From Verrucomicrobiota bacterium (GTDB taxonomy: Bacteria; Verrucomicrobiota; Verrucomicrobiia; Limisphaerales; UBA1096): 43,747 nt of DNA. The first letter of the stretch is position 1, and the number at the start of each line of letters is the position of its first letter. The DNA is taken from the NCBI GenBank assembly GCA_030747605.1, contig JASLKL010000003.1, forward strand, positions 1 to 43,747. The letters are read 5' to 3'. Of the stretch, positions 1 to 43,747 are shown in pieces. Position numbers and translations under genes: made by a program. The notes beneath the pieces are model-generated. The model saw only the letters and a list, made by a program, of their open reading frames with translations. It did not search any database and was not told where the DNA came from.

Positions 1-1007
1 GGTATTTCAACAAACTCTGAAGCAGCCTGATAAAATGCTTTATCTTGATCGGCAGGAATTGAAACCAAGGAACTAGCTTCAGGGACAATAAACCAATTCT
101 CCAAGTCGAATGACGAAAGCAAATGGGAATTTTCAGATATCGTCAATTCAGTAGAATCTGAACCTCTTTTTATAGAAATTTCTGGCTTAATATCCTCCTT
201 ATTATCATCTCCAGGCATCTCGCCTCCGTATAGGTGGTTTTCTACTAGTTTTCTATCAACAGCATTTAATGCAGAATTGAAAATAACCAATTGTTCAATT
301 TCTCCAACAAAATCGTACCCACTCGAACTATACGCACCGATAACGATATCTGCATTGGCTTTAATATTATTTGTTGGCATTCCACCGAGATTTAAATTCT
401 TTCCATTCGCATAAAAAGAATGACTGTCGGCAGTTAACACCGTGCTCCAAACTGTGGTTTGGTCATCATATTTTGTAATATCATCACCTGAGTACGTCGT
501 GCCATTGTATTGCTCTACAACAAACCCTCCTTTGCCGTCATCCCGTTGGTGAGATGTGTTACTCAAACCAATATTGTAAGCATATGCTCCTGAAGTAGCA
601 AAAGGGGCATCCGCTTTATAGTGCCCAAGCCAAAATACAGTGAATTCTTTGGTTTCAGCATTACTTAGTTTTCCGGTGAGATATCTTCCATCTGCACCAA
701 CACTTGTATCATCAAAACTTAATTTTCCAGCACCATCATATGATATCAACTCTGCGCCTCCATTACCTTTTTGAGCAGATTGAACAATCATGCCATCCAA
801 TAATTGGCCATTGCTATCCACCGGCGTCCAAGAGACGACAGCATTCCCATCTGTCTCAACTCCTATAGAACCATCATAGTGCGCCACCAATGAATCAATA
901 GCTTGCGATGATAAATCGGGAATGGCTGTCAAAAGGCCATTCCCCAATATGCTTAATTTTACAGATAATATAAATACGAATGATATTAAGATAGAATGAG
1001 TTTTCAT
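1..1007 (-). CDS. Secreted LamG/concanavalin A-like domain protein (partial, runs off left edge)
   Basis: Not in the ORF track. Translated by hand from ATG at 1007: MKTHSILISFVFILSVKLSILG...LVAHYDG...FTVFWLG...IVIGAYSSSGYDFVGEIEQLVIFNSALNAVDRKLVENHL...LLSSFDLENW...KHFIRLLQSFVEI, with no stop before position 1. Has a hydrophobic N-terminus and the LamG-type ending F-x-G-x-I-x-x-L-x-I-F-N-x-A-L. Confidence 0.8.
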   Translation of the reverse strand, partial: MKTHSILISFVFILSVKLSILGNGLLTAIPDLSSQAIDSLVAHYDGSIGVETDGNAVVSWTPVDSNGQLLDGMIVQSAQKGNGGAELISYDGAGKLSFDDTSVGADGRYLTGKLSNAETKEFTVFWLGHYKADAPFATSGAYAYNIGLSNTSHQRDDGKGGFVVEQYNGTTYSGDDITKYDDQTTVWSTVLTADSHSFYANGKNLNLGGMPTNNIKANADIVIGAYSSSGYDFVGEIEQLVIFNSALNAVDRKLVENHLYGGEMPGDDNKEDIKPEISIKRGSDSTELTISENSHLLSSFDLENWFIVPEASSLVSIPADQDKAFYQAASEFVEI

Positions 1008-1149
1008 TAGAATCTGGCCCAGAGTATCATGCCCTGCCGCATCTTAAAAGCGTTTCAAGAAGCATTTAAACAAAATGAAAAACTTCGAATTACGAGTGTT
1101 AAAGCTAAATTTTTGAGAGAACATTCACGATTTTATCTAATTATATATA

Positions 1150-1614
1150 ATGGGATTACCTGATCATTATCTTAAGATGGAAACCTTTGTACCAGGCGAA
1201 ATAGAAGAGATTTTTGCTTTTTTTTCTAATGCACAAAATCTTGAACTAATCACTCCTCCTGAATTGAATTTTAGCATCATAAGCCCTTTGCCAATAATAA
1301 TGCAAAAAGGAACACTCATTGATTATAGAATTCGTTTATTGGGTTTCACTTTCCACTGGAAAACACTCATCTCAAAATGGGAACCTAAAAAAAAATTTAT
1401 AGATGAACAACTGAAGGGCCCTTATTCAAAGTGGATTCATACACATATTTTCGAGCCAAAAGGGAAAGGAGTGTCAATTAAAGATGAGGTTCAATATCGC
1501 CTACCTCTCTTCCCCTTTGGAGAAATCATGTTTCCATTTGTACGCCTACAGCTAAAACGTATCTTTGAATATCGCTCTTTACGAATTACAGAACTATTTA
1601 ATGTTGTTGACTAA
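1150..1614 (+). CDS. SRPBCC (START-like/polyketide cyclase) family protein
   Basis: Typical SRPBCC motifs: IEEIFAFFSNAQNLELITPP, FIDEQLKGPYSKWIHTHIF, IKDEVQYRLP, IFEYR. Confidence 0.85.
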   Translation: MGLPDHYLKMETFVPGEIEEIFAFFSNAQNLELITPPELNFSIISPLPIIMQKGTLIDYRIRLLGFTFHWKTLISKWEPKKKFIDEQLKGPYSKWIHTHIFEPKGKGVSIKDEVQYRLPLFPFGEIMFPFVRLQLKRIFEYRSLRITELFNVVD

Positions 1615-1654
1615 ATTAGTGGTTTTTATCCGCGAAGTACTCACTCATACCCTA

Positions 1655-2065
1655 TCAAGTAACTATTGAATCTCGGATATAACCAACCCTAGTGCTCTTA
1701 AAATACTTGAATGGTATTCCAGCCTCTCCCCATGCCACCGTTAGATATTCAACGGTTTTATCATCTAGTGTTCCATAAATCTCTACCTCAAGGCTTTCTG
1801 CCAACTCGAGATGTTTTGCCACATAATCTTGAACTGGGGGATTATTAAGGTGGTTGATTAGTGATTCATCATCCTTGTAGAGCTCCGTCCATGTAAACTG
1901 CAACGGATCAGTCGGGTCTGAATCAAAGTTGTGTAAAAGCATTCCTGGTTCCGTTTTTTCGACCTCAGCATCTACTAATTCAGCAATTTTGAGGTAATCC
2001 TCCACTTTACCAGACTTGACCCTCACCCTCGCTATAAGAATAAATGGTTTATCTTTTGGGTTCAT
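1655..2065 (-). CDS. Antibiotic biosynthesis monooxygenase (ABM, dimeric alpha-beta barrel) family protein
   Basis: LIARVRVKSGK...EPGMLLH...FTWTELYKDDESLINHLNNP pattern. ATG at 2065 preferred over the track's TTG at 2080. Confidence 0.7.
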   Translation of the reverse strand: MNPKDKPFILIARVRVKSGKVEDYLKIAELVDAEVEKTEPGMLLHNFDSDPTDPLQFTWTELYKDDESLINHLNNPPVQDYVAKHLELAESLEVEIYGTLDDKTVEYLTVAWGEAGIPFKYFKSTRVGYIRDSIVT

Positions 2066-2093
2066 ATTTAATTCTTCCAATTATATTTGATGA

Positions 2094-3074
2094 TTATTTG
2101 ACGTCGAACCAAGTGGACTCAATAGCATGAGCCGCTTCCGACCAATTCGGATAATTAAACTTAAAGCCTGACTCAAGAAGTTTACCTGGAATAACTCTGC
2201 GGCTCTTGAGTAACAACTCAGTTTCGGTTCGCATAAAGAATGCTCCTATTTCCAGCATCCACCAAGCGGCAGCCAGGCCAAACTTTGCCCCACATGCCAA
2301 ACGCATAGCTTTAAGGAACTCACGATTTGGCAGTGGGTTCGGCGCACACATGTTAATTGGTCCGTCGATGTTTTTATGCTCGATACACCACTCGACCATT
2401 CGCAAAAAATCTTCCACATGTAGCCAACTCACAAATTGATTGCCTGATCCCTGTGTGCCGCTAAGACCCAAACGAGTAATATTTCTAAAAGCCTCATAAA
2501 CACCACCTCTACCAGTTCCAAACACCATCGAAAGCCTCATGGCAATACGTCGAGTACTAGGAGTATCCGCATTAAATAATGCCGCTTCCCACCTTTTAAC
2601 GACATCAACTGAAAACTCCCATTTATCCCTTGGGCTGCCAGGTTCGACAGATTGAATATCACCAGTGGCCTCGTCCATCGGCCTATCCAGTGAGTGTCTA
2701 TAAATCGTTCCTGAACTAGCATTCAACCAAACACTCGGAGGTTGATCCGCTTGGGCAATCGCCTCTCCAACAACTTGTGTAGAATGCTCGCGAGAGTCGT
2801 ATATTTGCTGCCTATTTTTCTTACTATAACGACAATTTACAGAGCGGCCAGCGAGGTTTACAACCACTTCCGCTCCATCTATTTCATCCGCCCAAGCATC
2901 AAGATTTACACCATCCCACCAGACATAACGCACATGATCAGATAATTCCCCCTCACTACGACTTAAGACCACTACGTTCCAGCCTTTAGCTGCGAAATGC
3001 CGTGATAAATGCCGCCCTATGTAACCGCTACCTCCAGGTAAAACTATTTTTTTATCCTTCAAGCTCACGCTCAA
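2094..3074 (-). CDS. TIGR01777 family NAD-dependent epimerase/oxidoreductase (YfcH-like)
   Basis: GGSGYIG Rossmann motif, VVNLAG, IYDSR, GSGNQFVSWLHVED, and DUF1731-like C-terminus LLLKSRRVIPGKLLESGFKF. Start could be TTG 3074 or GTG 3068. Confidence 0.9.
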   Translation of the reverse strand: MSVSLKDKKIVLPGGSGYIGRHLSRHFAAKGWNVVVLSRSEGELSDHVRYVWWDGVNLDAWADEIDGAEVVVNLAGRSVNCRYSKKNRQQIYDSREHSTQVVGEAIAQADQPPSVWLNASSGTIYRHSLDRPMDEATGDIQSVEPGSPRDKWEFSVDVVKRWEAALFNADTPSTRRIAMRLSMVFGTGRGGVYEAFRNITRLGLSGTQGSGNQFVSWLHVEDFLRMVEWCIEHKNIDGPINMCAPNPLPNREFLKAMRLACGAKFGLAAAWWMLEIGAFFMRTETELLLKSRRVIPGKLLESGFKFNYPNWSEAAHAIESTWFDVK

Positions 3075-3146
3075 GCGAGTTTTTCACGACTTCGATTAAA
3101 GAACGAGAGAGAAACATAAGTAATTATCTAGAATTTAAAATCCCGC

Positions 3147-3176
3147 TTGGCCAAGTAGCAGTATACCGCTTATCCT
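3147..3176 (+). promoter_or_regulatory. Putative sigma70 promoter for trpD (leaderless geometry)
   Basis: TTGGCC (3147-3152), 18 nt, TATCCT (3171-3176), 6 nt, then ATG at 3183. No Shine-Dalgarno. Confidence 0.45.
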
Positions 3177-3182
3177 TTCCCC

Positions 3183-4220
3183 ATGTTAGACACCCTGACC
3201 AAACATTTGAGCAACGGTGAGTCACTGACGGTTGAACAGGTAAGCGACGCAATTGGAAGCCTAACGAACGAAACCATAACCCCAGAGACCAAAGCTGATT
3301 TTCTTACGGCTCTTGCCTCCAAAGGTGAAACTACGGATGAAATCGCTGCATTCGCAAACGAACTTCGTGATAAGGCTTTACCTGTCCCTATTGATAATGA
3401 AACACGGGACCATGAAATGCTCGATGTTTGCGGCACTGGGGGAGACAAGCTAGGAACGTTCAATATTTCTACCACAGTTGCCATTATTGCTGCTGCTGCT
3501 GGAGTAACAGTTGCTAAGCACGGTAACCGAGCCATCACATCCAAGGCCGGTAGTGCTGATGTTTTAGCCGCGCTAGGCATTCCGACCGACCTAACACCAG
3601 AACAAGTAGCCACCAACCTGAAAGATCACCAGTTCGCATTCATCTTTGCACCTGCCTATCATCCAGCATTCAAGCATATCATGCCGGCACGCAAATTATG
3701 CGCTGAACGAGGCCAGCGGACAGTGTTTAATTTTCTGGGACCACTCCTGAACCCAGCCCGACCTACTGCACAATTAATTGGGGTCCCCAATAGCAAACTT
3801 TGTGATCCAATTGGTCGAGTTCTTCAGTCTATTGGAATTCGGCGAGGAATGGTTGTCAACGGCAGAGTGGGAGATGGCTCCATGGATGAACTATCAACGC
3901 TTGGCAAAAATACCATTGCAGAGTTTTATCAGGATAGAGGCTTTGCTGTTAGTACTGATTTGCCGAAATTATTCCCTCTACAACCAGCCACACTGGACGA
4001 TCTGAAGGGTGGGAATGCAGAGGAGAATGCCGCTACTATTAAGTCGATCCTTTCAGGTGAAGATCGTGGCCCTCGCCGTGATGCAGTGCTACTGAATGCC
4101 GCACATGCCTTGTTTGTTGCCAGCAAGACAGACTCCGCCTTGGAAGGCTGGGACATGGCTGCCTCAGTAATTGAAAACGGGACCGCTATAAGTAAATTAC
4201 AGGATTTGACGGGCAATTAA
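3183..4220 (+). CDS. trpD: Anthranilate phosphoribosyltransferase
   Basis: DVCGTGGD, TFNIST, VAKHGNRAITSKAGSADVL, FAPAYHPAFK, RTVFNFLGPLLNP, MDELS. Confidence 0.97.
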   Translation: MLDTLTKHLSNGESLTVEQVSDAIGSLTNETITPETKADFLTALASKGETTDEIAAFANELRDKALPVPIDNETRDHEMLDVCGTGGDKLGTFNISTTVAIIAAAAGVTVAKHGNRAITSKAGSADVLAALGIPTDLTPEQVATNLKDHQFAFIFAPAYHPAFKHIMPARKLCAERGQRTVFNFLGPLLNPARPTAQLIGVPNSKLCDPIGRVLQSIGIRRGMVVNGRVGDGSMDELSTLGKNTIAEFYQDRGFAVSTDLPKLFPLQPATLDDLKGGNAEENAATIKSILSGEDRGPRRDAVLLNAAHALFVASKTDSALEGWDMAASVIENGTAISKLQDLTGN

Positions 4221-4233
4221 GTTGCGATATAAT
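4206..4233 (+). promoter_or_regulatory. Near-consensus sigma70 promoter overlapping the end of trpD
   Basis: TTGACG (4206-4211), 16 nt, TATAAT (4228-4233). Confidence 0.6.
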
Positions 4234-4237
4234 TAAT

Positions 4238-4315
4238 ATGACACTTGGTATTATAGGGGGTGTTTTCTTTAGTATCGCATTCATCTTGATGATCGTCTTA
4301 TTTCTAAATAGTTAG
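4238..4315 (+). CDS. Candidate 25-aa single-pass small membrane protein
   Basis: ATG 4238 to TAG 4315 reads MTLGIIGGVFFSIAFILMIVLFLNS. No charged residue; directly after a TATAAT box; below the ORF-track size cut-off. Confidence 0.35.
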   Translation: MTLGIIGGVFFSIAFILMIVLFLNS

Positions 4316-4349
4316 ATATTTTTAACACTGATCACCCTTCAAACAATTA

Positions 4350-4754
4350 ATGCTATTTGCACGCGCTATTATTCCTTTTGGTATTCCATTGATTGTAATT
4401 GGCGGAGCCACAACACTTTTTTATCTAAATCCAAGTGATTATTCCTTTTTTCCAAAATGTACATTTTATACAGCAACCGGGTATTCCTGCCCAGGCTGCG
4501 GTTCAACTCGTGCCCTGTTTAATCTAACACATGGAAATATATTGGAAGCACTACGACTAAACCCAGGATTAATTGCGCTAATCGTCCTCTCTTTAACAGA
4601 CTACATTCGATACATGATGACGATAAAACAATCGAAGAAATTTCATTCTCTGTTCGGAAACATGAAACTGGTTTTCACAGTTATAGGGTTAATGATAGTT
4701 TACGGAATCATCCGGAACCTCCCATGGATACCATTCACGAACTTGGCGCCATAA
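4350..4754 (+). CDS. DUF2752 domain membrane protein
   Basis: C-x-F-x3-TGYSCPGCGSTRA...HGNILEALRLNP and C-terminal IIRNLP; several hydrophobic helices. Confidence 0.9.
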   Translation: MLFARAIIPFGIPLIVIGGATTLFYLNPSDYSFFPKCTFYTATGYSCPGCGSTRALFNLTHGNILEALRLNPGLIALIVLSLTDYIRYMMTIKQSKKFHSLFGNMKLVFTVIGLMIVYGIIRNLPWIPFTNLAP

Positions 4755-4823
4755 ATTATTGCCAGCCCAAGCAAATTCAATTTTATCTCGCTTGGCAAAG
4801 CACTTGAACGTTTGAATGTGCAC

Positions 4824-6842
4824 GTGCCCAAAGAGTACACCATTAAACCGTTCCGTTCACCGATCGATCTGAACATTGATTATGAATCAGAACTGAATGC
4901 TCAGCAACTCGCTGCCGTAACGGCTACGCCGGGACCGGCTTTGGTGTTGGCTGGAGCTGGGGCGGGCAAGACGCGTACTCTGACTTATCGTGTGGCATAT
5001 CTATTAGAGCAAGGCATCCCAATTGACCGCATTCTTCTTTTGACATTCACCAATAAGGCAGCAAAAGAAATGATGGAACGAGTACAAGACCTGATTGGAG
5101 ACGACACATCAGGCCTTTGGGGCGGCACTTTCCATTCAGTGGGTCACCGTATTTTGCGACGCAATGCGGAGACGATTGGCTACCCACAAACATTCACAAT
5201 AATGGATCGCGAGGATGCAAAAGACCTGATGAGCCTTGCTATCACTGACGCTGGTATAGACACCAAAGCAGTACGTTTCCCTAAGCCAGACTTGCTTTGT
5301 GATATTCTTTCAATGTCAATTAATACAGGGCTGGATCTAGAGAAGGTAATGGAGGATCGATATTTCTATTTCGAAAGCTTGTCCGAAGACATTTCCAAAG
5401 TACACGCCGCTTATTCCAAGCGCAAACAATTGAATGGAGTGATGGACTTCGATGATCTACTCAACCAGTGGCTGAGACTGCTACAAGAAAGCGAAGAAGC
5501 TCGAGAATATTTTCAATCTAAATTTCAATTCATTCTTGTCGATGAATATCAAGACACAAATCACGTGCAGTGTGAATTGATCGATCTACTAGGCGATCGA
5601 AACCATAATATTATGGCAGTTGGCGACGATTCACAAAGTATCTATTCATGGCGAGGCGCAAACTTCCGTAATGTACTCGAGTTCCCTGAGCGCCACAAAG
5701 GAACACAAGTCTTCAAGATCGAGACAAACTACCGCAGCACTCCAGAAATTCTCAATTGCGCAAACGCTGTCATAGCGGGCAATGCTAATCAGTTTAAGAA
5801 GAAGCTTACACCGGTACGAAAAAGCGGAATGAAGCCGGCACTAGTATCCTGTAATGACGCCAATCAACAGGCTGAATTCATTGCCCAACGTGCACTTGAG
5901 CTTCGCGATGAAGGCATAGCTCTAGAAAATATGGTTGTATTATACAGATCTCACTTTCACGCGCTTGAATTACAACTGGAATTTACCCGACGTAATATCC
6001 CATTCACAATAACTAGTGGCATTCGTTTTTTTGAACAAGCTCACATCAAGGACGTAGCTGCATACCTCAAACTTATTTCCAATCACCAAGACGAAATAGC
6101 ATTTAAGCGCATTGTACTGATGCTTTCAGGAATCGGATCCAAGTCTGCAGATAAACTTTGGAGATCATACAAAACCCGATTAACTGACGAGATTACTACG
6201 CAACCTAGTTTGGCTAAAGTAATCCGAGAAATTTCCGGATTAGCTCCAAAAAAATCCATAATAGGCTGGGAACAATTTGCAGAAACACTCTCTCAACTAG
6301 AAAGTGAAAAAGGCAAAGGGCCAGGACATCTAATCCGCTTGGTCATAGCTGCAGGCTACGAAGATTATCTGCAAAACAAGTTCCCGAACTACTATTCACG
6401 ACTAGAAGATCTCGAACAGGTCGCTGGCTTTTCAGATCAATATGAAACCACAGAGGAATTCCTTAGCGAACTAGCTCTTCTAAGTAATTTGGACACAGAG
6501 TCGAAGAGGGATGCACAATCAGACCCCGAACAAATTCGACTCTCTACTATTCATCAAGCCAAAGGACTAGAGTTCGAAGTTGTGTTTGTAATGATGCTCT
6601 GCGATGGACTTTTTCCCTCAAGTAGAGCAATCGAAAGCCCTGAAGGGGAAGACGAGGAAAGGCGATTGTTTTACGTAGCCGTCACCCGCGCAAAAACAGA
6701 ACTGTATCTTAGCTATCCACTAATGCGCTTCATGCACGGATCCGGAGGAGAAACATTTCAACAGCCATCCCGCTTTCTTAACGAAATTGGAGATGGTCTC
6801 GTGGAAGAATGGAACCTGCAAAGCTTCGACCCATACGGGTAA
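4824..6842 (+). CDS. uvrD: UvrD/PcrA/Rep family ATP-dependent DNA helicase
   Basis: LAGAGAGKT, LTFTNKAA, TFHS, VDEYQDTN, VGDDSQSIYSWRGA, NYRST, TIHQAKGLEF, EERRLFYVAVTRAK. GTG at 4824 preferred over TTG at 4812 (uncertain). Confidence 0.93.
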   Translation: MPKEYTIKPFRSPIDLNIDYESELNAQQLAAVTATPGPALVLAGAGAGKTRTLTYRVAYLLEQGIPIDRILLLTFTNKAAKEMMERVQDLIGDDTSGLWGGTFHSVGHRILRRNAETIGYPQTFTIMDREDAKDLMSLAITDAGIDTKAVRFPKPDLLCDILSMSINTGLDLEKVMEDRYFYFESLSEDISKVHAAYSKRKQLNGVMDFDDLLNQWLRLLQESEEAREYFQSKFQFILVDEYQDTNHVQCELIDLLGDRNHNIMAVGDDSQSIYSWRGANFRNVLEFPERHKGTQVFKIETNYRSTPEILNCANAVIAGNANQFKKKLTPVRKSGMKPALVSCNDANQQAEFIAQRALELRDEGIALENMVVLYRSHFHALELQLEFTRRNIPFTITSGIRFFEQAHIKDVAAYLKLISNHQDEIAFKRIVLMLSGIGSKSADKLWRSYKTRLTDEITTQPSLAKVIREISGLAPKKSIIGWEQFAETLSQLESEKGKGPGHLIRLVIAAGYEDYLQNKFPNYYSRLEDLEQVAGFSDQYETTEEFLSELALLSNLDTESKRDAQSDPEQIRLSTIHQAKGLEFEVVFVMMLCDGLFPSSRAIESPEGEDEERRLFYVAVTRAKTELYLSYPLMRFMHGSGGETFQQPSRFLNEIGDGLVEEWNLQSFDPYG

Positions 6843-6869
6843 CTTTTAAATCAAAAGATATCTAATCAA

Positions 6870-8459
6870 TCAAGGCTGACCCTTGGTCTTTTTCTTTGCA
6901 GTCTTTTTGCGCCGGCTATTACTCAAATGTCGATTAACAGCATTGAGATACGCCTTTGCGCTGGCTTCAATTACATCGGTACTAGCACCCTTCCCCGTGA
7001 TAAGCTCACCATCTCCGAAATCTACCTTCAAACTAACTTCACCTAGCGCATCCTTGCCTTGAGACACACCACGTAACGCATAATCCTTCAGCCTACCCTG
7101 AGTCTCAGTAAGACGGTCAATTGCCTTAAGTGCAGCATCAACAGGACCATCACCCACCCCAGCATCCTCTAGAACTATATCTTTCTTAGACCGCCCAGAA
7201 GCTGGCTTCCGTAAGCGAACAGTAGCTGTCGGGACGGTCTGATTTCCACTTGTGACGTTAACATACTCCATCAACCAAGTCTCTGGCACCTTAGTAATCT
7301 GGCCATCAACCAGTGCTCCAAGATCATCATCATAAACAAATTTCTTTTTATCGCCGATTTCCTTAAAACGACTAAAGACATTAATTATTTCATCGTCAGA
7401 AAGCTTAAACCCAAGGTGTTTAAGTCGTAGAGCCATAGCAGCCCGACCGCTATGCTTCGTCAATGGCAACTCAGTCTGCCCCCAGCCAACATCCTGCGGA
7501 TCCATAATCTCGTAAGTTTCACGCTTCTTGATGATTCCATCCTGATGGATTCCACTTGAGTGCGCGAAAGCATTCTCACCAACGATAGACTTATTTCGTT
7601 GCACCACAAAACTACTCATACGCGAAACCAGACGAGAAGATTTCACGATCTCATTGGTTTTAATTCCACACTTAATATTCTTATAGTAATCCTCCCGAGT
7701 TTTTAAAGCCATAACCAATTCCTCAAGAGCAGCATTACCAGCTCGCTCCCCGATACCATTCACAGTGCACTCGATTTGGCGTGCTCCATTCTCAACGGCA
7801 GCTAAGGAGTTAGCCACAGCCATACCAAGATCATTGTGACAGTGAACACTGATGACAGCCTTGCCTGTTTTAAACTCCGGAACAGAAGCGTGAAGATGTC
7901 CGATTAGCTCACCAAACTGCCCAGGGACAGCCCACCCAACCGTATCAGGAATATTAACGGTAGTAGCCCCAGCATCAACCACTGCTTGACAAACCTCCGC
8001 GAGAAAGTCTGGTTCAGTTCTAGATCCATCTTCGGGAGAAAACTCAACATCTGCTGTAAGCTTGCGAGCTCTTTTCACACCCTCAACAGCAAGTTTAATG
8101 ATTTGGCTCTGCGCCTTACCAAGCTTAAATTCACGATGCAATTTCGAGGTGGCAAGAAAAACATGTATACGCCCCTTGCTCCCAGCTGGAGCAACCGCCT
8201 TACCAGCAGCTTCAATATCCCCAGGAACACAACGTGCTAAGCCTGCAATAGTTGGCCCCTTGATTTCTTTAGCGATAGTGTTGACAGCCGTGAAATCTCC
8301 GTCGCTGATCACAGGGAATCCCCCCTCAATCACATCAACTTTAAGTCGGGCCAGTTGACGCGCGACCTCAAGTTTCTCTCGCAACGTCATAGAAGCACCA
8401 GGACACTGTTCGCCGTCGCGAAGTGTCGTATCAAAAATAATGATCCGATTCTTTTTCAT
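6870..8459 (-). CDS. leuA: 2-isopropylmalate synthase (with C-terminal regulatory domain)
   Basis: [63 protein letters not shown] at 8459; the track's TTG at 8486 lies in the attenuator U-tract. Confidence 0.97.
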
Positions 8460-8484
8460 ATCTTCATTATATACAAAGGCTAAC

Positions 8485-8518
8485 AAAAAACCCCGAAGCC
8501 TTGCTGGCAGCGGGGTTT
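8485..8518 (-). terminator. Intrinsic terminator of the leuA attenuator
   Basis: Minus strand AAACCCCG-CU-GCC-AGCAA-GGC-UU-CGGGGUUUUUU: GC-rich stem plus U6 tract, ending 25 nt before the leuA ATG. Confidence 0.9.
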
Positions 8519-8555
8519 ACAAATTTTATGAGCACTAGCTTAAACCTCGGCCACC
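8506..8555 (-). promoter_or_regulatory. Antiterminator helix of the leuA attenuator
   Basis: GGUGGCCGAGGUUUA (8555-8541, end of the leader ORF) pairs with UAAACCCCGCUGCC (8519-8506, 5' arm of the terminator) with one bulge and one A-C mismatch, so it excludes the terminator. Confidence 0.75.
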
Positions 8556-8614
8556 TGAACGCTTCCTAAAAGCGCCAGTTCCAGCAACAAAAGTCGTAGT
8601 CTCACAAATAACAT
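8540..8614 (-). CDS. Leucine-rich leader peptide (attenuator peptide, leuL-like)
   Basis: ATG 8614 to TAA 8540 reads MLFVRLRLLLLELALLGSVQVAEV. 9 of 24 codons are Leu, including four in a row (CTT TTG TTG CTG); it lies directly upstream of a terminator and leuA. Confidence 0.85.
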   Translation of the reverse strand: MLFVRLRLLLLELALLGSVQVAEV

Positions 8615-8622
8615 CTCGGCGG

Positions 8623-8651
8623 AAAATATCGACGAGCTACCGTCAAGTCAA
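8623..8651 (-). promoter_or_regulatory. Putative sigma70 promoter for leader peptide-leuA
   Basis: TTGACT (8651-8646), 17 nt, TATTTT (8628-8623), 8 nt, then leader ATG at 8614. Confidence 0.6.
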
Positions 8652-8691
8652 TGGGTTTTTCTTCTTCCAGGAATAGTTCGACTAAATAAGC

Positions 8692-10227
8692 CTATTCGTT
8701 GTCATCTTCAATAGCTTCAGGATCACCAACAAGAATTACTGAGGCTGCCTCACTAGGCTTGGCTTCAAAAAGCACGCTCTCTGGACCCCAACCTGACCAA
8801 CCCTGAATACCTGGAGCATCCAAATCACTATCTATCACCGCAACACCCAAGCCAAATGATACATTTTCTTCAAGAGTCGATACTCCAACTGTTTCCGGCG
8901 CAAACCAAAACTCATAAACGGTCGTGCCAGTAGCAGGATTACCGTTGGCAGGGTCGATCGTTTTTCGGTTTCGGCGTATTACAACATCAAACTCAGCGTC
9001 ACCTTTGATTTGCTCCGCATATCCAATTGGCGGAACAAACCCTGGGGTTGAAAGCATTTTTTTATTATAGGCAAGATCGTTTACCAACTTCCAGTCTGGG
9101 TCTTTCAAGAACACGTCATAAGATAATGCAAAAACAAACTCTCCTAATACTTCATTGCGATCAGCATTAGTAAATAAAATCTTAACAGCGTCACCCTCAT
9201 CAGCAGATTTACCAAAATGGACATGTTGATCATCCTCAACCACCAAAGTAAGCTGTAGCCCTAAAACGTTCCATCCAATCCCTAACTTAATATTGTGATC
9301 CTTTTCTCCCTCCCATTTGCCTTCACCAAATTCGGCAAATTGAGAATATGTAGTCTCACCTGCGATGTAATTAGCCTCACCTCGCTGATCCTCGTCAACT
9401 ATTTCAAAACCAGGATTAGCGACCATTTCGCTTGCCAACCATTCACTAGGAATCCCATCAAGACTGCCATTAACCGGTTTAGCTTCATAATAATCATAAT
9501 GAAGATCAATTCGGTTTATATTTTTGGGTGGCGGCTGTACATAAGGCATCAACCGATAAAACCGTTGTCTGTACTTACTAGTGTTGGTTTCCTTAAAAAC
9601 TAATGTATCAGACGTGAAATCCAAAATCTTTCTCACGCGCCAGTCGATTAAGTTCTCCGAAGAAAGAATTTGAAACTGCCTAGGCTCGATCTTCATTTTC
9701 TTATTTAGAAAGCCATACCAGCCTGGGGCCAAAGCCGTAGCCTCCATTATAAAATGATTGTCCAAATCAAAACGAATGATGCCGTAATAGCTTTTCAGTA
9801 AATCAGCAACATTCGTATGTCCAAAAAATGCTACGCCATCCATGGCAGTCTCGCCTGCTTTGTCTTTTGCATTTATATCCGCGCCGTGAACCAGTAACAA
9901 TTTGACAATGTCAACAAACCCTCCTACGGCGGCATGGTGCAGTGCTGTAGCTTTGTCAAAATCACGATGCCGAACATTCGCCCCAGCATCAACAAGGAGT
10001 TGAGCAATCTCTAGGTTACCATACTCAGCAGCATAGTGCATGGCGGTTTTACCAGTCCAATCATCAATGGTTTCAACATCAGTCCCGGCTGCTATGTGGG
10101 CCTTAACGGTGTTAACATCATTACGCCAACTTGCCGCCGCCCATAGAGGTAGCTCTGGAGCAGCCTGAACAGAAGCTGCCCAAAAAATCAGGAGACTAAT
10201 TAAAATACGACTAAGATTCCCTAACAT
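8692..10227 (-). CDS. Secreted ankyrin-repeat protein with C-terminal CBM9-like (sugar-binding-type) domain
   Basis: Signal peptide MLGNLSRILISLLIFWAASVQA from ATG 10227; about four ankyrin repeats (LPLWAA, GKTAMHYAA, ATALHHAA, GETAMDGV); C-terminal W-x3-GLQLTLVVEDD...GDAVKI...TVYEF...FGLGVAVIDSD resembles CBM9_1-like domains (less certain). Confidence 0.75.
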   Translation of the reverse strand: MLGNLSRILISLLIFWAASVQAAPELPLWAAASWRNDVNTVKAHIAAGTDVETIDDWTGKTAMHYAAEYGNLEIAQLLVDAGANVRHRDFDKATALHHAAVGGFVDIVKLLLVHGADINAKDKAGETAMDGVAFFGHTNVADLLKSYYGIIRFDLDNHFIMEATALAPGWYGFLNKKMKIEPRQFQILSSENLIDWRVRKILDFTSDTLVFKETNTSKYRQRFYRLMPYVQPPPKNINRIDLHYDYYEAKPVNGSLDGIPSEWLASEMVANPGFEIVDEDQRGEANYIAGETTYSQFAEFGEGKWEGEKDHNIKLGIGWNVLGLQLTLVVEDDQHVHFGKSADEGDAVKILFTNADRNEVLGEFVFALSYDVFLKDPDWKLVNDLAYNKKMLSTPGFVPPIGYAEQIKGDAEFDVVIRRNRKTIDPANGNPATGTTVYEFWFAPETVGVSTLEENVSFGLGVAVIDSDLDAPGIQGWSGWGPESVLFEAKPSEAASVILVGDPEAIEDDNE

Positions 10228-10291
10228 TGACCGCGCACCATTTATACAGACTTTAACTACTCGACCAGCGAAATCGCCCAATTCGCAGGCC

Positions 10292-10320
10292 TTGCACCAG
10301 CTCCAAGCTTGGCTTACGTT
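10292..10320 (+). promoter_or_regulatory. Putative sigma70 promoter
   Basis: TTGCAC (10292-10297), 17 nt, TACGTT (10315-10320), upstream of ATG 10344. Confidence 0.35.
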
Positions 10321-10343
10321 CAATCAATTAGATTTTCAATCCC

Positions 10344-10901
10344 ATGAAAAACCCAATACTTTCGAGCATTTTCCTAGGCTTTATTCTTGGCAGTTTCTAT
10401 CCATCTGCATTTGGACAAACAGACAAAAGCATAAATTCCGACGGACTAAACTTAACACCAATACTCAAAAGGCTAGACCAAGTAGTAGAAAGATTAACAA
10501 ACGTTTCCGAGGATTTGGCTAAGTTTCAAAAAAGCAGCAAGAACAATGCTAAGGATCAATCAATTAAGTCGATCTTTAAGCAACTGGAAAAACTTAACGA
10601 GTCTACTAAGGGGCTATCGATTCAGATTTCTAATCAAACAAATTTAACTCGAGAACAGGCCGACGCCTCAACTACTACAACAGAACTTCTAAAGAAATTA
10701 GTGGCCCAACAAACAATCGCTATCGAAAAAAGCAATAAGCCAATAACTCTAATTAAATGGGAGTACAAATCGATTTTTGGCGATAGCCGTGTAGCACTCG
10801 AGGAGGAAATGAACACCTTTGGCAAGACGGGTTGGGAATTTTTCAACATTACTTCGTTCGGTCGTGGCAGCGCAGCCTTCGCCCGTCGCCCAATAAAATA
10901 A
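10344..10901 (+). CDS. Exported coiled-coil protein with C-terminal DUF4177-like domain
   Basis: Signal-like N-terminus (…PSAFG), helical heptad-like middle, and C-terminal KWEYK...LEEEMNTFGKTGWEF...FARR matching the DUF4177 pattern. Confidence 0.65.
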   Translation: MKNPILSSIFLGFILGSFYPSAFGQTDKSINSDGLNLTPILKRLDQVVERLTNVSEDLAKFQKSSKNNAKDQSIKSIFKQLEKLNESTKGLSIQISNQTNLTREQADASTTTTELLKKLVAQQTIAIEKSNKPITLIKWEYKSIFGDSRVALEEEMNTFGKTGWEFFNITSFGRGSAAFARRPIK

Positions 10902-10980
10902 ATCAGTATCATACTCTAGCTTCACTAATCGGTGATTGACCCAAGCTGCCTAAGATCGTTCACTACCCCTCTTTTCTAAT

Positions 10981-12033
10981 ATGCCAGAACCTACTCCAAT
11001 ATTGGATAGCCAAAAAAACAAAAACACCTCAAGTAAACCGACCGATGATGACGTCGCGGTAATTGATGAATTGCGCTCTACCTACGAGAGCATGAAGGCT
11101 GAAATGGCCAAAGTTATCGTTGGCCAAGATGAAGTTGTTGAAAATCTTCTAATTACAATTCTTTCTCGAGGTCATGCCCTGCTCATGGGCGTGCCGGGCT
11201 TAGCCAAAACACTCATGGTTAACTCACTATCAAAAGTGATGTCACTTGACTTTAACCGGATCCAGTTTACTCCCGACCTTATGCCGTCTGATATCACTGG
11301 CACAGATATCCTGCAGGATACAGCTGAAGGCCGAAGAGAATTCGAATTCGTCAAAGGACCAATCTTCGCCAATATCATTTTGGCTGACGAAATAAACCGC
11401 ACGCCCCCCAAAACACAGTCGGCATTGCTTGAAGCTATGCAGGAACATCACGTAACCGTCTCAGGGCGTATTTTATCACTTCCAGAACCGTTCTTCGTGC
11501 TTGCTACTCAGAATCCAATCGAACAAGAAGGCACCTACTCACTTCCAGAAGCTCAACTCGACAGGTTTATGTTTTTTGTTGAAGTGAAATACCCCAACCG
11601 CAATGAGGAATTGCGAATAGCTCGCGAGACCACTGGAGTCGCCTCTCAAACTATTGAGCCCAAAGTAACCGGCGAACAAATTCTTAAATATCAAAAACTA
11701 GTCGAACGAGTACCTGTTCCCGACCATATATATGATATGGCAGTTGACATAGTTCGAGCCACACGGCCTGCATCTAGTGATGCACCTGATTTTTGTAAAA
11801 AACTTGTATCTTGGGGAGCCGGCCCGCGCGCAGTACAATACCTAATACGCGGTTCCAAAGCTCGTGCCGTCTTACATGGCAGCTACCTTGTAAGGCAGGA
11901 AGATCTAGAGGCTGTCGCTCACCCTGTTTTGAGACATCGTATTATAACAAATTTCCAAGCACAGGCCGAGGGCACCGACAGTACCGTCATTGTCGAAAAG
12001 TTGCTCGATCAATTTCGCAACGCCAGTGCCTGA
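10981..12033 (+). CDS. moxR: MoxR family AAA+ ATPase
   Basis: GVPGLAKT, RIQFTPDLMPSDITG, LADEINRTPPKTQSALLEAMQE, ATQNPIEQEGTYSLPEAQLDRF. Confidence 0.95.
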   Translation: MPEPTPILDSQKNKNTSSKPTDDDVAVIDELRSTYESMKAEMAKVIVGQDEVVENLLITILSRGHALLMGVPGLAKTLMVNSLSKVMSLDFNRIQFTPDLMPSDITGTDILQDTAEGRREFEFVKGPIFANIILADEINRTPPKTQSALLEAMQEHHVTVSGRILSLPEPFFVLATQNPIEQEGTYSLPEAQLDRFMFFVEVKYPNRNEELRIARETTGVASQTIEPKVTGEQILKYQKLVERVPVPDHIYDMAVDIVRATRPASSDAPDFCKKLVSWGAGPRAVQYLIRGSKARAVLHGSYLVRQEDLEAVAHPVLRHRIITNFQAQAEGTDSTVIVEKLLDQFRNASA

Positions 12034-12931
12034 GGAGAAAGAGCAACCACTGATTGAAGCCGACGTTGTCGGTAGACTTATAGGGCAACCACTACTTGCA
12101 CGATTCCCTATGGAAGGAACGGTATCTGGGCATCATCGAAGCCCACACCGTGGATCGAGTGTTGAATTTGCTGAATACCGTAACTACGTACCTGGGGATG
12201 ATATCCGAAGACTTGACTGGCGCGTATTTGCTCGAACAGACCGCTACTATCTGAAAGAGTTCGAAGCTGAAACAAACCTTCGATGTTACATTGTGCTAGA
12301 TTGTAGTGGGTCAATGGGATTTAAAGGCGGTCATGGCATGCGCTTCGATTATGCTAAAAGACTTGCCGCAACACTAAGCTATCTTGTTATAAATCAAGGT
12401 GATGCTGCAGGGTTAGTGCACGTTAATGCAAAAGACAACAACGAAATCCCACCTCGTAGAAATGCATCCCATTTACAGCTAATACTTGACTCACTTAATC
12501 AGGCTCGCCCCAAAGGAGAAACCAAACTCATCCCGTTGCTTCATGAACTAGCAGAGAAAGCTCGTCGACGTGCACTAGTAATCATTCTGTCCGATTGCTT
12601 TTGCGACGGAACTGAACTGCGCGATGCACTCCAGCATCTTCGATTCCAAAAACACGACCTAGCTTTGTTCCATTTACTAGACCCATTGGAATTAGATTTC
12701 ACTTTCGACCGACCAGTGCGTTTTGTGGACATGGAAGGTTCACAATCCATAGTTACTGAACCGGCTACTATTCGTGCAGAATACCAGTTACAGCTCACCC
12801 AGTTTCTCAAAAAACTGCAGGCTGACTGTCATGAGTTCAACGCAGACTACCGTCGAATCACCACTGATCAACCTTACGACAAGGTGCTCGCAGATTTCTT
12901 GAATGAACGTGCTAAACGCAGCAAAAGTTAA
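12026..12931 (+). CDS. DUF58 domain-containing protein
   Basis: GHHRSPHRGSSVEFAEYRNYVPGDDIRRLDWRVFARTDRYYLKEFEAET, LDCSGSM. GTG at 12026, overlapping the moxR stop, is preferred over 11990. Confidence 0.93.
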   Translation: MPEEKEQPLIEADVVGRLIGQPLLARFPMEGTVSGHHRSPHRGSSVEFAEYRNYVPGDDIRRLDWRVFARTDRYYLKEFEAETNLRCYIVLDCSGSMGFKGGHGMRFDYAKRLAATLSYLVINQGDAAGLVHVNAKDNNEIPPRRNASHLQLILDSLNQARPKGETKLIPLLHELAEKARRRALVIILSDCFCDGTELRDALQHLRFQKHDLALFHLLDPLELDFTFDRPVRFVDMEGSQSIVTEPATIRAEYQLQLTQFLKKLQADCHEFNADYRRITTDQPYDKVLADFLNERAKRSKS

Positions 12932-12934
12932 ACC

Positions 12935-14920
12935 ATGAGTTTCATTCAAGAGAACATACTTTTGGGGCTGCCACTCATCCTGCTTCCGGTAATTATTCAC
13001 CTGATAAACCGCATGCGGCACAAACCCAGAAAGTGGGCTGCAATGCAGTTCCTTTTTGCAGCAACTCGCAGCTCTACAAGCCATTCTAAAATCAAAAACT
13101 GGCTAATTCTTGCGATGCGTATACTTGCAGTACTAATGCTATTGCTATTCCTCTCTCGCCCACTAGTGGGCGGATGGATGGGGTGGGCATTTGGAGGCGC
13201 TCCTGATGTTATCATGCTGTTGGTTGACCGATCCGCTAGTATGGAATCGCGCATCTCTGGCACCAATAAATCACGACGCGAATACGCAATCGAAATGATT
13301 GTAGATGCCGCCGAAAAATTTGAAAATAAAAGTCACATAGTCCTAATTGACAGCGCGACTCGGAAACCTCAGGACATTGCCAACGCTTCTTCGATACTCG
13401 AACTGCCTGACACACAGCCCTCCGACACCGCAGCAGATATACCTGCTATGCTCCAGAGTGCACTTGCCTGGCTTATCGACAATCAAGCTGGAATAGCAGA
13501 AATCTGGATAGCCTCCGACCTACAAGATACCAACTGGATGCCTGACGACTCACGCTGGGAAACCCTTATAGAATCTCTTAATTCGCTTAAACAAGAAGTT
13601 AGAATTCGCCTACTAGCCACTACACAGGACTCACCAGTGAATGCCTCTATTTCGGTCACTGAACTTGCCCGCATGCAATCCAGTGAAATTGGAGAAGTCC
13701 GTCTTGCAGTCGACATCAAACGCACAAAGATCAACAATGGCATTGAACCTATTAAACAAACAATCAACGGTGTAACCACCGAAATAGAAGCTAAAGTCAA
13801 CGGACAAGCCACACGCTGGCGTCATCGCATTGAAGTAGGCAACCAATCAGGCGGATGGGGAAAACTCGAACTATCTGCTGACGGCAATCCCCAAGACAAT
13901 ATAACCTATTACCGATACAGTGATGATCATCCAATGGAAGGGCTAGTCATAACTGAAAGTCAGCTGAGCCCTCTATGGCAAGCTGCCGCTTCGGCCGTCA
14001 ACAACTCTGGCAGAAATCCTGCCAAGATTTTGTCTCCAATCGAATTCTCCAAGTCGGATCTACGTAATTCCACACTCGTCATCTGGCATGCTCCACTTCC
14101 TGAAGGCGATGCCTCAAGTGCACTTCGTGAGTTTATTAACGAAGGCGGACGACTGGTTTTCTTTCCAACGGGAGAGGCGACTACAGTACGATTTGTTGGG
14201 CTGGGCTGGGGAGAAAAGGAAACTGCTGAAAAAGATCCATTCAAGATCGGACGCTGGGACGAGGATCAAGGCCCTCTTGCTAATACGGATGAAGGTTTGT
14301 TGCTCCCTCTAAACCAACTAACTGTAAAGCAACGACAACAGGTTATTGGCCAAGCAGCAGTGCTCGCAGCTTTTAACGACGGCCAAGCATTTCTGGTACG
14401 CCAAACTATTGGCCAAGGAGAAGTTTATTTTTGCTCTACTCTCCCCCTACTCACTTGGTCAGATCTCGGGGATGGCATGGTGGTAGTACCCATGCTTCAG
14501 CGACTATTAGCCGCTGGTAGTAGCCGATTCCAACGAAACTTCATTAGTGAAACAGGCAGAGTCAGCGCTGGAGATCTGCAACTTGAGTGGACTTCAGTTG
14601 AAACTGGCCAGCGTGGCAATTTGCAGACTGAAGCAGGCGTATATCGATCCGCTGATCGTTGGTTAGTTGTCAATCGACCTGCAAATGAAAATGAGTTTGA
14701 ACGAGTAGAGGACGAGGCAGTCGCTGCGCTATTCAGCGGCCTAACATTTCGACTCTTTCAAGCTCAACGTGACAACACTTCTTTACAAAGTGAAATATGG
14801 GATAAATTCCTTATATTAATGCTAATAGCATTGCTCGTCGAAGCTTGGTTAATATGCCCCAAGGTCAGCCTCGAATCGGATGAAACAACGCCAGAACCCT
14901 TACCGAACACCGCATCATGA
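12935..14920 (+). CDS. BatA (aerotolerance regulator N-terminal) and VWA domain membrane protein
   Basis: LPVIIHLINR...WAAMQFL...LILAMRILAVLMLLLFLSRP; VDRSASM MIDAS motif; IASDLQ; C-terminal TM helix (LLVEAWL). Confidence 0.88.
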   Translation: MSFIQENILLGLPLILLPVIIHLINRMRHKPRKWAAMQFLFAATRSSTSHSKIKNWLILAMRILAVLMLLLFLSRPLVGGWMGWAFGGAPDVIMLLVDRSASMESRISGTNKSRREYAIEMIVDAAEKFENKSHIVLIDSATRKPQDIANASSILELPDTQPSDTAADIPAMLQSALAWLIDNQAGIAEIWIASDLQDTNWMPDDSRWETLIESLNSLKQEVRIRLLATTQDSPVNASISVTELARMQSSEIGEVRLAVDIKRTKINNGIEPIKQTINGVTTEIEAKVNGQATRWRHRIEVGNQSGGWGKLELSADGNPQDNITYYRYSDDHPMEGLVITESQLSPLWQAAASAVNNSGRNPAKILSPIEFSKSDLRNSTLVIWHAPLPEGDASSALREFINEGGRLVFFPTGEATTVRFVGLGWGEKETAEKDPFKIGRWDEDQGPLANTDEGLLLPLNQLTVKQRQQVIGQAAVLAAFNDGQAFLVRQTIGQGEVYFCSTLPLLTWSDLGDGMVVVPMLQRLLAAGSSRFQRNFISETGRVSAGDLQLEWTSVETGQRGNLQTEAGVYRSADRWLVVNRPANENEFERVEDEAVAALFSGLTFRLFQAQRDNTSLQSEIWDKFLILMLIALLVEAWLICPKVSLESDETTPEPLPNTAS

Positions 14921-17127
14921 GTCACTGGTCTTTAACCACCTCAACTTTTGGCATCCTTACATGTATAGGTGTAGTTGTATTGTCGGGTTGGCTTGGCTGG
15001 AGTATATGGAACCGAAACGGCCGCCGTCGCAAAGTAGCAATACTGGAATTACTACGCACCATCGCAGTTATACTGCTAGCGTTCACACTTTTGGAACCAG
15101 AGTTTATCCGCCGTATCATACGAACTGAACAACCACAGATTTCAATCCTAAATGATTATTCTGGGAGTATGTTCACTCGCGATATCGTAAGCACTAATGA
15201 GATTATCAGTCGAAAGAAATGGCTGGATTATCAAAATAAAAGTGAGTATTGGAAACAACTCGAAGACAGTAGTGATGTAAAAGTGGATATTAATTCGTTT
15301 GCATCGCAGACGAACCCTTCCCCTACAAATACATTGGCCAAATCGGAGGAAATCGGCACCGATCTTAACGCCATCCTAAGTTCTGAACTTGATCAGAAAA
15401 AAAACCTGAAGGCTGTGTTGTTACTTTCAGACGGCGACTGGAATCTCGGCCCATCACCAATCAGTGTAGCCACGAGATATCGCGACAGAGAAATTCCTAT
15501 TTATAGCATAGTCACCGGCCAGGACCAACCAATTGCCGATCTCTCTATGGAAGAAGTCACGGCACCTGCTTATGGCTTATTTGGAGAACAGATTTCAATC
15601 CCATATACAATACAAAGTCATCTAGCACGCGATGTTTCAACCGAAGTCCGGCTTATGAACGGGAAAGAAATACTAACCTCAAAAAAAATCACTCTGCCTG
15701 CAAAAAACAGTTTTCGAGATTCGATTATGTGGTACCCCAATGAAGTTGGAGAATTCGATTTAAAACTGGAATTTCCAGTTGAAAAAGATGAGGCATTAAA
15801 AGACAATAATTCAGCAAAATTTAATATCGGTGTACGTGTTGTAAAACTTAACATTTTAGTTGTAGATTCCCAGCCTCGTTGGGAATATCGATTTCTTCGA
15901 AATGCCTTGGCCCGTGATCCTGGAGTAGATCTACACTGCGTTCTGCTTCATCCTAAAATCCCACCTGGAGGTGGGCGAGATTACCTATCTTCCTTTCCCG
16001 GCTCACGAGAAATGCTATCTCGCTACGATGTGATTTTCATGGGCGACGTAGGCGTTGGAGAAAATCAGTTAAGCAAGAAAGACACTGAACTAATAAAAGG
16101 GCTTGTTGAACAACAAGGAAGCGGCCTCATTTTCATGCCAGGCAGACGCGGTAATCATCTCTCGCTCATGAATAGCGAACTTAAGGATCTTATGCCGGTG
16201 GTGCTTAACGAAGACAAACCAAAAGGTATAGGTATGAATAACGAATCAGTGTTGACGCTATCAACCCTTGGCCGCAGGCACCTACTTACTCGATTTGATG
16301 CTGATGAAATAACGAATGACCAAATATGGAAAATGCTCCCAGGTTTTTACTGGTCCGCTGCTGTCACTAAAAGCCGCCCTGGGACTGAAGTACTTGCTGT
16401 TCACTCCGAATTACGCAACCAGTTCGGCCGCATACCACTTCTAGCCATCCGAAATGCTGGCCTAGGCAAAGTTTTGTTCATGGGAACCGACAGCGCATGG
16501 CGTTGGCGTCGAGGCGTAGAGGATAAATTTCACTATCGTTTTTGGAGTCAGGTCGCTCGATGGATGGCACACAAACGGCATCTAGCTGAAAAGGAAGGAA
16601 TTCGACTGAGTTTCTCCCCGGAAACCCCCAAAGTTGGTGATCGTATTTTCCTGCAAGCGACCATTTTAGACGCAGCAGGCTTTCCCCTAGAAGGCGGAGA
16701 TGTTCAAGGGGAGTTCCTCTATCCTCAAGGAGTCGACGAATCGCTAAAGCTAAACGAGATCGACGGGGGCTGGGGTGTTTACATTACTGAATTTTCTGCA
16801 AAAGAAGGCGGTGTTTACGAAATCAAAATTGAAGCTCCTGATCAAGATCGCAAATTAGAAACTAAGATTACAGTCTCCATGCCTAAACGCGAAAAACTTG
16901 GTCGCCCTGTTAACCGCTCCATACTCACTGAAATTGCATCAATCACTGGCGGAGAAAGCGCTAATATAAACGATCTAGAAGAGATAATAGAAAAAATATC
17001 AGTGCTCCCAGAACCCAACCCAGTAGAACTTCGCACACTCCTATGGAGCAACCCATGGTGGGGTGGATTTATCCTCCTCCTTCTCGTCACCTACTGGACA
17101 GGCCGCAAACTTGTTGGTTTGGTATAA
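14917..17127 (+). CDS. VWA plus class I glutamine amidotransferase-like domain membrane protein
   Basis: Two N-terminal TM helices, DYSGSM, GTDL, LLSDG, PRWEYRFLRNAL, YDVIFMGD, GLGKVLFMGTDSAWRWR, C-terminal TM helix. ATGA overlap with the upstream gene. Confidence 0.82.
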   Translation: MSHWSLTTSTFGILTCIGVVVLSGWLGWSIWNRNGRRRKVAILELLRTIAVILLAFTLLEPEFIRRIIRTEQPQISILNDYSGSMFTRDIVSTNEIISRKKWLDYQNKSEYWKQLEDSSDVKVDINSFASQTNPSPTNTLAKSEEIGTDLNAILSSELDQKKNLKAVLLLSDGDWNLGPSPISVATRYRDREIPIYSIVTGQDQPIADLSMEEVTAPAYGLFGEQISIPYTIQSHLARDVSTEVRLMNGKEILTSKKITLPAKNSFRDSIMWYPNEVGEFDLKLEFPVEKDEALKDNNSAKFNIGVRVVKLNILVVDSQPRWEYRFLRNALARDPGVDLHCVLLHPKIPPGGGRDYLSSFPGSREMLSRYDVIFMGDVGVGENQLSKKDTELIKGLVEQQGSGLIFMPGRRGNHLSLMNSELKDLMPVVLNEDKPKGIGMNNESVLTLSTLGRRHLLTRFDADEITNDQIWKMLPGFYWSAAVTKSRPGTEVLAVHSELRNQFGRIPLLAIRNAGLGKVLFMGTDSAWRWRRGVEDKFHYRFWSQVARWMAHKRHLAEKEGIRLSFSPETPKVGDRIFLQATILDAAGFPLEGGDVQGEFLYPQGVDESLKLNEIDGGWGVYITEFSAKEGGVYEIKIEAPDQDRKLETKITVSMPKREKLGRPVNRSILTEIASITGGESANINDLEEIIEKISVLPEPNPVELRTLLWSNPWWGGFILLLLVTYWTGRKLVGLV

Positions 17128-17161
17128 TTAGATATCACTCGCGCCATCACTAACTTAGTTG

Positions 17162-17881
17162 CTACGGCTTGTCTTCTCGAAAGAGATCGATATTTATTTT
17201 ATTACCCGCAAGGAAACCTGCATGACCATCAAGATATACTAAATTAGCACCATTATTATGACGCTTAGCCGCGATACGTCGATCCATACTTAAACGTTTT
17301 CCGTATGGACCAAAAGGCAGATGGCTTGGGCGCCAAACATCATTCAACCAAGTGTTATTATTTGGGTCATTTAAACCAGTTATAACCGGACGCCATGACC
17401 CAGCTGAACTGTCCCCTACATAAATTGAATTGGAAGGCTCCTTAAAATTATTGATCTTGCTAGGACCAATCTGCTGATATCCCACCGTGTCGCGAGTGCT
17501 TCTGAATCGCCAAGCATTAACGGTATAGGTGATTACCTGAGGCTTCTGTCGCTTATTAGGCTTAGGAAAACTTGGACACCTAAAAATCTTAATATTTCGA
17601 TAATCCTTTTTTGTTCCACCTTCAGGCAAATATTTCATTAAAACCAAATACCATCTCTCTGCATCGCCTCGAGGAACCATATCATCATTATCATCTGCAT
17701 GTAGAATAGTCGCTAAGCCAACTTGCTTGAGATTATTCATACACAACGTGGCGCGTCCTTTTTCTTTTGCCTTTGCTAAAGCTGGCAATAAAAGCCCGGC
17801 AAGTATTGCGATTATTGCAATGACCACAAGAAGCTCAATCAGAGTAAAACCTTTAGTTAGTTGTTTACCAAAAAAGACCAT
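17162..17881 (-). CDS. Prepilin-type N-terminal cleavage/methylation protein with H-X9-DG motif (DUF1559-like)
   Basis: [46 protein letters not shown]. Confidence 0.92.
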
Positions 17882-17888
17882 CAGATTT

Positions 17889-18626
17889 TTACGGCTTCTT
17901 TTCTCGGAATAAATTTATATCAATCATCTTTGCCTTACGAAATCCTACATGCCCATCGAGATATAAAATATTAGATCCTTCACTATGCCGATCAGCTGCA
18001 ATACGACGTTCACTACTTAATCGCTTTCCACTAGCGCCATAAGGCAAATGATTAGGCGACCAAACATCGTTCAAATCAGTTCTCATATCTTGGAATCCGG
18101 TGATGATTGGCCGATTGATACCCGGATTTGTGACACCATCCTCATTATCCAATAAATAGGCAGAATCCGAAGGAGAAGTAAAATCTGTAATCTTGCTTAA
18201 CCCAATATGCTCGTAGCCGTAATTATCTTTAGTCGAACGAAATTTCCATGCATTCACAACATAAGTGATTATCTGCCTGCGATTCGGTGTTCGTTTTGGG
18301 ATAGGATAACTAGCGCACATAAAAATCTTTATATTACGAAAATCTCTTTCTGTTCCACCCTCGGGAATGTAAGGCATAAACTCAAACCACCAACGCTTCG
18401 CATTACCTCGAGGGATCATATCGTCCTTGTCATCTGCATGCATCAACATACCCAGCCCTACTTGCTTAAGATTATTCATACAAGAAGTAGCATGCGCTCT
18501 AGCCTTAGCTTTAGCTAAGGCAGGCAACAAAAGTCCAGCAAGGATAGCTATAATAGCAATTACTACCAAAAGCTCAATCAGTGTAAAACCTCGACTAATT
18601 TTTTTCTTATTCACTTCACAAATCAA
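17889..18626 (-). CDS. Prepilin-type N-terminal cleavage/methylation protein with H-X9-DG motif (paralog of neighbour)
   Basis: [46 protein letters not shown]. Start TTG 18626 or GTG 18614. Confidence 0.92.
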
Positions 18627-18822
18627 TCACGGGTGACAATAAATGCAAACGACCTAATTAAACAAATAAGGGGCCGCTACATAAATCAAAAGGGTTAACC
18701 GTTTTTACTCCCACCACTATCAAAAGCAAGCCCCACTTAAACTGAGCAAAATATTAAAGTATTAATCAAATTATTATATAAGATCTTTGAAAATCATACC
18801 ATTTTTCCTAATGGAATTGGGA

Positions 18823-20130
18823 TTATTCGGAAATCCTATACAAAGCTTTTTCAGTTCGAAGGAATATAGAGTTATCACTAACTGCTGCACTGGCATGGTG
18901 CTGACCATCAAGTTTGTTACGTGCCAAAATCCTAAATTCCCGGCCAGGTTTCAATGCAACGGTTTCGCCTTCCTTGCTGTGGAATAAAATTCGTCCCCCG
19001 ACAAATGTCGGGGATGAACCGTGATTACCACCAATACGTTCACGCCACTGTTCCTTACCGGTTTTTGCGTCCAAGCAAGTCACCATTCCTCCTGAATCAC
19101 TAACAAAATAGAGGTCTTCTCCGATTAACAACGGTGATGAAATAGCGGGCACACTTCGCTTACAAGACCACACAATCTCGGGCTGGGGATTAGAAACATC
19201 AATCCCCAACATTTGAGGCCTCATATAGCTAGTACCAATATAAATCATGCCGCTACCAATTACCGGCTTTGGTACAATGGAAAAACCCAAAGACCCATAT
19301 TCAAGCTTCCATAATTCATCGCCTGTCGCTGGCTCATATCCATACACCCAATTAGCAGCAGGTGACACAATTACGTCTCGACCGAGTAATTTGGCTATGA
19401 CTGGAGTTCCATATGCTTTTTTCAATTGTGGATTATCATGCATTTTACCGGATCTTTTAGTCTTCCATATAACTTTTCCTGTATTTTTATCAATTGCAAC
19501 TATGAATTGATTATCACTACCATCCATATGAAAGATTAGTAAATCGTTCCAAATTAGCGGTGATCCGCCAGGTCCATTTTCATGCATTACCCATAAATCC
19601 TGATTACGCCACAACACCTCACCCGACTTCAGATCCAAGCAAGCAGATCCATATGAACCTTTTTGGATATACATCCTTCCATCCTCAATTATGGGGGTTG
19701 GAGACGCATAGCTATTGGTCTTATGAATCCACTGTGGATCCTTTTTCCGCAAAACTTCAACGTCTTTTATAATTTCTCCTGATTCTTTATCGATACAGAT
19801 TGCATGGATTCGCACTTCTGAAAGAACAATCAACGGTTGACCACCAGTATTTGCTTTAAGCCTCTCCTTCGCTTGCTCCTCTGAAGCTTTTGTTTCGTGA
19901 GCTGCTGTAACCCATACTTGATTTCCAACTATCAATGGAGATGACCAGCCACGACCAGGTAATTGTGCTCTCCAAGCAATATTCTTGGTTTCGCTCCATT
20001 CGATAGGCACTTTGGACTGATATGCAATGCCCTGCCCATTTGGACCACGCCATTGGGGCCAGTCAGCCTTAATAGGTGTTAAATCAGCAAAGTGAGTAAA
20101 TAGGATAGTAAAAAAGGTTCTTTTTATCAT
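18823..20130 (-). CDS. PQQ-binding-like beta-propeller repeat protein (PVC-expanded, BamB-like)
   Basis: DWPQWRGPNGQG, LPGRGWSSP, YASPTP, repeated A/C-x-D-x-x-T/SG-x-x-x-W blades, C-terminal IFLRTEKALYRI. Confidence 0.88.
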   Translation of the reverse strand: MIKRTFFTILFTHFADLTPIKADWPQWRGPNGQGIAYQSKVPIEWSETKNIAWRAQLPGRGWSSPLIVGNQVWVTAAHETKASEEQAKERLKANTGGQPLIVLSEVRIHAICIDKESGEIIKDVEVLRKKDPQWIHKTNSYASPTPIIEDGRMYIQKGSYGSACLDLKSGEVLWRNQDLWVMHENGPGGSPLIWNDLLIFHMDGSDNQFIVAIDKNTGKVIWKTKRSGKMHDNPQLKKAYGTPVIAKLLGRDVIVSPAANWVYGYEPATGDELWKLEYGSLGFSIVPKPVIGSGMIYIGTSYMRPQMLGIDVSNPQPEIVWSCKRSVPAISSPLLIGEDLYFVSDSGGMVTCLDAKTGKEQWRERIGGNHGSSPTFVGGRILFHSKEGETVALKPGREFRILARNKLDGQHHASAAVSDNSIFLRTEKALYRISE

Positions 20131-20278
20131 AAAAAATTGAACTAATAGCTATAATCTGGGTAACAAAGTTTAGATGGTCAGAAGAAACGGGCAACCTTTC
20201 TTCTAGTCCAATTTAACATTTGAATGATCAGTTTTGCTTGCTAACCAAGCCATATACCATTAGCCCAAGTCGCGTTAG

Positions 20279-21355
20279 ATGGAGCGAAAATTACTAATAG
20301 AAACCAGCCGGATGGTGGTTAAGTTAGGCACCGGCGTATTGACCGGCCGCAGCAAACAGATTGATCCCCGACAAATTGAACAGTTGGTCGGGCAGGTAGC
20401 TGCACAGCGTAAAGATGGACGAGAAGTTATTGTTGTATCCTCGGGAGCTGTTGGTGCTGGTATGGGTGTTTTAAATATAGACAAGCGACCGACTGACCTA
20501 TCCGATCTTCAAGCTTGTGCAGCTATAGGTCAATCGGCATTGATGTCCACGTACTCAGAACTTTTTGCCAAATACAATTTAAAGGTAGCACAAGTACTGC
20601 TGACCCATGACGACTTAGAGGATAAAGACCGTCATTTAAACGCCCGCAATACCCTAGTGTCTCTACTTGACAAAGGAGTCATCCCAATCGTCAACGAAAA
20701 TGATGCAGTGAGCTACACTGAATTGAAATTTGGAGACAATGACTGGCTGGCTTCCCTAGTAGCCTGCTTGCTCCCTGCAGATTTGCTGGTAATCCTTACA
20801 ACAGTTGACGGCTTGGTAGAAAACTTTGGGGAAAAAAATCCAAATACAATTACTGTAGTTGAAAAAATAGATACTCACATTCAAAAACTCGCTGGCGGCA
20901 CACTCAGCAATATGGCAATTGGAGGGATGGAAGCAAAGATTCGTGCTGCCAAGATGACTGTTAGAACTGGGATCCCTCTCGTAATTGCCTCAGGGAAAAA
21001 GAAGCGAGTGATCAGCAACATCATTAACGGTAAAGATGAAGGAACCTTTTTTGTCCCGCGTGCCAGTAAGCTTAAAGGACGAAAACGCTGGATCGCATTT
21101 TTTCATCATCCAAAAGGATCACTGTGGGTAGATAATGGAGCTCGAAACGCACTTAGGGATAAAGGAAAAAGCCTACTTCCTCCTGGCATATCCCAGTGCA
21201 TTGGAGAATTTAACAAAGGAGACGTTGTAAGAATTTGCGACCTAGAAGGCACAGAGTTTTCACGAGGGATCAGCCGTTACAATGCCGATGAGATTCGGGC
21301 AAGAAAGTTGAAAAGTGTAGAAATCGTCCATCGTAACGACTTAGTTATCCTCTAA
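20279..21355 (+). CDS. proB: Glutamate 5-kinase (with PUA domain)
   Basis: VVKLGT, VSSGAVGAG, AAIGQ, IPIVNENDAV, FGDND, GGMEAK, RKRWI, SLLPPG, IVHRNDLV. Confidence 0.96.
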   Translation: MERKLLIETSRMVVKLGTGVLTGRSKQIDPRQIEQLVGQVAAQRKDGREVIVVSSGAVGAGMGVLNIDKRPTDLSDLQACAAIGQSALMSTYSELFAKYNLKVAQVLLTHDDLEDKDRHLNARNTLVSLLDKGVIPIVNENDAVSYTELKFGDNDWLASLVACLLPADLLVILTTVDGLVENFGEKNPNTITVVEKIDTHIQKLAGGTLSNMAIGGMEAKIRAAKMTVRTGIPLVIASGKKKRVISNIINGKDEGTFFVPRASKLKGRKRWIAFFHHPKGSLWVDNGARNALRDKGKSLLPPGISQCIGEFNKGDVVRICDLEGTEFSRGISRYNADEIRARKLKSVEIVHRNDLVIL

Positions 21356-21356
21356 A

Positions 21357-22043
21357 ATGGGCACCAAAAGGAAAACTAATAAAAAGAAACCTGCGATTAA
21401 TGATTTAATCGAAGTTATGGCCCGCCTAAGAGCTCCCGGTGGTTGCCCTTGGGATCGTGAACAAAATCACAAGTCGATTAGATTTCATGCCGTTGAGGAA
21501 GTATATGAACTAATTGATGCCATCGAAATGGAGGACGATCACGAAATGCTAGAAGAATGTGGTGACTTGCTTCTCCAAGTTGTATTTCATTGTCAATTAG
21601 CAGAAGAACGCAAAGCATTTGATTTCGAAAAAGCGGCTCGCACGATCACTGATAAATTGATTAGACGCCACCCACATGTCTTCAGCAACTCCAAAGCTGA
21701 TAACGTTGATGCTGTTTGGGCACAGTGGGAAAAAATCAAACGAGAGGAAAAAGATGGTACTCAACACGAACGGTCATCTGTACTTGACGGTATTCCTCGA
21801 CACCTCCCTGCACTACAAAGGGCCGAAAAACTGGTAAAAAAGGCGCGAAAAAATGGCATAACTAGCAAGCCCTTGGCCAAACCAGCAAAACAACGATATA
21901 CCAAGTCAACCCTTAGCAAGGAACTTTTTGCTCTCGCGGAATATGCACAAGATAAAGGCTGGCAACCTGAAGCACTTCTGCGTGCGGAAACTAAAAAACA
22001 AGAAAAAAAACTACGAAAAAAAGAATCGCGATTGTCCAAATAG
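21357..22043 (+). CDS. mazG: MazG family nucleoside triphosphate pyrophosphohydrolase
   Basis: LRAPGGCPWDREQ, EEVYELIDAI...EECGDLLLQVVFH, KLIRRHPHVF, WEKIK, LPALQRA. The second domain is shortened. Confidence 0.9.
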   Translation: MGTKRKTNKKKPAINDLIEVMARLRAPGGCPWDREQNHKSIRFHAVEEVYELIDAIEMEDDHEMLEECGDLLLQVVFHCQLAEERKAFDFEKAARTITDKLIRRHPHVFSNSKADNVDAVWAQWEKIKREEKDGTQHERSSVLDGIPRHLPALQRAEKLVKKARKNGITSKPLAKPAKQRYTKSTLSKELFALAEYAQDKGWQPEALLRAETKKQEKKLRKKESRLSK

Positions 22044-22059
22044 ACAGCATTCCAACCAC

Positions 22060-22092
22060 AATAACAAAACGATCGGAAATTGTTTTTTATTT
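22060..22092. terminator. AT-rich hairpin between convergent genes (possible bidirectional terminator)
   Basis: AATAAcAAAACGAT-cggaa-ATTGTTTTtTATT inverted repeat between the mazG and namZ-fusion stop codons; the stem is weak. Confidence 0.4.
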
Positions 22093-24441
22093 TCAATCAT
22101 AAATCAAAAACTCAGCTCGGCGTTTATTAAAATTAACTAAGTCTGACTGCCAAAGTTCCTGAATCTGATCCAAAGTTTTACCTTGTTCAATTGCCCGAAT
22201 AGTCGGGAGATGGCAAAGCAATCGGTTAACCTTAACCAACGGAAAATGCTTCGGATAAATCGCATATAACTCACGTGCAATCGCAGCTCCTAACAAAACC
22301 GGTTTCAGTTTTCTTCGGTTGGTAATAATAATATTTACTCCTCCACATGCTTGGCCCTTATGAATACTTGCACTGGGCGTGAATCGAACTGGCACAAACA
22401 TCACCCCTTCCTGACCAAGAGCATTTAGACGTTTGGCTAAAAGTACATCATTTATATACGGCGCCCCTATCACTTCAAATGGGGTATCTGTTCCTCTTCC
22501 CACCGAGAGCGCTGTCTCAAGCAACCCTATGCCAGGATAGAGCATGGCCTGAGTAATATTACGCATATTAGGTGAAGGATTTGTCCACGGCTGACCGGTC
22601 TCATCAAATGTCTGGCTACGAGACCAATCTTCTATTTTTACTATCTGCAATTTCACATTGTAATCTCGCTCCCGGTTAAACATCCGCGCCAACTCGCCGA
22701 CGGTCATCCCATGCTTCACCGGGATATCATGAAACGCAATAAAGTCAGTAGGCCCTAATCTTACTGGCCCTTCAAAATTGGCAGCGCCAATTGGATTAAC
22801 ACGATCGAGTACAATGAACTTAATGCCAGCCTCGGAAGCTGCCTCCATCGCCAATCCCATGGTTGAAATATAAGTATAAAACCGGCAACCGATGTCTTGA
22901 ATATCAAAAATCAGAGAATCAAGTCCGGCAAGTTGCTCCATTAAAGGCTTACGAGTTTTGCCATAAAGGCTGAAAATCTTTAGACCAGTCTTGGCATCAG
23001 TGGCATCCCCAACTTTTTGGTCCAGATTACCATATAAACCATGCTCAGGGCTAAAAAGGGCCCTTAATTGGACATGCTCTGTTGCCAGCAAAAAATCAAG
23101 CGTTGAGTTTCGGTTACGGTCGTGGCCAGTGTGATTGGTAATCAACCCCACCCGGCTGCCTTTCGGCAATATATCCGGCCTCATCCGTAGCACATCTGCT
23201 CCGTTAATGACGGCTTTATGAGAAGGTAATCGAGCCGAACCACTAGCGCCAAATGAAAATTCTCGTAATGACTCGGCAGCAAGAGTTGCAACTTTACGGC
23301 GGAGAGCAATCACATTCCCACTACCATCAGGATGCACGCGACTGGTCATAAGAATCACGGAAGTTCCAGTGCTTGAATCGATCCAAATTGAGCATCCTGT
23401 CCAACCAGTATGCCCGTAGCTACCCAAATCAAAATGATTACCGCGTGGACTTGAATATGGAGAAGAAATATCCCAGCCTAGCCCTCGACGTATCTTCATG
23501 TCGGGCGCCGTTTGCCGTGTCGTCATCAATTCGATAGTTTCTTTACTAAAAATACTATGACCACCGTAATTACCACCGTTTAGCATCATTGATGCAAATA
23601 TCCCAAGATCTTTAGCAGTAGTAAACAAGCCTGCGTGACCAGCAACGCCTCCCATACGTCTTGCAGTAGGGTCATGCACTTCACCGTGCAAAATAACTTC
23701 ACCTAACTGTTCAGTTGGAGCGATATCGTCTCGCTTATCCGAAGATGGCTGGAAGCCCGAGTTAATCATGCCCAAAGGCTGGAATATATTCTCTGCTGCA
23801 AACTTATCGAGACTTTGACCGGAAGCCAGTCGCACAATTTCACCAAGCAAAATGAAATTTATATCGCTATAAACAAATCGGGTATTGGGCTGGAAAGTAA
23901 TTCGCTCGGCCTTGGCCTGCTCAATAGCTGTTTCAACTCCGCGCCATTCTGGTCGCAATGAAAGACCTGGACGTAGTCCTGAAGTGTGTGTCAATAAATG
24001 ACGGATTGTAATAGCTCCTTTTCCGTTCTTCTTGAATCCTGGAATCCACTGATCCACCTTATCGTTAAGACCTAGTTTGCCTTGCTCAATTAACAAAGCT
24101 ATCGAAGGCGCAGTAGCAATTACCTTTGTAAGAGATGCCGCATCAAAAATCGTTTCATATTTCATGGAAGATCGCTCTGGCTTGATTCTTTTGTCACCAT
24201 ATACCTTTCTGTAAACAAGCCCACTGTTTGCAATGCGCAAGACTGCACCCGGAGCCTTACCGTCATCAATGGCCTGCATAATAGCTGCATCGATCTCCCC
24301 GAGCTTTGACAAACGAAAAACTGTAGACAGCGGCGCTGGCATAACTGATTTCTCATGACTGACATTTTTTTGAGGAGACTCGCATGCGACCACTGCCAGC
24401 CAAATAACCAATCCAAAACAAAATGAAATAAAACGATTCAT
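22093..24441 (-). CDS. Lipoprotein fusion: beta-lactamase-family serine hydrolase (AmiE-like) plus NamZ/DUF1343 exo-beta-N-acetylmuramidase
   Basis: Lipobox-like LAVVAC; ASLTK (SxxK), LLTHTSG, YSD, GVAGHAGLF, GHTGWTG; then VGLITNHTG, LFSPEHG, FDIQDIGCRFYTYISTM, VLDRVNP, HGMTVGELA, PSPNM, SVGRGT. ATG 24441 preferred. Confidence 0.9.
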   Translation of the reverse strand: MNRFISFCFGLVIWLAVVACESPQKNVSHEKSVMPAPLSTVFRLSKLGEIDAAIMQAIDDGKAPGAVLRIANSGLVYRKVYGDKRIKPERSSMKYETIFDAASLTKVIATAPSIALLIEQGKLGLNDKVDQWIPGFKKNGKGAITIRHLLTHTSGLRPGLSLRPEWRGVETAIEQAKAERITFQPNTRFVYSDINFILLGEIVRLASGQSLDKFAAENIFQPLGMINSGFQPSSDKRDDIAPTEQLGEVILHGEVHDPTARRMGGVAGHAGLFTTAKDLGIFASMMLNGGNYGGHSIFSKETIELMTTRQTAPDMKIRRGLGWDISSPYSSPRGNHFDLGSYGHTGWTGCSIWIDSSTGTSVILMTSRVHPDGSGNVIALRRKVATLAAESLREFSFGASGSARLPSHKAVINGADVLRMRPDILPKGSRVGLITNHTGHDRNRNSTLDFLLATEHVQLRALFSPEHGLYGNLDQKVGDATDAKTGLKIFSLYGKTRKPLMEQLAGLDSLIFDIQDIGCRFYTYISTMGLAMEAASEAGIKFIVLDRVNPIGAANFEGPVRLGPTDFIAFHDIPVKHGMTVGELARMFNRERDYNVKLQIVKIEDWSRSQTFDETGQPWTNPSPNMRNITQAMLYPGIGLLETALSVGRGTDTPFEVIGAPYINDVLLAKRLNALGQEGVMFVPVRFTPSASIHKGQACGGVNIIITNRRKLKPVLLGAAIARELYAIYPKHFPLVKVNRLLCHLPTIRAIEQGKTLDQIQELWQSDLVNFNKRRAEFLIYD

Positions 24442-24546
24442 ACGCTTGACCAAAAGTAACGCTCTCCAGCAATTTGCCCAAGCGCAACGTTTCGCTCGAC
24501 GAAAACAGCTCTATTATAGTATATTGTTTGAGCTTTTTTGCATCTT

Positions 24547-25338
24547 ATGTCGCTGGCAAGCAACATCTTTAGAACATCACTCGGCCGAAAATACCTAATG
24601 GCACTATCGGGAGCAGGGCTGTTCGGTTTTGTCGTTGTCCACATGTTAGGCAACTTGACAATCTTTGCCGGCCCGGCAGCTATTAACCAATATGCTGCGA
24701 AACTTCATAGCATGGGGCCTCTACTGTGGATCGCCCGGCTAGGCTTACTCATGATGGTTGGAATTCATATTTGGACTGCTATCAAATTAGCCTCTGAAAA
24801 CAAGCGAGCCCGGCAATTTCAATATGAAGGGACAATCGAACCTGTAGATATCCATCGAAAAAATGATATCGTTTCACGCTATGCAGCACGAACGATGATT
24901 TATAGCGGGTTGATCATAGCCGCATTTGCATTTTATCATTTAGCTCACTACACGTGGAAGGTTCCACAGATCAATGGACTTGATGCAGACTTTGAGACCT
25001 TCTACGTGCACGAAGAAGATAACGGAGAAAAACAAATTACCGCATACACCACTGCTATGCCGATTGGGGAAGGCGCAGAAGGTGAAAATGCTGTTGATGT
25101 TTACAGGATGGTAACAACTGGGTTTGGGGTTTGGTGGATATCCATCTTTTATGTTATCTCCATCGGATTGCTCTGCATTCACTTGAGTCACGGCTTAAGT
25201 GCTATGTTTCAATCTCTGGGCTTTAAAACTAAAGCATCCCAGAAACTGATAAACCGCTTCGCCTGCACTGCAGCTTGGCTACTTTTTGCAGGTTACGTTT
25301 CAGTGCCAATTAGTATACTGCTTGGATTCGTAAAATAA
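24547..25338 (+). CDS. sdhC: Succinate dehydrogenase/fumarate reductase cytochrome b subunit (single large anchor)
   Basis: [44 protein letters not shown]; about five TM helices; upstream of sdhAB. ATG at 24547. Confidence 0.92.
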
Positions 25339-25339
25339 G

Positions 25340-27346
25340 ATGGCCACAAAAAAGAAAAAAAATATCCCTAAGGCCAAAGCCGTGAAAAAAACGAGCCGAA
25401 GATCAAAACTTATACTAGATTCCAAAATTCCAGACGGCCCAATAGCTGAAAAATGGGACAAACATCGTTTCAACTTAAAACTGGTCAACCCAGCTAATAA
25501 AAGGAAGTACGAAGTAATTGTAGTAGGCAGCGGCTTGGCAGGCGCCTCAGCTGCAGCATCACTTGGCGAACTAGGCTACAATGTTAAGTGCTTTTGCTAT
25601 CAAGACAGCCCACGTCGCGCACACTCAATAGCAGCTCAAGGCGGAATAAATGCTGCAAAAAATTATCAAAATGATGGCGACTCGGCATATAGGCTTTTTT
25701 ACGACACAGTAAAAGGCGGTGATTACCGTTCAAGGGAGGCAAACGTATATCGCCTAGCTCAGGTGAGCGTAGACATAATTGATCAGTGCGCCGCACAAGG
25801 CGTTCCATTTGCTCGCGAGTATGGAGGCTTACTTGCCAATCGATCATTTGGAGGGGCACAAGTTAGCAGAACTTTCTACGCTCGGGGACAAACCGGACAA
25901 CAATTACTATTAGGCGCCTATTCGTCACTAAATAGGCAAATCAGTCTTGGCAAGGTGGAAATGCATACCCGCTCGGAAATGCTCGATGTAGTGATAGTTG
26001 ACGGCCATGCAAAAGGCATCGTGGTACGTAATATGATAACTGGTGAAATCAGTCGTCACTCTGCTCATGCAGTCGTACTTGCGACCGGGGGATACGGAAA
26101 TGTTTTTTTTCTGTCAACCAATGCAATGGGCTGCAACGTCACAGCAGCTTATCGAGCTTATAAACGTGGAGCCTGCTTTGCTAATCCATGTTTTACACAA
26201 ATTCATCCCACATGTATTCCAGTCAGCGGCGATCATCAAAGCAAGCTAACCCTTATGAGTGAATCGCTCCGAAACGATGGCCGAGTCTGGGTTCCAAAAG
26301 ACAAAAAAATTGCAGAAAAAATTCGTAAAGGAGAAGTAAAGCCGAATGACATTGCAGATAAAGATCGAGATTATTTTCTAGAAAGAAAATATCCCAGCTT
26401 CGGCAACCTTGTCCCTCGCGACGTTGCCTCGAGGAACGCTAAAGAAGTATGCGACGAAGGACGTAGCGTAGTCTCCTCCGGCTTAGGAGTTTATTTGGAT
26501 TTTGCCGATGCCATAAAACGGATGGGAGAAAATACCGTACGCGAACGCTATGGGAATCTTTTCGATATGTATGAGAAGATCACAGGCAGCAATGCTTATC
26601 AAAATCCAATGACTATTTATCCTGCTGTACATTATACAATGGGTGGACTTTGGGTGGACTATAATTTAATGAGCAACCTTCCAGGACTATTCGCTATCGG
26701 CGAAGCCAATTTTTCAGATCATGGTGCTAATCGACTTGGCGCCAGCGCATTGATGCAAGGCTTGGCAGATGGCTATTTCGTTTTACCCTACACAATAGGC
26801 CAATACTTAGCGGAAAATGGAATTGATAATCGTCCAAGTATTGATGACACAGCATTCTCTAATGTACAGGAACAAGTCGAATCCAGAATTGACACTCTAC
26901 TTACAATTAATGGAGAACGTACACCAACCTCGTTTCACCGTGAGCTTGGGAAGGTTATGTGGGATAAATGCGGCATGGCTCGCAACAAAAAAGGATTAGA
27001 AGAAGCATTACGCAAAATCCCTAAACTCCGAAAAGAATTTTGGCAAAACCTCTCGGTTCCTGGAGAGAATGCTGCCCTCAATCAAAGCCTCGAACACGCC
27101 GGACGTGTAGCAGATTTTCTTGAATTCGGAGAATTGATGTGTCGCGACGCATTACAACGTGAGGAATCCTGTGGAGGCCACTTTCGCGAAGAACATCAAA
27201 CACCTGAAGGAGAAGCTAAACGAAATGATGACAACTTTTCCTATGTGTCGGCTTGGGAACACAAAGGAGAAAAGAAGATTCCTCAACTACACAAAGAATC
27301 TCTTGTTTACGACGAAGTAAAGATGACACAAAGGAGCTACAAGTGA
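25340..27346 (+). CDS. sdhA: Succinate dehydrogenase/fumarate reductase flavoprotein subunit
   Basis: [66 protein letters not shown]. Confidence 0.97.
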
Positions 27347-27357
27347 TCGGCGAAACA

Positions 27358-28110
27358 ATGAATTTAAAACTCCGAGTATGGCGTCAGGACAATGCAGAGG
27401 AAGCAGGAGGCTTTGAAGAGTATGAAGCCCTCGACATAAGCCCAGACATGTCTTTTCTGGAAATGCTTGACGTAGTAAATGAGGACATTATTGCAGATGG
27501 AGAGGAGCCCATTGCATTCGACTCTGACTGCCGAGAGGGTATTTGCGGCACATGCTCCATGGTCATTAATGGGGTTCCTCACGGAGGCCAACAAGGCACT
27601 ACAGCGTGCCAACTGCACATGCGACACTTCAGTGACGGCGATACCATTGTTATCGAACCATGGCGAGCTACAGCATTCCCTGTACATCGAGACTTGATTG
27701 TTGACCGCACTTCATTCGAAAGGATTCAACAAGCCGGAGGATTCATTAGTGTTCGGACTGGCAGCGTCCCAGATGCAAACGCAACGCCGGTGCCCAAAGA
27801 AGATTCCGATCTCGCAATGGACGCAGCACAGTGCATTGGTTGTGGGGCCTGCGTAGCCGCCTGTAAAAATGCCAGCGCGATGCTATTCGTGGCTGCAAAA
27901 GTATCACACCTTAGCCTTATGCCTCAGGGCCAACCTGAACGCACACGCCGTGCATTTTCGATGGTAAATCAAATGGATGAAGAAGGCTTTGGCAACTGCA
28001 CTGTCACTGGCTCCTGTGAAGCAGTTTGCCCCAAGGAAATTTCCCTAGACTTTATTGCCCGCATGAACCGTGAATACGGAAGGGCACTACTTAAAAAAGG
28101 TTGCAGCTAA
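27358..28110 (+). CDS. sdhB: Succinate dehydrogenase/fumarate reductase iron-sulfur subunit
   Basis: CREGICGTC...C (2Fe-2S), [11 protein letters not shown] and [15 protein letters not shown] at 27358 ([10 protein letters not shown]). Confidence 0.96.
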
Positions 28111-28131
28111 TTGATCTCAATTGAGTTCAAA

Positions 28132-29589
28132 TTAACTCAACACATCATGAATCACATTTCCGTGAACATCGGTTAATCTACGTTCGAATCCATTGTGATA
28201 AAAAGTGAGCCGTTCATGGTTTAAGCCAAGTAAATGAAGTATAGTAGCGTGAAGATCATAGACTGAGGAAATATTCTGCTCCGCCTTCCATCCAAAACTG
28301 TCAGTAGAACCATAACTGTATCCTCTTTTAACGCCTGCTCCGGCAAGCCATGCCGTAAACCCATCAGGATTGTGATCTCGACCGCTAGCCCCCTTTTGAA
28401 AGGTGGGCATCCGGCCAAATTCAGTACACCAAACAACCAAAGTATCATCAAGTAAACCGCGCTGTTTCAAATCACGAATAAGTGCAGCGGCAGGTTGATC
28501 CAACACTGGACCATGTTTGGAATATTGCTCCTGCAACACCTTGTGACCATCCCAATTACTAACGCCTTCACCACCTGTTTGGTAAGCCCCATTAAAGAGC
28601 TGAACAAACCGCACTCCTTTTTCAAGAAGGCGTCGGGCAAGAATACAGTTCTTCGCAAAACTAGACTTAATAGGATTACTAACATCGTCAGCACCATACA
28701 TTTTCATGGTAGCGCTATTTTCCGTCGAAAGATCGCTGACTTCAGGAACACTAAGCTGCATACGAGCGGCTAGCTCATAACTGGATATGCGAGCAGCCAG
28801 CTCAGTATCTCCTGGGAATTTTTCCAAATGTTGCTCGTTAAGTCGCTGGAGAAACCTTCTGGTAGCTATATCTGTTTTAGCACTCACGCCAGGAGGACGG
28901 ATGAGATTGCGAAGTGGTTTTGTTGCATTAAAGTCCGTACCCTGAAACGCTGCCGGCAAAAATCCAGGTCCCCAATTATTAACACTACTCTGCGGGGTGC
29001 CCCTAGGGTCAGGAATTGCCACATAGGCAGGTAGCTCTTCATTTTCAGATCCGAGTGCCCAGGTCACCCATGCACCCATACTCGGGAAGCCATCGAGCGT
29101 ATAACCCGTGGACATAAAATTTTCCCCAGGGCCATGCGTATTCGTCTTACCAGTAAGCGAATGAATAAAACATATTTCGTCAGCTAACTCACCCAACTGA
29201 GGAACCAAATCAGAAACCATCTTACCTGTCTGCCCTCGTGGTTTGAAAGCCCAAGGGCTCTTGATAAGATTGCCCTGTTCCCCTTGAAAAGTTTTAAGCT
29301 TCTCTCCTCCAGGCATAGGCTGGCCATGACGCTTAACGAGCTCCGGCTTATAATCAAATGTGTCAAGGTGGCTGCAAGCCCCCGAACAGAAAATCACAAC
29401 TACATTTTTAGCAGCAGGTGAAAAATGTGGATTACGAGCCGAAAAAGGTTTAGTCGACTCGATATTTGGACGTATAGGCTTATCGACAGCTAACAAGCCA
29501 TCCCTAGCCAAGAGACTGGTCAAAGCAATACCACCCAATCCCTTTCCAGAATGCTTTAAAAAGTGACGACGATTAAGGAATGAATTCAT
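28132..29589 (-). CDS. DUF1501 domain protein (Tat-exported, sulfatase-like fold)
   Basis: NRRHFLK twin-arginine signal, [58 protein letters not shown]. Confidence 0.93.
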
Positions 29590-29592
29590 TTT

Positions 29593-32028
29593 TCAGGGGA
29601 TAAAAACAAACTCGTTTGTATTCAGTAAAGCTCGAGCGAACTGGGATAACCCTTCGGACTCAATGAAAAGTGACGCATTCTGCACTTCAGCAGGAGTGGG
29701 GAAACGATTAAAACACAATGAAAAAGCACGGTTCACCTGATCAACCGGATTAGAGCCTACATCTTTTTTCAGGCGATCTGAAAAAAGATCAGCTTGTTGC
29801 ATCAAGAATGTACTATTAAGCAGGTTCAATGCTTGCAGAGGAGTAGTCGATCGGCTCCGCTTGGGCACACTTTGACTCGCATCCGGACAGTCAAAGACTC
29901 CGAATACACTCTCCTGCTCTTGCCGGACCTTGGTCATATAAATCATACGGCGCCAATCGGGAAATCCATATGATTTTTTAGGGAAAAAGTGACGAACATT
30001 TTCCATCTGAACCTGAAAGCCATTGAATCCTGGACCACCAGATTTCAGATTCAAGAGACCGCTCACCATAACAACACTATCGCGAATTGATTCTGCCGCC
30101 AACCGGCGAGTAGGATACCGCCAAAGCAGTCGACTAGTCGCATCAAGTTTCATGGCATCAAGTTTAGGCCGACTACTTTGCTGCCAAGTTTTCGAGTTCA
30201 AAATCAACCGATGGATATGCTTGATGGACCAATCATTTTCCATGAACTCTACAGCCAGCCAATCAAGTAATTGTGGATGAGTTGGACTCATTCCATTCAC
30301 ACCAAAATCACTTGGAGTACCTACTATTCCATCTCCAAAATGAAACTGCCAAAGCCGATTAACCAACACCCGCGCAGTCAAAGGATTATCCGGACTGGCT
30401 ATCCAATCTGCCAAAGCTAAACGACGATGCTGTTCCGGCTCTGAGCTAGTAAGTTCAAGAGATGTAAATGCAGAAATTGCATCAGGAGAAACCTGATCGC
30501 GCTTTGCATCGGGATCGCCACGATAGAGTAAATAGGTAGCCTCTGGCTGCGTAAAACTTCCCGCATAAACCTTATTCTGATTTTGCAATGCTACCAACCG
30601 CTTCTCAATTTCCTCAAGTCTAAGAAGCATTTTCTGTCCTTGTTTTGCCTGATTCTGAGGGAACTTTAAAAATTCATATAGTTCCTTTCCTGTTTTGTTT
30701 TTTTGATAAGACTTGCGATCTGACGAGCTTGCAAGCTGAATCCATTTGCTTGAATCCAACGCCACTTCAATTCGATATTTTACTGCAAGTCGGTCATTAA
30801 ATTGACCTTCACGATCTCTGGCCCACTCAATGCGATCAATTAGTTTCACTTTAGGAAATTCAATCTGCACCCAGCCAGTTGCCCCGGCAGCAATCCAACT
30901 TTTAGAATTTCCATAAAGACCATCATTAATATGCTCCAGCTTGTGAAAGGGATGTACGTAATCCCCTGATGAAGTCGCTATCGCCCCAAGACTCGCCAAA
31001 GCAATATTATCTTTACCTGAAAAAATCTCTAACTCATCAATACACGGCTGAGAAGAATTCGTACGCTCGATATTAAACCGCACAATCTTCGCTTCCTGAG
31101 CCTGAAAATTTTCCACATTATATCGAGAGCTCACCGGCTCTCGAAGCGCTTCTAAAGATTTTGGGATAAACTTGGATAAACTAACTTTAAGCCTTGCGAT
31201 CTCTGCTTTGGATTGTTCAATTTCTCGCTTAATTGTTTCACTTAATTCCAAAGGTCTATCTCCATGCGAAACGCCGGCAAATATTGCTTGCAGAGAGTAG
31301 TAGTCCTTCTGTGAAATAGGATCAAACTTGTGGTCATGGCAACGCGCACAGCCTGTCGTAAGCCCAAGGAATGTCGTGCCTGTTGCGTTAATCATATCGT
31401 CGAGCTCATTCATTCGTTGCATTTTTCCAAGCTTGGGATCCTGCCCCTTAACGATATCATTTGGCCCCGCAACCAAAAACCCAGTGCCAATCCCCTCTCC
31501 CAATGCGTCACCAGCAAGTTGTTCCCGAATGAACTGATCATAAGGCTTATCAAAATTAAGCGAATCGATCACCCAATCCCTATAATGCCATGCGTTTGGA
31601 CGCTCACGATTGGTTTCAAAGCCGGTCGTCTCACCAAAACGAACCAAGTCTAGCCAGTGACTAGCCCAGCGCTCTCCGTAACGTTGACTGGCAAGTACCT
31701 TTTCAACTAAACGAGTAAATGCATCCGGCGCGGAATCATTAATGAATTCCTCAACTTGCTCCGGTGTCGGGGGTAAACCATGCATCACAAGGTATAAACG
31801 ACGCACAAGGGTTAATCGATCTGCAACCTGAGAGTGAATCAAACCATTGGCGCGCAGCTTTTTTTCCACAAGGTCATCAATTGGCTTCAAATCACCAATT
31901 ATTAAAGGCCTTTTCACAGGTCCAAATGCCCAATGGTCCTTAGAATCCGATGCTTGGCACAGTGAAGGCGCACTAAAAACGCCAGCAACAAAAAATATTG
32001 CCAAACCACTATGCCAAAAAGAAATCAC
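29593..32028 (-). CDS. DUF1549/DUF1553 (PSD1) protein with inserted discoidin-like domain
   Basis: HWAF, YGERWASHWLDLVRF, YRDWVI, CARCHDHKFDPI, LADWI...NPLTARV, PTHPQLLDWLA, PLQALNLLN, LLNTNEF; insert NIAL...ATSSG...INDG...W...WVQIEF. Confidence 0.92.
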   Translation of the reverse strand: MISFWHSGLAIFFVAGVFSAPSLCQASDSKDHWAFGPVKRPLIIGDLKPIDDLVEKKLRANGLIHSQVADRLTLVRRLYLVMHGLPPTPEQVEEFINDSAPDAFTRLVEKVLASQRYGERWASHWLDLVRFGETTGFETNRERPNAWHYRDWVIDSLNFDKPYDQFIREQLAGDALGEGIGTGFLVAGPNDIVKGQDPKLGKMQRMNELDDMINATGTTFLGLTTGCARCHDHKFDPISQKDYYSLQAIFAGVSHGDRPLELSETIKREIEQSKAEIARLKVSLSKFIPKSLEALREPVSSRYNVENFQAQEAKIVRFNIERTNSSQPCIDELEIFSGKDNIALASLGAIATSSGDYVHPFHKLEHINDGLYGNSKSWIAAGATGWVQIEFPKVKLIDRIEWARDREGQFNDRLAVKYRIEVALDSSKWIQLASSSDRKSYQKNKTGKELYEFLKFPQNQAKQGQKMLLRLEEIEKRLVALQNQNKVYAGSFTQPEATYLLYRGDPDAKRDQVSPDAISAFTSLELTSSEPEQHRRLALADWIASPDNPLTARVLVNRLWQFHFGDGIVGTPSDFGVNGMSPTHPQLLDWLAVEFMENDWSIKHIHRLILNSKTWQQSSRPKLDAMKLDATSRLLWRYPTRRLAAESIRDSVVMVSGLLNLKSGGPGFNGFQVQMENVRHFFPKKSYGFPDWRRMIYMTKVRQEQESVFGVFDCPDASQSVPKRSRSTTPLQALNLLNSTFLMQQADLFSDRLKKDVGSNPVDQVNRAFSLCFNRFPTPAEVQNASLFIESEGLSQFARALLNTNEFVFIP

Positions 32029-32034
32029 GGCGAG

Positions 32035-32062
32035 AGTCTACGATTCCCGCCGCGCCAATCAA
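32035..32062 (-). promoter_or_regulatory. Putative sigma70 promoter (leaderless geometry)
   Basis: TTGATT (32062-32057), 16 nt, TAGACT (32040-32035), 6 nt, then GTG at 32028. Confidence 0.5.
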
Positions 32063-32105
32063 GCTGTTTGAAAACAACCATCTGCCCTAATTCAAGCAAA
32101 AGAGT

Positions 32106-33752
32106 CTACATAATTTCCTTAAGTAGAATATTCAGCAATTCATCAACGGCAACTCGCCGTTGTTCCATGCTATCTCGTTCTCGAAGCGTTACAGTACCTT
32201 TGTTCTCCTCACCATTCTCACCAATCGTGTCGAAGTCTATCGTCACTCCAAAAGGAGTTCCAACCTCATCTTGCCTGCGGTAACGACGACCAATCGCACC
32301 AGTTTCATCATAAAACACCGTCATATAAGGCTGGAGCATGGCGCGTACTTCCATTGCTTTGGCTACAAGTTCCGGCTTGTTCTTAAGTAATGGAAACACC
32401 CCAACTTTCACAGGCGCTATACGTGGATGAAAACGCATAACTGTTCTCGTCTCAGTTTTACCCTTCTCATTGGTAACTTCCTCCTCCTCAAAAGCATCAC
32501 AAATAAATGCTAGAACCGTCCGATCCGCTCCAGCAGCCGGCTCAATAACATGTGGTACAAACCGTTCTTTAGACTCATCATCATGATATGTTAAATCCTT
32601 ACCACTTCCAGGATACTTTGGTTTTCCATCCTCATCCTTCTCAACAACAAGCTCATCGCCTTCACGAACAAGTTTGCCTTCCATGTGTGAACGCAAATCA
32701 AAATCTCCGCGATGAGCCACCCCCTCAAGTTCCCCATATTCTCCCTCCTCACAAAATGGGAAAGAGTATTCTACATCAGCCGTTCCAACAGAATAATGAG
32801 CCAATTCTGCCTCTTCATGGTCACGAAGAATTAATCTTTCCTCGCTAATGCCTAGATCTACATACCACTTAAAACGACGATCACGCCAAAACTGATACCA
32901 TTCCCGTGACTCACTGGGGTGACAAAAAAACTCCATTTCCATTTGCTCGAATTCCCGAGTTCGGAAAGTAAAGTTTCGCGGCGTGATTTCGTTTCTAAAA
33001 CTCTTTCCCTGCTGAGCAATACCAAAAGGCACTTTAATGCGACTGCTATCAACAACGTTACGGAAATTAACAAACATACCCTGTGCCGTCTCAGGCCTTA
33101 AGAAAGCCTTATTATCCTCATTCTGCATTGCTCCGATGTGAGTTTCAAACATTAGATTAAACTCGCGCGGTTCAGTCAGTGATCCTAATTCCTTAGCATC
33201 TGGAGCAAGGACTAGATCCGTCGCATTAATAGAAGTAAGATCGACAACCTGACCATGCCACTTCAGTTGTTCCACATACTTGGCCTTTAGCTTAAAATAC
33301 TGAAGTGCGCGTTTGGTAATTTCTCCCCTTGCATCACCGTCGGTAATACAGGAGATGAACACCTTTTGATCACCATGCTCAATCCATGCACCTTTGATAT
33401 GATCATAGCGATACCGTCGCTTACTCTCACGACAGTCAACCATCATATCATGAAATAAGTCGTAATGACCGGATGTCTTCCAAACACGTGGATGCATAAT
33501 AATCGAAGATTCTATACCGGTCATTTGGAATGGGCGGGGGGCTCCCTCCGGCTGAATCCTCTCATTATGCGCAGTCACCATATCCGCCCACCAAGCATTT
33601 TTGATATTACGTTTCAACTCAATGCCAAGAGGCCCATAATCCCACAAACCATTTAGTCCTCCGTAAATTTCTGAAGACTGGAATATAAAACCTCGTCGCT
33701 TACACAGCGACACGATCTTCTCCATCCGTTCATTTTTGTTGCTCTCTTCCAT
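32106..33752 (-). CDS. glyQS: Glycine--tRNA ligase, alpha2 (eukaryote/archaeal-type) form
   Basis: LCKRRGFIFQSSEIYGG, DYGPLG, FNLMF, LRPETAQG, FRNEITP, REFEQMEME, IEPAAG, IGRRYRRQDEVGTPF. Confidence 0.97.
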   Translation of the reverse strand: MEESNKNERMEKIVSLCKRRGFIFQSSEIYGGLNGLWDYGPLGIELKRNIKNAWWADMVTAHNERIQPEGAPRPFQMTGIESSIIMHPRVWKTSGHYDLFHDMMVDCRESKRRYRYDHIKGAWIEHGDQKVFISCITDGDARGEITKRALQYFKLKAKYVEQLKWHGQVVDLTSINATDLVLAPDAKELGSLTEPREFNLMFETHIGAMQNEDNKAFLRPETAQGMFVNFRNVVDSSRIKVPFGIAQQGKSFRNEITPRNFTFRTREFEQMEMEFFCHPSESREWYQFWRDRRFKWYVDLGISEERLILRDHEEAELAHYSVGTADVEYSFPFCEEGEYGELEGVAHRGDFDLRSHMEGKLVREGDELVVEKDEDGKPKYPGSGKDLTYHDDESKERFVPHVIEPAAGADRTVLAFICDAFEEEEVTNEKGKTETRTVMRFHPRIAPVKVGVFPLLKNKPELVAKAMEVRAMLQPYMTVFYDETGAIGRRYRRQDEVGTPFGVTIDFDTIGENGEENKGTVTLRERDSMEQRRVAVDELLNILLKEIM

Positions 33753-33766
33753 TTAAAAGGCGCGGC

Positions 33767-33794
33767 ATCTTCGCAGAGGAATAGACTGTGTCAA
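33767..33794 (-). promoter_or_regulatory. Putative promoter for glyQS
   Basis: Perfect TTGACA (33794-33789), 16 nt, weak -10 GAAGAT preceded by TGc, 14 nt before ATG 33752. Confidence 0.4.
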
Positions 33795-33826
33795 GGGAGC
33801 GAAAGCCTGAAAATCTTTTATTTCAA

Positions 33827-33854
33827 TTGAAAAAGCAACAAATGTAAGGACAAT
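33827..33854 (+). promoter_or_regulatory. Putative sigma70 promoter (leaderless geometry)
   Basis: TTGAAA (33827-33832), 16 nt, GACAAT (33849-33854), 6 nt, then GTG at 33861. Confidence 0.45.
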
Positions 33855-33860
33855 CGCTGT

Positions 33861-36230
33861 GTGCTGTTTCGTCCTGGAAGAGTTTTAGCGCTTGTGGCCA
33901 TCTTGGTCTTAATCGGTGTATTTGTGATGCAATTCATCCCAAACAAACAGACTGAAACAAATCCATCCTACAAGGAAACTATACGCAAGGGCGGCCTTGT
34001 TGAAGAACAAGTAATGCAGCAATTTTCTGCCATCGAGGCAAAACATCGTCAGTGGGACTCTAGCGTATGGGCAGATGAATTGATCGCGCGGGATCATGGA
34101 GAATCTGTAATCCAAATTTGGGACAGACTCATTGCTGGAGCGGACCCCTTCGAATTACTAACTGCCATGCCTGTAGACGAACTGCAACTTGGCAAAGCGC
34201 AACTAACTGAAAACTGGGAATCAGGCATCCGTTACACTCCATTAGGGAAGGAAGGACCGTCGTTGTCTAAAGAACAATTCAGTCAAGCACTTAACCGATG
34301 GAAAATCGAAGGCTGGAAGCTGGAACAAAGCGAGTGGCGTCATCGACAATTCATCCCCAAAGCCGAAAGCGGAGCTCGTTCGATTTTTTGGATATCACTC
34401 CATCTAGTTAACACACCTTTAAATAAACGTGGAATACTTCGAGGAGACATTGAAATACAGTGGCAGCCGATCGGGATCACACCAGAAATATTAGCCAAAC
34501 CAAAATATATCAACCTCTCTGGATTAGATTGGATTGAACGCGACGGAACCCCAGCATTTAATTCTGCAAGCATTCAAAAAATTAAGCCTAACGAAGGCAA
34601 CGTCTTCATTGATCCAGTAATACTAACTGACTTCAACGGTGACGGAATGGTTGAGATTATTCTCGGTTGCAAAAATCAAGTTTACCGAAACCATGGCAAT
34701 GGACGTTTTAAACCAGAAAAACTCTGCCCTAAATTTAATGAAGTAGTGTTCAACGTTGTCTTGGAGGATTTATCCGGAGATGGCATTACCGATGTCATTA
34801 CAATCGGCCATAAAGGCATTTATCTCATAGAAGGAAAATTAAATGGAACATTTCCGGGTGAAGCACGACTGATTTGGTCTGCTCCAGAAAAAGTGCTCGA
34901 TCCAATGGTAATTACAACAGGCGACATTGATAACGATGGCGATGCTGACCTATGGTTCTCTCAATACAAACTTCCTTACGTAAAAGGACAAATGCCCGCT
35001 CCAATATATGACAGTAATGACGGGTTTCCTGGCTATCTTCTAATAAACGACGGCAGCGGCAATCTTACCGATCAAACAAAAGCATCTGGACTCGCTGCCA
35101 AACGCCATCGACGTTCTTACAGCGCATCATTTGTCGATCTTGACGACGATCATGATTTAGATCTGGTAGTCATAAGTGATTTTTCAGGGGCTGACCTTTA
35201 CCTAAACAACGGTTCAGGAAATTTCAACGATGTCACTGCAACGTTGATAGATAATCCTTACGGCTTTGGCATGGCTCATAATTTTGGCGACTACGATGCC
35301 AACGGCAAGATAGACCTTATCATGATTGGAATGAACTCATGGACAACAGAACGGTTACGCTCCATGAAACTCAAACCACCTACACACCGTCATTACTATG
35401 ACATGCTTGACGATCTAACTTTTGGAAATCGACTTTACTTCGGTGGTATTGACAAATTTGAACAACGGCCAATGGGTGATAACGCAGCCAACACCGGCTG
35501 GTCGTGGGGTGCAACTTCTTTCGATGCCGATAACGATGGAGACACCGACATCTTTATCGCAAACGGACATAAAAGCCGCAAATCGGTTAAAGACTATGAA
35601 AGGCAATTCTGGTGTCATGACATTTACCATGCCAACTCTAATTCCAATCCAGCAATGGAGGTTTATTTTCAAAGTATCTCAAGTCGATTATATGGAGCGG
35701 GCTATTCTTACGGAGGGTATGAGAAAAATCGGTTATTACTAAACCGTGAAAATAAATATCTAGACGACGTAGCTTTCTTGATGAACGCATCACACGAAAT
35801 CGACTCGCGAAACGTAGTTAGTGGCGATATCGATGGCGATGGACGTCTTGACTTAATTTTCACTCACTTCTCTGTTTGGCCTGAGCCAACAACACAAGGA
35901 CTTTTGATAGCCCGAAACCTTTGGCCAGGAGAAAATAAATGGATAGGTTTTTGTTTAGCTCAAAGCGCAATCTGCCCATCACTAAACGGCACCAAGGTGC
36001 GACTCCGGGCCAATGGACAGGACCAATGGCGATTTATTGTCAACGGGGACTCATATCGATCCCAGCATGCTCCAATCGCACACTTCGGACTTAAGCAAAC
36101 AAAGTCCGTTGAAGAAGTCGAAGTATATTGGCCTGACGGAAAACGCACTAAGCTAAAAAACCCAGCAATTGGGGAATATCATAATATACAACATAGCCAA
36201 TCTCCCGGCCTCACAAATCCGGCCGAATGA
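33861..36230 (+). CDS. CRTAC1 family protein (FG-GAP repeats plus ASPIC/UnbV domain)
   Basis: N-terminal TM helix; repeated D-x-D/N-x-D-G-x-x-D (DFNGDGMVE, DIDNDGDADL, DLDDDHDLDL, DYDANGKIDL, DADNDGDTDI, DIDGDGRLDL), GWSWG, GDSYRSQH...HFGL...VEVYWPDG. Confidence 0.9.
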   Translation: MLFRPGRVLALVAILVLIGVFVMQFIPNKQTETNPSYKETIRKGGLVEEQVMQQFSAIEAKHRQWDSSVWADELIARDHGESVIQIWDRLIAGADPFELLTAMPVDELQLGKAQLTENWESGIRYTPLGKEGPSLSKEQFSQALNRWKIEGWKLEQSEWRHRQFIPKAESGARSIFWISLHLVNTPLNKRGILRGDIEIQWQPIGITPEILAKPKYINLSGLDWIERDGTPAFNSASIQKIKPNEGNVFIDPVILTDFNGDGMVEIILGCKNQVYRNHGNGRFKPEKLCPKFNEVVFNVVLEDLSGDGITDVITIGHKGIYLIEGKLNGTFPGEARLIWSAPEKVLDPMVITTGDIDNDGDADLWFSQYKLPYVKGQMPAPIYDSNDGFPGYLLINDGSGNLTDQTKASGLAAKRHRRSYSASFVDLDDDHDLDLVVISDFSGADLYLNNGSGNFNDVTATLIDNPYGFGMAHNFGDYDANGKIDLIMIGMNSWTTERLRSMKLKPPTHRHYYDMLDDLTFGNRLYFGGIDKFEQRPMGDNAANTGWSWGATSFDADNDGDTDIFIANGHKSRKSVKDYERQFWCHDIYHANSNSNPAMEVYFQSISSRLYGAGYSYGGYEKNRLLLNRENKYLDDVAFLMNASHEIDSRNVVSGDIDGDGRLDLIFTHFSVWPEPTTQGLLIARNLWPGENKWIGFCLAQSAICPSLNGTKVRLRANGQDQWRFIVNGDSYRSQHAPIAHFGLKQTKSVEEVEVYWPDGKRTKLKNPAIGEYHNIQHSQSPGLTNPAE

Positions 36231-37392
36231 ACCACTCTGCTACCAAATCTGCGAATCTAAGACCTTCCCGGGTAAGCCGAAAACTTTCTTCTGATTTCAC
36301 AGCCCAATTGGAATCAACCGAACGTTGCATATCATCCACCCACTCAGTTCGAAGATCATAACCAGTAACATCCATAAAACAATCGAACTCCCAACCAGAA
36401 TTCATGCGCAAACCAAATGCAGCAGTCTCCCCAGCTAGAGCTAAAGGTGAAAGTTGTTCAACCGTCTCGTGAGCACGATGCCCAAGCTCAAGTTGTTGGC
36501 AATATCGCTCAGTATTAGCAATATTGCGAATTCGACGGCCATCTACAAACCCACTTGCACTCGGACCTAACGCTTGGCATTCGCCTCCTCGCCAGTAATT
36601 AACATTATGCCTACAAGCGTAGGAAGGTAATTTAGGAGTGTCAGTTCCTCCATGTTTTGCAAAGTTAGCTACCTCATATTGGACGTATCCAGCTGAAGCA
36701 GCGGTGGCAATAAGCTCATCATACATCTCACATGAGAGCTCTTCTTCTACGTCAAACTCTCCGGCCTGCAATTGCTCAAAAAGCGGAGTATCCTCCTCAT
36801 AAATAACCTCGTAACAGGATAAGTGTTCACTACCAAGAGCAATAGCCTCTTCCATTGTAGCTTTCCAGATTTCCATTGTTTGACCAGGGATAGCAAACAT
36901 CAGATCAAGATTGATATTATCAAATCCTGCATCTCTTAATCGTTTGAATGATTTCATCACCATCTCCCGCGTATGAATCCTCCCTAGACGCAACAAAAGA
37001 TCTTCATCAAGCGACTGAACACCCATTGAGATACGATTGACGCCAAACTGCCGAAAGAGATTGGCTTTCTCTGTAGAAACAGTGGCCGGATTACACTCCA
37101 CGGTCCACTCCTCTGCCCCAAGCAAATCGAGCCGCTCCATCGCATTCATAATGCGCCGCCAATTATCAAGGCTCAGCAGCGAAGGAGTGCCACCACCAAA
37201 GAAAACTGTCTTTGGACTAAAAGAAGTAGCAACCAGTTCCATCTCCCGAATAAGTGCATCGACATATCTGGATATTTGTTCGCCATTAGAAGCTTCAGAG
37301 TAAAAAGCACAGTACTCGCACTTGGTAGCACAAAACGGCACATGCACGTATAGACTTGAATCAGAAGAAGATACTTTGCTAAAGGAATTCAC
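36211..37392 (-). CDS. hemW: Radical SAM heme chaperone HemW (HemN-like)
   Basis: LYVHVPFCATKCEYCAF, FFGGGTPS, NRISMGVQS, NINLDLMF, YEVANF, HNVNYW. Confidence 0.92.
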   Translation of the reverse strand: MNSFSKVSSSDSSLYVHVPFCATKCEYCAFYSEASNGEQISRYVDALIREMELVATSFSPKTVFFGGGTPSLLSLDNWRRIMNAMERLDLLGAEEWTVECNPATVSTEKANLFRQFGVNRISMGVQSLDEDLLLRLGRIHTREMVMKSFKRLRDAGFDNINLDLMFAIPGQTMEIWKATMEEAIALGSEHLSCYEVIYEEDTPLFEQLQAGEFDVEEELSCEMYDELIATAASAGYVQYEVANFAKHGGTDTPKLPSYACRHNVNYWRGGECQALGPSASGFVDGRRIRNIANTERYCQQLELGHRAHETVEQLSPLALAGETAAFGLRMNSGWEFDCFMDVTGYDLRTEWVDDMQRSVDSNWAVKSEESFRLTREGLRFADLVAEWFIRPDL

Positions 37393-37418
37393 GGGAATAA
37401 TGCACCCATGCGAAAAAG

Positions 37419-37805
37419 CTAATCCTTTAACGAGCCCAATTTACACATTAGCCCACCCGTGCCAATAATAGGGACCCCGATGTATGGCAAAGCGGGGACT
37501 TCTTCTGCAGTAGGAAGAAACGTCAAAACCGTTCTCAACTCGGGCCAATACATAATACAAGCTAATCCAAGCAATATTGTGAAAACACCTATTACCAACA
37601 ATACTTTTCTGCCATTGGCTGAAGACATTCCATAAACCAAACCCGCAACATAAACAAAAACGGCAAGCCCTACTGCAACTCCTAAGGCACCTCCAAACCC
37701 CATCTGAAGAAAGGACTCGGCCACAAATCCCTCGCCTACATCAAAAATCATTGATCCGACAAAGACACCACCCGCCAAAAGAATTATGAGAAAGCCCCAA
37801 AGCAT
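37419..37805 (-). CDS. Hypothetical integral membrane protein (about 4 TM helices)
   Basis: Strongly hydrophobic, Gly-rich segments; same strand as and just upstream of hemW. Start uncertain (ATG 37805 or 37913). Confidence 0.55.
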   Translation of the reverse strand: MLWGFLIILLAGGVFVGSMIFDVGEGFVAESFLQMGFGGALGVAVGLAVFVYVAGLVYGMSSANGRKVLLVIGVFTILLGLACIMYWPELRTVLTFLPTAEEVPALPYIGVPIIGTGGLMCKLGSLKD

Positions 37806-37907
37806 TGATAAAACGGCAAAGCCGGCTGAGGAAAGTACTCGGACTGGTCTACTTGGCCAAGAGATTTTTAGCTTAATTTTTTCACAAAAATGGCTTTCTC
37901 TCTCTGA

Positions 37908-38801
37908 ATGCATAACGCAGCAAGAAACGCGCTGTTGGCGGTCGCTCTCATAGTAAACAGTCTAGGAAGCGGTTATGCCGCCAATAAAAAAATCCTCCTA
38001 ATCGCAGGAAAGCCAAGCCACGGCCCAGGAGACCATGAATTTAGAGCTGGCACCTTGCTCCTTCAAAAATGCCTTAATAAGGCACAAAACATACAAGCAG
38101 AAGTACACGATTTCGGTTGGCCTAAAGATGACTCTGCATTTGATGGGATTGATGCAGTTTTAATTTATGCTGATGGCGGAGGCGGTCATCCAGCCATCCA
38201 AAAAAACCGAGCGAAACTAATTGATGGCTTAGCCCATAAGGGTATTGGCATTGGCTGTGCTCACTACGGAGTCGAGGTGCCTAAAGGAGATCCAGGTAAG
38301 CACATGCAAAACTGGATCGGAGGCTATTATGAACACGCCTTTTCTGTAAACCCTATGTGGGCACCGGATTTTAAGACTTTTCCTAAGCATCCAATTACTC
38401 GCGGAGTAAAACCATTTAAGGTAGTTGACGAATGGTACTTTAACATGCGATTCCGCAATGACAACGTGGGGAAAATCACTCCGCTACTAGTCGCAACTCC
38501 AAACGATAAGGTTCGAAATGGCCCCTATGTCTGGCCAAAAGGTCCCTACAAACATATACAAACCAACAAGGGGCGAGCAGAAACTATGATGTGGTCCTAC
38601 GTTCGCGAGAATGGTGGCCGAGGATTCGGATTCACTGGAGGCCATAAGCACACGAACTGGGGAAACAAAAATTTTCGCAAGGCCGTACTAAACGGACTTC
38701 TATGGATCGCCAAGGCCAAGGTGCCAGCAAACGGCGTTAAATCCACCGTCACCACCGAAGAATTAAAGCAAAATCTGGATCCGAAAGGCCAACGCAAATA
38801 G
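37908..38801 (+). CDS. Exported ThuA-like domain protein
   Basis: Signal peptide; ILLIAGKPSHGPGDHE, YADGGGGHP, HPITRGV, DEWYF, GGRGFGFTGGH, LNGLLW. Confidence 0.85.
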   Translation: MHNAARNALLAVALIVNSLGSGYAANKKILLIAGKPSHGPGDHEFRAGTLLLQKCLNKAQNIQAEVHDFGWPKDDSAFDGIDAVLIYADGGGGHPAIQKNRAKLIDGLAHKGIGIGCAHYGVEVPKGDPGKHMQNWIGGYYEHAFSVNPMWAPDFKTFPKHPITRGVKPFKVVDEWYFNMRFRNDNVGKITPLLVATPNDKVRNGPYVWPKGPYKHIQTNKGRAETMMWSYVRENGGRGFGFTGGHKHTNWGNKNFRKAVLNGLLWIAKAKVPANGVKSTVTTEELKQNLDPKGQRK

Positions 38802-38838
38802 CGGCGATTTAACTAAACATAATTCATACAAATACACT

Positions 38839-39984
38839 ATGAACCAAAGGGAATTTCCCCCGTTTAGTTTGTCGCGACTTTTGAGAAATACCTTTCACCC
38901 AAAACAAGGTGAACGGGTATGCATCTTAATTGATCTCCCTGATGTTTCTTTAGCCAAAGATTGGGCATTTCTAGAGAACCAACAACTCTCCATCCAAAGA
39001 CATGCATATGAATCTTTTTATAAGACACTTCATGACAATGTCATGACTGAATTGCAACTTACTGGTGGTGATTTTTTTGCTTACAAAGAAACAGGCGGCA
39101 GTAATCTTGACCTTCCAGATTTAGCGACATCTCCAGATGGCTCGGAATTAAGCCTCAAACACGATGTATATCCTAATTATAATATAATTCTATGTATCTC
39201 GACATACTCCGCCACAGCTCCCCTGACTGCGTTCGCAAAACAATTTGGCTTTCGAGGGGCCACATTGCATGGAGTAAACGACATCATTCTTAATAGCGGC
39301 TTAGCGGTAGATTACAACGAGGTCAGCAAGGATGCTGAAAAATTACGTTTAGCCCTTACACGGGCAGATCATTTCGAAATCGATTTCCAGTTCGAAGATA
39401 AAATTCACTCACTCAAACTCGAATGCGGTCAACAAGAAGCTCAAAAAAGCCACGGGATTTGTCTAGCAGACGAACCAGATGTAGCCAACCTGCCAGCAGG
39501 AGAAGTCTACTTTGTTCCTACTGGCGGGAAAGGGGAGTTTATTATGCAATATGAGAATGGCACCCTTGGCCTTCAAACTGTCGAGAAAGGAAAAATAATT
39601 CGTTCTTCACTTATACGCGGAGATCAATCAACCATTGATGATCATAACAAAAAACTTAAAAGTGATCCCGTAACCGGCGAACTTGGGGAGCTCGGTTTTG
39701 GCACTCAGAACTTGCCGGTCTCAGGCCGGGACATACAAGATGAAAAAATTCTAGGCACAATGCATGTAGCCACTGGCCGAAGTGACCATCTCGGAGGCTC
39801 ACTTACACCTGATAAATTTGCTAAACCTATAAACGCGACCCATGATGACATTCTATTTTCACCCAGCAAAACTCCTGACATAAAAATTCGCGAGGTTAGA
39901 ATGCAGCGTAATAACGATACAATTGTTGTGCTTGAAAATTATCAGCCTGCCGCGCACCTTCGTGAGGCACTAAACCACTCTTAA
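38839..39984 (+). CDS. M29 (aminopeptidase T/thermophilic metalloprotease)-like protein
   Basis: NLPAGEV, GELGFG, DEKILGTMHVATGRS, THDD resemble the metal-binding motifs of M29-like aminopeptidases. No signal peptide. Confidence 0.6.
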   Translation: MNQREFPPFSLSRLLRNTFHPKQGERVCILIDLPDVSLAKDWAFLENQQLSIQRHAYESFYKTLHDNVMTELQLTGGDFFAYKETGGSNLDLPDLATSPDGSELSLKHDVYPNYNIILCISTYSATAPLTAFAKQFGFRGATLHGVNDIILNSGLAVDYNEVSKDAEKLRLALTRADHFEIDFQFEDKIHSLKLECGQQEAQKSHGICLADEPDVANLPAGEVYFVPTGGKGEFIMQYENGTLGLQTVEKGKIIRSSLIRGDQSTIDDHNKKLKSDPVTGELGELGFGTQNLPVSGRDIQDEKILGTMHVATGRSDHLGGSLTPDKFAKPINATHDDILFSPSKTPDIKIREVRMQRNNDTIVVLENYQPAAHLREALNHS

Positions 39985-39997
39985 AACAATTCAAAGC

Positions 39998-40837
39998 ATG
40001 CGAAGTCTTATATTCATTCTAACATTCTTAAATGTTATGGCTTGGAATCTCCAAGCTTATGACAAGCCATTACGCGCATTACTAGTCACAGGGGGCTGCT
40101 GCCACGACTATGCCAAACAAAAGGACATTCTTAAGCAAGGCCTTGAACGTCGACTGAATATTACCATTGATCATGCTCATTCGGACGACAAAAGCACCAA
40201 ACCTCCCCTTCCAATCTTTGGAAAACCCAATTATTCAAAAGGATACGATGTCATTATTCATGATGAATGTGCCGCTGACATGAAAAATCCAGAAATCATT
40301 GCCGGGGTTCTGACACCACATAATAAAGGTGTGCCAGGAGTGAACTTGCATTGCGCAATGCACTCTTATCGCTTCGGAGATTATCGCAAGCCGATAAAAC
40401 CGGGCGCTGAAAATGCAAAATGGTTTGAATATATTGGGCTGCAATCAACTGGCCATGGACCACAACAACCGATAGAAATCAAATTTGAAAACAACGTACC
40501 ATTTATAACTAAAGGCATTCAAAATTGGACTACCAAGCGAGAGGAACTTTACAACAACATAAAAATACTCCCATCAGCTAAGATCGTGGCTCGCGGTGTT
40601 CAAGGGAATCGTAAGGCAGTTGTTGCTTGGACCAACAATTTCAAAGGCACTCGAGTCTTTAGCACTTCGATCGGGCACAACAACGTTACCGTAGCTGATT
40701 CTCGCTATCTCAACCTAGTCGCTAGAGGCCTACTCTGGGCTGTCAAGCGGGAGGATATGAAAGTTGCCAATCCAAAAAACGAAACGTTTGATTTGAATAG
40801 CAAACCAAAAGCTAAATCAGCTAAAAAAAAAGTTTAA
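39998..40837 (+). CDS. Exported ThuA-like domain; probable 5' part of a frameshifted multidomain gene
   Basis: Signal peptide, LLVTGGCCHDY, IIHDEC, LHCAMHSYR, EELYN, RVFSTSIGHN, RGLLWA. Ends 3 nt after an A9 run inside a Lys-rich linker. Confidence 0.85.
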   Translation: MRSLIFILTFLNVMAWNLQAYDKPLRALLVTGGCCHDYAKQKDILKQGLERRLNITIDHAHSDDKSTKPPLPIFGKPNYSKGYDVIIHDECAADMKNPEIIAGVLTPHNKGVPGVNLHCAMHSYRFGDYRKPIKPGAENAKWFEYIGLQSTGHGPQQPIEIKFENNVPFITKGIQNWTTKREELYNNIKILPSAKIVARGVQGNRKAVVAWTNNFKGTRVFSTSIGHNNVTVADSRYLNLVARGLLWAVKREDMKVANPKNETFDLNSKPKAKSAKKKV

Positions 40838-43747
40838 ACTCTAAAGTTAGTGTTCCTAAAAATGCCGCTACTGGTAAAAAAGTAACAGCTAGTTCAGAGG
40901 AAAAGAACAAGGGCAACCTTTCAAAATACGCAACCGACGGAAATCCAGCCACCCGCTGGTGTGCAGCTAACGGAGCCGCCGGATCTTGGTTACAGGTGGA
41001 CCTTGGCCGCATACAAGATATTCAAAATGTTCGTATTATTTGGGAAAAAACTAACAGCGCTTATAAATACAAGATCGAAGGCTCTATTGATAAAAAACAA
41101 TGGAAACTTCTCGTCGACCAGTCGGAAAATAAAGAGGTCCGACAGATCACACCTCACAAGGTAAACGCAAAAAAAACGCGTTATTTTAAAATCACTTATT
41201 TGGGCTCTAAACCCGCATACTGGGGAAGCTTTTGGGAGTTTGAGGCTTATCCCGGAGAACTCCCGAATCTCCCTCGCAAGGTCGTAAAAGCCTCTCAAAA
41301 ATCTGCTAATGCCACACCAAAAACCAATGATCCTCGAATTTCTGCTCCAGAAGGCTTTAGTCTAACAGTTTTCGCAAAACCACCTCTGGTCAATTATCCA
41401 GTCTGCCTGACAGCTGCTTCGACTGGAGAATTATTTGTCGGGATCGACGAGCAAGGCTCTCTCGGGAAGCAAAAAGGAAGAGGGAGAGTAGTTCGTTGTC
41501 TGGATTCCGACGGTGACGGCAAAGCTGATCAGGTTAATACCTTTGCCAAGATGGACCATCCGCGTGGCTTAATATACGACAACGGCCAACTATGGGTACT
41601 CCATCCCCCTTATCTAACCCTTTACGAGGATACTGATCGTGATGGCATTGCAGATAAGGAGGATCGGTTAATTAGTGGAATCAGCACCGATTACGTTGGC
41701 AAACGTGGGGCAGACCACACCACTAACGGTATTCGAATGGGTATCGATGGCTGGATTTATATTGCAGTTGGAGATTTCGGATTTAACAAAGCAATCGGTA
41801 AAGACGGTCGTATACTCAGCCGAAGAGGTGGAGGCATTGTGCGAGTCCGCCCCGACGGTACCGAGATGGAAATCTACAACTGGGGTCAGCGTAACATTCT
41901 CGATGCCTGTATCGATCCGTACTTAAACATTTTCACTCGCGACAATACCAACGATGGAGGAGGCTGGGACATAAGGTTTTCGCATATCATTCAAACCGCC
42001 GAATACGGATACCCATCTTGGTACAAGAATTTCTCAGATGAAATCATGCCAACACTTGCTGACTATGGAGGCGGATCGGGATGTGGCGGCATGTTCTATC
42101 ACGACACCCGGTGGCCGAAACCATTCAGTCATGCTGTTTACACCTGTGACTGGGGACGGAGTGCAGTATTTCTGCATAATCCCACACCAAATGGAGCTAC
42201 CTTTGATTCTCACCAAGAAACATTTCTCGCTATTAATAGGCCAACCGACATCGATGTTGACGGTAGCGGGAGAATGTACGTGTCGAGTTGGCAAGGAGGA
42301 GGATTCAGCTACAGTCATCCAAATGTAGGTTACGTTGCTCAAATTATACCTAAAAATTACAAACCAGAACCTTTCCCAGATGTGAGCCAACTCAATGACA
42401 CTATCCTTTACCAAATGCTTACGGGCCCTAGTCAGGTTCAAAATCTGCATGCACAACGCGAGATACTCCGCAGGGGGCGAAATTCAAATCGCACCGTATC
42501 ACTAGTAAATATTGCCTCGAATAAAAACAAACCACTTGCGGGTCGAGTCGCAGCTATATTCACACTTAAACAGCTCGATAGAGGACAAGCTAGGACCAAC
42601 TTACTGAAGCTTAGCGAACAAGCCGAAATCACAGAATTTGCTTTGCGAGCTCTTACAGATCGTCAAAGCGAACTGGATAATCTCGACTCAGCGCCCTTTG
42701 TCCGTGCCTTAGAAAGCAAAAATCAGCGTGTTCTCGCACAAGCATTGATCAGCCTAGGGCGCCTCGGTGACGTCTCAGCTGCTCAATCAATTCTCCCTTA
42801 TGCCACTGCCCCTCAATTGGCCAAGAAACACCTACAAAATCAACCTAACCCGACTGCTGTTATCCCTCACTTGGCTACGCGTGCGCTCGTAGCACTAAAA
42901 CCAATAGACACATTGTTGACAGCGTTGGATACCGAATACAAATCTACTGCATTGAGCGTGTTGAAATATATTCACGACAGTAGCGTTGTAGACACGCTAG
43001 TCAGTCGTGTAAAAGCTCAGCCAGACTTAAAAACATTTACCACACTGATACGACTCTACCACCGTGAAGGAAAGTATAATGAAGGCTGGTGGGGCACTCG
43101 ACCAGATACCAGTGGGCCTTACTTCGATCGCATCAAGTGGATAGGTAGTGACAAAATAGAATCTGGAATAAAGAGCGCTCTTAACCGAGCGCCAAAAGAA
43201 ATGGTCAACTTGGTCAAACAATCTCTGGCTAAGCATAAAGTAAACATCAGCGGGCTACCTAAGGGCCAGTCTTTGATCGAAGAAGATATTAATAATAACC
43301 CTATTCGTATCCCTCGACCTACCGGGGACCCTAAAAACTGGATTGCTTCCATTGGTGAAAAAGAGACTATCGAACGCAGCTCCAAAGCAAAAGGTAATGC
43401 AAAGGCAGGCAAAAAACTATTCACTAGCCAAGGGTGCATCGCTTGCCATACCACCCTTAATGGCCAAACCCCTAAAGGCCCTCACTTAGTCGACATTAGC
43501 AAAAGATACAAAACTTCTGAACTAATTGAATCCATACTCAACCCAAACGCCGTAGTAGCCCAAGGCTTCGACACATACTTATTCACCTTAAGTGATAAGT
43601 CGGCACACCTAGGTTTTGTTACATTAGAGAGTGCGGACACCATTAGTATTAGAAATACAGCCGGCGTGCTTTCTCAGCTCTCTTCCAAACAAATTAGAAA
43701 ACGCGAAAAAATTCCGGGTTCATCAATGCCTCCTGGCCTCGTTGCCG
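40825..43747 (+). CDS. Discoidin (F5/8 type C) + sorbosone-dehydrogenase-like propeller + HEAT-like repeats + cytochrome c (PVC-type CxxCH heme protein); 3' part of frameshifted gene, runs off right edge
   Basis: Not in the ORF track. Frame open from 40825 to the end: NAATGKKVTASS...ATDGNPATRW...WLQVDLG; APEGFSLTVFA, DSDGDGKAD, DHTTNGIRMGIDGWIY, RDNTNDG, CDWG; ALISLGRLG; GKKLF...GCIACH (43435-43449), GPHL, ESILNPNAVV, SMPPGL. No start codon or signal peptide at its 5' end. Confidence 0.88.

Follow-up and report, generated by a model that had tools for sequence, protein, structure and literature searches.

A predicted, probably leaderless leucine attenuator upstream of leuA in a Verrucomicrobiota genome and its relatives

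Leader-peptide attenuation is textbook biology in Proteobacteria, and to our knowledge almost no gene regulation has been characterised in the Verrucomicrobiota, for which few cultured models exist. In a 43,747-nucleotide stretch of a Verrucomicrobiota genome (contig JASLKL010000003.1; the whole stretch is referred to as the window), the leuA gene is preceded by what look like the parts of such an attenuator, and the question raised by this locus is whether these parts form a ribosome-mediated, leucine-sensing transcription attenuator of leuA or have come together for some other reason. Based on comparison with related loci and on folding models, we regard the attenuator as the probable explanation, with a probability of about 0.85. 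The leader appears to be a real attenuator and probably a leaderless one, while nothing is changed in the current knowledge of the mechanism itself. The features of the element are given below.

8646..8651, minus strand: -35-like hexamer TTGACT, seen in the sequence, with TTGACN in the corresponding position in all 28 related loci
8623..8628, minus strand: -10-like hexamer TATTTT, separated from the -35 hexamer by a 17-nt spacer, with the ATG 8 nt downstream
8540..8614, minus strand: leader ORF of 24 codons plus stop, ATG at 8614, peptide MLFVRLRLLLLELALLGSVQVAEV
8580..8608, minus strand: region 1, 5' strand of the long 1:2 helix, which holds the Leu-codon run (minimum-energy folds)
8555..8578, minus strand: apical hairpin within the ORF, CUGGCGCUU/AAGCGUUCAG, in the minimum-energy fold
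8541..8555, minus strand: region 2, 5' strand of the antiterminator, GGUGGCCGAGGUUUA, spanning five codons at the end of the ORF together with two bases of its stop codon
8506..8519, minus strand: region 3, 5' arm of the terminator and 3' strand of the antiterminator, UAAACCCCGCUGCC, nearly invariant among relatives
8485..8500, minus strand: region 4, 3' arm of the terminator, GGCUUCGGGG (8500-8491), and U6 (8490-8485), a predicted hairpin
6870..8459, minus strand: leuA, 2-isopropylmalate synthase of the bacterial short type (NF002086 and TIGR00973 matches)

The original prediction, which was made from the DNA letters, had described a promoter (TTGACT-17-TATTTT), an unannotated 24-codon ORF at 8614-8540 with nine Leu codons of five types, a hairpin inside this ORF, an antiterminator, and a GC-rich terminator with U6 followed 25 nt later by leuA, and all of these parts were recovered where it had placed them. 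The in-ORF hairpin, which is possibly a pause hairpin, appeared in the minimum-energy fold, and the antiterminator pairing of 8555-8541 with 8519-8506 was reproduced by folding as 6+6 bp (12 bp) around a small internal loop. The Leu codons occupy positions 2, 6, 8-11, 13, 15 and 16 of the leader ORF and comprise TTA (two), CTA (one), CTT (two), TTG (two) and CTG (two); the ORF carries no Shine-Dalgarno sequence. The predicted terminator hairpin (8519-8491) has a free energy of -18.5 kcal/mol and runs into the U6 at 8490-8485, and the 1:2 helix (-26.9 kcal/mol) dominates the fold of the window's leader when no ribosome is present. The leuA product scored 734 bits against the NCBIfam model NF002086 for 2-isopropylmalate synthase (cut-off 532) and 678 bits against TIGR00973. 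The gene is monocistronic, as the neighbouring gene at 4812-6842 (plus strand) converges on it, and the 25 nt between the U-run and the leuA ATG at 8459 leave no room for a promoter of its own, so that transcription must pass the terminator.

In the proposed mechanism, the promoter at 8651-8623 would drive transcription, with a start that is probably no more than about 2 nt away from the A of the ATG (8614), and the 24-codon ORF would be translated from a leaderless or near-leaderless RNA, as suggested by its spacing from the promoter. When charged tRNA-Leu is scarce, a ribosome that stalls at a Leu codon, nine of which lie within codons 2-16, would mask region 1, and region 2, thus left free, would pair with region 3 once the latter has been made, so that no terminator would form and transcription would read through into leuA. 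When leucine is plentiful, the ribosome would move on into region 2, where the final codons and the stop codon are located, the 3:4 terminator would form, and the hairpin with its U6 would end the transcript 25 nt ahead of leuA, with termination predicted at 8485. With no ribosome, regions 1 and 2 would pair and the terminator would form too. Translation of the leader ORF and the response to leucine are what we infer.

Folding of the alternatives, which had been put forward as a check on the prediction, gave the antiterminator with a ribosome on codons 1-16 and a free terminator arm with a ribosome on codons 19-25. The ribosome-masking model that was used for this purpose represents the moment before the 3' arm of the terminator is made. 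With the A site on codons 1-16 of the window's leader, a range that contains all nine Leu codons, 10-11 of the 12 arm bases were in the antiterminator, and with the ribosome on codons 19-25 or with no ribosome the number was 0 of 12. Across 86 distinct leaders the same model, with an assumed footprint, predicted the antiterminator state at 402 of 598 Leu codons, and with the ribosome at the stop codon the antiterminator was predicted in 2 of 86. When no ribosome was modelled, the terminator arm was less than 40% paired in only 38 of 86 leaders, and the 1:2 structure of the ribosome-free state is not generally predicted among the leaders. An equilibrium fold of the full leader with a masked ribosome was also tried and set aside; it gave the terminator every time. 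At equilibrium the antiterminator (-14.6 kcal/mol) always loses to the terminator (-18.5 kcal/mol), so that the switch would have to be kinetic, as in trp. The logic of leuL/trpL attenuation, which the original prediction had assigned to this leader, is in agreement with the masking model, with conservation and with the specificity for Leu.

Taken alone, the window carries the feature only partly beyond chance. Leu accounts for 9 of the 23 non-start codons of the leader, compared with 9.5% in the long ORFs of the genome (binomial 1.5e-4, uncorrected). The fold of the whole leader was not unusually stable (z = -1.07), as 29 of 200 shuffles folded equally well, and 163 of 2000 shuffles of region 2 matched the native pairing with the terminator arm. 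Promoter-like matches in the region were at chance level (3 found, 6.9 expected from shuffles), and a simple terminator scan missed the hairpin of the leuA leader because this hairpin has an internal loop. A relaxed motif scan of the 2.53-Mb assembly returned a single copy of the leader, and no such leader was found ahead of the leuA paralogue (29% identity) on contig C259 of the same genome. Judging from the comparison of related loci, conservation is what raises the leader above chance.

The related set consisted of 28 loci of leuA orthologues with upstream DNA, 21 from the same genus and 7 from other families of the order. The original prediction had proposed that a Leu-rich small ORF and the helices should be sought in relatives, and the ORF, the terminator and the antiterminator pairing were kept in all 28 loci: each has an ORF of 18-24 codons rich in Leu after a TTGACN-17-hexamer promoter, then the same terminator, ahead of leuA. 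The upstream ankyrin-repeat gene is common to 21 of 21 loci of the genus and to 0 of 7 loci from the other families, and on this comparison the leader tracks function, not gene neighbourhood. For the terminated state, 93.7% of cells were paired and 12 of 21 pairs had two-sided changes, a result reached by 0 of 500 shuffles. The terminator hairpin was 98.3% paired over 27 distinct sequences, with two-sided changes in 5 of 11 pairs, and the apical hairpin was conserved with two-sided changes in 5 of 6 pairs. The core 4 bp of the 1:2 helix were conserved with two-sided changes, the full helix being less consistently predicted in relatives. For the antiterminator, 91.3% of cells were paired in relatives compared with 37-57% when the partner strand was slid; only 2 of 12 of its pairs show two-sided changes because region 3 is almost invariant. 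In addition, the pairing of region 2 with the terminator arm in 24 representatives gave -17.9 kcal/mol for native and -15.4 kcal/mol for swapped partners, and 1 of 10000 permutations reached the native value.

To see how far the leader extends, gene-anchored surveys were run with fixed criteria, namely a Leu-rich small ORF and a terminator ahead of a full-length leuA. Among the genomes of the class with a full-length leuA, 41 of 69 were positive, including every sampled member of 11 families. The criteria also picked out 18 of 40 genomes that belong to other classes of the phylum, and 7 of 7 genomes of the same order that carry the other type of leuA. Reverse-complement controls were positive in 1 of 69, 0 of 33 and 2 of 40 cases. 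With these fixed criteria the leader was not found ahead of leuA in 28 of the 69 class genomes; nine of the 28 belong to one family (f24), in which leuA lies close behind another ORF. A covariance model built from the alignment of the 28 leaders (R1) was also run over 150 genomes of the phylum and returned only genome G000 and eight weak matches, the latter being common terminators that follow unrelated genes and lack a Leu ORF. This model was too insensitive, as one genus dominates it and the filters were strict, and the gene-anchored surveys were used instead. A pattern search of contigs returned at least 121 stretches and at least 80 loci with DNA. Among the matches listed, 59 loci from many phyla had no leuA neighbour and were plain terminators; the Leu-containing ORFs at 7 of these 59 were attributed to chance and are unlike the leaders.

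The original prediction had further held that the leader looks leaderless. The part of this claim that concerns the position of the start codon stood, as the start codon lies 6-8 nt past the -10 hexamer in 28 of 28 related loci, a conserved spacing that fits leaderless translation from a transcript that would start there. By a strict pattern, 14 of the 41 further leaders have a spacing of 6-10 nt between the -10 hexamer and the start, and about 9 nt was seen by eye in others. Leaderless initiation of the leader ORF is therefore probable, as far as spacing can indicate. In E. coli, leaderless initiation strongly prefers AUG. The start codon is GTG in many relatives and ATA in one, and such starts count against the leaderless reading. 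Runs from marine and seawater metatranscriptomes covered small shares of the window, in the form of short, low-depth assembly contigs. An identical contig spanning 8329-8557 bridges the terminator into leuA, another identical contig (8511-8701) reaches upstream of the proposed start, and a further contig covers 8174-8435; none of the three shows a transcript end or a strand, and they may include DNA. If the 8511-8701 contig does represent RNA, some transcription enters from the upstream gene.

These results can be set against other ways of explaining the locus. The ORF might be untranslated and the switch operated by RNA alone or by a factor (a protein, a tRNA or a small molecule), the Leu codons being a by-product of 1:2 pairing between a CUG/CUU-rich and a G-rich strand. 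Regions 1 and 2 are indeed complementary, so that the Leu run is partly constrained by structure, the C-terminal residues of the leader peptide are set by region 2, and the ORF is only predicted to be translated. We nevertheless consider this quite improbable, given that the start codon keeps its fixed distance of 6-8 nt from the -10 hexamer in all 28 loci and that ORF length is 21-24 codons in 45 of 46 distinct ORFs despite widely differing sequences. In the same 46 ORFs the enrichment in Leu is restricted to frame 0 (323 of 1025 internal codons, compared with 68 of 1071 in frame +1 and fewer than 50 of 1071 in frame +2), and Leu positions vary synonymously, codon 6 being CTA, CTG, CTC or CTT. 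The stop codon has a conserved position inside or just ahead of region 2, which matters only when a ribosome arrives there, and no T-box or other Rfam match was obtained up to an E-value of 10. A ribosome-mediated attenuator could also sense general translation capacity or some other signal, such as branched-chain amino acids or the stringent response, instead of leucine specifically. The ORF does hold Val, Ala and Arg codons, with a CGA Arg codon recurring within the Leu run (L-R-L) in many relatives, and in the model the antiterminator results wherever in codons 1-16 the ribosome is slowed. Against this, Leu is by far the dominant residue, at 31.5% of leader codons in the 46 distinct ORFs, and the same criteria applied with Ala, Arg, Gly, Ser or Val were positive in at most 3 of the 69 class genomes. 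In addition, the target gene encodes the enzyme for the first committed step in making leucine, and two unrelated versions of this enzyme have the leader ahead of them; a signal other than leucine appears to us about as improbable as an untranslated ORF.

Two further explanations dispense with attenuation altogether. That the ORF encodes a functional hydrophobic micro-protein resembling a signal peptide, with the hairpin as an ordinary leaky terminator, is suggested by its layout, in which a short N-region is followed by a core rich in Leu, with small residues towards the end. Yet beyond its Leu richness and its RNA-set C-terminus the peptide is poorly conserved between families, it is always located between the promoter and the terminator directly ahead of either type of leuA, and it has one copy only in the genome, so that we view this possibility as more remote still. 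The most remote is a chance ORF that plays no part in regulation and happens to lie beside the upstream gene's terminator. The weak statistics of the single sequence and the RNA-library contig that extends upstream of the promoter speak for it, but the arrangement is conserved over dozens of families with different upstream genes, the matched reverse-complement controls were near zero, and there is no room for a leuA promoter downstream of the terminator.

With the leucine-sensing attenuator as the preferred reading, the leader can be compared with known systems. The classical leader-peptide attenuators are leuL, the leader of the enterobacterial leu operon, and the trp leader, trpL. Leader-peptide attenuation of this kind is treated in the accessible parts of PMC4007540 and PMC8079986. 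Like leuL and trpL, the leader combines a small ORF, whose codons for the cognate amino acid form a run, with three overlapping helices, 2:3, 3:4 and a 1:2 helix that is predicted in the window. The stop codon falls where a ribosome that terminates on it would block region 2, and an intrinsic terminator ending in a U-run stands immediately ahead of the first biosynthetic gene. This terminator is more stable than the antiterminator, which implies a kinetic choice. The leader differs from leuL and trpL in having no sequence or covariance-model similarity (no Rfam match up to an E-value of 10), no Shine-Dalgarno sequence, an apparently leaderless ORF that begins 6-8 nt past the -10 hexamer, nine Leu codons (five types) that are scattered across 15 codons without forming a tight run, an extra conserved hairpin inside the ORF, and a monocistronic leuA in place of the leuABCD operon.

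Leu-rich leader peptides ahead of leuA are also found in Actinobacteria, as with LeuL1 of Streptomyces lividans, which is described in the accessible part of PMC8079986 as lying on a leaderless transcript upstream of leuA; the leader studied here is apparently leaderless too. The actinobacterial LEU element is described, in the portion of Seliverstov 2005 (PMC1262725) available to us, as a conserved pseudoknot with its base stem between the Leu-codon run and the leuA Shine-Dalgarno box, and actinobacterial leuA leaders reportedly have no typical intrinsic terminator, a pseudoknot or sequestering of the Shine-Dalgarno sequence being proposed in its stead (PMC8079986, PMC1262725, in part). In contrast to that element, and comparing by description, the present leader conserves a clear antiterminator and a canonical terminator ending in a U-run, and the partner of its Leu run is region 2 and not the ribosome-binding site of leuA. 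No homology with the actinobacterial leaders is evident; their leuA is of the long type and that of the window of the short type, and a control search with NF002991 matched only Corynebacterium. In Deinococcus deserti, according to the accessible part of PMC4007540, leaderless leader peptides precede amino-acid and tRNA-synthetase genes with AUG or GUG at the mapped start, and fourteen leader peptides were predicted for attenuation; the phylum and the genes are different, and the starts were mapped by experiment there and are predicted here. A Leu-rich attenuator peptide is likewise described for the ilv-leu operon of Staphylococcus aureus in the accessible part of PMC5794164, where, as proposed here, a Leu-rich leader peptide governs genes of branched-chain amino-acid synthesis, this being, however, a Firmicute operon that is also under CodY. 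Attenuation has thus been predicted or shown also in Actinobacteria, Firmicutes and Deinococcus (PMC8079986, PMC1262725, PMC5794164 and PMC4007540, each in its accessible part).

A match in Rfam, which would have removed the novelty of the element, was looked for: cmscan of positions 8000-9200 (E-values up to 10) gave no leader or cis-regulatory family over the leader, Leu_leader and T-box included, and the same held for 12 related leaders scanned with cmscan at E-values up to 1. The original prediction knew of no amino-acid attenuator characterised in Verrucomicrobiota, and in agreement with this, no description of such an attenuator for the phylum was found in the literature searched, a scope outside which lies the cross-phylum attenuator survey of Lopatovskaya et al. 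2010 (Mol Biol 44:128). In Naville and Gautheret 2010 (PMC2965389), neither 'Verrucomicrobia' nor 'leuA' occurs in the accessible main text.

The leader is not confined to one type of target gene. Leaders that are 73-79% identical in DNA are also found ahead of isopropylmalate synthase genes of a non-orthologous type (NF002991/TIGR00970), and the two types never occurred together in any of 121 sampled genomes. We give even odds to the proposal, drawn from these sequence comparisons, that the leader is older than the gene behind it and has been the more stable of the two, such that one homologous leaderless leucine attenuator has been kept order-wide, and in divergent form over much of the phylum, while the enzyme gene was exchanged between non-orthologous types. 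If true, this would be a case in which a cis-regulatory RNA outlived the replacement of its target gene by a non-orthologous one, or in which a leader was carried over to a newly acquired gene, and a leader ahead of two unrelated leuA types may offer a tidy case for the study of exchange between leaders and genes.

For the Verrucomicrobiota, the leader would provide a well-defined and testable cis-regulatory switch. It hints at 70S or leaderless initiation in this phylum, and at a coupling of transcription and translation that is close enough for attenuation. The element is also a target for annotation, as a covariance model or a simple rule could label the unannotated small ORF in many genomes.

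All the parts listed in the original prediction, namely the promoter, the 24-codon ORF with its 9 Leu codons, the hairpin, the antiterminator strand, the terminator with U6, and leuA 25 nt further on, were found at the positions it had proposed.

Features of the leader and of leuA in the window
8651-8646, minus strand: TTGACT, -35-like hexamer, read in the sequence
17 nt, minus strand: spacer between the two hexamers
8628-8623, minus strand: TATTTT, -10-like hexamer, with the ATG 8 nt further 3'
ATG 8614 to TAA 8542-8540, minus strand: leader ORF of 24 codons, product MLFVRLRLLLLELALLGSVQVAEV
8608-8580, minus strand: region 1, Leu-codon strand
8555-8541, minus strand: region 2, 5' strand of the antiterminator
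8519-8506, minus strand: region 3, terminator 5' arm and 3' strand of the antiterminator
Beginning 20 nt 3' of the leader TAA, minus strand: terminator hairpin AAACCCCGCUGCC-AGCAA-GGCUUCGGGG, its 3' arm and U6 forming region 4
8490-8485, minus strand: U6, with the leuA ATG after another 25 nt
ATG 8459, minus strand: leuA, 529 codons, 2-isopropylmalate synthase

The Leu codons of the leader ORF are of five kinds. The leuA product scored 734 bits against NF002086 (cut-off 532) and 678 bits against TIGR00973, and the gene is monocistronic, since the next gene is a convergent helicase gene. The gene 5' of the leader (8692-10323, minus strand) encodes a 543-aa ankyrin-repeat protein with weak NCBIfam matches to ankyrin-repeat effector families, far under the cut-offs.

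The single-sequence statistics are modest, and only the Leu content stands out, with Leu at 9 of 23 codons in the ORF in comparison to 9.5% in the genome's 724 long ORFs (binomial 1.5e-4, uncorrected). The 167-nt leader folded no better than its shuffles (z = -1.07), promoter-like sites in the surrounding 4.3 kb showed no excess (3 found, 6.9 expected from shuffles), and the -15.0 kcal/mol computed for region 2 paired to the terminator arm was equalled by 163 of 2000 shuffled versions of this region. A simple terminator scan of the region missed the leader hairpin because of its internal loop.

Conservation of Leu-rich sORFs and helices among relatives, which had been proposed as the check on the prediction, was found at all 28 same-order loci. 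The search covered 41 genomes (the window's own, 24 of the same genus, and 16 from other families of the same order), in which the leuA orthologues were 66-100% identical; 28 loci with the leuA 5' end and upstream DNA were used, and two more without the 5' end were left out. Every one of the 28 carried TTGACN, a 17-nt spacer, a -10-like hexamer, and a start codon 6-8 nt on, followed by an ORF of 18-24 codons and the same terminator, within a total leader length of 121-134 nt. The start codon was GTG at three loci, and at locus L023 the start-codon site reads ATA, with a GTG 12 nt further on. The ankyrin-repeat gene preceded the leader at 21 of 21 same-genus loci (46-91% identity in all 20 others) versus 0 of 7 loci of other families, and because this neighbor is common only within the genus, the leader goes with leuA rather than with the neighborhood.

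RNAalifold on the alignment of these 28 leaders recovered the terminator, the ORF-internal hairpin, and four core base pairs of the helix between regions 1 and 2 (1:2 helix). In the terminated-state structure 93.7% of the cells were paired, in comparison to 37-54% when the pairing was slid, and two-sided changes occurred in 12 of 21 pairs; none of 500 shuffles reached any of the five measures. The predicted pairing of the antiterminator strand with the terminator 5' arm (columns 63-68 with 109-114 and 72-77 with 101-106) was likewise kept in relatives, with 91.3% of cells paired versus 37-57% when slid. Region 3 hardly varies, as expected of a strand that alternates between two partners, and so only 2 of the 12 antiterminator pairs had two-sided changes. 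Column 68 in region 2 finds its partner in region 1 in one structure and in region 3 in the other; that region 3 position, column 109, itself pairs with region 4 when the terminator forms. Standard pairs were kept through changes in each of these three pairings. In 24 representatives drawn from different families, region 2 paired natively with the arm at a mean of -17.9 kcal/mol, versus -15.4 kcal/mol when partners were swapped; the native mean was reached by 1 of 10000 permutations.

The ORF was also examined as codons. Across 46 distinct ORFs, 39 of them 23 or 24 codons long, frame 0 had Leu at 323 of its 1025 internal codons; the corresponding count was 68 of 1071 for frame +1 and below 50 of 1071 for frame +2. 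Leu was kept through synonymous variation at codon 6 (CTA, CTG, CTC, or CTT) and codon 10 (TTG, CTG, TTA, CTT, or CTA), and the peptide C-termini, such as AVGF, AVVV, and VAEV, are dictated by the region 2 RNA strand. The pattern fits selection for Leu codons in a single frame, which does not in itself prove translation of the ORF. Leaders from many families repeatedly have a CGA Arg codon between Leu codons (CUN-CGA-CUN, peptide L-R-L; window 8582-8599). Several have CGACUGC, exactly complementary to GCAGUCG in region 2, and the motif may be no more than the core of the 1:2 helix.

The terminator (-18.5 kcal/mol) is favored over the antiterminator (-14.6 kcal/mol) at equilibrium whatever is masked, so the choice must fall while region 4 is still unmade, the same kinetic decision before terminator completion as in trp. 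We therefore folded the RNA with the terminator 5' arm as its last segment, masking a ribosome footprint that reached 15 nt upstream and 10 nt downstream of the A-site codon. In the window the long 1:2 structure (-26.9 kcal/mol) left the arm free when no ribosome was placed; with the A site on codons 1-16, codon 16 being the last Leu codon, the antiterminator took 10-11 of the 12 arm bases, and on codons 19-25 the arm was free. The model reproduced the proposed logic, in which a stall on Leu codons frees the antiterminator strand and a ribosome at the stop covers it. Among 86 distinct leaders, the antiterminator state (70% or more of the arm in pairs) was reached at 402 of 598 Leu codons. A ribosome at the stop codon gave it in 2 of 86, and left the arm less than 40% paired in 50 of 86; the state with no ribosome was less consistent than the others (less than 40% paired in only 38 of 86). 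Taken together, comparison and folding argue, with a probability that we put at about 85%, that this is a real, conserved, Leu-specific leader-peptide attenuator of leuA acting by this mechanism.

The leader would work in the same way as leuL and trpL. Membership in the curated enterobacterial leader family was rejected, since the covariance model did not match. The actinobacterial LEU element is reported without a terminator in passages of PMC1262725 and PMC8079986, whereas the window leader has a predicted one. The proposed Rfam search (Rfam 15) gave no family match to the window leader or to 12 related leaders. The original prediction knew of no characterized amino-acid attenuator in Verrucomicrobiota, and the full-text literature search, whose scope did not include the cross-phylum survey of Lopatovskaya 2010, agreed, with no description of leader-peptide or leucine attenuation in Verrucomicrobia and no relevant attenuator paper for Planctomycetes; the main text of Naville and Gautheret 2010 mentions neither the phylum nor leuA. 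Within the limits of this search, the element appears to be undescribed.

The leaderless look was kept throughout the order, with a fixed 6-8 nt from the -10 hexamer to the start codon and no Shine-Dalgarno sequence, and the ORF is probably translated from a leaderless RNA. Further afield, a strict pattern for this arrangement matched 14 of 41 leaders, and most others showed, by eye, TTGNNN-17-TANNNN and then about 9 nt. The arrangement is not new in kind, since passages of PMC8079986 document the leaderless leader peptide LeuL1 before leuA in Streptomyces lividans and those of PMC4007540 describe leaderless leader peptides in Deinococcus deserti, 14 of them predicted. Window 7800-8760 matched contigs with zero differences in marine and seawater metatranscriptome assemblies from at least two studies, and a contig of a third run with one difference, which suggests that the organism lives in seawater and that RNA libraries include the leuA locus.

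The conserved terminator, searched as a pattern, matched at least 121 stretches of species-representative genomes, and 80 loci among the matches listed were examined. Among these, at least 21 had a Leu leader with a leuA-like gene downstream, at least 9 being orthologues of the window leuA (73-96% identity) and at least 12 having a different isopropylmalate synthase, whose N-terminal 180-186 residues best matched NF002991/TIGR00970 (long type, the window's being the short type). Nearly all were labelled Verrucomicrobia, -ota, -ales, or -iae. The two exceptions, MAG records labelled Bifidobacteriaceae bacterium (L055) and a Candidatus Acidoferrum species (L092), have a leader and long-type leuA that barely differ from those in Verrucomicrobia-labelled records, and their contigs are probably mis-binned or mislabelled.

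A survey with fixed criteria (ORF of 10-45 codons, with a Leu count of 4 or more and a Leu share of 20% or more; ORF end within -10 to +70 nt of a hairpin that abuts at least T4 and folds at -9 kcal/mol or better) found the leader in 41 of 69 genomes of the class with full-length short-type leuA, including families f71 (13/13), f66 (9/9), f70 (7/7), f73 (3/3), f68 (3/3), and six single-genome families. None was found in f22 (0/12), f24 (0/9), f67 (0/2), and five families with one genome each; in f24, a same-strand ORF precedes leuA by 14-67 nt, so that leuA seems operon-internal. Five f22 genomes (G103, G118, G124, G127, G160) have a second, shorter leuA-like gene (about 378 of 494 profile positions, below cut-off) 18-25 kb from the full-length one. 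For the long type in the class, 11 of 33 upstream regions were flagged, 7 from the window's order being convincing (e.g., VNRNLNLNLLLNALLLCRAAVGF) and the other 4 weak, and in other classes of the phylum, leaving out two full-length and three partial leuA genes, 18 of 40 (e.g., MIHQILNLRALLLLLLEGRSRVRV). The reverse-complement control gave 1/69, 0/33, and 2/40, respectively, and the same criteria for Ala, Arg, Gly, Ser, or Val at most 3/69. By these criteria, the leader occurs widely in the class and extends to other classes of the phylum.

Six long-type loci (L240, L241, L255, L261, L244, and L242, from f21, f69, f75, and f68) are without leader and U-run terminator, and share CGACUUA in a short ORF ...L-R-L-(S/T), which either ends there or runs on, with a long GC-rich hairpin without U-run after it (e.g., ACGCACGAUC...GAUCGUGCGU); they are reminiscent of the terminator-less actinobacterial leuA leaders and may represent a second kind of leucine leader. 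The window's own genome has a second LeuA-family gene (contig C259:2239-3792, minus strand; 29% identity to leuA; N-terminus MKNLVEIYDT), before which no Leu leader was found, and which may encode a citramalate or related synthase.

Among 121 genomes of the class, the short type was above cut-off in 72, the long type in 34, and both in none, and the two alternate between sister families in the window's order. Leaders before the long type share 73-79% DNA identity with same-order leaders before the short type, whereas the proteins are only about 30% identical across some 140 residues. That apparently homologous leaders precede two non-orthologous leuA genes is the most interesting by-product of this analysis.
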